Source: Sulfurimonas sp. (GTDB taxonomy: Bacteria > Campylobacterota > Campylobacteria > Campylobacterales > Sulfurimonadaceae). Taken from it: a stretch of 64,000 nucleotides of DNA. The stretch covers positions 6,744-70,743 of the forward strand of contig NZ_JAPHUF010000021.1 of NCBI RefSeq assembly GCF_026196735.1, in the 5' to 3' direction. Both the position numbers and the translations under genes were made by a program. Positions 1 to 64,000 of the stretch are shown here, piece by piece. The notes below the pieces were generated by a model that worked only from the letters and a program-made list of their open reading frames with translations, was not told where the DNA came from and did no database searches. Numbering within the stretch: position 1 is the first letter of the stretch; every line of letters begins with the position of its first letter.

Positions 1-183
1 ACTTTTTTAATAGGATTTTTATTTGTTGTAAATACAATAACTTTAGGTTACATGTATTCAACAGCTGCTAGTGAATCTGTTGTAGACAATCTGGTAGAAA
101 CAACGGATGTTGTAGCTCCATCTACTCCTGCTTCTACTCCAGAAGTACCAGCTGCTGCACCAACAACACCAGCTTCAGAATAA
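1..183 (+). CDS. secG: Preprotein translocase subunit SecG, 3' part (truncated by window edge)
   Basis: Frame 1 reads TFLIGFLFVVNTITLGYMYSTAASESVVD...PASE* (TM helix plus Pro/Ala/Thr-rich tail); secG-frr-pyrE order is typical of Campylobacterota. Confidence 0.8.
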   Translation, partial: TFLIGFLFVVNTITLGYMYSTAASESVVDNLVETTDVVAPSTPASTPEVPAAAPTTPASE

Positions 184-195
184 TCACTCAACATT

Positions 196-220
196 TATAG
201 CTACTAACCATGTAGCTATA
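196..220 (+). terminator. Hairpin after secG
   Basis: TATAGCTAC-7nt-GTAGCTATA perfect 9-bp stem 13 nt after the stop. Confidence 0.45.
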
Positions 221-294
221 TATTTACTACACTTCTTTTTTTAAACATATCTATTGTATAATCCGAATTATTTTTCATATTATAAGGGAATCCA

Positions 295-852
295 ATGCTA
301 AACGAAATATTTAATGAGTGTGAAACAAAAATGAAATCAGGCATAGAACATATGCTTAAAGACTTTAAAACACTTAGAACAGGTAAGGTTACCACAGCGG
401 TTTTAGACAATGTTAAAATCGACTATTACGGTACTCCGACTCCACTTGATCAAGTTGGTTCTGTAATAGCTCAAGATGCTACTACAATCGTTGTAAATCC
501 TTGGGAGAAAAATCTTTTAGCTGATATTGAGAGTGCTATAAGTGCTGCCAATGTCGGAGCAACTCCAAATAACGACGGTGAACAAATCAAATTATTTTTT
601 CCTGCTATGACTGTTGAGCAGAGACAAGAGTCTGCAAAAAAGATGAAGGGCATGGGAGAAAACGCAAAAGTTTCAATCAGAAACGATAGAAAAAATGCGA
701 ATGACCAAATCAAAAAACTTGAAAAAGACAAAGAAGTAACTATTGATGAGTCTAAGTCTGCTCAAGACAATATACAAAAAATAACTGATAAATTTATAGC
801 AGAAATCGATAGTATTTTAAAAACTAAAGAAGCTGAGATACTTAAAGTATAA
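295..852 (+). CDS. frr: Ribosome recycling factor
   Basis: 185 aa; [23 protein letters not shown] motifs. Confidence 0.97.
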
Positions 853-853
853 A

Positions 854-929
854 AGCATCAAGATGCGTGAGCCTTACGCTGAGAAAAACCAAGCGTTAGC
901 GTAAACAAAGGAATTACTTTCTTTGTTGT
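854..929 (+). repeat. Dispersed 76-nt structured intergenic repeat, copy 1
   Basis: Ungapped 61/76 match to 33233..33308; identical blocks AGCATCAAGATGCG and ACCAAGCGTTAGCGTA; terminal 10-bp stem with TTAC loop. Confidence 0.85.
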
Positions 930-984
930 GATTAATAAATAGGAGGGTTTCCTTCGTTTTATGTAATAAAATAAGGGTAAATTA

Positions 985-1593
985 ATGAATGTAAAACAAA
1001 TTTATATGGATGCAGATGCTCTTTTAGAAGGGCATTTTAAACTAAGCAGTGGCAATCACTCACAGTTTTATCTGCAATCTGCAAAAGTCTTAGAAGACCC
1101 AAGAACAGCTCAACTGCTCGCACGGGCTCTTGCAGACGAGATTAAAGCAAGTGGCTTGGAAATTGATACAGTTTGTGCTCCGGCCATTGGAGGACTTATT
1201 GCCGGTTTTGCTTTAGCTCAAGCTCTTGATGTTCGTTATATCTTTGCTGAAAGAGTTGATGGCGTGATGAGCATCCGTCGTGGCTTTGAAATAAGCAAAG
1301 GCGAAAAAGTTTTAATGTGTGAAGACATTATTACAACTGGCGGTTCTGCTATGGAAGCGGCGGCTGCTATTAAAGAACTTGGCGGTAAGATAGTAGGTGT
1401 AGCGGCTCTGGCAAACCGTGGTTTTTGTAAACGCCAAAACAGTGACATAACAACAAAACCAAATTGTAAACTTCCTCAAAACATCCCGTTTTTTGCACTT
1501 GAAGATTTTACATTTGAGATGTACTCTCCTGAGGAGTGCCCGCTTTGTAAAGATGGAAGCCAAGCTATAAAACCAGGTTCTAGAGGTAACTAG
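985..1593 (+). CDS. pyrE: Orotate phosphoribosyltransferase
   Basis: [11 protein letters not shown] and PRPP-binding [10 protein letters not shown] motifs. Confidence 0.96.
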
Positions 1594-1625
1594 CTGATGT
1601 TATGCATTAAAGCTGCTTCATTAAA

Positions 1626-2729
1626 ATGAAGAGATTTTTTGCACTGCTTATCGGCATTGTACTAACCCTTAGTGCAACACAACACCAAAATCTTCCTAAT
1701 GATGAAAAACTCAAAAAGATGATTGGAAGAATGCTTCTTGTCGGATTTCCAAATGAAGACATAGACAAAAACAGTGAGATAACAAGACACATAAAACAGT
1801 ATGAGCTTGGCGGTGTCATCCTTTTTGACCGTTTTTATGATGACAGAAGTAAAACAAAAAATATAAGCTCACCAAAACAACTTCAACTTTTAACTTCAAA
1901 ACTAAAATCATTCTCCAACAAAGCACTTTTAATATCCATAGACCAAGAGGGTGGAAAAGTTGCAAGACTAAAGCCCTCCTATGGTTTTGCTGAAATTCCA
2001 TCGGCAAAGCAGATTTCCACTCTACATGTAGATAAGGCAAAAGAGATATACAAGACTCAAGCGCAGATGCTTCAAAGTGCTGGAATCAACTGTGATTTTG
2101 CACCTGTAGTTGACCTGGCTGTTAACCCTGATAACAAAGTTATCTATGGGCTTGAACGCTCATATGGAAACAACTCCAAAGAAGTAGTCAAATACGCAAA
2201 AATATTTATGGACTCACTAAAAGATAAAAATATTATCAGTGTACTGAAGCACTTTCCCGGACACGGCTCATCACTTGGAGATTCTCATAAAGGTTTTGTA
2301 GATATAAGCAACACTTGGAGCGAAGCTGAACTTCAACCGTACAAAGAGCTTATAAAATCTGGCGAAGTTTCCATGATAATGACAGCACATGTCTTTAACT
2401 CAAAACTAGATAAAAAATATCCGGCAACACTCTCATACAATGTAAACACAAAGCTTTTACGAAATGAGCTAAACTACAAAGGCGTAGTTATCAGTGATGA
2501 CTTACAGATGAAAGCCATCTCGCAACACTACACATTGGAGCAGACAGTTACTCTGGCTATAAACTCAGGAGTTGACATGTTGCTTTTTGGAAATCAGCTC
2601 TCAGAGCAAAACATAGATGAACTTGTAGATGTTATTATTAAACAGGTTAAAAACGGTGCAATTTCTATGAGTAGAATCATCGAGTCAAACAAAAGATTAG
2701 AACTACTGCATAAAAAAAGACAAATATAA
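1626..2729 (+). CDS. nagZ: GH3 beta-N-acetylglucosaminidase (NagZ-like), with N-terminal signal peptide
   Basis: DQEGGKVARL, KHFPGHG..GDSH (Asp-His dyad) and SDDLQM motifs; hydrophobic N-terminus. Confidence 0.85.
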   Translation: MKRFFALLIGIVLTLSATQHQNLPNDEKLKKMIGRMLLVGFPNEDIDKNSEITRHIKQYELGGVILFDRFYDDRSKTKNISSPKQLQLLTSKLKSFSNKALLISIDQEGGKVARLKPSYGFAEIPSAKQISTLHVDKAKEIYKTQAQMLQSAGINCDFAPVVDLAVNPDNKVIYGLERSYGNNSKEVVKYAKIFMDSLKDKNIISVLKHFPGHGSSLGDSHKGFVDISNTWSEAELQPYKELIKSGEVSMIMTAHVFNSKLDKKYPATLSYNVNTKLLRNELNYKGVVISDDLQMKAISQHYTLEQTVTLAINSGVDMLLFGNQLSEQNIDELVDVIIKQVKNGAISMSRIIESNKRLELLHKKRQI

Positions 2730-2731
2730 TC

Positions 2732-4213
2732 ATGCAGAGTGCCTTTTCAAATCTTGACTGGTTAGTATTTGGCTCTTACTTTGTTATACTCGCATTCACA
2801 TCTTTTATACTAAGTCGCGTTAAAATCACAAATTCAAGAGACTATTTTCTTGGCTCAAATACTATGCCTATGTTTGCCGTTGCAATTTCAGTTCTTGCAA
2901 CAAGTCAATCTGCCGCTACATTTTTAGGCGCCCCTGAATTTTCATATGTTCATGACTTTACATTTATAGGCTTTTATTTCTCAGCTTTGCTTGCTGTAAT
3001 TTTTGTAGCCTATGTACTGATTCCGAAATTTTATGAGATGAAAGCCGTTACAGTCTATGAACTGCTAGAGGTTAGGTATGGAGAGAGTGCTAAAAAGCAG
3101 GCTGGTATCATGTTTCTTGTAGGTCGTGTTTTGGCTAGTGGAGCACGACTTTATATCGGAGCACTTGCTATAAGCATGATACTCTTTGGCAATATTATAT
3201 TTGTACATGTAGCTGTCTCGATTTTGATTTTAATGTTTGGAGCACTTGCTTATACATACTTTGGCGGTGTTCGCTCAGTAATTTTGAGTGATGTCATCCA
3301 AGCGCTTACTTACATTGGCGCAGGTGTTGCGGTTTTGGTTTTTCTTTACTACTCTTTAGAGAATATCGACATTATAAGCAAGCTCCAAGAGCATAACAAA
3401 CTAAAGTTTGTAGATACATCCATAGACGGTAAATTTAGTCTTGTAGGTCTTTTAAGCGGTTGGTTGCTTTTAAACATCGCAGCCTTTGGACTAGACCAAG
3501 ATATGACCCAAAGAGTTCTCTCATGTAAGAACAAAAATGAAGCTGCAAAGTCACTGATAATCTCTATACTTCTGACTATTCCCTTTGTTCTTCTATTTTT
3601 AGCTATCGGCGCACTTTTGTTTGTCTTTTATCTGCAAAGTGATGTGACTCAGAGTTTTGAGGGTGAAAAAATTACTATCTTTATGTACTACATCCTAAAC
3701 GAGATGCCCGAGGGCCTGCGAGGTCTAGTGACCGTTGGAGCAATTGCCGCAGCACTCTCAAGTACAAACTCAGTATTGGGCGCTATGGCATCTGTAGCAG
3801 TTGAAGATATATACAGACCATGGAGATTAAAACGCACAGATACTGATGAGATGCACTTTGTAAAAGCTTCAAGAGTTGCGGTTCTTTTATTTGCCGTTGT
3901 TTTATCTCTTATGGCGATGCTCAGTTACTTCTGGCAACGCTACAGTGACCTCTCTCTTATCAGTTTTGCTCTGGGTGTAATGGCTTTTGCATATACCGGT
4001 CTTTTAGGCGTTTACTTCTCTGCCATCTTTACATCTCGCGGAAACAAAACGACTGTTCTTTTTGCATTGATTGGCGGATTTATGACTGTTTTGGCGCTTC
4101 AGCCATACACTTTTGGTATCAGCATCGGCTTTTCATGGCAGATAGTCATTGGAACTTTTGTTTCATTTTTTATAATGCAGCTCAAAAAAACAGACACAAA
4201 AATAAGTTTATAG
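2732..4213 (+). CDS. Sodium:solute symporter (SSS family)
   Basis: 493 aa multi-TM; YFLG, SAATFLG, YTYFGGVRSVILSDVIQ, DQDMTQRVL and AAALSSTNS motifs. Confidence 0.9.
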   Translation: MQSAFSNLDWLVFGSYFVILAFTSFILSRVKITNSRDYFLGSNTMPMFAVAISVLATSQSAATFLGAPEFSYVHDFTFIGFYFSALLAVIFVAYVLIPKFYEMKAVTVYELLEVRYGESAKKQAGIMFLVGRVLASGARLYIGALAISMILFGNIIFVHVAVSILILMFGALAYTYFGGVRSVILSDVIQALTYIGAGVAVLVFLYYSLENIDIISKLQEHNKLKFVDTSIDGKFSLVGLLSGWLLLNIAAFGLDQDMTQRVLSCKNKNEAAKSLIISILLTIPFVLLFLAIGALLFVFYLQSDVTQSFEGEKITIFMYYILNEMPEGLRGLVTVGAIAAALSSTNSVLGAMASVAVEDIYRPWRLKRTDTDEMHFVKASRVAVLLFAVVLSLMAMLSYFWQRYSDLSLISFALGVMAFAYTGLLGVYFSAIFTSRGNKTTVLFALIGGFMTVLALQPYTFGISIGFSWQIVIGTFVSFFIMQLKKTDTKISL

Positions 4214-4230
4214 GCAAATAACAAAAAGAT

Positions 4231-4239
4231 TGCTATAAT
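4231..4239 (+). promoter_or_regulatory. Extended -10 promoter element for the M15 peptidase/anmK genes
   Basis: TGCTATAAT (TGnTATAAT) 33 nt upstream of ATG 4273. Confidence 0.5.
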
Positions 4240-4272
4240 CATAAGGACAAAAATAAGAAAAAAGATTCAGAT

Positions 4273-5016
4273 ATGACAAGACGAAATTTTTTATTATACT
4301 CATCTGCACTAGCGTTAACCACACTTAATGCCGAGCAATTATATAAAAGTGATGTGTTTTTATCTGCAAACGAATACACAGCCTTACTTTCGCTGGACTA
4401 TAGATTAACTCAGATAAGAAGACATGTAGGATTTGGAAATTTTAATTTGATTTCCTATGGCGACTCTTTACAAATAGCAAAAATGAACCCTAAAATAGGA
4501 GCATTCACAAATGAAGAGATATCACTTATCGATAGATTTTTTTATGATGAGCCAAGCAAATACGGTTTTTACGGCGAAAGAACATGTTACAACTTAGACA
4601 ATAAAATCTCTAAAAAAGATGTTGTTAAAATTCCTCGTACCGGACATTATATATTTAAAGGAAAGCCTACTCAGGACTATGAGAGGATTATTGGTGATAT
4701 CGGACATACTCTCTACCTAACATCAGGTGTAAGAAACACCATTAAACAGCTAAGTCTCTACTGTTCTAAACTAAGAAGAGTAAAAGGAAATATTACTCAA
4801 GCCTCAAAAGACATAGCCCCGCCGTCTCACTCTTTTCATACTATCGGCGATTTTGATGTCGGCAAGATGGGGCTTGGCAGCAGAAACTTTACACTGGATT
4901 TTGCTAAAACATCAGAGTTTGAGCAGATGACAAAACTTGAATATATTAATATCAGATACTCTCCAAACAACTTGGATGGCGTTAGATATGAACCATGGCA
5001 TGTAAAGATTATATGA
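4273..5016 (+). CDS. M15 family D-Ala-D-Ala carboxypeptidase (VanY-like), Tat-like signal
   Basis: MTRRNFL leader; SGVR, SFHTIGDFD and C-terminal EPWH zinc-peptidase motifs. Confidence 0.85.
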   Translation: MTRRNFLLYSSALALTTLNAEQLYKSDVFLSANEYTALLSLDYRLTQIRRHVGFGNFNLISYGDSLQIAKMNPKIGAFTNEEISLIDRFFYDEPSKYGFYGERTCYNLDNKISKKDVVKIPRTGHYIFKGKPTQDYERIIGDIGHTLYLTSGVRNTIKQLSLYCSKLRRVKGNITQASKDIAPPSHSFHTIGDFDVGKMGLGSRNFTLDFAKTSEFEQMTKLEYINIRYSPNNLDGVRYEPWHVKII

Positions 5017-5588
5017 TGAAAAAACTAATATATATAATAGCTATCCTTTTTATATCATCACTCGCTCAAGCAAAGGAAGGTGTTTTAGTCAAGATTTTTG
5101 ATGGAGATACCTTATATTTTAAAACAGAAAATAAAATTGACAAATGTAAAATAGCATACATTGACACTCCGGAAAACAGTTACAACGACAAACTAAAACA
5201 AGAGATTGAAATATGTAAAGATATACCTACTAAGGTTATGTTAAATGCTGGAGATAGTGCGACAAAACATGCTAATAAATTACTAAAAATTGGAAATAAC
5301 TACAGCTATAGCACCTACATTAAAAACAGTGAACAAATTTGTGAGGTTTCGCTCGGTAACGGTATTACATTTAGTGAGAAGATGCTGCTTGATGGGTATG
5401 CTGTAGTGTGGAAGGTTGACAAAAAACAAAAAGAGGAACAAAACTTCAGTAGTATTTTAACCTATGCAAAAAATAAAAATAATGGTCTTTGGGGAGACAA
5501 CTCTCAAAGAGGCGAAGTTATTAAGTGCTTGGAAAAAATAAGTTCTCAAGATAGCAAGACAGATAAATCTAGCTATGAATCAAAGTAA
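5013..5588 (+). CDS. Thermonuclease (SNase) family exported protein, possibly degenerate
   Basis: Signal peptide; DGDT and IDTPE motifs; C-terminal AKNKNNGLW; start placed at ATG 5013, overlapping the upstream stop (ATGA). Confidence 0.75.
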   Translation: MMKKLIYIIAILFISSLAQAKEGVLVKIFDGDTLYFKTENKIDKCKIAYIDTPENSYNDKLKQEIEICKDIPTKVMLNAGDSATKHANKLLKIGNNYSYSTYIKNSEQICEVSLGNGITFSEKMLLDGYAVVWKVDKKQKEEQNFSSILTYAKNKNNGLWGDNSQRGEVIKCLEKISSQDSKTDKSSYESK

Positions 5589-5593
5589 ATCAG

Positions 5594-6679
5594 ATGGATG
5601 AGCTTTACATTGGTGTGATGTCAGGCACAAGCCTTGATGGAGTTGATATAGCTCTATGCAAGATAAATTCCGGCTCTTGTGAGCTTGTGTTTTATGCGGA
5701 ATACCCTTTTGATACAAACTTGAAAAATGATATTTTAACTGCTATAAATGGACCGACTACTCTAAAAACCATAGGTGAACTTGACACTCGTTTAGGCAAA
5801 ATCTATGCCGAGTATATTACTGCTTTTATGCGCCATAACAATTTACAAAAAAAAGATATAAGTGCCATTGGACTACACGGTCAAACACTCTGGCATGAAC
5901 CAGACGGTGAGTTTCCTTTTTCAATGCAGCTTGGAAATGCCAACATTATAACAGCACAAACAGGCATTAGTGTTGTCAGTGATTTTAGACAAAAAGATAT
6001 AGCACTTGGCGGTCAAGGAGCACCTTTTGCGCCTGCCTTTCATAAGCAGATGTTCTCAAAACTAAATCGTAATATTGCAGTTGTTAATATTGGCGGCATC
6101 GCAAATCTTAGCATATTGGGAAATCAACTACTTGGCTACGATACGGGAGCTGGAAATGTTTTAATGGATTTTTGGATATCAAAGAAAAAAGGCCTCACTT
6201 ACGACAAAAATGGAGAGTGGGCAAGGTCCGGTCATGTCAGTGCAGAATTATTGGACACAATGCTCCGTGATCCATACTTCTCGAAAAAAGCTCCAAAAAG
6301 TACCGGTCGTGAATATTTCAACGAAAAATGGATAGAGAAGCAACTAGAAGAGTTTGGATATGTTATAGACAAAGATGTTCAAGCAACACTTCTGGAATTT
6401 ACCGCAGTAACTATCGCAAATGAAGTAAAAAAAAGCTCCGTTGAGCTTCTTTTAGTTTGTGGCGGTGGTGCAAAAAACGGTGCTCTTATGGAAAAGCTTC
6501 GCAGAGAGTTCAAAGATATTGAAGTATCTATCAGCGATTATTATGGTTTAAACGGCGACTTTATGGAAGCTATGGCTTTTGCATGGCTTGCGTATAAACG
6601 GATCAACAAAGAAAAAGTAGAGCTTTCATCGGTTACCGGTGCGAGAGAAAATTCTGTTTTGGGTTGTATATATGAATAA
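5594..6679 (+). CDS. anmK: Anhydro-N-acetylmuramic acid kinase
   Basis: GVMSGTSLDGVD, HGQTLWH, DFRQKDIALGGQGAP, NIGGIAN, DTGAGN and PKSTGRE motifs. Confidence 0.95.
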   Translation: MDELYIGVMSGTSLDGVDIALCKINSGSCELVFYAEYPFDTNLKNDILTAINGPTTLKTIGELDTRLGKIYAEYITAFMRHNNLQKKDISAIGLHGQTLWHEPDGEFPFSMQLGNANIITAQTGISVVSDFRQKDIALGGQGAPFAPAFHKQMFSKLNRNIAVVNIGGIANLSILGNQLLGYDTGAGNVLMDFWISKKKGLTYDKNGEWARSGHVSAELLDTMLRDPYFSKKAPKSTGREYFNEKWIEKQLEEFGYVIDKDVQATLLEFTAVTIANEVKKSSVELLLVCGGGAKNGALMEKLRREFKDIEVSISDYYGLNGDFMEAMAFAWLAYKRINKEKVELSSVTGARENSVLGCIYE

Positions 6680-7610
6680 AATAAAAGAGTGGCTACAAAC
6701 AACAAAATACAAAAATCACTCTTTAGAAATTGCTTCTGCTGATGCAAGTTTTAGAAAATACTACAGACTTACAAGTGGAGATGAAACTGTTTTACTTATG
6801 GACTCATCACTTGAAAAAGAATCTCTCACTTCATTTTTGGATGTGACTCAAAGACTTTTGGATGTACATGTCAATGCTCCTTGTATTTTAGAACAGAACC
6901 TGCAAGACGGCTTTTTGATTATCAAAGATTTTGGAAACACTCACTATCTGGATGTTTTAGACAATCAAAACTATAAGAGCCTTTATTTAAAAGCGATAAA
7001 TACCATTTTAAAGATGCAAAAAGCAGATACTTCAGGCCTTCCAATTTATGATAAAAAATTTCTACATGTAGAGATGGATTTGATGAAAGAGTGGTATTTG
7101 CAAAAGAAGCTAAACCTAACACTAGATGAGTCTCAAAAAGAGCTCATAACAAAGACTCTTGATGCTATATCAACTGTTGTGCTTGAGCAGCCCCAAGATG
7201 TTTTTGTTCACAGAGATTTTCACTCACGCAATATTATGATTGCAAACGAGCATGATATAGGTGTTATAGATTATCAAGATGCAATGAACGGAGCAATCAC
7301 TTACGACTTGGTCTCTTTATTAAAAGATTGCTATGTCGCTTATGACCGCAAAGAGATAAAAAACCTTGCCTTAGCATTTCGTGATAAAATCGATCTACAT
7401 GTAGATGATGAGACATTCTTAAAATGGTTTGATTTTATGGGTATGCAAAGACATATAAAAGTGCTTGGTATTTTTTCTCGTCTATATCTTCGTGATGGCA
7501 AAGATGGTTACTTAAAAGACATACCTCTCACTCTAAAATATGTACTTGATACTGCAAGCAGATATGATGAGACTAAAGAGTTGGCAGAGTTTTTAAAAGC
7601 GAAATGCTAG
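6672..7610 (+). CDS. amgK: Anomeric MurNAc/GlcNAc kinase (AmgK-like phosphotransferase)
   Basis: ADASFRKYYR, HRDFHSRN, DYQDA, YDLVSLLKD and QRHIKVLGIFSRL motifs; start ATG 6672; murU nearby. Confidence 0.85.
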   Translation: MNKIKEWLQTTKYKNHSLEIASADASFRKYYRLTSGDETVLLMDSSLEKESLTSFLDVTQRLLDVHVNAPCILEQNLQDGFLIIKDFGNTHYLDVLDNQNYKSLYLKAINTILKMQKADTSGLPIYDKKFLHVEMDLMKEWYLQKKLNLTLDESQKELITKTLDAISTVVLEQPQDVFVHRDFHSRNIMIANEHDIGVIDYQDAMNGAITYDLVSLLKDCYVAYDRKEIKNLALAFRDKIDLHVDDETFLKWFDFMGMQRHIKVLGIFSRLYLRDGKDGYLKDIPLTLKYVLDTASRYDETKELAEFLKAKC

Positions 7611-8482
7611 AGTATTCATACCCGTTATTTCGTCCGCCGGCAGAAGCTAACAACCTCATCCTACAAGTCACATTAGGTTGCAGCTACAACAACTGCAGCT
7701 TCTGTTCTATGTACAAAACTAAGAATTATGAGGTACGAGAGCTAGAAGATGTGTTCAAGGAGATAGATACTCTCGCGCATCATTACCCAAACGCAACTAA
7801 AATCTTTTTGGCTGACGGTGATGCTCTTTCTTTGCCTTGTGAACAGTTGTTAATATTACTAGATAAACTAAACAGCACATTTACTAAACTGCGAAGAGTA
7901 TCAACTTATGCTTCTACTCAAAATATACTTGGTAAATCAAACAAAGAGCTAGAACTTCTTTGTAAATCCAAACTAAATCTATTTTATTATGGTATCGAGA
8001 CAGGCAGTGATGTTGTGCTAAAGAAGATTACAAAGAGTGTAAATCAAGCAGAGATAATCACCTCACTGACTAAAGCGACTGACGCAGGTGTAAAGATATC
8101 TGCAACGGTCATTTTAGGCATTGGCGGAAGTAAATACTCCGACTTACATGTACAAGAGACTGCCAAAATTATCAATGCTACAAAAGTCAACTATCTCTCA
8201 ACTCTTCAACTAGGAATTGAAGAAGAAGCGAAAGAAAATTTCTACAGATACTTTGATGATTTTACAATGGCAGATGATGAGCAGATACTCTCTGAGCAAA
8301 AAAGGTTTTTAGAACTACTAGAGCCGACTAACAAAATCATTTTTCGCTCTAACCACGCTTCAAATGCTCTTCATCTAGCAGGCACTCTGCCAAAAGACAG
8401 AGACAGACTTGTTCAAGAGCTAAAAATGGCTCTAGATGTCGGAAAATCTGCTTTTGTTCCTAACTACTTTAGAGGATTTTAG
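7604..8482 (+). CDS. Radical SAM protein, function unknown
   Basis: CSYNNCSFC (CxxxCxxC); FRPPAEA and FRSNHASN segments. Confidence 0.85.
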   Translation: MLEYSYPLFRPPAEANNLILQVTLGCSYNNCSFCSMYKTKNYEVRELEDVFKEIDTLAHHYPNATKIFLADGDALSLPCEQLLILLDKLNSTFTKLRRVSTYASTQNILGKSNKELELLCKSKLNLFYYGIETGSDVVLKKITKSVNQAEIITSLTKATDAGVKISATVILGIGGSKYSDLHVQETAKIINATKVNYLSTLQLGIEEEAKENFYRYFDDFTMADDEQILSEQKRFLELLEPTNKIIFRSNHASNALHLAGTLPKDRDRLVQELKMALDVGKSAFVPNYFRGF

Positions 8483-8490
8483 GCAAATTT

Positions 8491-9150
8491 CTACTTTTTA
8501 GAATTCAGCCTTGACTGATACTCTTGTGGATGTTTACACACCGGACAGACTTTTAGCGCTTTTTTGCCATAATGGATATGACCGCAGACTTCGCATATCC
8601 AAGCCTCATTCTCATCTTCACTTACAAACTCTGCTTCTTCTTCGAGTCTATCCAAGAGCATTTTAAACATTTTTTCATGTTCGACTTCTATCTTGCCGAT
8701 TCCGGTAAATAGTTTTTCCGCTTCTTTGTGTCCCTCTTCTTTTGCAATAGCTGCAAACTCAGGATACATCTTCGTGTGTTCATAACGCTCACCGTCAATA
8801 GCTTCTTGAAGATTATATTCAGTATCTCCAAAGCTATCTTCACTCTCGTTTAGCATTCTGTTGTGAAGAGCAAGCTCCATTTTAGCATGTTGTTTTTCAT
8901 TGTCAGCAGCTCTTTGAAAGTGTTCTGCGATATCTCTAAAACCCTCTTTTTGAGCAACTTTAGCAAAGTACTCATACTTGTTTCTCGCTTGTGACTCACC
9001 GGCGAATGCTTTAAGCAGGTTTACCAGAGTCAAGTCATCAGTGACCATTTCCATATCTTGTCCACAACAAGAAAGAGTTCCGCCACCTACAGCTTGTACC
9101 TCAACAGCATTCCCACACTTTTTACATTTATATGATTCGTACTTTCTCAC
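8491..9150 (-). CDS. rrc: Desulforedoxin-rubrerythrin fusion (Rrc-type peroxide defence protein)
   Basis: N-terminal CKKCGN...SCCG, di-iron AFAGESQARNKY/NEKQH/EVEH, C-terminal CEVCG...CPVC. Confidence 0.85.
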   Translation of the reverse strand: MRKYESYKCKKCGNAVEVQAVGGGTLSCCGQDMEMVTDDLTLVNLLKAFAGESQARNKYEYFAKVAQKEGFRDIAEHFQRAADNEKQHAKMELALHNRMLNESEDSFGDTEYNLQEAIDGERYEHTKMYPEFAAIAKEEGHKEAEKLFTGIGKIEVEHEKMFKMLLDRLEEEAEFVSEDENEAWICEVCGHIHYGKKALKVCPVCKHPQEYQSRLNSKK

Positions 9151-9238
9151 AGCTTATCCTTTGATAATAAAATGGTATCTTTTAAAAAGTTTACTCTATT
9201 TAAACTTATTTTACTGTTAGACAAACTTATTTACATTT

Positions 9239-9247
9239 TGTTATAAT
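9239..9247 (+). promoter_or_regulatory. Extended -10 element upstream of murU
   Basis: TGTTATAAT 7 nt before ATG 9255, which would imply a leaderless or near-leaderless mRNA; no clear SD. Confidence 0.45.
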
Positions 9248-9254
9248 CAATCTA

Positions 9255-9914
9255 ATGAAAGCAATGATTTTAGCAGCCGGTCGGGGCGAGAGAATGCGAC
9301 CACTTACAGACCACACTCCAAAGCCATTATTAAAAGTTCACGGCAAGGCTCTTATTGTACATCACATTGAAAAACTCTCTTGTCTTGGATTTGATGAAAT
9401 AGTGATAAACATCGCGCATTTGGGCTATAAAATACCTGAGACTTTAGGTGACGGCTCAAAATGGGGAGTAAACCTAGTCTACTCTGATGAGCAAAATAGC
9501 GGAGCATTAGAGAGTGCCGGCGGAATCATAAAAGCACTTGCATTTTTTGGAAATGACACCTTTTTAGTTGTAAACGGAGATATCTTTTGCGACTATGAAT
9601 TTGATTCTAGTTTTGAGCTTGGCGATAATTTGGCTCATCTTATCTTGGTGCCAAACCCAAAGCACAATCCTGACGGCGACTTTGCTTTAAAAGATGAAAG
9701 AGTTTTAAACAATGGTGAAGAAAAATTCACCTTTTCAGGCATAGGCTATTACTCGCCTAAACTTTTTGAAGGTTTAAGAGCTGAAAAAAGTGCATTGGCT
9801 CCACTTCTTCGCTTGGCAATAGACAAAAGCAGTGTCAGCGGAAATCTACATGTAGGTATCTGGTATGACATCGGAACTCCGCAGAGGCTCGAAGCTGCGA
9901 ACAGATTAAAATAA
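9255..9914 (+). CDS. murU: N-acetylmuramate alpha-1-phosphate uridylyltransferase
   Basis: MILAAGRGERMRPLTDHTPKPLL, LESAGGI, VNGDI, FSGIG and WYDIGTPQRL motifs; 219 aa single domain. Confidence 0.85.
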   Translation: MKAMILAAGRGERMRPLTDHTPKPLLKVHGKALIVHHIEKLSCLGFDEIVINIAHLGYKIPETLGDGSKWGVNLVYSDEQNSGALESAGGIIKALAFFGNDTFLVVNGDIFCDYEFDSSFELGDNLAHLILVPNPKHNPDGDFALKDERVLNNGEEKFTFSGIGYYSPKLFEGLRAEKSALAPLLRLAIDKSSVSGNLHVGIWYDIGTPQRLEAANRLK

Positions 9915-9926
9915 AAGGATTTATAC

Positions 9927-10355
9927 ATGTCATGGCCTCCGAAAACTCCATATTTAGCAACAGACGGCATAGTTGAAATATATGATGAGTCATATAAATT
10001 TATGGGTATTGTCTTGATAGAGCGAAAAAATGAACCTCTTGGACTTGCTCTTCCCGGCGGATTTGTTGATATTGGAGAGAGTGTCGAAGATGCTGTTGTA
10101 AGGGAAATGAAAGAAGAAATATCACTTGATGTACATGTAGATGAACTGCTTGGTATCTATTCGGACCCTGCAAGAGATAGCAGGTTTCATGTTGCATCTG
10201 CTGTTTATATCTGCAAAGCTATCGGCACTCCTAAAGGAGCAGATGATGCAAAAGAGGCAAGAGTTTTTGCCTTAGATAAGCTACCTTTGGATGATTTGGT
10301 GTTTGATCACAAAAAGATACTGCTTGAGTATCTGCAATACTCTACTTCTGTATAA
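9927..10355 (+). CDS. NUDIX hydrolase (ADP-ribose/nucleotide-sugar pyrophosphatase-like)
   Basis: Nudix box GGFVDIGESVEDAVVREMKEEISL; YSDPARD. Confidence 0.9.
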   Translation: MSWPPKTPYLATDGIVEIYDESYKFMGIVLIERKNEPLGLALPGGFVDIGESVEDAVVREMKEEISLDVHVDELLGIYSDPARDSRFHVASAVYICKAIGTPKGADDAKEARVFALDKLPLDDLVFDHKKILLEYLQYSTSV

Positions 10356-10485
10356 ACTGTCCGCACCCTTTTTGCTCATTACCTTTAAAAGTCTTATAAT
10401 CCTGATTGCCATTTAACCAAGAAGCGTAACGGGCACACTCTTCACTTTTCATACATGTTTTATTGTCGCAGGCTTTATCTACCAT
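10342..10485 (-). CDS. 47-aa four-cysteine microprotein (below ORF-track cutoff)
   Basis: MVDKACDNKTCMKSEECARYASWLNGNQDYKTFKGNEQKGCGQFIQK; AGGA SD upstream and TGTTATAAT -10 at 10512..10520 on the minus strand. Confidence 0.7.
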   Translation of the reverse strand: MVDKACDNKTCMKSEECARYASWLNGNQDYKTFKGNEQKGCGQFIQK

Positions 10486-10689
10486 CTATATTCCTATCTT
10501 TTATTTATGGAATTATAACAGATATGAGTGTAATAGGCGATATTTATTATAAATTTAAAATACCAAGAGTTTATTAAAATATAAAATAATAAAAATAAAT
10601 ATTATTTTTATATTGAAACAACTATACTCTTATAAACACATAATAATAAAAATTAATATTAATTTGATATTAAGTGGTTATACTAATGC

Positions 10690-11904
10690 ATGAATACTTA
10701 TAAAAACTTTGTAAAATATTTTACTACTGGCATGATTTCAAGTGTAGCTTTTTTTAGCAATAACATGTCCTCAAACGATTATAATACACAAAAAATAAAA
10801 GAAAATGCCCTTGTACTCATCCCTATTTACCTTATACCTTTTGCGATTATCTGGGGATTGTTTTATATTTATTTAGACCACTCGGTTCCCGCAATAATTC
10901 CGTTTAGCTATTCACTAATATCTCTACTGAATCTATGGTCTTTTAAAAAGACAAAAAACATAGCTCTTTTTCAAAATATACAAACTACTCTTATACTTCT
11001 GTTTCCATTTTTTCTTATGTGGGTTCTAGGCGGTTTTGCGCTGGGAAGTTTTGTTTTTATATGGGCTTTTTTTGCACCGATTTCAGCCTTGATTTACAAT
11101 AGCAAAAACGAAGCACTCTACTGGTTTTACGCATTTATTGCTCTTATAGTTTTTTCAACTATTATAGACGAGAGTCTTTTAAGTTCTCATACAACCTTTA
11201 TGCCTCAAATAGCGGTGGAGATGTTTTTTCTTTTAAATATTACACTAGGGCTGTCAGGTATTTACTTTTTAATTCGATATTATATAAATGAAAATGAAAG
11301 AAGTACGCATGAAGCTCTTAAAAAAGAGCATATAGAGTTACAAAAACGCTCGCAAGAACTACATGAGGCAAATAAAAAACTAGAGTACCACGCCAATCAT
11401 GATTCACTTACAGCTTTACCAAACAGATATTACCTAAGAGAACATCTCGGCCACAAGTTAGCACACGCAAAAAGAAATAAATACAGCGTTGCTCTTTTAT
11501 TTATGGACTTGGACGGTTTTAAAGGGGTAAATGATAATTTAGGACATGCTACGGGAGACCAAGTACTCAAAGATGTTTCTTTTAGACTAAAATCTCTGCT
11601 TAGAGAAGAGGATGAAATCTCAAGATTAGGCGGTGATGAGTTTGCGATTGTTATAGGTGACCTTAAAGATATAAGCTATGTTGAGATGATTGCAAAGCGT
11701 ATCATAGATGAAATTAACCGTGATTACGATTACCTACCAAATAGTTCACAAATAGGTGTAAGTATCGGCATTAGTCTTTTTCCAAAAAATGCAGATGATA
11801 TTGACACTCTGATAAACAATGCGGATAAAGCTATGTACGAGGTAAAACAAGCTTCTAAAAATGCTTATTTGTTTTATAATAAAGCTATGCATAGCAGCAG
11901 TTAA
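10690..11904 (+). CDS. Membrane-bound diguanylate cyclase (GGDEF)
   Basis: About 6 TM helices, coiled coil, HDSLTALPNR, REED I-site and RLGGDEF active site. Confidence 0.9.
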   Translation: MNTYKNFVKYFTTGMISSVAFFSNNMSSNDYNTQKIKENALVLIPIYLIPFAIIWGLFYIYLDHSVPAIIPFSYSLISLLNLWSFKKTKNIALFQNIQTTLILLFPFFLMWVLGGFALGSFVFIWAFFAPISALIYNSKNEALYWFYAFIALIVFSTIIDESLLSSHTTFMPQIAVEMFFLLNITLGLSGIYFLIRYYINENERSTHEALKKEHIELQKRSQELHEANKKLEYHANHDSLTALPNRYYLREHLGHKLAHAKRNKYSVALLFMDLDGFKGVNDNLGHATGDQVLKDVSFRLKSLLREEDEISRLGGDEFAIVIGDLKDISYVEMIAKRIIDEINRDYDYLPNSSQIGVSIGISLFPKNADDIDTLINNADKAMYEVKQASKNAYLFYNKAMHSSS

Positions 11905-11954
11905 CACAAGTATAGTATACTTTAGACAAAATTATATACTATCAAGGAAATGAA

Positions 11955-12929
11955 GTGTTAAAGTCAATCTTACTAATATCTCTAAGCACTCTGCTTTTTG
12001 CAAAATACACAAACTGCGAATTTAAAAATGAAAACTATACAGAAATATGCCAAAAAGCGGTAAAAAACGGTGTCTCATATAAATATGCCAATGAATTTTT
12101 ACTCTCATATTTTAAGACGAAAAAATTTGATGAGGTAAGTTATAAATATCTTCAACCGAGATTTATCAAAGCTCATAAAAAAAATGAGAAAAAAGCCAAC
12201 AATGTACTTGTCAAATATATACCCGATATGGTAACTCATCTAAAAAAATATAAAGAGGTGTATGATTATGCGGAGAAAAAATACGGTGTAAACCGCGAGA
12301 TAATAGCTGCTATCTTAATAAAAGAGACCAGACTCGGCAAGATAAAACCTACTCATGATGCCTTTATAGTATTTAACACTTTAGTCGTACGAACCAAACC
12401 AAATTCTAGCCGTGAAAAGTGGCTGCTAAATATGGGTAAGACAAATATGACCTCTATCATCGTCCACTGTTATAAAAAGGGGGTAACTCCTGAGCAATGT
12501 AATCTGCCAAGCTCTTATGCAGGAGCTGTAGGGATACCGCAGTTTATGCCAAACAGTTTTGTTTATGCGGAGGGCTATAAAACAGAAGTGGCAGATCTAA
12601 CAAAGATGGAAGATGCCATTGTGTCAGCAAGCAAATTCTTACATAAAAAAGCAAATTTCTCAGTGTTGATTGATTGGAGTATTATGCCTGATATTCCAAG
12701 CATAGAATCTGAGTGGTATGATTATGAGTTCGAAAATGACGACGCTTCATTCGTTTATGCCCAAAGTAAAAAATCAAACAAAGTCTATGATTGTTTTACA
12801 TGTGAAAAACCGGAATTAACATACCTTAGGGAATATAGCAAAAAACTTATGCGTTATAACAACTCATCTAACTATGCTGTGGGCGTAATGCGTCTGGCAT
12901 ACGATGCACATAAAAGTCTCAATAAGTAA
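11955..12929 (+). CDS. Lytic murein transglycosylase (MltB/SLT_2-like)
   Basis: IKETRLG (catalytic Glu), SSYAGAVGIPQFMPNS and YNNSSNYA motifs; signal peptide. Confidence 0.85.
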   Translation: MLKSILLISLSTLLFAKYTNCEFKNENYTEICQKAVKNGVSYKYANEFLLSYFKTKKFDEVSYKYLQPRFIKAHKKNEKKANNVLVKYIPDMVTHLKKYKEVYDYAEKKYGVNREIIAAILIKETRLGKIKPTHDAFIVFNTLVVRTKPNSSREKWLLNMGKTNMTSIIVHCYKKGVTPEQCNLPSSYAGAVGIPQFMPNSFVYAEGYKTEVADLTKMEDAIVSASKFLHKKANFSVLIDWSIMPDIPSIESEWYDYEFENDDASFVYAQSKKSNKVYDCFTCEKPELTYLREYSKKLMRYNNSSNYAVGVMRLAYDAHKSLNK

Positions 12930-12935
12930 ATAAGT

Positions 12936-13190
12936 TTATTTTTTTGCTACATACTTATAATACAATAAACACCAGCCATTAGGATCGATAGAGCCTTCCA
13001 CTAATTTACATTCATTGGTTTCTGGGAGAAAATGTATACAATCAATGCACTTTTGCGAATCTTTTGGTGTATCTTGATAAGCTATCTTATTTTGAGCAAT
13101 TTTAGCCAGTAGTGGAGTAGTACCCCAAGTAACTAAACCGAGTAAAGCCATATATTTAAAAAACGCTCTTCTTGTAGAAATTCTCATCAC
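12936..13190 (-). CDS. High-potential iron-sulfur protein (HiPIP, small Iro-like type), Tat-exported
   Basis: STRRAFF Tat motif; YQDTP..CIDC-F..C..V.G.IDPNGWC four-Cys pattern. Confidence 0.85.
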   Translation of the reverse strand: MMRISTRRAFFKYMALLGLVTWGTTPLLAKIAQNKIAYQDTPKDSQKCIDCIHFLPETNECKLVEGSIDPNGWCLLYYKYVAKK

Positions 13191-13269
13191 AACTCCTTTT
13201 TAAAATAATTCGTATTACTATACTCTAGTGGATTTTACTTAAGCATATAATAAATTATTATAATTAGTC

Positions 13270-14133
13270 TTAGTTAATCATGGCTTTTAAAGTGTGTGAT
13301 TCATTTGGTTTAATTATTCTGGCATCATCAAAAGCATTTGCAGATTCTATGCAGACCATACCTTCATAAGAACTAGGTTTCATAGCGCTCATTCTCTTGC
13401 ATTTGTCTACCCATGGATTCCAAACAACTACAGAAGATGAACCTTCATTTTGTATCTTGATTGTTCTATTTTTGTCTATTAGCAATATTTTTCCATAGAC
13501 ATCTTGATAAACTCTATCAATCTCTCTATTAAAAATTATATCTCCGTCTTGTATTTTTTCTTTCATACTCAAAGCATCAAAATACGGCTTTTTATCAAGA
13601 CCTTTTACTCTGACATGTGAAATATGCGAAATATCAAAATAGGTGTGCAGAGCCTGCGTAATAAGAAATGCTTTATCATCAAGATTTGTAGTTTTTAACT
13701 CCACAGTAAGAGTATCTGAAACTATTACATGTAACTCCAGCTCAAATCTATGCGGCCACAGTTTTAAACTCTCAGGTGTGTGAGAAAGTGAAAAAGTAAC
13801 TTCTGTTGAGTTGGCATCTGTCTCATTGGTATTTTTTAGCTTCCACATAGCAGTTCTTGCAAAACCATGCTGAGGCAGGCTTTCATCTTTAGGCATACGC
13901 CCTGAAGGAAGTGCCCTTGGGGTACCAAACCATGGCCAACAAACCGGAATACCACCGCGAATAGACTTCATATGCTCAAAGTCGCTACTCTCGCTAAGCC
14001 ACAAAACAGGGTTGCCGTAATGTCTTTTATACTCAAAAATATGTGCGCCTTGAAGTGCTATCTTGGCTGTCGCTGAAGTGTTTTTTATTTCTATGTACTC
14101 AAAACCGTTAATGAGCTTTTTGTGCTCTATCAC
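13270..14133 (-). CDS. D-hexose-6-phosphate mutarotase (aldose 1-epimerase family)
   Basis: IRGGIPVCWPWFG, HGFAR, ALHTYF and VVWNPW motifs; start moved to GTG 14133, overlapping the upstream TGA. Confidence 0.85.
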   Translation of the reverse strand: MIEHKKLINGFEYIEIKNTSATAKIALQGAHIFEYKRHYGNPVLWLSESSDFEHMKSIRGGIPVCWPWFGTPRALPSGRMPKDESLPQHGFARTAMWKLKNTNETDANSTEVTFSLSHTPESLKLWPHRFELELHVIVSDTLTVELKTTNLDDKAFLITQALHTYFDISHISHVRVKGLDKKPYFDALSMKEKIQDGDIIFNREIDRVYQDVYGKILLIDKNRTIKIQNEGSSSVVVWNPWVDKCKRMSAMKPSSYEGMVCIESANAFDDARIIKPNESHTLKAMIN

Positions 14134-15398
14134 CACTTTTGCCAAACTGTAATTTTGTGCCATTTAAAAGCATAAAAGAGTATAAAGACATAAGAGATTA
14201 TACCTAGTAAGTATGTTGATTGCATATCGCCGCTTACAGATGAGATCTTACCAAAAATAAGAGGCATTATCGCTCCACCTGCAATACCCATAATAAGCAG
14301 AGCGCTCCCTTGTGCTGTATACTTTCCAAGACCTTCCAATGCAAGCGGCCAGATGGTAGGCCACACAAGAGCATTTGCAAAGCCTAAAAGCGCAACAAAG
14401 GTTACGGTATTTGGAAGTGTCGGTATGCCCATCCATCCCCATAATATTTCTGAGATAAAGAAGCTGTCTGCCGATGAAGATACAACACCAATCAAAAACA
14501 AAATCCCAAAAAGAGCAGAGCCTATAAGTGCTTTTTCTTGTGAAAGATACTTAGGTATAAAAGCTACACCGACCAAGTAGCCCGCAACCATAAATACCAT
14601 AGTGTAAGAGGTAAGTGCAGTGGAGTTACCCACACCAAGATACTGTCCATAAAGCCCTATGGTATCTCCGGCTATAACTTCAATACCAACATAAAAGAAA
14701 AGTGCGACAGCACCTAAAACAACGCGAGGAAACTGGAAAATACTATTTTTATCCAAAAGAACTTCTTTTTCAAATTCTAGTTCAGGGAGCGATGAAAACT
14801 TAACAAGAGCTACAAGTCCCGCTAAAACAATAGCCATAATAATATAAGGAGTTATGAGTCTAGATGAGAGAGCCTCTTTTTCAAACGCCGATAGATTTTC
14901 TAAAGAACCAATATCTGAAAGGATAAGAGCTGTAAAAAGAAGAGGCACGATTACTCCTGCACCTTTATTTATAAGTCCCATTATACTTATTCTCATGGCA
15001 GCGCTCTCTATGGGTCCTATACAAACCACATAAGGATTTGATGCGGTTTGAAGTATGGTTAGTCCTGTTCCAAGTGTAAAAAGTGCAAGTAAAAACAGCA
15101 TGAAGCTTGCGCTTATTGCAGCCGGTATAAAAAGAAGACTACCAACAACCATAACAGCCAAACCAAGAGCCATGCCATCTTTGTAGCCTGTTTTCTCCAG
15201 CACATAAGACATTGGCAGCGCCATAACGGTATATGCTATATAAAAAACGAAAGTTACAAAAAGAGCTTGAAAGTCGTTAAGATCACATATAACTTTCAAA
15301 AAAGGTATAAGTGATCCATTTAACCATGTTACAAATCCAAATATAAAGAACAAGATTCCTATAATTACCATAGGTAACATCGTTGTCTTAGTGTCCAT
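14130..15398 (-). CDS. MFS sugar transporter, FucP/GluP (glucose/galactose/GlcNAc) family
   Basis: LFFIFGFVTWLNG, LQTASNPYV, YVGIE and GIAGGA motifs; 12 TM. Confidence 0.9.
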   Translation of the reverse strand: MDTKTTMLPMVIIGILFFIFGFVTWLNGSLIPFLKVICDLNDFQALFVTFVFYIAYTVMALPMSYVLEKTGYKDGMALGLAVMVVGSLLFIPAAISASFMLFLLALFTLGTGLTILQTASNPYVVCIGPIESAAMRISIMGLINKGAGVIVPLLFTALILSDIGSLENLSAFEKEALSSRLITPYIIMAIVLAGLVALVKFSSLPELEFEKEVLLDKNSIFQFPRVVLGAVALFFYVGIEVIAGDTIGLYGQYLGVGNSTALTSYTMVFMVAGYLVGVAFIPKYLSQEKALIGSALFGILFLIGVVSSSADSFFISEILWGWMGIPTLPNTVTFVALLGFANALVWPTIWPLALEGLGKYTAQGSALLIMGIAGGAIMPLIFGKISSVSGDMQSTYLLGIISYVFILFYAFKWHKITVWQKW

Positions 15399-16218
15399 TA
15401 CTTATGCCCTTTAAATATTTCGCAACTGCATCTTCATCGTTAGTATGTGGCAGTATTATATCCGCAGCTTTTTTTACGCTCTCTTGAGCATTTGCAACTG
15501 CAATAGCGTTGCCTGCAAGTTCAAACATTCCTAAATCGTTAAAATTATCACCAAACACACTAAGGTTTGAGAGGTCAAAATCGGCATATTCACTTATGCT
15601 TTTAATCCCGTGAGATTTATCTGCATCTTTATGTAAGACAGTTAAAAAGTAGCAGCCTGCGTAAACTTCCGGTGCTAAAATATACTTCAATATATCTCCA
15701 AAAGTCTTTTTGAAATGCTCAGCAATTTCGCTTAATTGTTTTTGCTCTGCAAAATACACAATTTTAAAGTTTTCATCCATTGTACGAAGATTTTTATGTT
15801 GATGGTGGTGATTGTCATTTTTATAATTTTTAATAATCTCTTTTTGATATGAATTTAAAGTAGTAGAGTATAAAAAAGACTCACTTAAGTCCTTATCAGC
15901 CAAAGAGAGTACAAAAGGGTATATGCCAAATTTTGCACCTTCATCTATGATAGCATCGCCTAGTTCTTTGTTTATAAACTTTGTGTCAATTATCTTCTTA
16001 TCCATAGTTGCTATCAGGGCACCGTCAAGAAGTATCATCGGTGCATTGATATGAATATCTTTTAAAAATTGTGCTGTTTTTTTGTATGTTCTTGCCGTTG
16101 CAACACTTACAATAGAATCAATTCCGACACTGTTCCAAACTTCTCTAGTAAAGGAGCTTACCGATAAATCTGTTCGCAGAAATGTGTGGTCAAGATCTGT
16201 TATATATACTTTTTTCAT
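15388..16218 (-). CDS. Cof-type HAD hydrolase (sugar phosphatase family)
   Basis: DLDHT motif I, ATAR motif II, K..G and FGDNFND motif IV. Confidence 0.85.
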   Translation of the reverse strand: MKKVYITDLDHTFLRTDLSVSSFTREVWNSVGIDSIVSVATARTYKKTAQFLKDIHINAPMILLDGALIATMDKKIIDTKFINKELGDAIIDEGAKFGIYPFVLSLADKDLSESFLYSTTLNSYQKEIIKNYKNDNHHHQHKNLRTMDENFKIVYFAEQKQLSEIAEHFKKTFGDILKYILAPEVYAGCYFLTVLHKDADKSHGIKSISEYADFDLSNLSVFGDNFNDLGMFELAGNAIAVANAQESVKKAADIILPHTNDEDAVAKYLKGISNGH

Positions 16219-16219
16219 T

Positions 16220-17836
16220 TTATTTCAACTTACATGTCATCATTTTCTCGACCAAAATTCGCCCAATTTCGACCTTAGTATCAACTACAGATGTAATATT
16301 TAAATCTTCTAAATTCTTTTTATCTTCTAAAGTCGCTACTTTTACAATAAGGTTAACATTTTTAGTATGTTTAAGTACCGCTTCACAAACTGCTCTTTTT
16401 TTATCAATATTGTCCAAAGTCACTATTACGGCAGCTGAGGCACTTGCATGAATGGCTTCTAAAAGAGAGAGCTTGGACATATCTCCCAGATATGCCTCTT
16501 TACCCTCATGCAAAGCTTCTTGAACATGTTTTGGTGAATTATCGATTATCACATATGGAGCATTTATCGTATCTAAGTTTTTTGCTACAAACTTACCTAT
16601 AATACTATACCCGCACACAATCACATGATTCTTTCTTGAAATAAAATCCGAAGTGTCTAAGCCCAGATATTCATGATGTGTTATACGGCTGACAAACTTG
16701 TTTATCTTAGAGATAAAAAATGGTGTAACGACCATAGATAAAATAACTATAAGAACAAACAGAGACTCTAGCTCTTTATCAAGCAATCCTCCCATGCTTG
16801 CAACTGCAAATATAACAAAAGAGAACTCTCCTACCTGAGAAAGTGCCAGAGCTGTTTTAAGTGATAGCATATGCGAAGATGTAATTCTGAGTAAAAGATA
16901 TATGATTATGGTTTTGAGTATTAAAACAAGTACAAATATCCCTACTATTGCTCCAATGTTGTTTACAAGAAAAAGAATATCTACTTTCATTCCCACAACA
17001 ATAAAAAATGTACCTAGAAGTATGTCTTTAAATGGTGCAATATCCGATTCCACCTTATGATGGTACTTTGTCTCGGCTATAATCATACCAGCTACAAAAG
17101 CACCGAGCGAATATGTAAAGCCCATTACCGAAGCCAATAGTGAAGCACTAATAACGATAAACAAAACGGAGGCCATAAAAAGTTCATCGACTTCACTTGA
17201 AGCTGAGAAGTGCAATAACCAAGTCATAACTCTTTTACCAACGACAAACATCAGTAAAATAATTATGACAGCACTTACAAAAGTGTCTCTTAAAATCATT
17301 CCAACTGAGCTATCGCCATTGCTGGTTAAAAACCCCAAAAGAATTAAAATCGGGATAACCGCAATATCCTGAAATATGAGTATTCCTGTCGCACGCTGAC
17401 CGTAAGGGTTGTATATCTCTTTTGAACTTTTGAGATAACTTAGCACAACTGCCGTGGAAGAGAGGGCAAAAGCCAAAGAGAGTATAAGAGCCGAGATAGA
17501 CTCAAGGTCAAAAATATAATGACTAATAGCATAAACAACCAAAGCTGTAAAACCAACCTGCATAAAGCCGTTAAAAAATATCTCCGTTTTCATGCTGTTC
17601 ATTTTTGCCAGAGATATCTCAAGTCCAATAGTAAACATTAAAAAGACTATACCAAACTCGCCAATATGCTCAAGCATTGATGAATCAGTCATATCTCTTA
17701 AATCAAATGCATAGACTATGATGGTACCAGTCAAGATATAGCCTATGATCTGCGAAACACCAAGACGCTTTAAAAAAAGGTTTAATACTGTCGAGACACC
17801 TAGTGCCATAACTATATAAAGAAGTGCAGAATCCAT
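16220..17836 (-). CDS. KefB/KefC-type K+/H+ antiporter (CPA2) with TrkA-N domain
   Basis: GIVFLMFTIGLE, LSSTAVV, LSQVGEFSFV and VIVCGY motifs; start placed at MDSALL (17836). Confidence 0.9.
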   Translation of the reverse strand: MDSALLYIVMALGVSTVLNLFLKRLGVSQIIGYILTGTIIVYAFDLRDMTDSSMLEHIGEFGIVFLMFTIGLEISLAKMNSMKTEIFFNGFMQVGFTALVVYAISHYIFDLESISALILSLAFALSSTAVVLSYLKSSKEIYNPYGQRATGILIFQDIAVIPILILLGFLTSNGDSSVGMILRDTFVSAVIIILLMFVVGKRVMTWLLHFSASSEVDELFMASVLFIVISASLLASVMGFTYSLGAFVAGMIIAETKYHHKVESDIAPFKDILLGTFFIVVGMKVDILFLVNNIGAIVGIFVLVLILKTIIIYLLLRITSSHMLSLKTALALSQVGEFSFVIFAVASMGGLLDKELESLFVLIVILSMVVTPFFISKINKFVSRITHHEYLGLDTSDFISRKNHVIVCGYSIIGKFVAKNLDTINAPYVIIDNSPKHVQEALHEGKEAYLGDMSKLSLLEAIHASASAAVIVTLDNIDKKRAVCEAVLKHTKNVNLIVKVATLEDKKNLEDLNITSVVDTKVEIGRILVEKMMTCKLK

Positions 17837-17934
17837 TAATATACTTTCCGTAAACAATTTAATTAAAGTATTATATACTATTAAGCTTATCAAAAAGTCA
17901 AGTTATATTTATTATATTGATGTACAATAAGTGT

Positions 17935-19053
17935 ATGATAAATTTTCTTGTTAATTGCACAAAATCATTTACATTGAAATTAATGCTACTTATGTCAACT
18001 ATTACTTTGGTTGTTGCTTTAATGATTACCCACAACTTTCACATTGGCTACGACATGACATCAAAGTATACTCCGCTCATTGAAGCAGCCGCAGAAATCA
18101 AACTAGAAACTACAACAGCTCATCTTCGGCTTGAGGAGATATTAAACGCAGAGAAGCAAAAAGACATCGACAAGGTCATAAAAAATATCGATAATGCAAT
18201 CTGGTACACAAATGCCATTATCCATGGTGGAGACAATCATGAGAGAACATTTTTAGCCATAGACAATAAAGTACTGGAAATAAAACCAAAATCTATTTTA
18301 GATAAACTTAAAAAATTTCAAAAATTCACGAAGCTAAGATATGAAAACCTTAACGATTTTCATGCCGACAGTGAAATACTCAAAGAGTATGATACTGTGT
18401 TTAAAGAGCTTATCGCAGAAGTATACACTATAGAAAATGAACTGCAAAAAACTATACTTTCCGAGCTCAAAGCATATAAAATAACATACTTTCTCACTCT
18501 GCTTGCTCTTCTTGTTTTTCTATTTATAATCTCATTACTGTTGACCCGTTATGAAAAAAGACTTCAAGAGATGTCTGTAACTGACCCATTAACAAAGCTT
18601 TACAATCGTTTATACATGGAAAATATTTTTGAGGCTGAATTACAAAGAGCAAAAAGATACCAACAAACTTTTTCAATAATATTCATGGATATTGATCACT
18701 TCAAACTGGTTAACGACGATTTTGGCCATGATGTGGGCGATATTGTTCTAGTTGAAGTTGCCAATATTATCAAATCAAACATTAGAAGTACAGATATTAT
18801 GGCTAGATGGGGAGGAGAAGAGTTCATCATACTATGTCCTGAGACAGACTTGCAATCAGCAAAAATCTTATCAGAAAAATTACGAAAAACCGTAGAGTCA
18901 CATGCTATAAAACCTGTTGGTCATAAGACATGCAGCTTCGGTGTTTCACAGTATTCTACTCAAGATGACTCTATTAAACGCACCATAAAACGGGCTGATG
19001 ACGCACTTTACGAGGCCAAAGAGAGTGGACGAAACAAAGTTGTTGCCAAATAG
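17935..19053 (+). CDS. Diguanylate cyclase with periplasmic sensor domain
   Basis: Two TM segments; TDPLTKLYNR, RSTD I-site and RWGGEEF; start uncertain (17917-17982). Confidence 0.88.
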   Translation: MINFLVNCTKSFTLKLMLLMSTITLVVALMITHNFHIGYDMTSKYTPLIEAAAEIKLETTTAHLRLEEILNAEKQKDIDKVIKNIDNAIWYTNAIIHGGDNHERTFLAIDNKVLEIKPKSILDKLKKFQKFTKLRYENLNDFHADSEILKEYDTVFKELIAEVYTIENELQKTILSELKAYKITYFLTLLALLVFLFIISLLLTRYEKRLQEMSVTDPLTKLYNRLYMENIFEAELQRAKRYQQTFSIIFMDIDHFKLVNDDFGHDVGDIVLVEVANIIKSNIRSTDIMARWGGEEFIILCPETDLQSAKILSEKLRKTVESHAIKPVGHKTCSFGVSQYSTQDDSIKRTIKRADDALYEAKESGRNKVVAK

Positions 19054-19156
19054 TTTTTGACAATAATAAAAGATAGCTCTTTGTAACTTACAGGGCTATA
19101 CAGATTTTAAGAGATTCTATATTATAATCGCGTCATTATTTATATATGGAGTCAAA

Positions 19157-20776
19157 ATGACCAAATACATTTTTGTTACCGGTGGGGTTTTAAGTTCTCT
19201 TGGAAAAGGGATTACAGCTGCTAGTGTTGGTACTCTTCTTAAGCACTCTGGTAAAAAAGTGGGCATGCTGAAAATAGATCCATATATCAATGTCGACCCA
19301 GGAACTATGAGTCCACTGGAACATGGTGAAGTCTTTGTTACAAAAGATGGCGCAGAGACTGACCTTGACATCGGAAACTATGAGAGATTTTTAGACTCTT
19401 CTTACTTAAAGTCAAGTAACTTTACTACCGGCCAGGTTTACTCAAGCGTTATCGAGCGTGAACGAAGCGGCGGCTATCTTGGACAGACTATTCAGGTTGT
19501 TCCACATATCGTTGGCGAGATTGTAAACCGCATAAAACTCGCGGGTAAAGGTCATGAGATACTTGTTGTTGAGCTTGGCGGAACTGTCGGAGACATAGAA
19601 GGTCTTCCTTTCATGGAAGCAATTCGTCAAATGAAACATGATGAAGAAGTTGCCGGAACATTTTTTATACATGTAACTCTTATCCCGTTCATAAAAGCCG
19701 CAGGTGAGCTTAAATCTAAGCCGACTCAGCACTCTGTCCAAGAACTTCGCCGTATCGGTATCACTCCTCAGATGATAATTGCAAGAAGCGAGAATGCACT
19801 TCCAAAAACATTCAAAAAGAAACTTGCGATGAGCTGTGATGTTTCACAAGACTCGGTAATAGAAGCACTTGATGCAGCGACTATTTATGATATCCCTGTT
19901 ACATTTTTAAGACAAAACATTTTAACTCCTATATCAAAAGCCCTAGAGCTTGGTGAACTTAATCCAGATATGGAAGAGTGGGATTCTCTGGTTAAAAAAA
20001 TTGTTCAACCCAAGAACAAGATAGTTGTCGGCTTTGTTGGAAAATATCTTGAACTTAAAGAGGCTTACAAATCTTTAACTGAATCACTTATTCATTGTGG
20101 TGCTCACTTGGATACTCGGGTTGAAATCAATTGGGTAGACTCTGAAGAGATAGAAGAAAGAGGTGCCGAGGCGCTTCTTGGTGACTGTGATTCTGTTTTA
20201 GTTGCCGGAGGTTTTGGTTCTCGCGGTGTTGAGGGAAAAATACAAGCTATTGAGTATGCCCGTGTAAATAAAGTTCCATATCTAGGTATCTGCCTTGGTA
20301 TGCAGCTTACGCTTGTTGAATATGCAAGAAATGTACTTGGCTTAGAGGGTGCTAACTCTATTGAGTTTGACGAAAATACTCCTCATCCAATGGTCTATCT
20401 AATCGACAACTTCCTTGACCAAAGCGGAGGGGTGCAATTAAGAACTCATACTTCTCCTATGGGTGGAACTTTAAGACTTGGAGAATATCCGTGTGATACA
20501 AAAGAGGGTTCAATAATCAGAAAAGCATACAACGGCGAGAAAACTATATATGAGAGACACCGCCACCGCTATGAAGCCAACCCTGCTTACCGTGAACAGT
20601 TAGAAAAAGCTGGAATGATAGTAACAGGCGAATCTAATGGACTTATAGAAACTGTTGAGATAAAAGATCATCCTTGGTTTTTAGGTGTTCAGTTTCACCC
20701 TGAGTTTACATCAAGACTTCAAACTCCAAACCCATCTATACTAGCTTTCGTAAAAGCATCATTGTGTGCTGAATAA
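19157..20776 (+). CDS. pyrG: CTP synthase
   Basis: [31 protein letters not shown] and QFHPEF motifs. Confidence 0.98.
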
Positions 20777-22379
20777 TATAAACATTTTAAACAAGGCAGC
20801 TCTCTTTGAGCTGCTCTCTCTTAGATTTGACGGCGAAAACGGTGTGCCCTTTGGGTACAAAAAGCTCTCTCAGATCCCTAACCCTGCCCTGCTTCAAGAT
20901 GCTGACAAAGCTGCCAAAAAAATAGCCGATGCTATAAAACAAAACAAAAAGATAACCCTTGTCGGTGATTATGATGTAGATGGCGTTAGTTCAACTGCAA
21001 TAATGGTTGATTTTTTTAGACAAATTCCCTATCCGCTTGAAGCTATCATCCCAAATCGTTTCAATGACGGCTACGGTGTAAGCCCTACAGTTTTACAAAG
21101 AGTTGATGCTGATTTAGTCATTACTGTTGACAATGGCATATCTGCTGTTGAGGCTGCTGAGATATGCAAGCAAAAAGGGATAGAGTTAATCATAACAGAC
21201 CATCATACTCCATCAGAAGTTTTGCCTGAAGCTTATGCGATAGTTGATCCAAAGCTTTCTACATGTAGTTATCCTTTTAAAGAGATTTGTGGGGCGCAGG
21301 TCGCTTGGTTGCTTCTGGGACTTGTAAAAAAAGAACTGAAACTCTCTATTGATATGAAACAGTTTTTAGACATACTGGCTATAGCTATAATTGCAGATAT
21401 TATGCCTCTCATAGATATTAACAGAACTCTTGTAATAGAAGGTTTGAAAGTTTTGATGAGTTCAAGCAGACCTGCTTGTGTAGTCATAAGAGACTTTTTA
21501 AATAAATCTATTATCACCTCAGAAGATATAGGTTTTCAGATTGCACCTCGCATAAATGCAGCAGGAAGACTTGAAGATGCCGGCATCGCTTTAGAGTTTT
21601 TTACAGCTGCAGATATGCACCAAGCATATAAACAGTTTGAAAAACTAAACTCTCTTAATGAGCTTAGACGTGAAACCGAAGCTGATACAACTGCACAAGC
21701 GCTCTCTTGTGGAAATGAAAATGACACCGTAATTGTTGTAGCTAATGAAGATTGGCATGAAGGTGTAGTCGGTATTGTAGCGGCAAGATTGGTAGATCAT
21801 TTTTGTAAACCGGCAATTGTACTTAGCTGTGAAAACGGTGTAGCCAAAGGCAGTGCTAGAAGTATTGGAAATGTAAGTATTTATAAACTTATAAAAGAAA
21901 ATGAAAAATATCTGACAAAATTTGGCGGTCATAAAATGGCAGCCGGACTTGGTCTCTTAGAAGAAGATATTGATGCTTTTAGAGCCGCTATAAACAAATC
22001 TGCATCTGCACTGCATCCGGATGATTTTATGCCATCAGAAGAAATAATCGGCGTAATGCCAAGTGATGAAATAGATTTGGAACTTTTAAATATACTGGAT
22101 AGCTTTGAGCCTTACGGTGAAGCAAACTCTCGACCTCTTTTTTTAATACAAGATGCTAATATAATTGAAATAAAACTATTTGGAAAAGATAAATCTCATA
22201 CCAAAATTATTGTTAGACAATTTACTCACGAAAGAAAAACTATAGAATTGATTTTGTTTAAAAAAGTTCTACAAATGCCTAAAAACAAAAAACTAACATG
22301 TAGTTATAGGGTCACTAAAAATGAATTCAACAATAGAGTATCAGCTCAACTTATTATAAATAAAATATACAATTATTAA
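20766..22379 (+). CDS. recJ: Single-stranded-DNA exonuclease RecJ
   Basis: [27 protein letters not shown] and GGHKMAAG motifs. Confidence 0.95.
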
Positions 22380-22525
22380 ATAAAGACTTTTCTACTAAAA
22401 TCAAGCTTCAACTAACCAACAATATAGATAAAATAGCATATAACACCCAAAAACAGTAATGTTTAAAACTTTCTTAAGCCACAAAGATGTAAAATTGATA
22501 ACTTTATCACAAAAAAAGGGAAATC

Positions 22526-24028
22526 ATGAAAAAAAATGAGATTTTAGAAGAGATTTTAAATGAAGTTGATAAGCATCCGGAGATTATGTCTCGTCGTGAC
22601 GCTTTAAAGTATTTAACAATATCTCCATTAGCAGCATCTGTTTTAGCAAGTGCTACGGTAGGCGCATCTTCTGCAAGTGCAGCATCTGCAGATGTTAGCG
22701 GTAAAATTGTTATTGTAGGTGGTGGTTTAGCTGGTATGAGTACAGCAGCTCGTCTTAACAACTCTATCAGCAATGCTGACATTACTGTAATTGAGCCGGA
22801 TCCAATATCTGTTTCTTACCAGCCTGGTCAAACTTTAATCGGTGCCGGTGTTTGGGAACTGTCAGATATTATATACAAAAGAGATGAGTTCGTACCAAAA
22901 GGTGTTAAACTAATCAAAGGTACAGTTACTAATATTGATGCTAAAAACAACAAGGTTACTGTTGATGGAAGTCAAGAAGTTTCTTATGACCAACTAGTTG
23001 TTGCAACTGGTATCAACCTTAACTACGGAGCTATCAAAGGTCTTGAGGGTGAAATCACTTCAGCTGGTACAGACAATGCAGCTACTAAGAAAACTATCAC
23101 TCAAGATGGTCTTCACTCAATTTACTTCCAAGATGGTGCTGTTGCAACATGGAAAGGTATCCAAGAGTTAATTGAAAAAGCAAAATCTCATAAAGGTCCG
23201 GGAAAACTTCAAGCAATATTTACTCACCCAAGAGGACCATTAAAATGTGGTGGTGCTCCTAAGAAAATCATGTATTTAACTCATGCTCGTTTAGAAGAAG
23301 CCGGTGTTCGTGACAAAGTTGAACTGACTTTCTATCCAAATGGCGGCGGTATGTTTGGTATCAAAGATTACCACACGGCAATTCTTAAACAGTTTGAAGC
23401 AAGAGATTTCAAATGGAACTATCAACATAATCTGGTTGCAGTAGATACAGCTACTAAAACTGCTACTTTCGACAAATGGAAAATGGTAGAAAAAGAGTTC
23501 TTAGATGAGATGGATGAGCCTTATATGAAAAAAGTGGAGGTTTCTGAGCCTGTAGAAGTTAAGTATGATTTCATGCATGTAACACCTCCAATGAAAGCTC
23601 CGGATGTTGTCGGTAAATCAGAAATCGGTTCTCAAGGTCCAGGCTGGGTAACAGTTAACAAAGAGACTCTACAATCATCTTTCTTCCCTAATGTATGGTC
23701 TCTAGGTGATGTTGCCGGTGTTCCAATGGGTAAAACCGGTGGTTCTGCTCGTAAACAATACAAAGTTGTTGTTGATAACATGATTTCAGTAATGAGCGGT
23801 AAAGAGCCTACTGCTAAATATGATGGATATACAGTTTGTCCACTTATTACAAGTATCGGTACTGTTATGCTAGCTGAGTTTAACTGGGCTTCTAAAGAGC
23901 CAGGTTCTGGTGAAAATGCTGCGTCATTCCCACTTGACCCGACTCAAGAGAGATGGATTTGGTGGTTATTAAAAGTTTACGCTCTTAAACCAATGACAAT
24001 CCACGGTATGCTTTCAGGTAAAGCATAA
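22526..24028 (+). CDS. sqr: Sulfide:quinone oxidoreductase-like flavoprotein (type II-like), Tat-exported
   Basis: SRRDALK Tat leader; VGGGLAG FAD motif; KCGGAPKK and YTVCPLITS catalytic Cys motifs; GKTGG. Confidence 0.75.
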   Translation: MKKNEILEEILNEVDKHPEIMSRRDALKYLTISPLAASVLASATVGASSASAASADVSGKIVIVGGGLAGMSTAARLNNSISNADITVIEPDPISVSYQPGQTLIGAGVWELSDIIYKRDEFVPKGVKLIKGTVTNIDAKNNKVTVDGSQEVSYDQLVVATGINLNYGAIKGLEGEITSAGTDNAATKKTITQDGLHSIYFQDGAVATWKGIQELIEKAKSHKGPGKLQAIFTHPRGPLKCGGAPKKIMYLTHARLEEAGVRDKVELTFYPNGGGMFGIKDYHTAILKQFEARDFKWNYQHNLVAVDTATKTATFDKWKMVEKEFLDEMDEPYMKKVEVSEPVEVKYDFMHVTPPMKAPDVVGKSEIGSQGPGWVTVNKETLQSSFFPNVWSLGDVAGVPMGKTGGSARKQYKVVVDNMISVMSGKEPTAKYDGYTVCPLITSIGTVMLAEFNWASKEPGSGENAASFPLDPTQERWIWWLLKVYALKPMTIHGMLSGKA

Positions 24029-24036
24029 TATATCTC

Positions 24037-24085
24037 GTAGAATCTGAATTTATTTAGATTCTACTTAGTCACGCTTTTTGACTAA
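24037..24085 (+). terminator. Tandem hairpins after sqr
   Basis: GTAGAATCT...AGATTCTAC followed by TTAGTCA...TGACTAA. Confidence 0.5.
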
Positions 24086-24124
24086 ATTTACATTCCCCTT
24101 TATAAACTACAAATAGGAAACAAA

Positions 24125-25099
24125 ATGAAAAAAATCACTCTTTTAATCACAATGGCAATGCTATTTTCTTTATCGCTAAACGCATGGACTTTAGGCAAAC
24201 TTGGAGATTTTAAATTTGAAAAAGTAAATGCTAATGTTTGGGTAATGCACGGTCCTGTAATGATGCCCAATAAAGAAAATGGTGGATTTATGAATAATCC
24301 TGCACTTATTGAAAGCGAAAACGGCCTTATAATAGTAGATCCGGGCGGTAACTATAATGTAGGCAAGGAAATACTTAAAGAAGTAGAAAAAGTAAGTAAA
24401 AAACCGGTTATTGCTATATTTAATACACACAAGCACGGCGACCACTGGTTTGCAAACAAAAACTTTCAAGAAAAATATCCTGATGTTAAGATTTATGCAT
24501 TAGCATATATGATAGAAAAAGTTAAAGAAAGCTCAGCAGACCTATGGTACGGAATCCTTGACAGACTGACAGGTAACTTAGCTGGAACGAACAATCCTTT
24601 TGCTTTTCCAAATACCGGTGTTGACCATAAAGAGACTGTTGTAGTTGACGGTCAAACTTTTATTATGCGTCATCCGGCACGCGGTCATACAGATACGGAC
24701 CTTTTAATAGAGCATGTTAACTCTAAAACACTTTTCTTAGGTGATAACCTCATGAAAGGTCGCTTTGGTGCTTTTGATGAATCGTCAAGCATTTACGCCA
24801 ACATAGAGATACTTGAAAATGTTATAAATAAAAAAGACGGTTACGGTGATTATAAACTATATGTTCCTGGTCATGGTCCTTCAGGTGCTCTACATGAAAC
24901 TCTAGACCCATTCTTAAAGTACATGAAGATAGTTGTACAAGGAGCTGAAAAAGCTTATGAAGAAGGGATGGAGAGTTATGAGATTAAACCCGAAGTTATG
25001 GAGAATTTAAAAGATTTTCACAGCTGGGATGATATCGAAGGTCAGATGGGTAAACACCTGATGAAAGCTTACTCTGAAGTTGAAGCCAGAGATATGTAA
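24125..25099 (+). CDS. Periplasmic MBL-fold metallo-hydrolase (SoxH-like)
   Basis: Sec signal; NTHKHGDHW, GHTDTD, GDN and VPGHG motifs. Confidence 0.8.
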   Translation: MKKITLLITMAMLFSLSLNAWTLGKLGDFKFEKVNANVWVMHGPVMMPNKENGGFMNNPALIESENGLIIVDPGGNYNVGKEILKEVEKVSKKPVIAIFNTHKHGDHWFANKNFQEKYPDVKIYALAYMIEKVKESSADLWYGILDRLTGNLAGTNNPFAFPNTGVDHKETVVVDGQTFIMRHPARGHTDTDLLIEHVNSKTLFLGDNLMKGRFGAFDESSSIYANIEILENVINKKDGYGDYKLYVPGHGPSGALHETLDPFLKYMKIVVQGAEKAYEEGMESYEIKPEVMENLKDFHSWDDIEGQMGKHLMKAYSEVEARDM

Positions 25100-25106
25100 C
25101 ACCATT

Positions 25107-25129
25107 TTGAGTCACGATTCGTGGCTCAA
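25107..25129 (+). terminator. Hairpin terminator after the MBL gene
   Basis: TTGAGTCACG-ATT-CGTGGCTCAA 10-bp stem (one G-U pair). Confidence 0.55.
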
Positions 25130-25190
25130 CCCTCTATTTTCAACACTACAATTTCAGCCAAAATACTAGATTTATTATCTATAATATCCC

Positions 25191-27308
25191 ATGTCTTATA
25201 TACAAAAACATCTTACAGCAAAATCCGATATTGAGCAGTTAAAGGTTATTGATAGCTCTCTTGTTGCATATAGCACAAAAGAACATGGGATTGAGATATT
25301 TAATTGTGACAACAACAGACTTATAAGCAATATTACCCATAAATATTTAAACATAGATGCAAAAGTATCGGCATTTAGTCCAGATGGCAAGATGTTTGCA
25401 TTTGTAAATAATCAAACTATTTATGTATTGGATATACAAACCAGAAATACTATTCAGATGACAGAGACAGATAATGAAGAGATAAGCATTATTGGTTTTG
25501 ACGCATCGTCAAAGTATATTATTGCAGGAACCAAAGATGCAAGAGTGCTTCAATACAGATATGATTCTTCAACTCTCTTAGCGAGACTGTGCTCATTTTC
25601 GTATACAGAGTCTCATGAGAATCAAGTAAATTCCTTTGCCTTTTATGCTCACTATGCTGCGTGTGGCGATAATAATGGGAACATTTGCATAATAGACCTG
25701 CACTTGCAAACAAACATATGTAGCATTGAGCATAGCAAAAGCTCTATATGTGCTTTGTGTTTTTTAGATGAAAACACTATAGTGAGCGCCAATAAAGCTG
25801 GAGAAGTTTACATAACACCTTTGCATGATGTGAAAAATCACAAAAGAGTAAGCACTCCTCTTTCATCAATAAAACAGATTATTATTATGCAAAATCCAGA
25901 CTATGTAATGCTTGTAGGAGATAGCAATATTATCTCTATAGTAGATATAAAAAAATATAAAATTGTACATAGCAAGTACATTGAACTTAAAACGAAGATA
26001 AGCAAAGTAGCTCTCATAGACGACTTTTACTTGATAATTGCCTTGCAAAACAATGAAATTATAAATATAGAACTTCCCAACAATGCAAAACTAAAATCAC
26101 TCATTATCAGCAACTCTATTGAAGAAGCATATCAGCTTGTTGCTCAAGAGCCTATGCTAAACGGTTCAAGTGCTTATATTATGCTTGAAGAGAGGTTTGA
26201 AAATGATTATTTGAGAGCTACAAAGGCACTAATAAATAATAATGAAGCGCAGGCAAGCCTTGTTTTGGAAATCTATAAAAATATAAACTCTAAAAAATCA
26301 CAAATAAAAGATTTATTTGATGCATTTAAAAGCTACCCTAGATTTCAAGAAATAATTTTTGACAAAAAGTATGCTCTTGCATATGCCATGGCATCAAAAT
26401 TTCCAGCTCTAAAGCAGACAAAAGAGTATGAAAAAATAGAATCTCTTTTCAAAACTGCTTTTACAAATGCACAAAAAGCAATTTTAAAAGGTGATATGGA
26501 CAAAGCTAAAGAGTTTCTACATGAATATATGACAGTTATCTCCAAAAAACCAATCATAAAGCTTGTTCTAACGCAAAATAGAGAGTTTATTGATTTTTTA
26601 AAAGCAATACAGAGTAAAGACTTTAAAAAAATATATGAACTCATAGATACTAATGAACTTTTTGCACAATTGCCAAATTATACTTCACTAATGAATGAGA
26701 TAGATACTAAACTAAAAGATATAGAACAAGAGATAAATATGTCTCACACAACAACTACAAGAGAAGAGCTAGCAACATTTAGGGGAGTTCCACATATAAA
26801 AGACAAAATTGAGTATCTATATGGCCAATATAGGCTTATGCAAGAGCTTCGCAATGCTTATAACAAAGATGATTTCAAATCCTGCTACACACTTTTGGAT
26901 TTACACAACTCACTAAAGCTCAGTGAACTAGGAATTCTTTTAGAAAAACACTGGACAAAACTGATGTTAAAATGTGAAGAATACGCGTTAAACGGCAATA
27001 TAAAAAATATTAAAAAAACCCTTGGTGAGCTTATTGACCTGCCTACAAGATATAACAGAACCGGCAATCTAATCAGAACAAGCTTCCATGTCAGAATAAA
27101 GCAACTACTAAAAAAGAAGAACTTTACCGGTGCTGAAGCGATCATATACTCTTATATTGATGTTTTTGGTCTTGACAGCGAGGTGGTAAAATCTATGAAG
27201 AAGTTTGAAAAAAGTTCAACTCGCAAGCTTGCAATAACACAAACTCAGCAAGATAGACCTCCAAGAGACAGCTGGATTGATTCTGATATTATTAAGAGTC
27301 ACTCATAA
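25191..27308 (+). CDS. Hypothetical protein with N-terminal WD40-like beta-propeller and helical C-terminus
   Basis: FSPDGKMFAF, AGTKDARV, CGDNNGNICIID and SANKAGEVYI blade-like repeats in the first ~300 aa. Confidence 0.7.
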   Translation: MSYIQKHLTAKSDIEQLKVIDSSLVAYSTKEHGIEIFNCDNNRLISNITHKYLNIDAKVSAFSPDGKMFAFVNNQTIYVLDIQTRNTIQMTETDNEEISIIGFDASSKYIIAGTKDARVLQYRYDSSTLLARLCSFSYTESHENQVNSFAFYAHYAACGDNNGNICIIDLHLQTNICSIEHSKSSICALCFLDENTIVSANKAGEVYITPLHDVKNHKRVSTPLSSIKQIIIMQNPDYVMLVGDSNIISIVDIKKYKIVHSKYIELKTKISKVALIDDFYLIIALQNNEIINIELPNNAKLKSLIISNSIEEAYQLVAQEPMLNGSSAYIMLEERFENDYLRATKALINNNEAQASLVLEIYKNINSKKSQIKDLFDAFKSYPRFQEIIFDKKYALAYAMASKFPALKQTKEYEKIESLFKTAFTNAQKAILKGDMDKAKEFLHEYMTVISKKPIIKLVLTQNREFIDFLKAIQSKDFKKIYELIDTNELFAQLPNYTSLMNEIDTKLKDIEQEINMSHTTTTREELATFRGVPHIKDKIEYLYGQYRLMQELRNAYNKDDFKSCYTLLDLHNSLKLSELGILLEKHWTKLMLKCEEYALNGNIKNIKKTLGELIDLPTRYNRTGNLIRTSFHVRIKQLLKKKNFTGAEAIIYSYIDVFGLDSEVVKSMKKFEKSSTRKLAITQTQQDRPPRDSWIDSDIIKSHS

Positions 27309-28602
27309 GACTTATAAGAGTCTCTGAAGTCTCTTCAAATGGGCTTATAAATGTAGAGCCTTGAATCAAAAACCTCTCCATCTTTTCTTTTTTATCCATA
27401 GCTTCGTCCAACTGAGAATCACTGCCTTTTGAGTAAGCACCGATGCGTATAAGAACTTCATTCTCTTTTAGAAGTGTATAGAGCCTTCTAAATTTCATTA
27501 CAGCTTTAAACTGATCGATTGAGATTATATCGTTCATAACCCTAGAGGCAGAATTTAATATGTGAACGGGAGGATATATGCCAAAGTCAGTCAGCTCGCG
27601 TGAAAGTACAATATGCCCATCTAAAATGGAACGGGATTGATCAGCGATAGGGTCACTCATGTCGTCACCCTCGATAAGAACCGTAAAAAAGGCTGTAATA
27701 GAACCTTTGCCTTTTTCTTTTCCGGCACGCTCCATAAGTTGCGGCAGAAGTGTCAGAGATGATGGCGGATAACCTTTTGAAGTCGGCGGCTCACCAAGAG
27801 CCAGACCTATCTCTCTTTGAGCCATAGCAAACCTTGTAACCGAGTCCATGATAAAAAGCACATCTAAGCCTTGGTCTTTAAAAAACTCAGCAACACTCAT
27901 GGCCGCGAATGCGCCATACTTTCTCATCAAAGGAGAATCATCCGAAGTCGCTACGATTATTACAGTATTAGTCAAATCTCCTCCAAGATTTTTCTCTATG
28001 AATTCCGGAACCTCGCGACCACGCTCACCAATAAGTGCTACAACTTTAATGGGTGCATCAGAGCCTCTTACAATCATGCCCATAAGAGTAGACTTCCCTA
28101 CTCCGCTTCCTGCGAAAATGCCTAACTTTTGACCTTTTCCACATGTCAAAAGTCCATCAATACTTTTAACGCCCACGCTAAAGACTTCATCTATCATTCC
28201 GCGCTTCATTGCGGCAATAGGAGCTTTTATGATTGGTAAAATTGTTGTGTTGTTTATGTTGCCTTTGCCATCTATAGGTCTCATAAATGGGTCAACAACC
28301 CGTCCGAGCAGCGATTCGCCTACTGGTATGTTTAGACCCGTCTGATCCAAAAAAACTTTATCGCCAGAACAAAAACCCTCAACAAAACTAAAAGGGGTTA
28401 TAAAAAATGTAGGTCCGTCTATCTCTGTAACCATCCCCATTGTCTCTTGGTTAGTTGCATTTGAAACAATTTTCACCATATCGCTTATACTGACTTTTAA
28501 ACCATTTGCAGTGATGACCGTAGCATTTATCTTAACAACTTCACCAAATGCCAGTGAGTGGTTTTTAGCTGAGATTCTTTCTTTTAATGATGCAAAAGGC
28601 AT
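27292..28602 (-). CDS. fliI: Flagellar export ATPase FliI
   Basis: GQKLGIFAGSGVGKST Walker A, ALIGERGREV and DSVTRFAMAQRE motifs. Confidence 0.95.
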   Translation of the reverse strand: MPFASLKERISAKNHSLAFGEVVKINATVITANGLKVSISDMVKIVSNATNQETMGMVTEIDGPTFFITPFSFVEGFCSGDKVFLDQTGLNIPVGESLLGRVVDPFMRPIDGKGNINNTTILPIIKAPIAAMKRGMIDEVFSVGVKSIDGLLTCGKGQKLGIFAGSGVGKSTLMGMIVRGSDAPIKVVALIGERGREVPEFIEKNLGGDLTNTVIIVATSDDSPLMRKYGAFAAMSVAEFFKDQGLDVLFIMDSVTRFAMAQREIGLALGEPPTSKGYPPSSLTLLPQLMERAGKEKGKGSITAFFTVLIEGDDMSDPIADQSRSILDGHIVLSRELTDFGIYPPVHILNSASRVMNDIISIDQFKAVMKFRRLYTLLKENEVLIRIGAYSKGSDSQLDEAMDKKEKMERFLIQGSTFISPFEETSETLISLMSDS

Positions 28603-28608
28603 GATGGT

Positions 28609-29193
28609 TTAGTAGCGTGTGCCGGTAGGGGAGTTGATAAGAGAGAAAAACTCACTTCTTGTTTTCTCATCTTTTTTAAACAGACCACGAAGAGCTGATG
28701 ATGTTGTAGTAGAGTTTATCTTCTCTACACCTCTCATCTCCATGCACATGTGGCGAGCCTGAATTACAACTGCTACACCCTTTGGTTCGATAGTATCCAT
28801 GATGGCATCAGCTATCTGTTCGGTTAACTGTTCTTGAATCTGCATACGGCGCGCAAAAACATTTACAACACGAGGAATTTTAGAAAGACCTACAACTTTC
28901 CCATCCGGAATATAAGCTACATGTACTCTTCCGATAATGGGTAAAAGATGATGTTCACATGTAGAGTAGAATTCTATGTCTTTTAAAAGCACCATCTCAT
29001 CATTTGAGCTAGTAAATAGTGCAGATTTAAGAATCTCTCTTGGGTCTTCTTTGTATCCGCCAAAAATAAATTCATGAGCTTTTCTAACTCTTTGTGGAGT
29101 TTTTAAAAGTCCTTCTCTGCTTGGGTCTTCCCCGACATGAAGCATCATGTTTTTTACAGCATTTTCAAATTCTAAATCTTTATTTTGTGACAA
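28609..29193 (-). CDS. folE: GTP cyclohydrolase I
   Basis: [27 protein letters not shown] and HMCMEMRG motifs. Confidence 0.97.
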
Positions 29194-29264
29194 TTTTTTG
29201 CCTTTTAGAGTTTTTATAGTGATAGAGTATCAATAAATAGCTGAGAGGTTTATATATGGAAGAA

Positions 29265-29294
29265 ATTAACATGTAGAAAATTCTACATGTTAAT
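29265..29294 (-). terminator. Perfect hairpin after rnj
   Basis: ATTAACATGTAGAA-AA-TTCTACATGTTAAT 14-bp stem. Confidence 0.65.
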
Positions 29295-29311
29295 GCATTT
29301 TGACATTTTAC

Positions 29312-31258
29312 CTACTGTACAAATACATGTGGAACAATAAGTGGATATTTTTTCATTTTTCTATAGATATGTTTTCTTACAACTTGGCGAAGATCATTCT
29401 CTAAAGCTCTTGGGTTTTCTATTAGCCCGTCTTTTATATGTAATAAAAAGTGTTCTATAACATCTTCAATCTCTTTTGCAAAGAATTTATCTTGCTTATC
29501 GGCCACCAAACCAAATGTAGTAACTAGCGGCTTAGATAACATTTTAGAGTGTTGTCCATCAACTTGGGCAACAATCATAACAATACCGTCAGTAGCCAGT
29601 TTCTGTCTATCTATAACGATATCATCATCTATTTTATGATTGTTTTGATTATCAATATATGTCTTACCGGTTCTTACCGACTTAACTTTTCTCATATATT
29701 TTGGAGCCACTTCTACAGTATCGCCATCATTCATAATATAAATATTACGCTCAGGAACACCACAAATCATACCCGTCTCTTTATGTCTCATTACATGATT
29801 ATACTCACCGTGGATAGGTAAAAAGAATTTAGGATTAACAAGGCGAAGCATAAGCTTTTGCTCTTCTATAGAAGCGTGACCTGATACATGTATATCTTTT
29901 TCTCTAGAAATACTAGCACCGGCACGCTGTAAGTGGTTTAACATTCCTGAGATTGAACCCTCATTTCCTGGAATAGCACGAGATGAAAGAACAATTAAAT
30001 CTGTTGGCTTAATCTTTACATGCCTGTGTTCACCGATTGACATTCTAAATAGTGCTGAACTAGGCTCACCTTGTGAACCTGTAGTAACTATAAGAACATC
30101 TTTATCGTTCATACCAGAGATCTGATCCGGTTCGACAAAAATAGTTTTTGGCAGCTTTATATAGTCATACTGCATAGCGATTTCAATGTTTCTTTCCATC
30201 GAACGACCAATTACACAAACTTTACGATTATATTTTACACCATACTGAATAGCTTGAAAAACACGATGTATGTTAGACGAGAAAGTAGATAAGATTACTC
30301 TACCTTCAGCTTTTGCAAATACTCTGTCAAGTGCCGGTGCAACACTTAACTCAGATGGAGTAGGTTGTGGATTGTAAGAGTTAGTAGAGTCACTTAAAAG
30401 AGCGAGAACACCTTTGTCACCATAGTAAGCGAGTCTATGTAAGTCTGCCGTATAGCCATCTACCGGAGAATGGTCAATCTTAAAGTCACCCGTGTGGATA
30501 ATTGTACCGGCATCAGTAGTAATTGCTAAAGAAGAACTATCTAAAATAGAGTGAGTCATATGCATCCACTCAATTTTAAAGTCATTTCCTATCTCATAAA
30601 TCTTTCTTTTTACAATTGGATTAAAATGCTTTCTAGCCTCTTTGATATGATGCTCGTCAAACTTGTTACCAATCATTGCAAGCGGCAGAGGTGAAGCATA
30701 TATAGGAAATTGCATCTCTTTATAAAGATATGGCATTGCACCGATATGATCTTCATGTGAGTGAGTAATTACTACCGCTTTAATCTTATCTTTAATCTCT
30801 CTGATATAAGTAAAATCAGGTACCAGTATATCAACACCGTGCATATCTTCATCTGGAAAACTCATACCGACATCAACTAAAATTGCTTCATTTTCTGTTT
30901 CAAATACTGTAATGTTTCCACCGATTTCACCAAGCCCGCCAAGCGGTGTGATACGGATTTTTGCTTTTGAGTTTAAATCTAATTTATAGTGAGGATTTAG
31001 TCTTTGTTTCTGTGCTTCTTGGTTGATACCAACAAATTTTTTAAGATTTTCATCTACCGGTGTACTTTGACGACGACGCCCTCTTCCTCCACCTTTATTT
31101 TTGTTAGGGTTATTGCCGCCCTGAGGCTTGCCACTGTTGTTGTTACGATTCTGATTATTATTTGGTCTACGATTTTGATTAGGTCTTGTTTCTTCTTTTT
31201 TATTACCGTTTACTGCTGGTTTAACACCTTCTTGAGTGTTACCTTTATTGTCTTGCAT
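29312..31258 (-). CDS. rnj: Ribonuclease J with N-terminal low-complexity extension
   Basis: PLGGLGEIG, THSHEDHIG, HTGDFK, GSQGEP and HVSGHA motifs. Confidence 0.96.
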   Translation of the reverse strand: MQDNKGNTQEGVKPAVNGNKKEETRPNQNRRPNNNQNRNNNSGKPQGGNNPNKNKGGGRGRRRQSTPVDENLKKFVGINQEAQKQRLNPHYKLDLNSKAKIRITPLGGLGEIGGNITVFETENEAILVDVGMSFPDEDMHGVDILVPDFTYIREIKDKIKAVVITHSHEDHIGAMPYLYKEMQFPIYASPLPLAMIGNKFDEHHIKEARKHFNPIVKRKIYEIGNDFKIEWMHMTHSILDSSSLAITTDAGTIIHTGDFKIDHSPVDGYTADLHRLAYYGDKGVLALLSDSTNSYNPQPTPSELSVAPALDRVFAKAEGRVILSTFSSNIHRVFQAIQYGVKYNRKVCVIGRSMERNIEIAMQYDYIKLPKTIFVEPDQISGMNDKDVLIVTTGSQGEPSSALFRMSIGEHRHVKIKPTDLIVLSSRAIPGNEGSISGMLNHLQRAGASISREKDIHVSGHASIEEQKLMLRLVNPKFFLPIHGEYNHVMRHKETGMICGVPERNIYIMNDGDTVEVAPKYMRKVKSVRTGKTYIDNQNNHKIDDDIVIDRQKLATDGIVMIVAQVDGQHSKMLSKPLVTTFGLVADKQDKFFAKEIEDVIEHFLLHIKDGLIENPRALENDLRQVVRKHIYRKMKKYPLIVPHVFVQ

Positions 31259-31278
31259 CCAAACTCCTTGTTTATCTT

Positions 31279-32049
31279 TTATATTATTTTTTTATAGAGT
31301 TGGTGATAGTCACTAGTTGAGAGTTGATGAGGACGAATTGTCTGTGTAAATTCTAGTTCATTAAAAACTTCTTGAAGTATCTCTTTATCATAAATCACCG
31401 ATAGATTTTTCATAAGAGTTTTGCGAGGCTGCTTAAATGCAACTCTAAGCATGCCCTCAAAATTCTCATCACTTCTATCAGTTCTTTTTTCAATCAAGAA
31501 TACAGCTGAGTCTATTTTTGGCGGTGGTTCAAAAGCGGTTGGTGGAACCTGCACAACAATATGCGCCTCTCCTACACTTTGAGTTATTACACCCAAAGAC
31601 CCAAATACCTTTTCACCCTCTGTTGCACAAAATTTCTCTGCCACTTCAAGCTGTACCATTACAAGTATATTTTTACATTTTGGATCTGCGAGTGCTTTTA
31701 AGATTATATTTGTTGCGATGTAGTAAGGCAAGTTTGCCACTAAATCGTAATCTTCATCTACTAAACTACTCTGCCAAGTTTCAAGAACATCGCCGCAATT
31801 TATATGCAGCTGCTTGGTTGCGATCTCTTTATCAAATTTTTTTTGTAACAGTTTACACAAATCGGTATCGACCTCAAAAGCTTCTACACTTTTGACATCT
31901 ACTAAATATTTAGTTAAATCACCTAAGCCAGGCCCAATTTCAACGATTTTATTATCATTATTGGGCATCGCTTCGACGATTTTTTGTAAAACAGTCTCAT
32001 CTTTTAAGAAATTTTGTCCAAACTTCTTTTTTGCTACAATTTTATCCAT
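31279..32049 (-). CDS. rsmA: 16S rRNA m6,2A dimethyltransferase
   Basis: KKKFGQNFL, VEIGPGLG and ANLPYYI motifs. Confidence 0.96.
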   Translation of the reverse strand: MDKIVAKKKFGQNFLKDETVLQKIVEAMPNNDNKIVEIGPGLGDLTKYLVDVKSVEAFEVDTDLCKLLQKKFDKEIATKQLHINCGDVLETWQSSLVDEDYDLVANLPYYIATNIILKALADPKCKNILVMVQLEVAEKFCATEGEKVFGSLGVITQSVGEAHIVVQVPPTAFEPPPKIDSAVFLIEKRTDRSDENFEGMLRVAFKQPRKTLMKNLSVIYDKEILQEVFNELEFTQTIRPHQLSTSDYHQLYKKII

Positions 32050-32226
32050 TAGCGGACAGTGTATTATAATTTTGCTTATAATTAGTTAATATCAATAAGA
32101 AATATTAATATTTATATCACATCTTGAGCTTTATTATTTCAAAATATCTATGATTATAACAATAGATAATAATAATTATTGATACTACAATAAATATCAC
32201 ATTACTTTTTTTAATGTAGCTAAAAT

Positions 32227-32246
32227 GATATTTCATTTGAAATATC
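32227..32246. promoter_or_regulatory. 20-bp palindrome (parS-variant-like), copy 1
   Basis: GATATTTCA-TT-TGAAATATC; identical at 35951..35970. Confidence 0.6.
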
Positions 32247-32279
32247 TATCTTGTTTGCAAAAACTAAAATGAAAATATT

Positions 32280-32295
32280 TGTTTCACATGAAACA
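32280..32295. other. parS: parS centromere-like site
   Basis: TGTTTCACATGAAACA, 15/16 match to consensus TGTTTCACGTGAAACA; origin-proximal. Confidence 0.88.
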
Positions 32296-32473
32296 TTTAA
32301 TTTCTTTTATAGCAACTAATATGAAAATACTTATGAAACAAGTGTTTTCATTATTATTCCGTTTTAGCTGCATTAAATAAACTTACATGTAAATAGGCAC
32401 AATAAAAACAATAACCTAAATATAAGCCGCAAAGTGTATAATTGCACTAAATTATAAGAGGCTCTCAACTACC

Positions 32474-33232
32474 ATGAACTATTTTGCTAAAAGAATTATC
32501 CCTTGTCTAGATGTTAAAGATGGTCGTGTTGTAAAAGGGGTAAACTTTGTCGGGCTTAGAGATGCCGGTGATCCTGTTGAAGTTGCAAAGAGATACAACC
32601 AAGAGGGTGCGGATGAACTTACTTTTTTGGATATTACAGCTTCAAGCGATAACCGTGATACAATTGTAGATATCGTAGCTCAAGTGGCGAAAGAAGTTTT
32701 TATACCTCTTACAGTCGGTGGCGGCATTAGAAAGCTTGATGACATATATAAACTCTTAAATGTAGGCTGTGACAAAGTAAGCGTTAACTCTGCAGCGATA
32801 AAAAGACCCGAGCTAATAGACGAGGGTGCAAAACGCTTTGGTTCACAGTGTATTGTCACTGCGATTGATGTTAAAAAAACCGGTGACAGATACAATGTTT
32901 ACTTAAATGGCGGACGAGTTGACACCGGTATAGATGCCGTAGAATGGGCTAAAGAAGTCGTAGAAAGAGGAAGCGGTGAAATACTTCTGACTTCAATGGA
33001 TGCAGATGGTACAAAAGCAGGGTTTGAGCTAAATATTACTCAGCAGATAAGTAGAGCTGTAAATGTTCCCGTTATCGCAAGTGGCGGAGCAGGGACAATG
33101 CAACATATTAAAGAAGCCTTTGAACACGGTGCCGATGCTGCACTTGCCGCGAGTATTTTTCACTATAAAGAGATAGATATTATGGATTTAAAACATTATC
33201 TTCATGACAACAACATACCTGTAAGACTTTAG
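32474..33232 (+). CDS. hisF: Imidazole glycerol phosphate synthase cyclase subunit
   Basis: [36 protein letters not shown] and ALAASIFH motifs. Confidence 0.97.
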
Positions 33233-33308
33233 AGCATCAAGATGCGAGGGCTCTCTGCCGAAGAGAACCAAGCGTTAGCGTAGATAAAGGAATTACTTCC
33301 TTTATCGT
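33233..33308 (+). repeat. Dispersed 76-nt structured intergenic repeat, copy 2
   Basis: 61/76 ungapped identity to 854..929; perfect stem GATAAAGGAA-TTAC-TTCCTTTATC. Confidence 0.85.
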
Positions 33309-33362
33309 TAGAAAAGGGATAAATGGTTCCCTTAAATTTATAAAATAAATTAAAGGAGAAAT

Positions 33363-33908
33363 ATGATTATTTGCGCCGGAAATAATGAAACTTTTGATTT
33401 TGCACAACCAACAGGGGTTGGCTTAATCGAAACAGCAATGAACCTTACAAGACTTTGTCTCTTTGACAAACCTGAGTTTTTACTGTTTGTCGGTTCTGCA
33501 GGTAGTTATGGCAGTTCACAAATATTTGACATTGTTGAGTCAAAAACAGCTTCAAATATTGAACTTGGATTTTTAAATAATGACGCTTACACTCCTTTGG
33601 ATAATGTAATTTCCACTAACATAGATAGCCAAAAAAAAGATGTTATAGTCAATTCTTCGAACTATGTTTCCACAAATGAGGAGCTAACAAAAAAGTTTTT
33701 AAAACTTGGTGTAGGCATAGAAAACATGGAATTTTTCGCGGTTTTGAAAATAGCGCAAGAGTTTGATATTCCTGCTGGGGGTGTATTTTGTATAACTAAC
33801 TATACTAACAAAGATGCTCATGATGATTTTATGAAAAATCATGAAAAGGCAAAAGAACTTTTAACTCTACATGTTAAAAAAAGAATCAAGGAATTGACAG
33901 CAAAATGA
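33363..33908 (+). CDS. Purine nucleoside phosphorylase/MTA nucleosidase family protein
   Basis: GVG, GSAGS, ENMEFFAV and CITNY motifs; position before rlmN is typical of Campylobacterota. Confidence 0.75.
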   Translation: MIICAGNNETFDFAQPTGVGLIETAMNLTRLCLFDKPEFLLFVGSAGSYGSSQIFDIVESKTASNIELGFLNNDAYTPLDNVISTNIDSQKKDVIVNSSNYVSTNEELTKKFLKLGVGIENMEFFAVLKIAQEFDIPAGGVFCITNYTNKDAHDDFMKNHEKAKELLTLHVKKRIKELTAK

Positions 33909-34978
33909 AGCCATCACTTCTAGACTTTACGCAGAAAGAACTTTTGTCTCAAATAAAACCTGCTTTTAGAGTAAAACAGATATTTGGCTGGCTTTATCAT
34001 AACTATGCATCTGACTTTGATGATATGAAAAATATTCCCAAAGCTCTCAAAGAAGAACTTTCTCAAAAATATATAGTAGACCCTCTAAAAATAGTAAATA
34101 AAGAAGAATCAAGTGATGGGACCATAAAGTACCTATTTGAGCTTCAAGATGGCAAAACAATGGAAGCTGTATGGCTTAAAATGAAAGAAACGCAGTTAGA
34201 TGATAAGGGCGAAGTGATTCAAGAAGCAAAATACACTATCTGTGTTTCTACTCAAGTAGGATGTAAAGTAGGGTGTACATTCTGTTTAACTGCAAAAGGT
34301 GGCTTTACAAGAGACTTGACTGCCGGAGAGATAGTAGCTCAAGTTGTTGCACTAAAACGAGATAACGACCATAAACACAATAGAAAAATCAACATTGTCT
34401 ATATGGGCATGGGCGAACCGCTAGACAACCTAGATAATCTTGCAAAAGCTATAGAGATATATAAAGAAGAAGAGGGCTTATGTATATCCGGTAAACGACA
34501 AACAGTCTCTACAAGTGGTTTGAGCAATAAAATAGACCAATTAGGCAAGATGGACTTAGGTGTTCATATCGCTATATCGCTACATGCTGTTGATGATGAG
34601 CTACGCACTGAGCTTATACCTATGAATAAAGCCCACAATATTTCTTCTATTATAGAAGCGGTTAAACGCTTTCCAATTGATACCAGAAAAAGAGTTATGT
34701 TTGAATACTTAGTCATTAAAGATAAAAATGATGATATAGCCTCTGCTAAGAAGCTCGTAAAGCTACTAACAGATATCAAGGCGAAGGTTAACCTCATATA
34801 CTTCAATCCTTATCCTGGTACGACTTACGATAGACCTACAAGAGCTGATATGGTAGCTTTCCAAGAGTATTTAGTCAATCATGGCTTATTATGTACTATA
34901 AGAGACTCTAAAGGCATAGATATCAGTGCAGCATGCGGTCAATTAAAAGAACAAACAGAACAAGGTGAAATAAAATGA
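33905..34978 (+). CDS. rlmN: 23S rRNA m2A2503 methyltransferase
   Basis: CVSTQVGCKVGCTFC, MGMGEP, ISLHA and AACGQL motifs. Confidence 0.97.
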   Translation: MKPSLLDFTQKELLSQIKPAFRVKQIFGWLYHNYASDFDDMKNIPKALKEELSQKYIVDPLKIVNKEESSDGTIKYLFELQDGKTMEAVWLKMKETQLDDKGEVIQEAKYTICVSTQVGCKVGCTFCLTAKGGFTRDLTAGEIVAQVVALKRDNDHKHNRKINIVYMGMGEPLDNLDNLAKAIEIYKEEEGLCISGKRQTVSTSGLSNKIDQLGKMDLGVHIAISLHAVDDELRTELIPMNKAHNISSIIEAVKRFPIDTRKRVMFEYLVIKDKNDDIASAKKLVKLLTDIKAKVNLIYFNPYPGTTYDRPTRADMVAFQEYLVNHGLLCTIRDSKGIDISAACGQLKEQTEQGEIK

Positions 34979-35091
34979 GCTATATAGAGATATTTCAAAT
35001 AGTTTTTTTAATAGTTGTATTTGCAGTTGGCTTGATTGGTTTTATAAAAGCTGCTACAAATGATGATACAGGTGATGACAAGAAACAGTAG
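34975..35091 (+). CDS. 38-aa single-TM microprotein
   Basis: MSYIEIFQIVFLIVVFAVGLIGFIKAATNDDTGDDKKQ; ATGA overlap with the rlmN stop. Confidence 0.6.
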   Translation: MSYIEIFQIVFLIVVFAVGLIGFIKAATNDDTGDDKKQ

Positions 35092-35164
35092 TACAATCTG
35101 TAATCATTTTGAAATTAAAAAAATGATATTATATTGAAAGCGATTTAATTTAAAGGATATAACT

Positions 35165-35404
35165 ATGGCTGTAAAGAAAACAAACACTGATAGAATTAAA
35201 AGAATATATGATTTGTGTGAAGAACATTTTGGTGATATTCGTTTTGTAGGGATTAAATATCATAAAAAAATTGGTTGGATTGCAAAAGCACAGTTTGATG
35301 ATGGATTTGAGAACCTAACTGCTGATGGTGAAACAAGCGTAGAAGCTCTTCGTAATTTAAAAAATCGTGTTAAAAAAATCATCAAGAGATATAACGCGGT
35401 TTAA
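35165..35404 (+). CDS. Hypothetical 79-aa basic protein
   Basis: AAGGA SD, normal codon usage, downstream hairpin. Confidence 0.75.
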   Translation: MAVKKTNTDRIKRIYDLCEEHFGDIRFVGIKYHKKIGWIAKAQFDDGFENLTADGETSVEALRNLKNRVKKIIKRYNAV

Positions 35405-35430
35405 TAAGTGATTTAGTTCACAAATAAGTA

Positions 35431-35459
35431 AAACGACCAACACACCAGGGAGGTCGTTT
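35431..35459 (+). terminator. Hairpin after the 79-aa ORF
   Basis: AAACGACC-13nt-GGTCGTTT. Confidence 0.45.
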
Positions 35460-35901
35460 ATAAGTGTAATAATACCCTACTTTTCTTATAAGAAAATAAT
35501 CTTCGTCATCTTCTACAATAAACTTAAATATAATTTTAGCATTAAAATAATTAATATATTTATTCAAAGTGTGCAGTATTCACACATTGTTCTAAGGTGT
35601 GAATACTGTGAGTTGCTGTCATGTACAAATTTTCAAATTTTCTTATTATTTAAGAACAAATTTATATAAAATTATCCTGAAATCAATATACTTTGAGATA
35701 GCTTAAATGCCTATAATTAGGGGCTTATAGGGATTTAGTTATTTGTAGTTATAATTATATATACTTTGTCTCTATATAATACAATAAGTTATTCACACCT
35801 CATATATTTATACATGAAAACATCTAGCGAAGTAACTAATAATTAAAATAAATATTTTATATATAGTTGTAAATATTCACTAAATTGATTAGTAATAACA
35901 A

Positions 35902-35917
35902 TGTTTCATGTGAAACA
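35902..35917. other. parS: parS site
   Basis: TGTTTCATGTGAAACA, 15/16 to consensus; exact reverse complement of 32280..32295. Confidence 0.88.
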
Positions 35918-35950
35918 AATGTTCTCACTACAGTTCAAATAAACAAGATA

Positions 35951-35970
35951 GATATTTCATTTGAAATATC
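35951..35970. promoter_or_regulatory. 20-bp palindrome (parS-variant-like), copy 2
   Basis: GATATTTCATTTGAAATATC, identical to 32227..32246. Confidence 0.6.
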
Positions 35971-36026
35971 GTTCTAATTACATTAAGCAAACTTTTTTAT
36001 TATAATTCGATAAAGTAACATGTCAT

Positions 36027-36938
36027 TTAGATACTCATACTCTCAAAACATATTTTTTCAAAATCTACATCACTTTTAATATGAAACTTTTCGTTGTAAA
36101 GATCAAACTCCAATTCATTTGCATGCAAAAGTAATCTTGAAGCACCGCTAAGATTAATACGATCTTCTATGCTTAACTCTTTATCTAAAAACCTGACTAT
36201 GTCTTTTTCACTTTGTCCATAAATTGGATCTCCGACTATTGGATGTTTCACATGAAACAAATGTACTCTTATTTGATGTTGTCTTCCGGTAAGTGGCGAA
36301 CACTCTACCAATGTAATATCTTTATCTGCAAAATACTTTAAAGGCTTTATATCAGTTTTGGAGCTTTTACCATCTACATGTACTTTTACTACCATTCTAA
36401 CAATTGCACTCTCATCTTCTTTTCTGAGAAGCGGAGCCTCTATAGATATATCATCTTTTAATTCACCGTGAACCATAGCAAGATACTTCTTTTTCATATC
36501 TCTGTGTTCAAACATCATCTTGATATCTCTTTCACTGTTTTTGTTTTTAGAGCACAACACTAAGCCGCTTGTCTCTTGATCTATTCTATGAGCTATATTG
36601 GCATCTCTACCATACTGATATTTCAATTCATCTATTAAAGAGTAGGGTGTGTTTTTATTTTGCGGATGGATTAACACTCCGCTTGGTTTATCAAATACTA
36701 CAAACTGATCGTATTCTACATGCACATTCAATCCTCTAGTGATTGGCTCAAAATATATATACTCAATTTCTCCTTGAATCTTCTGCGAAGACTTATCCAT
36801 AACTTCGCCATTTATAAGCAAGCGACCTCTGGCTATAAAACGCTGAGCTTCTTTTTGTGTATAGTTCAACTCTTTTATAAAAAAAAGGAAAGCTCTCTGC
36901 TTTTTTTCAACATACATCTTCTTAATTACAAATGGCAA
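36027..36938 (-). CDS. RluA-family pseudouridine synthase
   Basis: DKPSG, HRIDQETSG (catalytic Asp), KYLA and TGRQHQIRVH motifs. Confidence 0.92.
   Translation of the reverse strand: MPFVIKKMYVEKKQRAFLFFIKELNYTQKEAQRFIARGRLLINGEVMDKSSQKIQGEIEYIYFEPITRGLNVHVEYDQFVVFDKPSGVLIHPQNKNTPYSLIDELKYQYGRDANIAHRIDQETSGLVLCSKNKNSERDIKMMFEHRDMKKKYLAMVHGELKDDISIEAPLLRKEDESAIVRMVVKVHVDGKSSKTDIKPLKYFADKDITLVECSPLTGRQHQIRVHLFHVKHPIVGDPIYGQSEKDIVRFLDKELSIEDRINLSGASRLLLHANELEFDLYNEKFHIKSDVDFEKICFESMSI
36244..36259. other. parS: parS site inside a coding sequence
   Basis: TGTTTCACATGAAACA, encoding (L)FHVK(H) on the minus strand. Confidence 0.75.
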
Positions 36939-37040
36939 ATCAATCCCTTTTAATCATTCTCTTACTATAAGTTTAGTAGAATAAACAACTTAATTATGTG
37001 CGAATTTTAGCATAAACAATAATCATTAAAGGCAATAAAT

Positions 37041-38369
37041 ATGATCGATAGATATTCACGAGAAGAGATGGCATCAAAATGGACACAGCATGCAAGATAT
37101 GCTGCGTGGCTAGAAGTAGAAAAAGCTGCAGTAAAAGCTTGGGCAAAACTTGGAAAAATTCCTCAAGATGATGCAGACAAAATTGTAAAAAATGCAACAT
37201 TCTCTGTAGAACGAATAGAAGAGATTGAGGCAGTTACTAAACATGATCTTATTGCTTTTAACACAAGTGTTTCAGAGAGCTTAGGTGAAGAGTCAAGATG
37301 GTTTCATTATGGAATGACTAGTTCTGATGCGGTTGATACCGGTGTAGCGCTTCAAATGAGAGACTCTTTAAACATTATCATTGATGATGTAAAGATGTTG
37401 ATGGAATCTATCAAAAAGCGTGCAGAGGAGCACAAGATGACTCTTATGGTTGGGCGTAGTCATGGAATCCACGGCGAGCCTATAACTTTTGGTCTGACTT
37501 TAGCTGTATGGTATGATGAAGTAGCTCGTCACCTTCTAAATCTTGAGCAAACTATGGAGGTTATTGCAGTGGGACAAATCTCCGGAGCTATGGGTAACTT
37601 TGCTCATGCACCACTTGAGTTGGAAGAGTATGCAATGGCTGAACTTGGATTAAAACCAGAGCCTTGTTCAAACCAGGTTGTGCATCGTGATCGCTATGCA
37701 AGACTTGCTACTGCTTTAGCACTACTTGCTTCCTCGGTTGAAAAGTTTGCAGTTCAAGTTAGACACCTACAAAGAACAGAAGTATATGAGGCTGAAGAGT
37801 TTTTTGCAAAAGGTCAAAAAGGCTCATCCGCAATGCCTCACAAAAGAAACCCTATACTTACTGAAAACATCACAGGTTTAGCAAGAATTATTAGAGCTTA
37901 CGCAGCACCGGCTATGGAAAATGTAGCACTGTGGCATGAGCGCGATATCTCTCACTCATCTACTGAAAGATTTTGGTTACCGGATGCATTTATTACAATG
38001 GATTTTATGCTTCACCGCATGAACAATGTAATTGCTAACCTAACAGTATTTCCAGATAATATGATGAAAAATCTAAACCTTACCGGAGGATTAGTTTTCT
38101 CTCAAAGAGTTTTACTTGAACTTCCTCTACAAGGTGTAAGCCGTGAAGATGCTTACAAAATTGTACAGAGAAACGCTATGAAAGTTTGGCAAGAGATACA
38201 ACAAGGCAAGCCAACTACAAATGAAAAAGGCGAGAGTTTGTATCTTAACCATTTGTTAGCGGATGAAGAATTGAGAAATTCTTTGAATGAAGAACAGATT
38301 CGTGAGTGTTTTAACTATGATTACTATACAAAAAATGTAGACAACATTTTCAAAAGAGTTTTTAAATAA
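37041..38369 (+). CDS. purB: Adenylosuccinate lyase
   Basis: TKHD, GRSHGIH and GSSAMPHKRNP motifs. Confidence 0.97.
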   Translation: MIDRYSREEMASKWTQHARYAAWLEVEKAAVKAWAKLGKIPQDDADKIVKNATFSVERIEEIEAVTKHDLIAFNTSVSESLGEESRWFHYGMTSSDAVDTGVALQMRDSLNIIIDDVKMLMESIKKRAEEHKMTLMVGRSHGIHGEPITFGLTLAVWYDEVARHLLNLEQTMEVIAVGQISGAMGNFAHAPLELEEYAMAELGLKPEPCSNQVVHRDRYARLATALALLASSVEKFAVQVRHLQRTEVYEAEEFFAKGQKGSSAMPHKRNPILTENITGLARIIRAYAAPAMENVALWHERDISHSSTERFWLPDAFITMDFMLHRMNNVIANLTVFPDNMMKNLNLTGGLVFSQRVLLELPLQGVSREDAYKIVQRNAMKVWQEIQQGKPTTNEKGESLYLNHLLADEELRNSLNEEQIRECFNYDYYTKNVDNIFKRVFK

Positions 38370-38375
38370 TCATAT

Positions 38376-38429
38376 TTAGTATAGCCTTCTGGTTATGCTA
38401 ATTATTAGTATATTTTATACTAATAATTA
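38376..38429 (+). terminator. Tandem hairpins after purB
   Basis: TTAGTATAGCC/GGTTATGCTAA, then perfect TAATTATTAGTAT/ATACTAATAATTA. Confidence 0.5.
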
Positions 38430-38583
38430 TGTGTTAAATATATAGCTTATTTTTCAAAAATCTCTTCATAATTTAATCTACAAATCAACTACTCTTAGAT
38501 AAAATCAATATTAATTAAATGTTTTTTAGAGAAAAATTCTGACAATATTTGTCTAAAAATTACTAATCTGATTAGGACAATAA

Positions 38584-40950
38584 ATGATAACAATTATAAA
38601 AAGAAACGGTAGAACAGAAACATTAGATATTACAAAAATACAGAAATACACTTCTGCAGCGGTAAAGGGCTTAGACAATGTATCTCAAAGTGAGCTGGAA
38701 GTTGATGCTCAGATTCACTTTCGTGACGGCATAACTTCAAAAGAGATACAAGAGACTCTTATTAAGACTGCTGTTGATAAAATAGATATAGACGCTCCCA
38801 ATTGGACATTTGTTGCTTCACGCCTATTTTTATTTAACATGTATCATCAGGTTAATGGTTTTACAGGTTACGGCTCACTTGAGGAGTACTTTGTCAGAGG
38901 AGAAAAAGAGGGCAGACTTCTTTTAGGTCTAAAAGAGATGTATGACTTAGACAAATTGGAAAAACACATCAAACCTGAGAGAGATATGCTATTTAACTAT
39001 CTAGGTGTTAAAACACTGTACGACAGATATCTAATCAAAGATAGCAAAGCCAATCCCATAGAGCTTCCACAGCACATGTTTATGGCTATAGCAATGTTCT
39101 TGGCTCAAAGAGAAGAAAACAAGCATGAATGGGCTGTAAAGTTCTATGACATGATTTCTCAATTTGAAGTAATGCTTGCAACACCGACTCTAAGTAATGC
39201 CAGAACAACAAGACATCAGCTAAGTTCTTGTTATATTGGTTCTACTCCTGATAATATCGAAGGTATCTTTGACTCTTACCAAGAGATGGCTATGCTGTCT
39301 AAGTTTGGTGGAGGTATCGGATGGGATTGGACAAATGTTCGTTCGATGGGTTCGTTTATTGATGGCCACAAAAATGCAGCAGGTGGTACAGTGCCATTTC
39401 TTAAAATCACAAATGACATTGCAATAGCTGTTGACCAGCTAGGAACAAGAAAAGGTGCAATCGCCGTTTATCTTGAACCTTGGCACATAGATGTAAATGA
39501 CTTTTTAGACCTGAAGAAAAATTCTGGTGAAGAGCGCCGTCGTGCTCATGACCTTTTCCCTTCCATGTGGCTCAATGATTTGTTTATGCAAAGAGTTGAA
39601 GAAGATGGTATTTGGACTCTTTTTGATCCTTATGATGTGAGGGAGTTAACTACACTTTATGGTGAAGAGTTTAACAAAAGATACAAAGAGCTCGAAGAAG
39701 ACGAAAGTATTGTAAAAGAAAAAATCAAAGCTAAAAATCTTTGGAAAAAGATACTAACATCTTACTTTGAAACAGGTTCACCGTTTTTATGTTTTAAAGA
39801 TAACGCTAACAGAGCTAACCCAAACAGTCATGCCGGCACCATAAGAAGTTCAAACCTTTGTACAGAAATATTTCAAAATACAAACCCTAACCATTACAAG
39901 ATAAAGTTTATTTTTGAAAATGGAGAGAGTATCTCTTATGAAGAAGAAGAGATAATAAAAGTTGACAGCGGAATAGAAAAACCTGCTAAAAAAGTTACAG
40001 CTCTTGACTCTATCGGCGGTATGCCAATCTATGTTGTTGAGAAAGAAAAAATAAACGGTGATACGGCTGTTTGTAATCTTGCTTCTGTAAACTTGTCTCG
40101 CATTAACACTAAAGAGGACATAGATAGAATCGTTCCTGTTGCTGTTAGATGTTTGGACAATGTTATTGACCTTAACTTCTACCCTGTTGAAAAAGTAAAA
40201 CGCACTAACATGAAAAGTCGCTCTATTGGTTTAGGTGTAATGGGTGAAGCGCAGATGTTAGCTGAGCAAGGTATAGCTTGGGGCTCACAAGAACATTTTG
40301 ATAAGATAGATGAGATTATGGAAGCTGTTAGCTATAACACTATCTCTGCATCTTCTGATTTAGCAGCAGAAAAAGGTATTTATCCTCAGTATGAAGGCTC
40401 TAAATGGAGTCAAGGTATCATGCCGATGGATCACGCAAATGCTCAAGTTTTAAACCTTGTTGACCGTGGTGGACTTTTTGCATCTTCTTATGAGTGGGAT
40501 GACTTAAGAGCTAAAGTAAAAAAACAAGGTATGAGAAATGGTTACTTGATGGCTGTCGCTCCTACAAGTTCTATATCTATTCTTACCGGAACAACTCAAG
40601 CAATTGAGCCGGTATATAAAAGAAAATGGTATGAGGAGAACCTCTCTGGTTTGATTCCGGTAGTTGTTCCTAACCTCTCTCCTGATACATGGTCTTACTA
40701 TACCCCAGCTTACGAGTTAAACCAAACACTTCTTATCAAAGCGGCTGCGATTCGTCAAAAATGGTTAGACCAAGGCCAATCACTAAACATATTTATTACA
40801 CTTGATAAAGCAAGTGGACGATACCTAAATGAGATATACATGTTAGCTTGGAAACTAGGTTTGAAATCTACTTATTACCTTCGTTCACAATCTCCAGAAG
40901 TTGCAAACGATGTAGAAGATAGAAGTATGGAGTGTGCAGGTTGTCAATAA
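38584..40950 (+). CDS. nrdA: Class Ia ribonucleotide reductase alpha subunit
   Basis: N-terminal ATP cone; SSCY, SNLCTE, APTSSIS, KSTYY and C-terminal CAGCQ motifs. Confidence 0.96.
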   Translation: MITIIKRNGRTETLDITKIQKYTSAAVKGLDNVSQSELEVDAQIHFRDGITSKEIQETLIKTAVDKIDIDAPNWTFVASRLFLFNMYHQVNGFTGYGSLEEYFVRGEKEGRLLLGLKEMYDLDKLEKHIKPERDMLFNYLGVKTLYDRYLIKDSKANPIELPQHMFMAIAMFLAQREENKHEWAVKFYDMISQFEVMLATPTLSNARTTRHQLSSCYIGSTPDNIEGIFDSYQEMAMLSKFGGGIGWDWTNVRSMGSFIDGHKNAAGGTVPFLKITNDIAIAVDQLGTRKGAIAVYLEPWHIDVNDFLDLKKNSGEERRRAHDLFPSMWLNDLFMQRVEEDGIWTLFDPYDVRELTTLYGEEFNKRYKELEEDESIVKEKIKAKNLWKKILTSYFETGSPFLCFKDNANRANPNSHAGTIRSSNLCTEIFQNTNPNHYKIKFIFENGESISYEEEEIIKVDSGIEKPAKKVTALDSIGGMPIYVVEKEKINGDTAVCNLASVNLSRINTKEDIDRIVPVAVRCLDNVIDLNFYPVEKVKRTNMKSRSIGLGVMGEAQMLAEQGIAWGSQEHFDKIDEIMEAVSYNTISASSDLAAEKGIYPQYEGSKWSQGIMPMDHANAQVLNLVDRGGLFASSYEWDDLRAKVKKQGMRNGYLMAVAPTSSISILTGTTQAIEPVYKRKWYEENLSGLIPVVVPNLSPDTWSYYTPAYELNQTLLIKAAAIRQKWLDQGQSLNIFITLDKASGRYLNEIYMLAWKLGLKSTYYLRSQSPEVANDVEDRSMECAGCQ

Positions 40951-40951
40951 A

Positions 40952-41317
40952 ATGAAGCCACTTCTAAAAAAAGATTTACCGACTTTCTTAAAAAGATTTG
41001 GTAATTTTGTTGACTGTGAATTTCGTTCCATAGATATAACTTCACCAACAACAATGTTAGTGACCTTGGCTGCTCAAGACAGTGCCAGAGGCTTTGACTG
41101 GTTAAGTATAAAACTAGAGTTTAGTGGTGTTAGCGATGCGAGAGTACTCGAAAATTCTAAACTCTCCCTTATAGATACGGATGAGGGCATAAATATTATC
41201 TATGAAGATGACAAATATGTATTTGGCATTGGAAACTACACAAACTTATCGAGCATACAAAACTCTACATGTTATATAACATCATCTACTCTTAAATATG
41301 AAGAAGGCGCTTTTTAA
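40952..41317 (+). CDS. Hypothetical protein
   Basis: Open frame starting 1 nt after the nrdA stop; start placed at ATG 40952. Confidence 0.7.
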   Translation: MKPLLKKDLPTFLKRFGNFVDCEFRSIDITSPTTMLVTLAAQDSARGFDWLSIKLEFSGVSDARVLENSKLSLIDTDEGINIIYEDDKYVFGIGNYTNLSSIQNSTCYITSSTLKYEEGAF

Positions 41318-41414
41318 ACTTTTTATTATTAACTTTTTATTATCCATTCATTAGCACTCTGTAAACAATTTAGTTATAAACTTAAACAATAAATATCAAG
41401 ACAGGGGAATACAA

Positions 41415-42797
41415 ATGAAAAATCTGATTTTAATATGTGTAGTTGCTCTAACAATGCTTTATGCAGGAGATAGTGTAGAATTCAAATATGCTGATACTGA
41501 TACACAAAGAAAACATCCAACAGCTCAAGACCATATACTGTCATATAACAATATATTAGAGACCGTAAGAACAACTGTTGTAAATATCTCAACAACTAAA
41601 ACTGTAAAAAACGGTGGCTATGCAAACCCTTTTATGGATGATCCTTTTTTTAGAGAGTTTTTTAGAGGACAAGGAAGAATTCCTCAAGAGAGAATCCAAA
41701 GTGCCTTAGGTTCAGGTGTTATAATCTCTGAAAATGGCTATATAGTTACTAACAACCATGTGGTTGAAGGTGCTGATAAAATCAAAGTAACTATTGCCGG
41801 AAATAAAAAAGAGTATGAAGCGAAGATAATAGGTAAAGATAAAAAGAGTGATCTAGCAATCATAAAAATAGAAGCTAAAGATTTAAATGCTGTAACCTTT
41901 TACAACTCTGACAAAGTAAAAGTTGGCGATGTTGTATTTGCTCTTGGCAATCCGTTTGGAGTTGGTGAGACTATAACTCAGGGCATAGTATCTGCAACAG
42001 GACGAAGCGGTGTCGGAATTGTTGAATATGAAGATTTTATACAGACTGACGCCTCTATAAATCCAGGAAATTCAGGTGGTGCACTTATAAATTCTGCAGG
42101 ACATCTTATAGGAATAAACTCAGCAATAATCTCAAAATCCGGTGGAAATGTAGGGATAGGATTTGCAATCCCATCAAATATGGTTACTTCAATAGCAACT
42201 CAACTGATAGACAAAGGCGAATTTACGAGAGCTTATCTAGGTGTAACGATTTCAGATGTTAGTGATGACATGAGTAGTTTTTATAACAATAAATATGGAG
42301 CATTGATAACAGGAGTAGAAGAGAACTCTCCAGCTGAAAAATCCGGTCTAAAGCGTGGAGATTTAATTATCTCTGTCAATAGTAAAAAAATTAAAAGTGC
42401 AAGTGATTTAAAAAACACTATAGGCTCTTACGAACCATCAAAAATTGTAAATATTAAATTTCTACGAGATAAAAAAATAAAAACATTAAATGTAAAACTA
42501 GCCTCACTTGATAACAAATCTGTAACAGGAGAAACTACATATAAAGGAATGAATCTATCAGAACTGGTTACAACTGACAGACAAAAATTGCGCAGCAATG
42601 TAAACGGTGTGATAGTTACAGATGTAGAAAATGGCAGTGAAGCGTATAATAGCGGAGTAAGAGAGGGCGATGTAATAATCCAAATAGAAAACATAGAGAT
42701 TAACTCGCTGAAAGATTTCAAAAGAGCAACAGCTTCAAAAAATAAAAAAAGGTTTTTTGTTTATCGCAGAGGCTCTATTTTCGCGATAGTTTTATAA
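41415..42797 (+). CDS. htrA: HtrA/DegP (Do) periplasmic serine protease, two PDZ domains
   Basis: GSGVI, TNNHVV, SDLA and QTDASINPGNSGG motifs. Confidence 0.95.
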   Translation: MKNLILICVVALTMLYAGDSVEFKYADTDTQRKHPTAQDHILSYNNILETVRTTVVNISTTKTVKNGGYANPFMDDPFFREFFRGQGRIPQERIQSALGSGVIISENGYIVTNNHVVEGADKIKVTIAGNKKEYEAKIIGKDKKSDLAIIKIEAKDLNAVTFYNSDKVKVGDVVFALGNPFGVGETITQGIVSATGRSGVGIVEYEDFIQTDASINPGNSGGALINSAGHLIGINSAIISKSGGNVGIGFAIPSNMVTSIATQLIDKGEFTRAYLGVTISDVSDDMSSFYNNKYGALITGVEENSPAEKSGLKRGDLIISVNSKKIKSASDLKNTIGSYEPSKIVNIKFLRDKKIKTLNVKLASLDNKSVTGETTYKGMNLSELVTTDRQKLRSNVNGVIVTDVENGSEAYNSGVREGDVIIQIENIEINSLKDFKRATASKNKKRFFVYRRGSIFAIVL

Positions 42798-42812
42798 CAA
42801 TTAGGAGAAAAA

Positions 42813-43235
42813 ATGAGAATTGTCTGTCCACATTGTAAAAGTGTCAATAATGTTGCACAAAAAGATTCATACAAAAAAGCCAATTGCGGTAAATGTAAAG
42901 AGTCTCTTTTGGATACAAAACCTATAGAGTTAACAACTGATAATTTTGATGAAGTTGTTGTTAACAGTGATATACCTGTAATAGTTGACTTTTGGGCTCC
43001 ATGGTGTGGTCCATGCAAGATGATGGGACCAAACTTTGAAAAAAGTGCAAAAAACTTTCCCTTAAAAACACTTTTTACAAAAGTAAACACTGAAAATGAA
43101 CAAAATCTTGGTGCCAGATTTGGCATAAGAAGTATACCTACTCTTATAATATTTAAAAACGGCAAAGAGGCTCACAGGGTATCTGGCGCTTTGGATGAAA
43201 ACAGCTTAAATAATTTAGTATCACAATTTATGTAA
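42813..43235 (+). CDS. trxC: Thioredoxin 2 (Zn-binding)
   Basis: CPHC...CGKC zinc motifs plus WCGPC. Confidence 0.93.
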   Translation: MRIVCPHCKSVNNVAQKDSYKKANCGKCKESLLDTKPIELTTDNFDEVVVNSDIPVIVDFWAPWCGPCKMMGPNFEKSAKNFPLKTLFTKVNTENEQNLGARFGIRSIPTLIIFKNGKEAHRVSGALDENSLNNLVSQFM

Positions 43236-43286
43236 CAATTAAGAACTATTGCAATAGTATTTTATTATATTACAAAAGGATATATT

Positions 43287-44567
43287 GTGAATAAAGATAC
43301 TATAACACTAACAAACAATCGTGATGCTAAAAGTTATGAATTTCCAATACTCAACGCAACTGTTGGTCCATCTGTAGTTGATATATCAACATTCTACAAA
43401 GAGACCGATATGTTCACTTATGATGAAGGTTATACATCTACCGCTTCTTGTCGTTCGTCTATAACATATATTGATGGCGAAAAAGGCAAGCTTATGTATC
43501 GTGGTTATGATATCGCATATCTAGCCAAGAAAAAAACTTTTTTAGATACAGCTTACCTTCTTTTAAATGGTGAATTACCAAACAAAGAAGAGTTGGACAA
43601 CTTTTCATTTGAGATGCAAAAGCGCTCATTTGTTAATGAAGGTGTAAAAAACCTTTTTGATGCTTTTCCAGACCATGCTCACCCTATGGCAATACTCTCA
43701 GCAGGTGTTTCAGCTCTCTCTGCATTCTATTACAAGCATTTAGAGATAAATACTAAAGAAGAGTATAAAGAGATGGCAAATAGAATAGTGGCAAAGATTC
43801 CTACTCTAGCAGCATTTTCACATAGATACTCTAATGGTTTACCCATTATATATCCTGATATGAACAGAGGTTTTACAGAAAACTTTCTTTACATGTTAAG
43901 ATCATACCCTCACAACTATGTAGAACTAAAAGAGATAGAAATAAAAGCACTCGACACAATCTTTACTCTTCACGCCGACCATGAACAAAATGCCTCTACT
44001 ACGGCTGTAAGAAATCTGGCATCAACCAATGCTCACCCTTATGCAGCTATAAGTGCCGGTATTGGTGCTTTATGGGGGAAAAGTCATGGTGGAGCTAATG
44101 AGAGTGTTATTCGTCAACTAGAGATGATAGGAAGTGTTGATAGAGTGGATGAGTTTATTGCAAAAGCTAAAGACAAAGAAGATCCATTTAGACTTATGGG
44201 ATTTGGACATCGCGTATATAAAAACTTTGACCCGCGAGCGACTATACTAAAAGATATTCGTAATGAACTAATGCATGAGCTGGGAATCAGCAGCGAGCTT
44301 GTAGATGTAGCAAATAAAATAGAAGAGATTGCTCTAAGCGATGAATATTTTATAAGTCGTAATTTATACCCAAATATTGATTTTTATTCGGGATTAATTC
44401 TTCAAGCGCTTAAAATTCCAAAAGAGATGTTTGCGGTTATTTTTGTAATCGGCAGAACACCTGGCTGGATTGCTCAGTGGAGTGAGTTGAATAAACAAAA
44501 AACTATAAAAATCGCCCGTCCTCGTCAACTCTACACAGGTCCAAATGACAGAACTCCAGAGTATTAA
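43287..44567 (+). CDS. gltA: Citrate synthase
   Basis: IDGEKGKLMYRG, HADHEQNAST, GFGHRVYK and PNIDFYSG motifs. Confidence 0.95.
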   Translation: MNKDTITLTNNRDAKSYEFPILNATVGPSVVDISTFYKETDMFTYDEGYTSTASCRSSITYIDGEKGKLMYRGYDIAYLAKKKTFLDTAYLLLNGELPNKEELDNFSFEMQKRSFVNEGVKNLFDAFPDHAHPMAILSAGVSALSAFYYKHLEINTKEEYKEMANRIVAKIPTLAAFSHRYSNGLPIIYPDMNRGFTENFLYMLRSYPHNYVELKEIEIKALDTIFTLHADHEQNASTTAVRNLASTNAHPYAAISAGIGALWGKSHGGANESVIRQLEMIGSVDRVDEFIAKAKDKEDPFRLMGFGHRVYKNFDPRATILKDIRNELMHELGISSELVDVANKIEEIALSDEYFISRNLYPNIDFYSGLILQALKIPKEMFAVIFVIGRTPGWIAQWSELNKQKTIKIARPRQLYTGPNDRTPEY

Positions 44568-44579
44568 CAACTCTGGAGT
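44553..44579. terminator. Hairpin between convergent gltA and ppnP
   Basis: ACTCCAGAGT-7nt-ACTCTGGAGT perfect 10-bp stem. Confidence 0.55.
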
Positions 44580-44606
44580 ATATTATTATAAAAAAATTGT
44601 ATTTTA

Positions 44607-44918
44607 CTATTTAATGTATGAGCAGCAGTAGTCTGTTACCGTTTTGATTTTAACATCAAAAGATGAATTGGCAGGCACATTAAAACTCTCCGGCGTATTT
44701 AAAGTTTTCCAATCTTCTCCGGGAAGTTTTACATTTAGCTCTCCGCTTTGCATCTCCATTATTTCAGCATCGTTGGTACCAAATGTGTAATCACCAGGCA
44801 ACATAATTCCAAGAGATTTTATAGAGCCATCAGCAAATTCAACTGTTCTACTTGTAACTTTTCCATCATAATAGATATTTGCTTCTTTTACTACACTAAC
44901 ATTTTCAAGTTTTGACAT
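44607..44918 (-). CDS. ppnP: Pyrimidine/purine nucleoside phosphorylase (YaiE/PpnP)
   Basis: ANIYYDGKVTSR, GIMLPGDYTFGT and YCCSY motifs. Confidence 0.9.
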   Translation of the reverse strand: MSKLENVSVVKEANIYYDGKVTSRTVEFADGSIKSLGIMLPGDYTFGTNDAEIMEMQSGELNVKLPGEDWKTLNTPESFNVPANSSFDVKIKTVTDYCCSYIK

Positions 44919-44950
44919 GTCTAACCTTTTTTTGTCTTATTATAACTAAA

Positions 44951-45907
44951 CTATTCCCAATCAAGCAGTCTTTGCTGACCTTCAAGACCTCTAATGTGAG
45001 TAACATCTTGAGAAACTTCTATAACACCTTTATAATTACCCTCATCATCTCTAATTGCAAAATAACGGATGTGAATAAATTTACCTTTAAAAGTTATCCA
45101 AAATTCAGCTTCATCTCTGCGACCGGCTTTAAATTCACGAAGAATCATCAATACTTGGTCAACAGATTTTGGAGGATGACAGAACTTAACTTCACGGCCG
45201 ATAATCCCTGCACTTCTTGGGAAAACTCTATCTTCACCGCGATTATAAAATATTACAATGTCATTTTCATCAACATAAGTGATATCAACAGGCATAAACT
45301 TAAGTAGCCAGTTAATCTGTTCAGGAAGCATATGACCTTGTTCTAAATCTATCCTGCCATCAAGTGAAAATGGAAGTTTTCTTTTTTTGGTATCTTGTGA
45401 TGGATGAACATATTCATCAGAAGTGTGTGCCGGATAAGGAACTGGTGCTTCGTCAAACATCCAACCTATCTCCTCATCTCCATCACGCATCTCTTTCCAG
45501 TCATCTTCTTGAAGCATCTCTAAAGCTCTTGGAAGAAGCCTGCCTTCCTCAACCTGCATGATATGCTCTAAATTGTGAAAAAGATTTTGTAGTGCCATAC
45601 TCAGTGATTGAATTTCGTTAGCCTCTACTAAATTTCTTGTTTGTTTGATTATCGCACGAATATCATCATGAAATGCCCACATATTTTGTGAAGGTGATGT
45701 CCATCCGTACTGCTCTAAATATGGAAATAATTGATTTTCTTTTCTTGCAAAATGTTTTTCTACCAGACATAGTCTTGCAAATTTTTCTTTAAACTCTTCA
45801 TTGTTATCTTGAATATTAATGCTGTTAATACTAGCCATCAATCCGCGAATAAGTTGATTTTCTTCTAAATATACTCTTACTGGGTGACCCTCAGGTAAAT
45901 TATTCAT
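44951..45907 (-). CDS. DUF438 hemerythrin-like plus PAS domain protein
   Basis: GHPV, HFARKENQLFP, H..HIMQVEE; C-terminal ITYVDEND..FYN..FPR..CHPPKS. Confidence 0.8.
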   Translation of the reverse strand: MNNLPEGHPVRVYLEENQLIRGLMASINSINIQDNNEEFKEKFARLCLVEKHFARKENQLFPYLEQYGWTSPSQNMWAFHDDIRAIIKQTRNLVEANEIQSLSMALQNLFHNLEHIMQVEEGRLLPRALEMLQEDDWKEMRDGDEEIGWMFDEAPVPYPAHTSDEYVHPSQDTKKRKLPFSLDGRIDLEQGHMLPEQINWLLKFMPVDITYVDENDIVIFYNRGEDRVFPRSAGIIGREVKFCHPPKSVDQVLMILREFKAGRRDEAEFWITFKGKFIHIRYFAIRDDEGNYKGVIEVSQDVTHIRGLEGQQRLLDWE

Positions 45908-45988
45908 TTATTGCCTTAGTGATTTAATTGAGGGATTATACTCTGTTTATAATTTTTAGCGTTTGATATGAAACAAGATAAAAAGTTA

Positions 45989-46465
45989 TTATTGCTTTAG
46001 TTTTACTCTTTGTGAGTGAGTTATAGCAACTGCTATGGCATCAGTGATATCAAGCGGTTTTATCTCTTTTTTTATATTTAAAAGTCTCTTTACCATAAAT
46101 GAAACTTGTTCTTTTGTAGCTTTACCGTTTCCAGTTAATGCCTGCTTAACTTGAAGTGCCGTATATTCACTAAACTGTCCAAACTGCTGAAGTACTGTAA
46201 GCATAATCGCTCCGCGAAATTGAGCTAATTTTATAGTTGTTTTTGGATTATGCGCATAAAAGATATCTTCTATGGCAACTTCATCAATTTTATGATTTTT
46301 AAATATACTCTCAAAAGCTTCAACCATTTGTGGAATTTGAAATTGTAATTCATCCGCTTTTATTTTGATAAGACCTGCTTCAAGAAGTGATATTTTACCC
46401 TTATCTAAAAATATAAGAGCATAACCCATATTTCTCGTTCCTGGATCTATTCCAAGAATTATCAT
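45989..46465 (-). CDS. ruvC: Holliday junction resolvase
   Basis: [22 protein letters not shown] and DAIAVAITH motifs. Confidence 0.96.
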
Positions 46466-46800
46466 TAAGCGTATTCTTTTGCATCTTCATATTTAGTAAA
46501 TACTGAAATTATTATAAGAAATATAATTCCTAAAAGCGTTGATACTAAATACACATTTACCGATCCATACATTTCTATATTGGCAAAAAGTGCAAAAATA
46601 GCCAGTATAAAAAGCATATTTTTAAATATTGTTTCTATTTCTAACAGTTTCATAACTGAGTAAACAGCTATAAAGACTAAAGCCAATACAGTTATTAATG
46701 ATTCAACATCAGTTGTTGAAGTCAGCATCTGTAACAAACCAAACATCGCATACAGTGTGCTAACAATAAAATCTATACCAAAATAAATACTTTCATGCAT
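46465..46800 (-). CDS. Hypothetical small membrane protein (about 4 TM)
   Basis: 111 aa, hydrophobic; AGGA SD; stop overlaps the ruvC start. Confidence 0.7.
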
Positions 46801-47054
46801 TTAGGAATCCTTTTTTATTTATTAAAATACTAATAGCAAGCTTGATACCATATTTTAGTTTCATAATATTATTCACACTTAATAAAATTAGTTATTCACA
46901 TTAAAATGCTCAAGCAAACAAGGGTTTTTTGTTGCTTATAAGTTCACAGCTATAGGCATTGTCATAATGTGACCAGTGATGACTTAACAATACTTTATGT
47001 TATAAAAAGATATTATTCACATTTAATTAACTTTACGAGGTTTTGTGTGAATAT
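46801..47054. other. oriC1: DnaA-box cluster upstream of dnaA
   Basis: TTATTCACA at 46869, 46892 and 47013; AAGTTCACA at about 46940; reverse TGTGAATAT at 47046..47054. Confidence 0.8.
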
Positions 47055-48357
47055 AGGTCAAAAGATATTATTACTATTAAAAGAAGAGATAACAGAAGTT
47101 GAATATAACAGATATATAAAACATCTAACATATGATACAAAAAAATCTACTGCCGATTTAGCCATCTTTTATGCTCCAAACAACCTAGTTTCAAACTGGA
47201 TAAGAAATAAATACACAATAAAAATAGAACATCTGTTTGAAGTAAACACTAACAGAAAGGTTACTGTTAATATTACACTGAAAAATTTTGTTGATAAAAG
47301 AAAAACTAAACAAGCAGTTGAACAAAAACCTTCTATACACTCTCTTTTAAACCCTTCACATACTTTTGATAACTTTATGGTTGGTGGCTCCAACCAATTT
47401 GCATACTCAGCAGTGAAAAGTGTTAGTGAAAAAGCTGGAGAACTTTATAATCCTCTTTTTATCCACGGTGGTGTTGGTCTTGGTAAAACTCACCTTATGC
47501 AGGCAGCCGGTAATGTTTTTCAAAATCAAGGAAAAATTGTTATTTACACAACAGTAGAACAATTTTTAAATGACTTTATTAGACACATAAGAAACAAGAC
47601 TATGGATAGATTTCAAGAGAAATATCGTAAATGTGATGTTCTTCTTATTGATGATATTCAATTTTTAAGCAACAAAGAAAATATACAAGAGGAATTCTTT
47701 CACACTTTTGAAGCTCTAAAAGGTACCGGAAAGCAGATTATTCTTACAGCAGATAAACATCCTAAAAAAATCGGTGGTTTAGAAAAACGACTTCAAAGCC
47801 GTTTTGAACATGGTCTTGTTGCTGATATACAACCTCCAGAACTTGAAACAAAAATTGCTATTATTAAAAATAAATGTGAAATCAATAAAGTCGTACTTAC
47901 AAACGATATTATAAACTATATTGCTACTGTTATAGAGAGTAATGTGCGTGAAATAGAAGGAATACTTTCAAAACTGCATGCTTATTCTCAACTAATGCAT
48001 GTTGATATAGATCTGCCATTTACAAAAAATATATTAAAAGACCAGATGCAAGAAAATCGTGCAAATCTAACTCTGGATAATATCACTAAAAGTGTTGCAA
48101 AAGATTTAAATATAAAACCTAGTGAACTTCGTTCAAAAGGCAGAAGTAAAAATCTTGTTTATGCAAGAAGAATCGCTATATATTTATGCCGTGAATTAAC
48201 TCAAAACACTATGCCTCAACTAGCTCAATACTTTGGTATGAAAGACCACACAGCTATTAGTCATACTTTAAAAAAGATAAATGAACTACTTGAAAACGAT
48301 GAAGATTTCAAAGTTAAAATAGAAGAATTGACAAATAAAATTACTTCATCTTCTTAA
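47047..48357 (+). CDS. dnaA: Chromosomal replication initiator
   Basis: YNPLFIHGGVGLGKTHL, LLIDDIQ, RLQSRF and GMKDHTAI motifs; real start probably GTG 47047 behind GAGG rather than 46969. Confidence 0.97.
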   Translation: MNIGQKILLLLKEEITEVEYNRYIKHLTYDTKKSTADLAIFYAPNNLVSNWIRNKYTIKIEHLFEVNTNRKVTVNITLKNFVDKRKTKQAVEQKPSIHSLLNPSHTFDNFMVGGSNQFAYSAVKSVSEKAGELYNPLFIHGGVGLGKTHLMQAAGNVFQNQGKIVIYTTVEQFLNDFIRHIRNKTMDRFQEKYRKCDVLLIDDIQFLSNKENIQEEFFHTFEALKGTGKQIILTADKHPKKIGGLEKRLQSRFEHGLVADIQPPELETKIAIIKNKCEINKVVLTNDIINYIATVIESNVREIEGILSKLHAYSQLMHVDIDLPFTKNILKDQMQENRANLTLDNITKSVAKDLNIKPSELRSKGRSKNLVYARRIAIYLCRELTQNTMPQLAQYFGMKDHTAISHTLKKINELLENDEDFKVKIEELTNKITSSS

Positions 48358-48536
48358 AAAATAAAAAAAGTAGTAAAAAAAAGATATAATTCTCTATGTG
48401 AACAATTGTGAAAAGAGTTAGATATGTTCGTCACATCTAAAGAACTCTTAAAGTAGGGACTCTATAGTGTTTTTCACATATTCACTATCCCCTACTACTA
48501 ATACTATAATTTATATATAATAAATAGGAAATTCAT
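48358..48536. other. oriC2: DnaA boxes, DnaA-trios and AT-rich unwinding element
   Basis: Boxes TGTGAACAA 48397, TGTGAAAAG 48407, TTTTTCACA 48470, ATATTCACT 48478; C-run, then CTA CTA CTA ATA CTA trios 48492..48506 and an AT-rich tract; by eye the + strand becomes G-rich downstream. Confidence 0.85.
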
Positions 48537-49604
48537 ATGAAAATAACATTGCAAAAATCTATTATTGAAAACATCTTAGTCCATGCTCAACCGTTCTTAG
48601 AAAAAAAAGATACTTCACAAATTACATCTCATGTATTTTTAGATGTGTCTAATTCTAAATTAACTGTTAAAGCTACAGATTATGAAATAGGCTTTTTAGT
48701 ATCAACAGATAATGTAAATATTATTGGAAATGGTAGTGTTACTGCTAATGGTAAAAAATTATTAGACATTGTAAGAATCTTAAAAGAAGGTGATATTAAT
48801 TTAGAAGTTAAAAATGATATATTATATATTTCTCAAGCTCACTCAAATTTTAAATTACCTACATTTGCTTATAATGAATTTCCAGAATTTCCAACTTATG
48901 AAGGTAAACCTCGTATTTCCATAGATTCTCATTCACTTATAGAGTCTCTAAAAAAAATAACACCTTCAATAGATACCAATAATCCCAAATTTGAATTAAA
49001 TGGTGCTTTGATTGATATTAAACAAGATAGTATAAATTTTGCCTCAACTGATACAAGAAGATTAGCAGTTGTTAATATACCTAATCACAACAGCTCTGAG
49101 TTATCAATAATTGTTCCAAAAAAAGCAATTATTGAAATTCAAAAACTGTTTTTTGATGATATAGAGTTATATTACGATGAAACAAGTCTTATAATACACT
49201 CAAACCAATATACTTTTTTTACAAAACTAATAAACGGTAAATTTCCTGAATATTCTAGAATTATTCCAAAAGAGATAGCAAATAATTTAATATTGCCAAA
49301 AGCAATAATGATAGAATCTCTAAAGCAGATTACAACTATTTCTACAGATGTAAAAATTACTTTTTTAAATGATTTGATTACTTTTGAATCGCTTAGTGAT
49401 GATAATATAGAAGCAAAGACAGAAATTAACTGTCAAACAGGTTTTTCATCTCCTTTTGTTATTGCAATAAATTCTAAATATCTTTTAGATTTTTTAAATA
49501 GTATTAACAGTTCTGAATTTACCATTGGACTAAATGAAGGTAACCTTCCATTTATATTAAGTGATGAAAATTTTAGAACAGTAGTAATGCCAATAGTAAT
49601 ATAA
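48537..49604 (+). CDS. dnaN: DNA polymerase III beta sliding clamp
   Basis: ATDYEIG, ASTDTRRL, KLINGKFPEY and VVMPI motifs; follows dnaA. Confidence 0.96.
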   Translation: MKITLQKSIIENILVHAQPFLEKKDTSQITSHVFLDVSNSKLTVKATDYEIGFLVSTDNVNIIGNGSVTANGKKLLDIVRILKEGDINLEVKNDILYISQAHSNFKLPTFAYNEFPEFPTYEGKPRISIDSHSLIESLKKITPSIDTNNPKFELNGALIDIKQDSINFASTDTRRLAVVNIPNHNSSELSIIVPKKAIIEIQKLFFDDIELYYDETSLIIHSNQYTFFTKLINGKFPEYSRIIPKEIANNLILPKAIMIESLKQITTISTDVKITFLNDLITFESLSDDNIEAKTEINCQTGFSSPFVIAINSKYLLDFLNSINSSEFTIGLNEGNLPFILSDENFRTVVMPIVI

Positions 49605-49710
49605 ATCTTCATTTTTAATTTCTTCTTGATATATAGTTGAGAAGAAAGCCATTTAATAATAAAAACAAATACCAAACCCCGATTAACCGGTTTATAAAAC
49701 TTTCTTTTAG

Positions 49711-52077
<2,367 letters not shown>

Positions 52078-52085
52078 AGATTAAC

Positions 52086-53489
52086 ATGTTACTGCCGGAG
52101 ATAAAAGAGAGGGAGTATCGTTTTAAGTTAGCACTTAGAATGGTACTGCCTATTTTTGCTTTGGTTTTTTCACTTATTCTTCGTGCTTACACTTCAGGTG
52201 ATGATGCAAACGGCAGTCCTCTTGTTATTGAATCGATTTTAATTTTAGCATTTAGTATCTATTTTATATTTTATCTCATATATGAAGGTTTTGATACTAA
52301 GATAACTGATAGTGTTTCAAGCGTTTTTACCAGAGACTATTTTTACAAATATATAAAAAAAGAGTTAAAAAAGTCCAATGAATATACACTTATACTTGTC
52401 AGTGTAGATAATTTAAATGAAATAAACTCCCGCTATGGTATAAAAAATGGTGATAAAGTACTCTTAGAAACTGTTCATTGGATAAGTGAATACTTAAAAC
52501 AAAAACAGATAACTAATTATCCTATTGGGCATATTAAAGCCGGAGATTTTATAATAGGACTTAAAGGTACCAAAAGCGAATATAAAACAATTGTTGAACT
52601 AATGTTTTTAAAATGTGAAGAACTTAAAATAGATGATATTGAAGTAAAAGTATCCGGAGCTATAAATGATATAACTCTCTCAAAAGATATTGATTATCTT
52701 ATTGAAAATCTTTTTGAACTACAAACTAAAACTAAAAACTCTAAATATGTTGGAAATATTGATGATGAGATGGACCCAAGTGAGCTAGAGTCTTATGTTA
52801 TAAATGCAATAAAAAGAAGAGATTTATTAATAAAAACACAGGATGTATTTGAACAAGATTTAGTAGTAATAAAAGAGTGTTCTATTAAATTAAAAACACA
52901 AGACAATAAAATACTTCATCAAAAATCCTATATGAAAGTTTTAGATAAACTTAGACTTATGATGGACTATGATTTAATAGTTTTAGAAAAAATAATAGGT
53001 AAATGTAGTGACTCAAATGAAGAAAGCTTTGCTATATCTATATCACCTACTTCTGTAAGAAATCCACATTTTTTAAGTAGTGTAAGAGAGCTGTTTTCTA
53101 AAAATAAAAATGCTAAAAATAGAATAATATTTTTGTTAAGTGAGAGTGAATATTATCCGAGAATTGAAAGATACAATACAACATTAAAAGAATTAAGAGA
53201 TATTGGAGTTTGTATAGCAATAGACCGATTAGGCTCTATTCACGCAAGTTTTTTATATTTTAGAGATTTGGATATTGATATTGTAAGGTTTGATAGTTAT
53301 TATACTAAAGATATTATCGATAATAAAAACAAAAGCATTATAAATGGTTTTAATGCGATGGCACATCAAAAAGATGTTAAAACATGGATAAGAATGATTG
53401 AAAATAAAGATGTATATAGTATATCTAAAGAGTTAGATATTGATTATTTACAGGGTAAATATTTAGCACAATTAGAAAAAGATAAATAA
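52086..53489 (+). CDS. Membrane-anchored GGDEF-EAL protein with both signature motifs degenerate
   Basis: 2 TM; DNLNEINSRYG..GD GGDEF scaffold but HIKAGDF at the active site; EAL position reads ECS; AIDRLG and YLQG retained. Confidence 0.75.
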   Translation: MLLPEIKEREYRFKLALRMVLPIFALVFSLILRAYTSGDDANGSPLVIESILILAFSIYFIFYLIYEGFDTKITDSVSSVFTRDYFYKYIKKELKKSNEYTLILVSVDNLNEINSRYGIKNGDKVLLETVHWISEYLKQKQITNYPIGHIKAGDFIIGLKGTKSEYKTIVELMFLKCEELKIDDIEVKVSGAINDITLSKDIDYLIENLFELQTKTKNSKYVGNIDDEMDPSELESYVINAIKRRDLLIKTQDVFEQDLVVIKECSIKLKTQDNKILHQKSYMKVLDKLRLMMDYDLIVLEKIIGKCSDSNEESFAISISPTSVRNPHFLSSVRELFSKNKNAKNRIIFLLSESEYYPRIERYNTTLKELRDIGVCIAIDRLGSIHASFLYFRDLDIDIVRFDSYYTKDIIDNKNKSIINGFNAMAHQKDVKTWIRMIENKDVYSISKELDIDYLQGKYLAQLEKDK

Positions 53490-53504
53490 GTTTAAGGACC
53501 AATA

Positions 53505-53888
53505 ATGAAATATGGGGAAAAAATAGTTAGTGAGTTTGATGTAGACAAAGATTTGGAAATTTGGCCAAATGAGCATAAAAGAGATTATCTTATAAAGATG
53601 ACACTTCCAGAATTTTCATGTCTTTGTCCTAGAAGCGGGTATCCTGATTATGCAACTATATATTTAGAATACACACCTGATGAGTGGGTAGTAGAGTTAA
53701 AAGCAATCAAATTATATATTAACTCATTTAGAGATAAGCATGTATCTCACGAAAACTCTGCAAATGAGATTTATGAACTATTGGAGAAAAAATTAAAACC
53801 AAAATATATGAAAATTGTAGCTGATTATAACCCTCGTGGAAATGTTCACACCGTTATAGAGATAGACAGCTCAAGAATGAGTAAGTAA
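53505..53888 (+). CDS. queF: PreQ0 reductase (7-cyano-7-deazaguanine reductase)
   Basis: EFSCLCPRSGYPD, VELKAIKLY, SHE and NPRG motifs. Confidence 0.93.
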   Translation: MKYGEKIVSEFDVDKDLEIWPNEHKRDYLIKMTLPEFSCLCPRSGYPDYATIYLEYTPDEWVVELKAIKLYINSFRDKHVSHENSANEIYELLEKKLKPKYMKIVADYNPRGNVHTVIEIDSSRMSK

Positions 53889-55112
53889 ATACTTTTTTAA
53901 CCATTTAACGGCCATCTCACGGCTGTTAAATTCACTCTTCATTTGAGCTTCGTAAGCTAAGTTTAAAATCTCAGAAAATTTAGGTGATGGCTCAAGATCG
54001 CAAGCTAAAATATCTTTACCTTTTAGAAGAGGAGCTAGCTTTTTATCTAATACATGTAACTCCAATGCTCTTTTGCGAACTGCGTCACCTGCTTCATATA
54101 TATTAGAGCCACTCTTTGTAGAGTGAATAGCTTTAGCTAAAATTAAAAGCTCCTCTATTTTCACCTTTGAAGAGAGTTTATAAAGTGAATAATCATCAAG
54201 CCCGTCAAAATATATTTTATTTATATTATCGTGGTTCATAACTAAAGGTAAAACCCTTTTAAGCACTTCCTTTTCATCGCTTAGTTTTAATATAAATTTT
54301 TCTGTTGAAGTCTCATCAAAGTCATAACATAAAGCAGCTAACATTAAAACAATGTTTGTGTTTGTATCACTTGTCAGTTGAGAAGTTATTTCATCAAGTA
54401 CATGTATATTTTTAGTATATATGTCGCTGCCAAATTTTTTTAAAAGCTCAAATCCGATAGATGGTTTTTTTGATTTTAAAAGTAGTTTTTTTATCTCTTC
54501 GAATATTCTCTCTTTAGCAAGCTCTTTTAACATACCTTTTTGTACCATCTCTTTACATAAAACAGCCAGTTCTTTATCTATTTTAAGCTCAAACCTAGCG
54601 TAAAACTGGGCAGCTCTAAAGACTCTTAGGGGGTCTTGTATAAAAGTATTTTTATCTACCGCGCGAAGAGTTTTGTTTTTTAAATCATCTATGCCGCCAA
54701 AAGGATCTAGGAATTTTTTCTCTTTTACATCATACCCTATAGCATTGATTGTAAAATCTCGTCTTGATGCTGCTGTTTTAAAGTCTAGATTTGGGTTGAT
54801 TTTTACATCAAAACCAGTGTGACCGGATGATATCTTTGAGTCCACTCTTGGAAGTGAAAAATCTAAATCATAATCAGCATATTGCAATTTGCATACGCCA
54901 AAACTCTTTCCAACACTATTTACATCACCAAACTTTTGTAAAATATTTTCCAACTCCACAAATGAAGAGATGCCATATACTTCGATATCGATATCCTTTG
55001 AGTCAATGCCCAGTAGTTTATCTCTAACAAAACCACCAACAAGAATAGCAGTAGCTTTATGTTCACTCAGTTTATTAAATATTATATTTAATTGCTCGGG
55101 ATAATCAATCAT
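53871..55112 (-). CDS. cca: CCA tRNA nucleotidyltransferase
   Basis: VGGFVRD, DIDIE, RRDFTINA and DPLRVFR motifs. Confidence 0.9.
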   Translation of the reverse strand: MIDYPEQLNIIFNKLSEHKATAILVGGFVRDKLLGIDSKDIDIEVYGISSFVELENILQKFGDVNSVGKSFGVCKLQYADYDLDFSLPRVDSKISSGHTGFDVKINPNLDFKTAASRRDFTINAIGYDVKEKKFLDPFGGIDDLKNKTLRAVDKNTFIQDPLRVFRAAQFYARFELKIDKELAVLCKEMVQKGMLKELAKERIFEEIKKLLLKSKKPSIGFELLKKFGSDIYTKNIHVLDEITSQLTSDTNTNIVLMLAALCYDFDETSTEKFILKLSDEKEVLKRVLPLVMNHDNINKIYFDGLDDYSLYKLSSKVKIEELLILAKAIHSTKSGSNIYEAGDAVRKRALELHVLDKKLAPLLKGKDILACDLEPSPKFSEILNLAYEAQMKSEFNSREMAVKWLKKYLLTHS

Positions 55113-55275
55113 TTCTTTACTTTATAACCAGATATATAATTTAACTACAAGTATATCATTACTTTTACTTCTATATAACATTTAATTGGGTATAATCGCG
55201 AAAAATTTTCCCATTTTAAGGAAGTACTTATTTAGTTCTTCCTTAAAGTTAGGGAAGCATCTTTGGAGAAAATTT

Positions 55276-57078
55276 ATGCAAAAGATTAGAAATATTGCCG
55301 TTATCGCACACGTTGACCACGGTAAAACTACATTGGTTGATGGGTTGTTAGAGCAGTCTGGGACATATGGCGCTCATGAGCAACACGACGAAAGAGCAAT
55401 GGATAGCAATGATTTAGAAAAAGAGCGTGGAATCACGATTCTTTCTAAAAATACAGCGATTCGTTATAAGGACCATAAGATTAATATTATTGACACTCCG
55501 GGTCACGCTGATTTCGGTGGTGAAGTTGAGCGTGTTTTAAAGATGGTTGATGGTGTATTGGTACTTGTTGATGCCTACGAAGGTGTTATGCCTCAAACAA
55601 AGTTTGTTGTTAAAAAGATGCTTGCACTTGGTAAAAAACCAATCGTTGTAATCAACAAGATTGATAAACCTTCCGCTGATCCAGAGCGTGTTGTTGATGA
55701 GATGTTTGATCTTTTTGCTGCAATGGGTGCTACTGATGATCAACAAGATTTCCCGGTTATCTATGCTGCTGCTCGTGATGGTATGGCTAAAATGGACATG
55801 AGTGATCCTGATGGAGACTTTCAGTGTATTTTTGATGCTATTTTAGAGCATGTTCCTGAGCCAGAGGGCGATAGAGAAAACCATACTCAAGCACAAGTAT
55901 TTACGCTTGATTATGATAACTATGTCGGTAAGATAGGTATTTCTCGTATCTTCAACGGTACAGTAAAAAAAGGTGACAATATCATGCTTGCAAAAGCTGA
56001 TGGTGAGTTAGTTAAGGGTAAAATTTCTAAACTTATTGGTTTTCTTGGTCTTAACCGTATGGAAATTCAAGAGGCTGAAGCTGGAGATATTGTTGCATTT
56101 GCAGGAATGGAAACTGTTGATGTTGGTGATACTATCTGTGATCCGCTTAATCCAATGCCACTTGACCCTATGCACATCGAAGAGCCGACTTTAACGGTTG
56201 TTTTTGCTGTTAATGATTCTCCTTTAGCCGGTAAAGAGGGTAAACATGTAACAAGTAACAAACTTAGAGAGAGACTTGAGTTTGAAATGAATACAAATGT
56301 TGCGATGAAGCTTGAAGTTGTCGGTGAGGGTAAATTTAAAGTATCTGGTCGTGGTGAGCTTCAGATTACTGTTCTTGCAGAAAATATGCGTCGTGAAGAC
56401 TTTGAGTTTAGTATCTCTCGCCCGGAAGTAATCGTTAAAGAGATAGACGGTGTTAAATGTGAGCCATTTGAACACTTGGTTATTGATGTTCCTGAAGAGT
56501 TATCAGGTGGTGTTATTGAGCGTCTTGGTAAAAGAAAAGCTGAGATGAAATCAATGTTACCGATGGGTCAAGGTTTCCAAAGAATAGAGTTTGAAATCCC
56601 AGCTCGTGCACTTATTGGTTTTCGTGGACAATTTTTAACGGACACTAAAGGTGAAGGTATTATGAATCACTCTTTTATGGATTTCCGTCCATATACCGGT
56701 AGTGTTGAATCAAGATCTTACGGTGCTTTAATCTCCATGACTGCTGGTTCTACTTTAGCGTTTTCTCTATTTGGTATTCAAGACCGCGGTGTACTTTTCA
56801 TTGGCGTTCAAACTGAAGTTTATGAAGGTATGATTATCGGTGAGCATTCACGCTCAAACGATTTGGTTGTTAACCCTATTAAAGGTAAAGCTCAATCAAA
56901 TGTTCGTAGTTCTGGTGCTGATGAGGCAATTAAACTTGTTCCGCCTCGTGACATGTCATTAGAGCGTGCTCTAGAGTGGATTGAAGATGATGAACTTCTT
57001 GAAGTAACTCCTAAAGCTGTTCGTATTCGTAAAAAATTCTTAACTGAAAACGAAAGAAAACGAAACTCTCGCAAATAA
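55276..57078 (+). CDS. typA: Translational GTPase TypA/BipA
   Basis: [24 protein letters not shown] and [10 protein letters not shown] motifs; start placed at MQKIRN (55276). Confidence 0.97.
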
Positions 57079-57084
57079 TTCTTA

Positions 57085-57110
57085 TTCACGCATGCTTAGG
57101 TATGTGTGAA
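57085..57110 (+). terminator. Hairpin after typA
   Basis: TTCACGCATGC-TTAG-GTATGTGTGAA 11-bp stem with G-U pairs. Confidence 0.55.
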
Positions 57111-57184
57111 ATATCTTCTTTAAATATAGAATCCTTATTTTAAAATTATGTTATACTGTTAATAAATAATCATAAGGATTAATT

Positions 57185-57445
57185 ATGGATGGATTTTTGT
57201 ATCCTGTTTCATTACTTGTTGTTGCTCTATTGGTTTTTTCTTTTTATAGAACTCACAACAATATTCTTGCACTTATTGTTTTATTTGTTGGCATTTACAT
57301 TGTTTACACTCATGAAACAGGCAGCACCGCGACAGACTGGAAAAATGATATAGTTGAGTCTGTGGATAAATCAGTTGGAAAGTATAACTCAGAGCGCGGA
57401 ATAAGCAAGTATGACGAGAAAAAGTTAAAAGAAGAAATTAAATAA
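57185..57445 (+). CDS. Hypothetical small membrane protein
   Basis: 86 aa, two N-terminal hydrophobic helices, AAGGA SD. Confidence 0.7.
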   Translation: MDGFLYPVSLLVVALLVFSFYRTHNNILALIVLFVGIYIVYTHETGSTATDWKNDIVESVDKSVGKYNSERGISKYDEKKLKEEIK

Positions 57446-57454
57446 CTCCACTCT

Positions 57455-58381
57455 TTAAAATCTTTTTGTATATCCGTGACAATAGGGTTTTGAACCTTTT
57501 TTAGTATAATATTTTTGATGGTCTTCATCTGCTTTGTAAAACTCTCGTTTTGGAAGTATTTGCGTAGCCACTTTGTAACCATTCGCCTCAAGCTGACTTA
57601 TTAATTCGCGTACAGTATTTGTCTCATTTTCATTATTGGTAAATACCGCAGATAAGTATTGCGGACCTATATCTGGACCTTGACCATTAGTCTGAGTCGG
57701 GTCATGAATCTCAAAAAATGTCCGTGCAAGTTGTTTAAAAGAGACTTTACTTGGATCATAAATAACTTCAACGGTTTCAAGATGTCCGGTATCTGTTCTT
57801 ACAACTTCATAGTAGCTAGGATTTTTTACATGTCCGCCCATAAAACCCGACCAAACATCTTTAACGCCGTCAAGTTGTCTTAGGTAATACTCTACACCCC
57901 AAAAACAGCCACCTGCAAAATATGCGCGTGATAGTTTGTCATCCACTATATCAGGTTTTTTTTCTAGTTTTAATGAAATAGAGTTTACACAATGTCTAGT
58001 GTTTTTTGGTGTAAAACCCTCTCCTTCAAAAACATGACCTAGATGACCTCCGCATGTGGCACATACAATCTCCACTCGTCTACCGTCTGCATCAGGAACT
58101 CTTTTAACTGCTCCGGGGATTGTGTCATCAAAACTTGGCCATCCGCAAGATGAGTTGAACTTGTCCGATGAATCATAAAGTGGTGTCCCACACAGTTTAC
58201 ATGTATAAATGCCACTAGATTTTTCGTCAGTGTATTTGCCTGTAAAAGGTCTCTCTGTGCCTTTATTGATTATTACATACTTCTCTTCATCACTCAGTTG
58301 TTCTATTTTCCCAGCCCAAGGCTTTAAGTCCATTGCATTCATTGTTAATATTGTCAGCATGATAAGTAAAATATACTTCAT
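57455..58381 (-). CDS. msrB: Exported bifunctional methionine sulfoxide reductase, MsrB-MsrA order
   Basis: Signal peptide; GTERPF, CGWPSF and RHCVNS (MsrB); GGCFWG and QYLSA (MsrA). Confidence 0.93.
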   Translation of the reverse strand: MKYILLIMLTILTMNAMDLKPWAGKIEQLSDEEKYVIINKGTERPFTGKYTDEKSSGIYTCKLCGTPLYDSSDKFNSSCGWPSFDDTIPGAVKRVPDADGRRVEIVCATCGGHLGHVFEGEGFTPKNTRHCVNSISLKLEKKPDIVDDKLSRAYFAGGCFWGVEYYLRQLDGVKDVWSGFMGGHVKNPSYYEVVRTDTGHLETVEVIYDPSKVSFKQLARTFFEIHDPTQTNGQGPDIGPQYLSAVFTNNENETNTVRELISQLEANGYKVATQILPKREFYKADEDHQKYYTKKGSKPYCHGYTKRF

Positions 58382-58485
58382 ACTTTCTCCTTTGTATTAT
58401 ATTCGTATTATAGAGAATGAAATTTTATACAAGGAGTGTGTATTGTATGTGCAGTAATTTTATAAAGTTAGTTTTATATTAGAGA

Positions 58486-59580
58486 TTAATCCTTATCATG
58501 AAGTATTTTATCGAGTATTTCAAATACTTCATCGCTGCCTTTTTCCATTTCACAAAAAGCTTTGACTAATGCATCAATATCTACATTTTCTTCAACCATC
58601 AACTCAAAGACTTTATGTGTACCGTTATGTACAACAGCATGAGGAGCTTCAAGTTTTGCATAATTTGGAGTATTTGAGAAGTTGGCTTTCCCCTCACCTG
58701 AATCGTACCATTTACCTAAACGACAATTATGGTGATCAACAAACTTGAACTGCTCTTCTTTTGTAGATGCTGAATAGTAAGTATTTACTTTCCATAATAC
58801 ATGATCGAGTTTAGCAAGTGACATAAAAACTCTATCTGCAGTAAAATGCATACTTAAAAAAGAGTCTTTCATCTCAGATGAATCATGTTCTAAACAAGAG
58901 TTTAATTCGCTGATTAAGCTATTTGAATCTGTAATACCATTTTGTATCTCTTTAAATTGATCAGACATACTATTTACATCTTGTTTCATTGATTGAAGTG
59001 AAATATTTATTTCACTTACAGCTTTGTCTGTTCTATCTGCAAGCTTTCTTACTTCATCGGCAACAACGGCAAAACCGCGACCGTGCTCACCTGCTCTTGC
59101 TGCTTCAATAGCCGCATTTAAAGCAAGTAGATTAGTCTGGTCACTAATATCTTTTATAAGCGATAAAATACTTGTAATTTCATTTGTTCTCTCAGATAGA
59201 CCGTGTACCGTTGAGACAGAATCATTGGAGAGTTCGTTTAGGTTATCAAGATTTGATACAATAGCTGTTGTTTTATCTGTAATTCTCTCAATGCTGGCAA
59301 CTAATTCATCTGTTTTATCTAAACTATTTTTAGATGCACTTACCGACTCAGCCATGTTGCTCTGAATATCTATGATATTTGTTTTAAGATGCTCGTTTTG
59401 CATTTTCATAAGGATATCTGCAGCACCCTCAACCTCTTGAGTAGAACTCTCAGACTCTGTTGTTTCAAGCTCACTAATTTTCTTGTGAAGCTCTTGATTT
59501 TCTATAACTAACCGCTCATTATGTGCCTTTAGTTCGTCGAATTCATCTTTTGATATTGGAAATTTACTAAAGAAGCTCAT
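58486..59580 (-). CDS. Soluble methyl-accepting chemotaxis protein with C-terminal CZB zinc-binding domain
   Basis: [31 protein letters not shown]; [16 protein letters not shown] and HAVVH CZB motifs; no TM. Confidence 0.92.
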
Positions 59581-59698
59581 AACTCCCCTTTTAAGTCAGT
59601 TAATATTATCTGACTATTGTAGCAAATTATTTATAAATTTATGTAATTAAAATATTCATAAAGATATAATCGACAATTAAAAAGTTTTGGAGTAGATT

Positions 59699-60721
59699 AT
59701 GAACAGAAAAAAGATATACAATCCAGAGTCAAAAGAAAATGTTAACGACAGAAAAGTCTTTGGCGGTAATCCAACAGGTATTTTCGAATTAAATAATATT
59801 AAATATCAATGGGCATATAATCTTTGGGAAGTAATGCTAAATAATACTTGGTTTCCAAAAGAAGTTGATATGACTCGTGATGTAAATGACTACAAAAATA
59901 TTACACAATCTGAAAAAGATGCTTATGACAAAGCACTTTCACAGTTAATCTTTATGGATTCACTTCAAACAAACAATCTTATAGATAATGTTAACCCTTA
60001 TGTTACGGCTGCTGAGATAAATCTAATCTTGGTTCGTCAGTCTTTTGAAGAGGCTCTTCACTCACAATCTTATGCCGTAATGGTTGACAGTATCTCAACC
60101 AACTCTGAAGAAATTTATGATCTTTGGCGTACAGATATGATGTTAAAGACAAAAAATGATGCAATCTTTCGTACATATGATGAACTTTCTAAAAATCCGA
60201 CTGAACATAACTTTGTAAAAGCTTGTTTTGCAAATCAAATTTTAGAAGGTATCTATTTTTACAGTGGTTTTGCATATATCTACACGCTTGCTCGTTCTGG
60301 TAAAATGCTTGGTTCTGCTCAGATGATTAGATTTATTCAAAGAGATGAAGTGACACATCTAATTCTCTTTAAAAACCTTATAAACACTCTTAGAAAAGAG
60401 AGACCAGACTTATTTACAGATAAGTTAAAAGAAGAAGTTATAGCAATGTTTAAAGAAGCTGTTGAACTTGAGATACAATGGGGCAAATATATTACTCAGG
60501 GGCAGATTTTAGGTCTTACTGACGATATAGTTGAGCAGTATATCCAATATCTTGCAGATGACCGTCTTACATCAGTCGGTTTTGAAAAACTTTATAATGT
60601 AACAAATCCAATAAAGTGGGTTGATGACTTTTCAAAATTTAATGATCAAAAGACTAACTTTTTTGAAGGAACAGTTGCTAACTACTCAAAAGGAAGCCTT
60701 AGCTTTGATGATGATTTTTAG
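59699..60721 (+). CDS. nrdB: Class Ia ribonucleotide reductase beta subunit
   Basis: [31 protein letters not shown] and NFFE motifs. Confidence 0.96.
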
Positions 60722-60791
60722 AGATGATGCCTGATATTCAAGAAAAAGCGCGACCAATTTTGAAAAAAATAACAAAACTAGGAAAACAATT

Positions 60792-61241
60792 ATGAAATAT
60801 ATGCTATTAATGCTATTAGTTCTGTCTGGAGTCACTCAAGCAAAAGAGTACAAGGCCGTTTTTGACTGTAGCTCAAAAAACAGCGGTTATGTTGCAAGTC
60901 GTATGTTTTTGATTGAAAGAACAATCGATATGATAGAAAAAAATGGAGATAGTGCTAAATTCGTTCTGACTATTCACGGCAGTTGTGCTCCAATCGTATC
61001 AAGAAACTTTGATGAAGTTATAACTGATGATAGTGACCTTGATAATATTCAAAAAGCTCAAACCCAACTTGCGAGGCTAGCAAATAAAAAAGATGTTGAA
61101 GTTGTTGTTTGTGCTATGAGTCTAAATGCTAACACAATTGAAGAAGAAGATGTACTTCCATTTGTGAAAATATCCAAAAACAGTTTCATAGAGACTATTG
61201 GATACCAAAATGACGGTTATGCACTAATGACATTTAAATAA
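60792..61241 (+). CDS. DsrE-family exported protein
   Basis: Signal peptide; AVFD, TIHG and VVVCAMS segments; GYALM C-terminus. Confidence 0.7.
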   Translation: MKYMLLMLLVLSGVTQAKEYKAVFDCSSKNSGYVASRMFLIERTIDMIEKNGDSAKFVLTIHGSCAPIVSRNFDEVITDDSDLDNIQKAQTQLARLANKKDVEVVVCAMSLNANTIEEEDVLPFVKISKNSFIETIGYQNDGYALMTFK

Positions 61242-61279
61242 GGATATAATAATAAATTAAATTCTTATCGGAGAACATT

Positions 61280-62032
61280 ATTATTAAGCACAATATTCCT
61301 AATACGAGTGAGTACAAGCTTTGCTCACTTCTTTTTGACACCACTACGAAAGACTATAATGCCAATCTACAAACACTTTTAAAGCTTATAGAAAAAAGAC
61401 CCGCTAAATCTTTAATCGTTGCACCTGAAGTGTGTTTGACTTCTTTTGATTATGATAATTTTGATGAAGTATTAGAGTTTGCACAAACTGCAAACAAAGC
61501 GCTAAAGAGAGCTTCAAAAGATAAGATTATTATACTAACCATGATGGAGAAAAGAGATGGTGAAGTTTTTAACTTTGCAAAAATCTTTCACAATGGTGAG
61601 ATTGTTTATGAACGCGCCAAAGCTAGACTTTTTCATTTTGGTGAAGAGCATAAGCATATGAGCGAAGGTTCGGATGAAGGCATTAAGATAGTTGAAATTG
61701 ACGACATTAAAATAGGAATACTTATCTGTTTTGAGCTTCGTTTTAAAGAGTTATGGCAAAAATTAGAAGGCTGTGATGTTATTGCGGTTCCATCTTGGTG
61801 GGGAGTTTTAAGAACTGAGCACTTCAAAGCGCTAACGCATTCTCTGGCAATAATAAACCAGTGTTATGTAGTTGCAAGTGACTCACTTAATGAAGAGTGT
61901 ACAAAGATGAGTGGGATAATAAGACCGCATGGCGAGGACGAAAGAAACGGGAATAAGCCTTGCTTGGAAGTGCCATATGACAAAAAAGAGATTATTAAAA
62001 TGAGACGATATATGGATGTAGGTATTGGATAG
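61280..62032 (+). CDS. Carbon-nitrogen hydrolase (nitrilase) family protein; start non-canonical or uncertain
   Basis: IVAPEVC (catalytic Glu), RAKARLF (Lys), ICFELRF (Cys); frame open from 61256 with no ATG/GTG/TTG before 61430. Confidence 0.75.
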   Translation: MIKHNIPNTSEYKLCSLLFDTTTKDYNANLQTLLKLIEKRPAKSLIVAPEVCLTSFDYDNFDEVLEFAQTANKALKRASKDKIIILTMMEKRDGEVFNFAKIFHNGEIVYERAKARLFHFGEEHKHMSEGSDEGIKIVEIDDIKIGILICFELRFKELWQKLEGCDVIAVPSWWGVLRTEHFKALTHSLAIINQCYVVASDSLNEECTKMSGIIRPHGEDERNGNKPCLEVPYDKKEIIKMRRYMDVGIG

Positions 62033-62663
62033 AATAACAGCAACAAAAACAGCACGACTTGCAGACGACTGCCATAAAATATTTTCACTTACCAAAGAAA
62101 TTAAAGATGCAATTTCTAAAACAAGAAGAGAAGAGTTTGTTCCTGCCGGTTTTAGACACAATGCATATAAGCTGGATGCTTTGCCTCTAAGTTCAGCTCA
62201 GTGGATTAGTTCTCCGCTTACAGTTGCTAAAATGACGCATTATTTAGAACCACAGGGTGCTGACCGAGTTTTAGAAGTCGGTTGTGGAAGCGGTTACCAA
62301 GCAGCCGTGCTTTCACATCTTTTTCGCGGTGTGTTTACTATTGAGAGAATTGAGTCACTTATGATTCAAGCAAAAAATAAATTTAAAAAACTTGGAATTC
62401 ATAATATTCATACAAGAACTGACGATGGACAAAACGGCTGGGTTCAATACGCTCCTTATGATAGAATTTTATTTTCGGCAACGGCAAAAGAGATACCGCA
62501 AAAACTTTTTGAGCAGTTGAGCGATGGAGGAATTTTAGTAGCCCCTATGCAAAAAGGAACGAAGCAGATAATAACTCGTTTTAGAAAAAGCGGAGATTCC
62601 TTGACAGAAGAAGAGTTAGAAGAGTGTGATTTTGTTCCTGTTTTGGACGGTGTTCAAAAGTGA
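62025..62663 (+). CDS. pcm: Protein-L-isoaspartate O-methyltransferase
   Basis: REEFVP, ISSPLTVA, VLEVGCGSGYQAAVL, APYDRI and FVPVL motifs. Confidence 0.95.
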   Translation: MDRITATKTARLADDCHKIFSLTKEIKDAISKTRREEFVPAGFRHNAYKLDALPLSSAQWISSPLTVAKMTHYLEPQGADRVLEVGCGSGYQAAVLSHLFRGVFTIERIESLMIQAKNKFKKLGIHNIHTRTDDGQNGWVQYAPYDRILFSATAKEIPQKLFEQLSDGGILVAPMQKGTKQIITRFRKSGDSLTEEELEECDFVPVLDGVQK

Positions 62664-63745
62664 AACAGATAAAACTGTTTCTTTTAACTCTTCTTATAAT
62701 TACAAGGCTTGAAGCTTCCTCAAACTTCGCAGAAGCCAATACCCTATACAAAGCCGGTAACTACAAAGAATCATTTAAAATATTTCAAGAGTTAGCAAAA
62801 GATGACCCAGATGCTGCTTATATGCTGGCATACATGTATGAGCATGGCGAAGGTTGCGAAATAGATAAAGAAGAAGCTTCAAAGTGGTATAAAATATCAG
62901 CTCAAGGTTATCATGAGCAGGGAATATATAACTCCAGCAAAGAGGTAGAAAAAAAAACAAAAAAAATATACTCATCATTGGATAGACTAGAAGATAGTCA
63001 AACGCAAGAGACAATAAGACAATATGTACAGTCTCTTTATAATTTTAAAGCCCACAATGCCAATTATTTTTTACCGATAAGCCATCGTTATGGCGGTGAT
63101 TACGCGGATACAAACGGACATGAAGCAAAAAATACAGAAACAGAGTTTCAATTTAGCGTAAAGTATGATTTTATTACAGATATTTTTCATTTTGGTGAGA
63201 TATATTCAGTAGCTTATACTCAAAAATCATTTTGGCAGTTTTACTCAAATTCTGCTTTTTTTAGAGAATCAAACTATAACCCTGAGTTTTTTGTTACATT
63301 TCCAACTTCGGAGCTTAGTGATGGAAGACTTATAAAAGCTGTGCGTGTAGGAATAGCGCATGAGTCAAACGGGCGGGGTTTAGATGAAGAGCGTTCATGG
63401 AACTATATCAGCGGCAGTTTATTTATGCAGTATAAAATGTTATTTGCAGAGTTGAAGCTTTGGGCGAGACTACCTGATATAACTGATTATAATCATGATT
63501 TGATAGACTATATGGGCCACGGTTATCTTAAATTTAGACTGCCGTATAAAAAACATTTTGCAGATTTGAAGTTGAGGCATAACTTTAAAAACAAAGGATC
63601 GGCAGAACTAAACTACAGCTATCCTGTTTTTGGTGGTGACAATCTTTTTTTATATGTAAAATTATTTAATGGATATGGCGAAAGTTTGATTGATTATGAC
63701 AATCACATAAAAAAGTTTGGTATAGGATTTAGTATATCTAGATAA
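62660..63745 (+). CDS. pldA: Outer-membrane phospholipase A with N-terminal Sel1-like repeat
   Basis: NYFLP, EFQFSVK, YTQKSFWQ, FRESNYNPE, HESNG catalytic motif, RSWN, GYGESLIDY; N-terminal LAYMYEHGEG..D.EEASKWY. Confidence 0.88.
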   Translation: MKQIKLFLLTLLIITRLEASSNFAEANTLYKAGNYKESFKIFQELAKDDPDAAYMLAYMYEHGEGCEIDKEEASKWYKISAQGYHEQGIYNSSKEVEKKTKKIYSSLDRLEDSQTQETIRQYVQSLYNFKAHNANYFLPISHRYGGDYADTNGHEAKNTETEFQFSVKYDFITDIFHFGEIYSVAYTQKSFWQFYSNSAFFRESNYNPEFFVTFPTSELSDGRLIKAVRVGIAHESNGRGLDEERSWNYISGSLFMQYKMLFAELKLWARLPDITDYNHDLIDYMGHGYLKFRLPYKKHFADLKLRHNFKNKGSAELNYSYPVFGGDNLFLYVKLFNGYGESLIDYDNHIKKFGIGFSISR

Positions 63746-63802
63746 TGGCTATTAATAAGCTTTTTATTGTAAAATAACATTAATATAAAGTAGGATAAGT
63801 TT

Positions 63803-64000
63803 ATGGAAGAGATTTACGGCATAAAATATTCAAAACCTGAAGTAGTCTTAATGCAAGATACCGGCATAGGTGTGGCAGAAGCGGCGGCTAGAACCTGTTA
63901 TGACTCATTTGAAAATAGCGAAAATGAATCGATAAAGCATATTGAAAACTATATGCCTGATAGTTCTACATGTCAAAAGATAAACTCTATAGAGGAGTCT
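63803..64000 (+). CDS. thyX: Probable FAD-dependent thymidylate synthase, 5' part (truncated by window edge)
   Basis: ...GVAEAAARTCYDS... resembles the ThyX N-terminal ARTCY motif; AGGA SD. Confidence 0.65.
   Translation, partial: MEEIYGIKYSKPEVVLMQDTGIGVAEAAARTCYDSFENSENESIKHIENYMPDSSTCQKINSIEES

Follow-up and report, generated by a model that had tools for sequence, protein, structure and literature searches.

The described systems closest to the locus studied here are the origin-proximal parS clusters of chromosomal ParABS systems, as in B.subtilis (Spo0J/parS), Caulobacter crescentus and H.pylori (Spo0J-parS). In Bacillus it is common for a parS to lie inside coding sequence. Iterated centromeres are found on plasmids; sopC of the F plasmid consists of 12 repeats of 43 bp. 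A third system for comparison is Noc with its binding site NBS, which belongs to Bacillota; Campylobacterota are not known to have Noc. For ParB and Noc, base contacts have been described in which R173 hydrogen-bonds guanine 1 and adenine 1 is read by Q173; every ParB orthologue has R173 and G201 (Jalal et al. 2020, PMC7383237).

The window analysed here, the whole stretch of 64,000 nucleotides from Sulfurimonas sp., shares with ParABS clusters a 16-bp palindrome with 15 of 16 positions of the consensus, few sites within 15 kb of oriC, a soj-spo0J type operon, a ParB with parS-type specificity residues closest to H.pylori Spo0J (PDB 4UMK), and one site inside coding sequence. Unlike these clusters, two of its three sites have a symmetric A:T variant of parS 51 bp outward, the unit occurs once in each of two spacers at a distance of 3.6 kb, as an inverted duplicate, and the flanks change through duplication, loss of half-sites and exchange from one locus to the other. 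With TGTTTCACGTGAAACA as the parS consensus (TGTTNCACGTGAAACA where membership of the class was tested), the window contains three matches at up to three mismatches versus 0.45 expected, all of them 15/16, and two sites of the variant 20-mer versus 0.03 expected. A scan of the 2.19-Mb assembly for both motifs, as proposed in the first-pass annotation, found parS (up to two mismatches) three times and the second palindrome twice, all within one 4-kb stretch. As dnaA is located at about 47.3 kb of the window, the cluster is 11-15 kb away from dnaA/oriC. The proposal that the module is part of a genuine centromere cluster holds: there are three parS close to oriC, genes for ParA and ParB exist, and the sites are kept in relatives. 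The arms belong to the only parS cluster, i. e. the only ParABS centromere, of this chromosome.

Table 1. Positions (window coordinates) of the parS cluster, its duplicated module and oriC
Feature	Position	Strand	Remark
Module copy 1	32206..32297	+	ksgA-hisF spacer; order: left flank, second palindrome, 10-mer, spacer, parS
Second palindrome, copy 1 (GATATTTCA-TT-TGAAATATC; 16-bp core TATTTCATTTGAAATA)	32227..32246	.	probably a mutated former parS
10-mer TATCTTGTTT	32247..32256	+	adjoins palindrome; 10/10 between copies
parS-1 (TGTTTCACATGAAACA)	32280..32295	.	matches 15/16 consensus positions; ParB presumably loads here
Remnant of a further unit	32314..32358	+	direct repeat, half parS, inverted spacer end
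Remnant: direct repeat of spacer end	32314-32332		
Remnant: half parS ATGAAACA	32333-32340		
Remnant: inverted spacer end	32341-32358		
Inverted copy of module left flank	32359..32383	-	TTTAATGCAGCTAAAACGG on - strand
Module copy 2	35900..35991	-	spacer between 79-aa gene and rluD 3' end; inverted relative to copy 1
parS-2 (TGTTTCATGTGAAACA)	35902..35917	.	
10-mer AAACAAGATA, copy 2	35941-35950		
Second palindrome, copy 2 (GATATTTCATTTGAAATATC)	35951..35970	.	
parS-3	36244..36259	.	inside CDS of RluA/RluD-family pseudouridine synthase (36027-36938, - strand)
Three exact DnaA boxes TTATTCACA	46869..47021	+	just upstream of dnaA (oriC)

The inverted copies first seen at 32212..32295 and 35902..35985 were recovered by a repeat search of the window and extend to 32206-32297 and 35900-35991, i. 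e. to arms of 92 nt that are 80% complementary. In blastn-short searches of the whole genome, copy 1 found copy 2 at E=2.6e-6 and no further copies of the module were detected. A dispersed repeat or MITE was rejected, since the genome holds two module copies only. Comparing copy 1 with the reverse complement of copy 2, the identity is 15/21 in the left flank, 18/20 in the palindrome, 10/10 in the 10-mer, 13/23 in the spacer and 16/16 in parS; outside the arms it drops to about 40%. The mismatches in the palindrome are confined to the two centre bases, and both 20-mers are identical if each is read on the + strand. Hence the identical parS, the conserved block of palindrome and 10-mer, and the distance of 51 bp between palindrome and parS centres in both modules (32236.5/32287.5 and 35909.5/35960.5) are as described before; the 23-nt spacer is indeed diverged, but the count of 14/23 given for it was one too high. 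In two other public assemblies of the species, GCA_026196365.1 and GCA_026196075.1, the modules have the same sequence and are arranged alike, and therefore an assembly artefact was rejected.

We found no literature on parS in Sulfurimonas. A canonical parS was present in the ksgA-hisF spacer and inside rluD in all of the approximately 20-25 Sulfurimonas examined, and several of them had a further one shortly beyond the 3' end of rluD, in the spacer that separates this gene from the 79-aa gene. parS-3, which the first-pass annotation did not contain, occupies the same codons in all relatives that were examined. The composite, by contrast, is not conserved: it occurred in 0/150 and 0/193 other species of the genus. 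An intact palindrome beside parS was found in one other species (G181) among 193, and a decayed one in a third (L242). The 16-bp core matched in 27 other genomes of the genus, in all except G181 in unrelated, mostly coding contexts; a control pattern matched in 15 genomes. Across 185k species genomes the 20-mer had 97 scattered, chance-like matches. A first metagenome scan found nothing, and the 45 matches of a second scan were all in unrelated, coding-looking contexts.

What is the second palindrome? It has the form GATATTTCA-NN-TGAAATATC, lies 51 bp outward of parS in each arm and is, with its 9-nt arms, a longer palindrome than parS. The changes relative to parS are symmetric (G2>A, C15>T; centre CG>TT). 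The core TATTTCATTTGAAATA is four mismatches away from parS, and 172 other genomic 16-mers are equally close. Its origin becomes apparent from the relatives. Where the window has TTTAATGTAGCTAAAATGA-TATTTCATTTGAAATA-TCTATCTTGTTTGC, the relative G024 has TTTAATGTAGCTAGAACAA-TGTTTCATGTGAAACA-TCTATCTTGCTTGG. The kinship with parS that was suggested earlier is thereby borne out, and because a canonical parS with the same flanks stands at that place in relatives, the second palindrome probably descends from parS. At the second locus, the single parS of a relative combines the left flank of parS-2 with the right flank of the palindrome, and L242 has a decayed orthologue of palindrome copy 2. Module copy 1 could be aligned with homologous units from three other species; the 10-mer is conserved at 9/10 in G024 but not in G181 or L180. 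The remnant beside copy 1 has k-mer matches to G024, its string ATGAAAACACTTGTTTCATAAGTA occurs also in G181, and the inverted left-flank copy next to it adjoins, in relatives, a canonical parS that is missing from the window.

The distance of 51 bp had been taken as helical phasing of two sites. It equals the length of the duplicated unit, a 16-bp site plus a 35-bp spacer, and a relative has amplified the same unit at a period of 44 nt; the spacing is therefore better explained as inherited. The amplification was found in L242, where the first locus carries 6.9 copies of 44 nt, a half-parS array, and the second about two copies of the 44-nt unit in inverted orientation. Inverted flank similarity between the two loci was significant in the window (39 versus a null maximum of 20) and L242 (98 versus 15) only. 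In having a unit of partition-protein site and fixed spacer, up to the 6.9 tandem units of L242, the locus resembles iterated plasmid centromeres such as sopC; it differs from sopC in its chromosomal location, in that most units have a half or mutated parS, and in the number of units, which is two to three per locus in the window.

The second palindrome stayed intact although adjacent bases diverged. Its arms are identical at 18/18 positions between the window copies with flanks at about 64% (P ~3e-4), and its core at 16/16 between the window and G181 with flanks at 64% (P ~7e-4); these tests comprise very few lineages, and exchange between copies or species could inflate the identity: the neighbouring ksgA shows 92-96% identity between species that reach 82-85% in their other genes. 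As such, the conservation of arms (18/18) and core (16/16) fits a site with a reader of its own better than a relic. The symmetric changes together with the longer palindrome suggest a dimer of different preference, and a ParB requiring G at position 2 would not favour A:T there.

One such reader might be a different dimeric protein outside the ParB/Noc family, with the palindrome as its operator. Sitting on the outside of each parS, it might set a boundary for sliding ParB clamps or block their way, or it might assist the partition complex as a cofactor. Three copies, from two species, retain the perfect 9+9 palindrome although their spacers diverged, and the symmetric G>A / C>T change would amount to the loss of a base read by ParB. 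Both copies are positioned outward of the parS pair, and the genome contains no further palindrome of this kind, as one would expect of an element that serves parS alone. However, parS-3 (36244) would lie beyond such a boundary, relatives have a plain parS in this block between the same flanks, and no candidate for the binding protein was identified. Moreover, of the 193 other species in the genus 192 lack the palindrome, and in L242 it has decayed, so that no conserved factor depends on it. We consider an operator of this kind unlikely.

The first-pass annotation had named ParB itself or a second ParB-like protein as possible readers. ORFs for a ParA-like protein and ParB are adjacent on contig C13. 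The ParB protein, encoded at 758-1603 of C13, has 281 aa and is most similar to H.pylori Spo0J (E=1.7e-72). Aligned to 4UMK, 6SDK, 1VZ0 and Noc (7OL9), its specificity residues are R,T,Q,G, whereas those of Noc are Q,K,K,R. The specificity positions and the recognition region are invariant in nine species, including the other palindrome-bearing species; co-variation of ParB with the palindrome was rejected because the recognition region is unchanged in these nine. The genome has one match to Pfam ParB_N and, above the cut-off, one to HTH_ParB, hence a single ParB-family gene, and with ParB as query tblastn detected no paralogue in the genome at E<1. The idea of another reader of ParB-like or Noc-like type is thus not supported. 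With the Noc/NBS system (TATTTCCCGGGAAATA, PMC7383237) the second palindrome shares the A at position 2 (position 1 in PMC7383237) and the location beside parS. In contrast to that system, no Noc-type paralogue with residues Q/K/K/R is encoded, and there are only two sites, both beside parS, instead of dozens across the chromosome. The core had been called intermediate between parS and the Noc site. Formally this is correct, but it has A and not C at the second specificity position and TT instead of CG in the centre. Whether the one canonical ParB reads both sites is doubtful, since the core has neither guanine at position 2 nor cytosine at position 15 and thus lacks the guanine contacted by the conserved Arg. 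With specificity residues that are canonical and invariant in the genus, ParB should read the second palindrome poorly.

A quite different explanation is that the palindrome acts in RNA. A short transcript starting from upstream promoter-like hexamers would end at a hairpin followed by UAUCUUGUUU, and in copy 2 the hairpin would also serve as the terminator of rluD and shield parS from read-through. Each module is indeed immediately preceded by a promoter-like site, and the two sites are oriented alike with respect to their modules (+ strand 32163-32191; - strand 36026-35999, 11/12 matches), although such sites are not enriched (21 versus 22.9 in shuffled sequence). Palindrome copy 2 lies 57-76 nt beyond the rluD stop codon; copy 1, however, has no upstream gene on its own strand. 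The hairpin folds with -7.2 kcal/mol (z=-4.0), and its stem is conserved while the loop differs (UU versus AA). Yet any palindrome folds, and this stem is weak and consists of A-U pairs only. The U-rich tail is not conserved in G181, the hairpin was not called in a terminator scan, and no Rfam match at E<=1 was obtained for its region. Searches of 31000-37500 for tRNAs and Rfam families found nothing; with neither a G+C-rich stem plus U tract nor an Rfam family, the hairpin does not qualify as an intrinsic terminator or small RNA. A role as RNA hairpin is therefore very unlikely.

The inverted arms also raised the idea that the 3.6-kb interval between them flips. As an invertible segment, 32298-35899 would reach from hisF to the 79-aa gene. 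A 92-nt inverted repeat does flank it, and its counterpart in L242 has longer arms with 98% identity. Against this, the longest perfectly identical run between the arms of the window is 20-30 nt at 80% overall identity, and inversion would reconnect no promoter. The neighbours (rnj, ksgA, hisF, a PNP_UDP-family gene, rlmN, rluD, purB and nrdA) are all housekeeping genes, with no recombinase or mobile-element gene among them. One order and orientation was seen in the three assemblies of the species and about 25 relatives, L242 included, and a flipped interval in none. Flipping is thus extremely improbable, and the interval does not appear to be a DNA switch.

Taken together, it is probable that both arms derive from one lineage-specific unit within the sole ParABS cluster and that the outer palindrome is a former parS. 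As a mutated extra parS found in only two species, the palindrome makes the locus a local form of an ordinary system and not a new one. Such a history may have begun with a 51-bp tandem duplication of parS (16 bp) and a 35-bp spacer, which would have yielded a redundant pair. The outer copy would then have mutated symmetrically (G2>A, C15>T, centre CG>TT) to a different, again perfect palindrome. By a non-reciprocal exchange, either gene conversion or template switching, the unit could have been copied in inverted orientation between the two loci, with the identical palindromic parS probably seeding the exchange. L242 may have undergone an independent exchange of the same kind, with its 44-nt half-parS array. 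At each of the three parS that are intact, the single canonical ParB would be loaded in the form of a CTP clamp.

As judged from sequence, the second palindrome is best read as a redundant former parS that, as a ParB site, would be a weak auxiliary one at most. Without the guanine that the conserved Arg reads, it should be either a weak auxiliary site or a relic. If it is a former parS, a slowly decaying relic that is kept alike by exchange between the copies has slightly better than an even chance, and a low-affinity auxiliary ParB site somewhat less than an even one. There is also a small chance that TATTTCA-NN-TGAAATA functions as a second site associated with the centromere, derived from a duplicated parS via G1>A, the switch by which parS and the Noc site of Firmicutes differ, and that it is read either by the canonical ParB, cooperatively and with low affinity, or by an unrelated protein recruited to the outer edge of the partition complex.

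Should the palindrome be no more than a redundant former parS, the locus is an ordinary oriC-proximal centromere whose small-scale history is clear: one site was duplicated in tandem, the spare copy mutated symmetrically, and the two parS loci, 3.6 kb apart, exchanged sequence repeatedly. It would then mainly be an example of the turnover of a parS cluster between closely related species. If, on the other hand, the palindrome is specifically bound, the change of the site (G1>A) would precede the change of the reader, which is the reverse of the order usually assumed for the split of ParB and Noc. A functional site would thus be a natural, recent and still polymorphic case of partition-site diversification ahead of any paralogous reader.

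The inverted-copy arrangement described in the first-pass annotation is real and non-random. A repeat search of the window returned an inverted repeat with 92-nt arms (80% complementary), each carrying parS and a second, parS-like palindrome. Copy 1 was compared with the reverse complement of copy 2 one segment at a time. Identity was 15/21 in the left flank, 18/20 in the 20-mer GATATTTCA-NN-TGAAATATC (only the two centre bases differ), 10/10 in the 10-mer TATCTTGTTT, 13/23 in the spacer and 16/16 in parS, and about 40% beyond the arms. The earlier description thus holds except for its spacer count of 14/23. In both copies the palindrome and parS centres lie 51 bp apart. Scanning the 2.19-Mb assembly for both motifs, as had been advised, gave three parS sites (at up to two mismatches) and two palindromes, all within the parS stretch of the window; a genome-wide search found no further module. 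The additional site, parS-3, had been overlooked. Since two further public assemblies of the species carry the same module sequence and arrangement, an assembly artefact is ruled out.

Features of the parS region and related loci (window positions unless another contig or locus is named)
Feature	Position	Strand	Remark
rnj, ksgA	ksgA 31279-32049	-	ahead of module 1
Module 1	32206-32297		ksgA-hisF spacer (locus 1)
Half-site remnant	32333-32340
hisF, PNP_UDP-family gene, rlmN		+	after module 1
Hairpin element	33233-33362; ~854-977		hisF to PNP_UDP gene spacer; further copy
38-aa membrane peptide	34975-35091		after rlmN, overlaps its stop codon
79-aa protein	35165-35404		after 38-aa peptide
Non-coding DNA, 620 bp	35405-36026		after 79-aa gene; module 2 at its end
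DnaA-box-like pair	35576, 35598		inverted
Exact box	35789		100-150 nt before parS
Module 2	35900-35991		between 79-aa gene and rluD 3' end (locus 2)
RluA/RluD-family pseudouridine synthase		-	then purB, nrdA
parS-3	36244-36259		inside the synthase gene
Exact TTATTCACA boxes, three	46869-47021
dnaA	~47.3 kb
ParB-family gene	C13:758-1603		contig of same genome; adjoins ParA-like gene
L242 44-nt repeat regions	5948-6500, 2377-2998		related Sulfurimonas
L122 parS cluster	1-600		uncultured Tenericutes

Lying 11-15 kb from oriC, the usual site of a chromosomal centromere, the element is an ordinary ParABS-type parS cluster near the origin. Names given to the closest homologues place the organism in Sulfurimonas. 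parS-3 falls within coding sequence (...HLFHVKHPIVGDPIYGQ...), and all examined members of the genus carry it at the corresponding codons. The 38-aa hydrophobic peptide and the 79-aa protein, the latter without Pfam match, are conserved in relatives (e.g. G012, L145-L148). The 620-bp spacer holds blocks conserved in at least six species (orthologous spacers L147, L148, L179, L180, L242, L244): the hairpin AAACGACC...GGTCGTTT, which follows the 79-aa gene; the inverted pair GTGCATTATTCACACATTGT...GTGAATAA; and AAAGTTATTCACA with the exact box. These blocks make up a conserved cluster of DnaA boxes, 11 kb away from dnaA. The G+C-richer hairpin element of about 120 nt has at least five copies in the genome at 72-78% identity (also on contigs C11, C7, C4 and C17) and, at 79-85%, matches on other contigs of relatives; Rfam yielded no match, and the element is not a tRNA.

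Conservation of the composite among relatives did not hold: parS or palindrome, 25-45 nt and parS occur together in none of the 193 other species of the genus. Beyond the window's own genome, 27 genomes contain the 16-bp core, compared with 15 that contain a control pattern; the core adjoins parS at one site only, on the ksgA side of the spacer in the related genome G181 (GCA_021648285.1; TAGAACGA-TATTTCAAATGAAATA-CCTAT), with a half parS 50 bp away and AGTTTCACGTGAAACT at 97 bp. A decayed orthologue, GACGTCTCATCTTAAATATC, lies at locus 2 of L242, a related Sulfurimonas (JGI 3300032212, Ga0316207_10000273). No further instance in parS context turned up among 185k species genomes or in metagenomes, and L239, the relative whose KsgA is closest (97%), carries one parS without palindrome. 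The palindrome is dispensable, as its decay in L242 and its lack in most relatives show. Separately, L122 (UMGS1613, USDJ01000001.1) carries five perfect parS within 300 nt and, 8 nt past the last, a perfect palindrome of 22 bp, AGATATTTCATATGAAATATCT, whose arms equal those of the window palindrome.

A second ParB-like or other protein had been proposed to bind beside parS. The genome encodes a single ParB, and searches with Pfam ParB_N, HTH_ParB and tblastn found no other; a Noc-type system, which differs further in that the palindrome has just two sites here, was rejected. Binding by some separate protein is unlikely. ParB was aligned with HMMER to Spo0J of H. pylori (4UMK), B. subtilis (6SDK) and T. 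thermophilus (1VZ0) and to Noc (7OL9). Its four specificity positions read R,T,Q,G, in contrast to Q,K,K,R in Noc, and are common to nine Sulfurimonas species, whether or not the palindrome is present. Jalal et al. 2020 (PMC7383237) report that Arg at position 173 forms a hydrogen bond with guanine 1 of parS, that a Gln there recognises adenine 1, that all ParB orthologues conserve R173 and G201, and that promiscuity requires Lys at 179 or 184. The window organism's ParB lacks Lys at both positions. From these residues and contacts, ParB would be expected to bind the palindrome poorly, which makes the suggested second ParB site there doubtful; counting mismatches only, another 172 genomic 16-mers are equally close to parS. 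Probably the palindrome is a relic or no more than a weak auxiliary site for ParB.

That it acts as an RNA hairpin or terminator is very doubtful. Copy 2 would fit, as it follows the rluD stop at 57-76 nt and has a promoter-like sequence (11/12 match) upstream, but the stem is A-U only (-7.2 kcal/mol) and was not called by a terminator scan, G181 does not keep the tail, and no gene lies upstream of copy 1.

Taking left flank and spacer (64% identity) as the neutral reference, the arms are identical between the window copies (18/18, P ~3e-4), as is the core between window copy 2 and G181 (16/16, P ~7e-4), and comparing the 30-nt block with the remainder by Fisher's test gives 0.005. This argues for constraint on the palindrome, with the caveats that it has three copies only, that the window's two may stay alike through the exchange that made them, and that exchange between species is plausible in this region too, since ksgA is 92-96% identical between species whose neighbouring genes are at 82-85%. 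Set against rluD as well, ksgA has 92-96% nucleotide identity to species in which the adjacent hisF, pnp, rlmN and rluD have 80-85%, which suggests unusually strong constraint or recent interspecies gene flow.

About 20 species of the genus share the gene order and orientation of the window. Flipping of the interval between the modules, raised because of their inversion, is highly improbable, as there is no recombinase nearby and a single orientation is seen everywhere. These species have a canonical parS in the ksgA-hisF spacer and another in rluD at the same codons; several carry an extra parS just beyond the rluD 3' end. A species group about 82-85% identical to the window across hisF/pnp/rlmN has a common unit of flank, site A, 35-nt spacer and site B (alignment A1), reading TTTAATGTAGCTAGAACAA-TGTTTCATGTGAAACA-TCTATCTTGCTTGG in the genome G024 and TTTAATGTAGCTAAAATGA-TATTTCATTTGAAATA-TCTATCTTGTTTGC in the window. 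G024 and L180 have a canonical parS as site A. As site B the window has a full parS, G024, L180 and L148 have a half-site missing 7 nt, and G181 has the opposite half-site, as in the window's remnant. At locus 2, relatives have a single parS, whose left flank resembles that of window parS-2 and whose right flank (TTATTCTAAGTAGATGAA in G024, GTTCTAACTAGATTAA in L242) resembles that of the window palindrome. From these alignments the palindrome appears to be a former parS, and in the simplest reading the window would be what a relative becomes once parS and spacer, 51 bp together, are duplicated in tandem. This would have left a redundant site pair, of which the outer may have mutated at symmetric positions (G2>A, C15>T, with TT at the centre) and been extended by a further symmetric pair at either end. 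The spacing of 51 bp corresponds to the length of the duplicated unit; being inherited, it does not count as evidence for the helical phasing proposed earlier.

In L242 the ksgA-hisF spacer holds 6.9 tandem copies (98% identity) of a 44-nt unit, half-parS plus spacer, the array closing with one full parS, and about two inverted copies adjoin parS in the spacer near rluD. Flank similarity between the two parS loci, tested within each genome against a null, was significant and inverted in two of them, that of the window and L242, with scores of 39 and 98 against null maxima of 20 and 15, and not significant in the other tested genomes. Thus inverted, lineage-specific sharing between the loci has arisen at least twice. 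Its source may be non-reciprocal exchange (gene conversion or template switching) for which the identical palindromic parS provided the seed. In the lineage of the window the parS flanks are remodelled; the steps would be a duplication in tandem, mutation of the spare site at symmetric positions, and exchange in inverted orientation between the two loci.

Follow-up and report, generated by a model that had tools for sequence, protein, structure and literature searches.

Organization of the intergenic region

The window analyzed here is a 64,000-nucleotide stretch of a Sulfurimonas sp. contig. Positions 35405-36026 form a 622-bp region between two convergent genes, with a GC content of 23.8%. 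On its left side lies orf79 (35165-35404, plus strand), a conserved 79-codon open reading frame 3′ of rlmN that encodes a basic protein of unknown function; the 79-aa product has no sequence match in Pfam, NCBIfam or the PDB. On the right side is the gene for an RluA-family pseudouridine synthase (rluD; 36027-36938, minus strand), followed by purB and nrdA. The gene order hisF-PNP-rlmN-(orf79)-[element]-rluD-purB-nrdA is constant. The ruvC-dnaA-dnaN-gyrB cluster is located 11 kb to the right of the region, with dnaA ~11.2 kb away.

A sequence-only reading had treated the region as one element of ~620 bp, in which DnaA boxes cluster next to parS. The region is instead a composite of three separable parts. 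Unit A (~35420-35490, minus strand) is a small-RNA candidate containing a hairpin with an invariant loop. The box module, or unit B (35566-35800), contains the conserved boxes, a 34-bp AT-rich palindrome and a second hairpin. The remaining segment (35800-36026) is a lineage-variable tail with a box-like sequence that is not conserved, the parS site and a second palindrome. Most relatives lack the DNA between 35800 and the end of rluD, and with it the parS module; their rluD stop codon is found +185 to +260 from the box pair, versus +447 here. About 87 bp that include parS (35902-35985) are repeated in inverted orientation at 32211-32297 with 82% identity, the two copies lying around hisF-rlmN. 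A further palindrome, TTTTCTTATAAGAAAA, is found at 35481-35496, the coordinates claimed for it.

Of 24 genomes of the genus, 22 match positions 35422-35735 in BLAST searches at 68-76% identity (higher in short partial matches); the relatives are mostly metagenome bins. In the alignments, near-invariant islands stand within a poorly conserved AT-rich background. These islands are a hairpin at 35432-35458, the box pair at 35576-35606, AAATTT repeats, the palindrome at 35649-35682, a second hairpin at 35704-35737 and AAGTTATTCACA at 35786-35797.

No known RNA family reaches the Rfam gathering score in the window. Compared with Rfam, the region gives nothing with E < 1 (best E 2.5), the corresponding loci of eight relatives give nothing at E up to 1, and no tRNA or tmRNA was found. 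Protein coding was considered for a 49-codon minus-strand ORF (35418-35567) and for a long plus-strand open frame, neither of which is conserved; it was rejected because the relatives' indels are not multiples of three and their substitutions have no synonymous bias. A leader peptide behind the SD-like GGGAGG was discarded, its start codon being missing in half of the relatives, as was a mobile repeat, each conserved block being single-copy in the genome.

A small-RNA candidate at the left edge of the region

Unit A is built around hairpin 1, whose arms (35432-35438 and 35452-35458) enclose a 13-nt loop that never varies and reads UCCCUGGUGUGUU on the minus strand. In most genera, this strand then continues into a U-rich tail. 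Six of the seven stem pairs show compensatory changes among 53 sequences, and the wobble cells favor the minus strand (ten fit this strand versus 2 for the plus strand; the covariation count gives 11 G-U cells on the minus strand and 2 broken cells). With its covarying stem and U-tail, the unit groups with intrinsically terminated small RNAs, and we regard it as a candidate for the terminator-type RNA hairpin of a minus-strand small RNA of ~65 nt. The 5′ end may lie near a conserved TAAG at 35488-35485, although its placement is uncertain; only weak promoter-like sequence is found upstream of this motif. Loop and stem together read CCUCCC, which is anti-SD-like.

The loop motif CAACACWCCAGGRAG is single-copy in 135 of 175 high-quality family genomes and occurs in 15 of 20 genera, with a count of 0 for the reversed control. 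In at least six genera, orf79 is located directly upstream of the candidate. Unit A is separable from the box module: one genus has a pcm gene between them, which suggests that the small RNA would have its own promoter. In genus g35, unit A is ~300 kb from dnaA, and the box module is still found between rlmN and rluD, 18 kb upstream of dnaA. The earlier suggestion that this region might encode an ncRNA is borne out to the extent that a small-RNA candidate is found, but as a separate unit at the left edge.

Assignments of unit A to known RNAs were rejected. The SRP RNA is encoded elsewhere (contig C21, 15257-15354), and unit A is too short for a 6S RNA and has no rod-like fold; a search for 6S RNA itself (RF00013) gave no match anywhere in the assembly, although E values of up to 10 were allowed. 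One-mismatch matches in other families lack the hairpin arms and lie within coding sequence, and these too were dismissed. Unit A is a by-product of the analysis, a family-specific small-RNA candidate that is uncatalogued (absent from Rfam).

The box pair and the third box

All boxes listed by the sequence-only reading, together with its inverted repeat and palindrome, are present where it placed them, but only half of the six boxes prove to be conserved in alignments of relatives. The conserved ones are GTATTCACA (35576-35584, plus strand), TGTGAATAC (35598-35606, minus strand) and the perfect box TTATTCACA (35789-35797, plus strand), which we refer to as box 3. The variants TAGTTCACA at 35414, TTATTCAAA at 35560 and ATATTCACT at 35873, the last in the tail, are not conserved.

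The box pair (35570-35606) begins with a weak reverse box, TGTGCAGTA (35570-35578), and continues with GTATTCACA, a 13-bp spacer and TGTGAATAC, the two strong boxes facing each other. The pair lies in an inverted repeat with perfect 12-bp arms, CAGTATTCACAC (35574-35585) and GTGTGAATACTG (35597-35608), separated by 11 nt. An exact-pattern scan of one genome per species recovers the inverted pair, spacer included, from 77 records, 76 of them from Sulfurimonas or close kin. This pattern-derived set is biased toward intact pairs; sets collected without reference to the boxes agree with it.

The six core pairs of TTCACA/TGTGAA never change in 43 sequences from at least 10 genera of Sulfurimonadaceae. 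The outer arm positions are broken in 30-44% of these sequences without compensation, and the stems of hairpins 1 and 2 at the same loci change freely with compensation. Invariant cores beside covarying hairpin stems indicate that the box cores are under protein-type recognition, not RNA pairing. The variable positions of the pair are positions 1-3 of the boxes. The spacer (with an invariant TG, and reading CATTGTTCTAA in the genus) is conserved, as is the flanking ATGTGTA. Both the pair arrangement and the 34-bp palindrome are unique in this genome, which argues against an ordinary regulator with a regulon.

Box 3 is embedded in AAGTTATTCACA (35786-35797, plus strand), a perfect DnaA box with an oriC1-type extended flank. 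It lies ~209 bp from the pair in ~58 of 63 genomes of the genus, and this spacing is constant whether box 3 overlaps the rluD stop codon or is up to 300 bp from it. Loci that were collected independently of the boxes contain box 3 in 10 of 11 cases within the genus and in 13 of 16 cases from other genera of the family. Lineage-specific extra full 9-mers have been gained and lost between the fixed sites, at +103 to +191, and some relatives have one or two extra boxes. Such coming and going is as expected if the sites form a box cluster.

Enrichment of boxes

The prediction that boxes are enriched over the AT-rich background was confirmed by shuffling the 622 bp 5000 times with dinucleotide composition preserved. 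The region has 5 copies of TTCACA versus 0.48 expected, and 0 of the 5000 shuffles reach 5; boxes with at most one mismatch number 4, versus 0.61 expected (P=0.002). Of ATTCACA, which makes up the conserved portion of the footprint-derived S. denitrificans box HHATTCACA (PMC5043019), there are 271 copies in the 2.19-Mb assembly, and at least three within 400 bp are found at two places genome-wide, oriC1 (four) and the module locus (three). The module locus is the second densest ATTCACA cluster of the genome. Taken alone, however, the scan statistic permits about one such cluster by chance, and perfect boxes occur genome-wide at chance frequency (31, versus 35 for the reversed control). Enrichment by itself is suggestive, not decisive, and the case rests on conservation. 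Three other places in the assembly (contig C2, 29750-30700; C4, 343850-344470; C22, 1700-2320) each contain four sites that deviate from TTATTCACA by no more than one mismatch, none of them a perfect box; these may be due to chance.

AT-rich tracts, palindrome and second hairpin

The boxes are flanked by two AT-rich tracts, both more AT-rich than the oriC2 region of this genome. The tract to the left of the pair (35514-35563, 8% GC) ranks within the top 0.05% of the genome's 50-bp windows in AT content. Its sequence is poorly conserved and its length varies, with 65 to 800 bp between hairpin 1 and the box pair across genera. The AT-rich core (35627-35682, 10% GC) consists of AAATTTT repeats (35627-35641) and the 34-bp palindrome (35649-35682), which has the form TTTAAGAA-N5-TTTATATAAA-N6-CTGAAA and is conserved family-wide. 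This core could be either the site of a dimeric protein or a back-to-back promoter. The palindrome half-site resembles the consensus of H. pylori HP1043, TTTAAG-N5-tTTAAg, an activator site that overlaps promoters (PMC8345958), a resemblance that we treat as a lead only. The scan of the region for sigma-70 promoter and terminator consensus sequences is at chance level. By eye, we saw no IHF-like WATCAANNNNTTR in the module, and none of the HP1021/Cj1509, CIRCE, NikR, Fur and CRP consensus sequences fits the pair or the palindrome.

Hairpin 2 (35704-35737; consensus AAAGCCCTA-loop-TAGGGCTTT) is a covarying stem-loop found in nearly all relatives, with varied stems. It folds with a mean energy of -10.7 on the plus strand and -9.9 on the minus, and neither strand is preferred (38 versus 33). 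We read this hairpin as a probable bidirectional intrinsic terminator.

Relationship to oriC1

The boxes of the module match those of the origin. Perfect oriC1 boxes, TTATTCACA, are located at 46869 and 46892. The oriC1 box consensus derived from the ruvC-dnaA spacer of 14 family genomes, (A/T)AGTTATTCACAT, equals the extended motif of box 3, and the 11-mer AGTTATTCACA is found in this genome at oriC1 and box 3 only. DnaA of this genome shares 87% identity with the S. denitrificans protein. In S. denitrificans, the footprint-derived box is HHATTCACA, with positions 4-9 conserved and positions 1-3 degenerate (PMC5043019); the variable positions of the module coincide with these degenerate ones.

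Strong matches to a profile of the module (R1) are confined to the family. Elsewhere in the order, the top match of this profile in a genome is the ruvC-dnaA spacer, i.e. oriC1, in 10 of 10 inspected genomes from other families. In one of these families (f8; L186/L187) the spacer contains AAAGTTATTCACAC, followed by a short spacer and then TGTGAATAAAA, and this near-identical head-to-head pair hints at a common origin of the module and oriC1. The two loci share the extended box, the profile cross-matches and, in other families, the head-to-head pairs. They differ in that the module is not beside dnaA and has its own unique palindrome and terminator, and in that its pair is facing, whereas the oriC1 boxes of this genome are all in one orientation. 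For S. denitrificans, the terminal oriC1 boxes are described as facing inward (PMC5043019).

Two observations concern the ruvC-dnaA spacer itself. A 111-codon hydrophobic ORF (46465-46800, minus strand) fills most of it. The DnaA proteins of relatives align only from residue 24-27, and the true start is probably near 47047, with 46969-47046 then upstream of the gene; such a start would make the perfect box at 47013 part of oriC1.

Position relative to dnaA and parS

Complete genomes were checked from Sulfurimonas and two further genera, and all of them have the module 7.3-22.5 kb upstream of dnaA. Here, a parS-like site with one mismatch is found at 35902-35917. Throughout the genus a parS is found within 30-270 bp of box 3, and one is always inside rluD; an additional intergenic copy is limited to ~20 of 76 genus loci, about one quarter of the species. 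In genera g23, g30 and g31, parS follows box 3 by 20-100 bp. In genera g19, g21, g33 and g34 it stays with rluD, ~2 kb from the box module, and a 575-codon acyltransferase-like gene separates module and rluD there. Adjacency to parS is universal in the genus and separable elsewhere because parS travels with rluD. The neighborhood is conserved, but the ~2-kb distance in four genera means that a physical link is not obligatory. The cluster proposed originally is thus real and strongly conserved, with origin-type DnaA boxes that lie away from oriC and near parS; the proposed link to the ParB centromere holds as genus-wide adjacency but not in the four genera with 2 kb of other genes in between.

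At loci L144, L145, L155, L157 and L160, a gene for a protein of ~575 aa is located ~70-160 bp after box 3 and replaces rluD and parS there. By eye its product looks OlsF-like, with an acyltransferase H(X)4D motif (NHPLGALDA) and a C-terminal GNAT-like part.

Proposed function and alternative explanations

The sites are present and enriched, they are under sequence-specific purifying selection across the family, they match the boxes of the origin itself, and their position upstream of dnaA is kept. We infer that DnaA is the binder, and we likewise infer the effect of its binding. The locus is a strong candidate for a replication-control locus. More specifically, we rate at about even the proposal that 35566-35800 is a conserved origin-proximal DnaA-binding module, a satellite of oriC1, and that the complex formed there modulates initiation. 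DnaA would occupy the two facing boxes and the third box 210 bp away. The boxes would flank the extremely AT-rich palindromic core, to which a second factor or RNA polymerase would bind, and the assembled complex would most likely modulate initiation. It might do so by holding or remodeling DnaA near the origin, like datA, DARS or the Bacillus box clusters, or, as at the centromere of Caulobacter, by connecting DnaA with the ParB-parS zone next to it; the complex might further control a tiny back-to-back promoter. Several points weigh against a DnaA module. Three boxes are few for titration, perfect boxes occur at chance frequency genome-wide, the conserved position may merely mirror conserved gene order, and the conserved spacer, flank ATGTGTA and palindrome show that other recognition is involved. 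We advance more tentatively, and with the balance somewhat against it, the wider proposal that Sulfurimonadaceae have a dedicated third DnaA-binding locus in the ParB-parS zone, a satellite resembling oriC1 but with an AT-rich palindromic core of its own and 7-22 kb from oriC, that controls DnaA availability or nucleotide state or couples initiation to segregation.

The palindrome and hairpin 2 could also belong to a locus that is mainly a transcription unit, with the palindrome as back-to-back promoter and the boxes as operators for DnaA or another protein. Its products would be a ~55-nt plus-strand RNA ended by hairpin 2, a minus-strand RNA, or both. Such a unit would account for the mirrored TATAAA-like hexamers in the palindrome, the conserved CTGAAA/TTTCAGA 7-8 nt downstream on each side, the conserved terminator hairpin at a fixed distance and the TTTAAG half-site, which is like the promoter-overlapping activator site of H. 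pylori HP1043 (PMC8345958); hairpin 1 also suggests that some minus-strand transcript ends at ~35425. However, conservation does not fall on the key -10 positions (A2 and T6), the sigma-70 scan gives no more than chance, the putative plus-strand RNA is almost unconserved except for its terminator, and the pcm gene intervenes between module and hairpin 1 in one genus. We consider this explanation rather unlikely, and it partly overlaps with the DnaA module, because it would make DnaA a transcription factor. That the TTCACA motifs are read by a protein other than DnaA, for example a dimeric regulator, is in our judgment decidedly unlikely. The similarity to DnaA boxes would then be coincidental or would reflect competition with DnaA. 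The box 3 site and the lineage-specific extras are single non-palindromic 9-mers identical to oriC1 boxes, flanks included, and the head-to-head arrangement is also found inside oriC1 of other families. A non-DnaA operator would have no other copies in the genome, and the half-site spacing, as read from the sequence, is 1 bp off that of CRP/FNR sites. Such a protein would nevertheless explain why the spacer and the flank ATGTGTA are conserved beyond the needs of a 9-mer box, and TGTGTA-N-TATTCACA loosely recalls CRP-type sites. It would also agree with the in vitro result for the predicted S. denitrificans origin 'oriC3', if this is the module locus, as no DnaA binding was reported there (PMC5043019).

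Two further explanations bear on the inverted pair and its AT-rich surroundings. The position of a reverse box some two turns of the helix away from a 50-bp tract with 10% GC, with the 8% GC tract on the other side, both exceeding the oriC2 region in AT content, would suit a third sub-origin or unwinding site, in which DnaA boxes stand beside a DNA-unwinding element that opens at initiation. This arrangement fits the in-silico criterion of Jaworski et al., but their study reports DnaA-dependent unwinding of the S. denitrificans origin in oriC2 and names oriC1 and oriC2 as the DnaA-bound regions (PMC5043019). The AT-rich tracts are, moreover, not conserved in sequence except for the palindrome, and reading the alignment we saw no conserved DnaA-trio-like periodic motif, which makes a sub-origin very improbable. 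We give slightly less credence still to the possibility that the inverted pair is conserved as RNA, as a hairpin in a long minus-strand small-RNA precursor. The pair can fold (8-12 bp), and hairpin 1, further downstream, is a true RNA structure of the minus strand. Against this, the 43 sequences contain no covariation in the pair: its core pairs are fixed and its outer pairs are broken without compensation, unlike those of hairpins 1 and 2. Between the pair and hairpin 1 lie anywhere from 65 to 800 bp, in one genus including a protein gene, the two units are ~300 kb apart in genus g35, and box 3 lies outside any repeat.

To our knowledge, initiation control in Campylobacterota is described only at oriC itself, through DnaA, HobA and the HP1021/Cj1509 regulators, and these bacteria do not have the E. 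coli Hda/SeqA/IHF/Fis toolkit. The sequence-only reading knew of no comparable locus in this phylum, and our literature search likewise found no datA/DARS-like or distal DnaA-box locus described there; the only DnaA boxes outside oriC that it turned up are those near dnaA in C. jejuni (PMC6052347). If the proposed function is correct, Campylobacterota would have in the module their first locus for initiation control of the datA/DARS or Caulobacter type. The module offers a small and precise target, comprising three 6-bp cores and one palindrome that are found family-wide and at a conserved position beside parS. Purified S. denitrificans DnaA and suitable assays are already in the literature. 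A practical corollary is that in-silico origin finders may call the module an extra origin.

Comparison with known systems

One published counterpart may be 'oriC3' of S. denitrificans. In Jaworski et al. 2016, DnaA-dependent unwinding is mapped to oriC2, between dnaA and dnaN, and 'oriC3', a third predicted origin, gives no DnaA binding in a gel shift with linear DNA (PMC5043019). The prediction rested on proximity to the GC-skew minimum and on an unstable AT-rich tract with a reverse box ~2 turns away (PMC5043019). The homologous module of S. denitrificans (2188102-2188454 in genome G046) lies 13.4 kb from dnaA and fits these criteria; the place of oriC3 is given in a figure only. The published gel-shift negative may concern the module locus, which would in that case differ from our proposal in having been reported as unbound by DnaA. 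The same paper states that H. pylori DnaA binding to oriC2 needs supercoiling (PMC5043019). In view of this requirement, a negative on linear DNA is not final.

In E. coli, datA inactivates DnaA and the DARS loci reactivate it, with IHF/Fis sites in datA and DARS2. Like datA, DARS1 and DARS2 (PMC4245941, PMC5010248), the module is a short non-coding cluster of few consensus boxes outside oriC at a conserved distance from the origin, and its conserved palindrome, if a site for another factor, would parallel the IHF/Fis sites. It differs from these loci in having no sequence homology with them and no IHF/Fis-type consensus, in the arrangement of its boxes (a facing pair 22 bp apart, centre to centre, with a third box 210 bp away), and in lying much closer to oriC (7-22 kb). 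Origin-proximal DnaA-box clusters (DBCs) of B. subtilis, reportedly described by Okumura in 2012, are thought to sequester DnaA and restrain initiation. In the S. denitrificans study, Bacillus and Streptomyces clusters are cited as DnaA-sequestering (PMC5043019). The module likewise is an origin-proximal cluster of consensus boxes, comparable with the DBCs and with the origin-distal clusters of Streptomyces. The DBCs, however, have more boxes and are located mostly in gene promoters, whereas the module stands between convergent genes with its own palindrome and terminator.

The nearest functional precedent is the centromere of Caulobacter crescentus, where initiator boxes also lie beside ParB sites near the origin. 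These boxes are located in the parS region, a few kb from the origin, bind DnaA through domain IV, which is used at both places, and drive segregation (Mera et al. 2014; PMC6399470). The module differs in its gap to parS, which is 30-270 bp in the genus and ~2 kb in four other genera. Extra-oriC DnaA-box clusters are characterized by at least three consensus boxes within a few hundred bp, outside the functional origin. Here, GTATTCACA, TGTGAATAC and TTATTCACA all fall within 222 bp, and in most relatives all three are perfect TTATTCACA; the module is 11.2 kb from dnaA, between rlmN/orf79 and the RluA-family gene. Judged by these features, the module is real and conserved, and it would be a known kind of locus, an extra-oriC DnaA-box cluster, in variant form.
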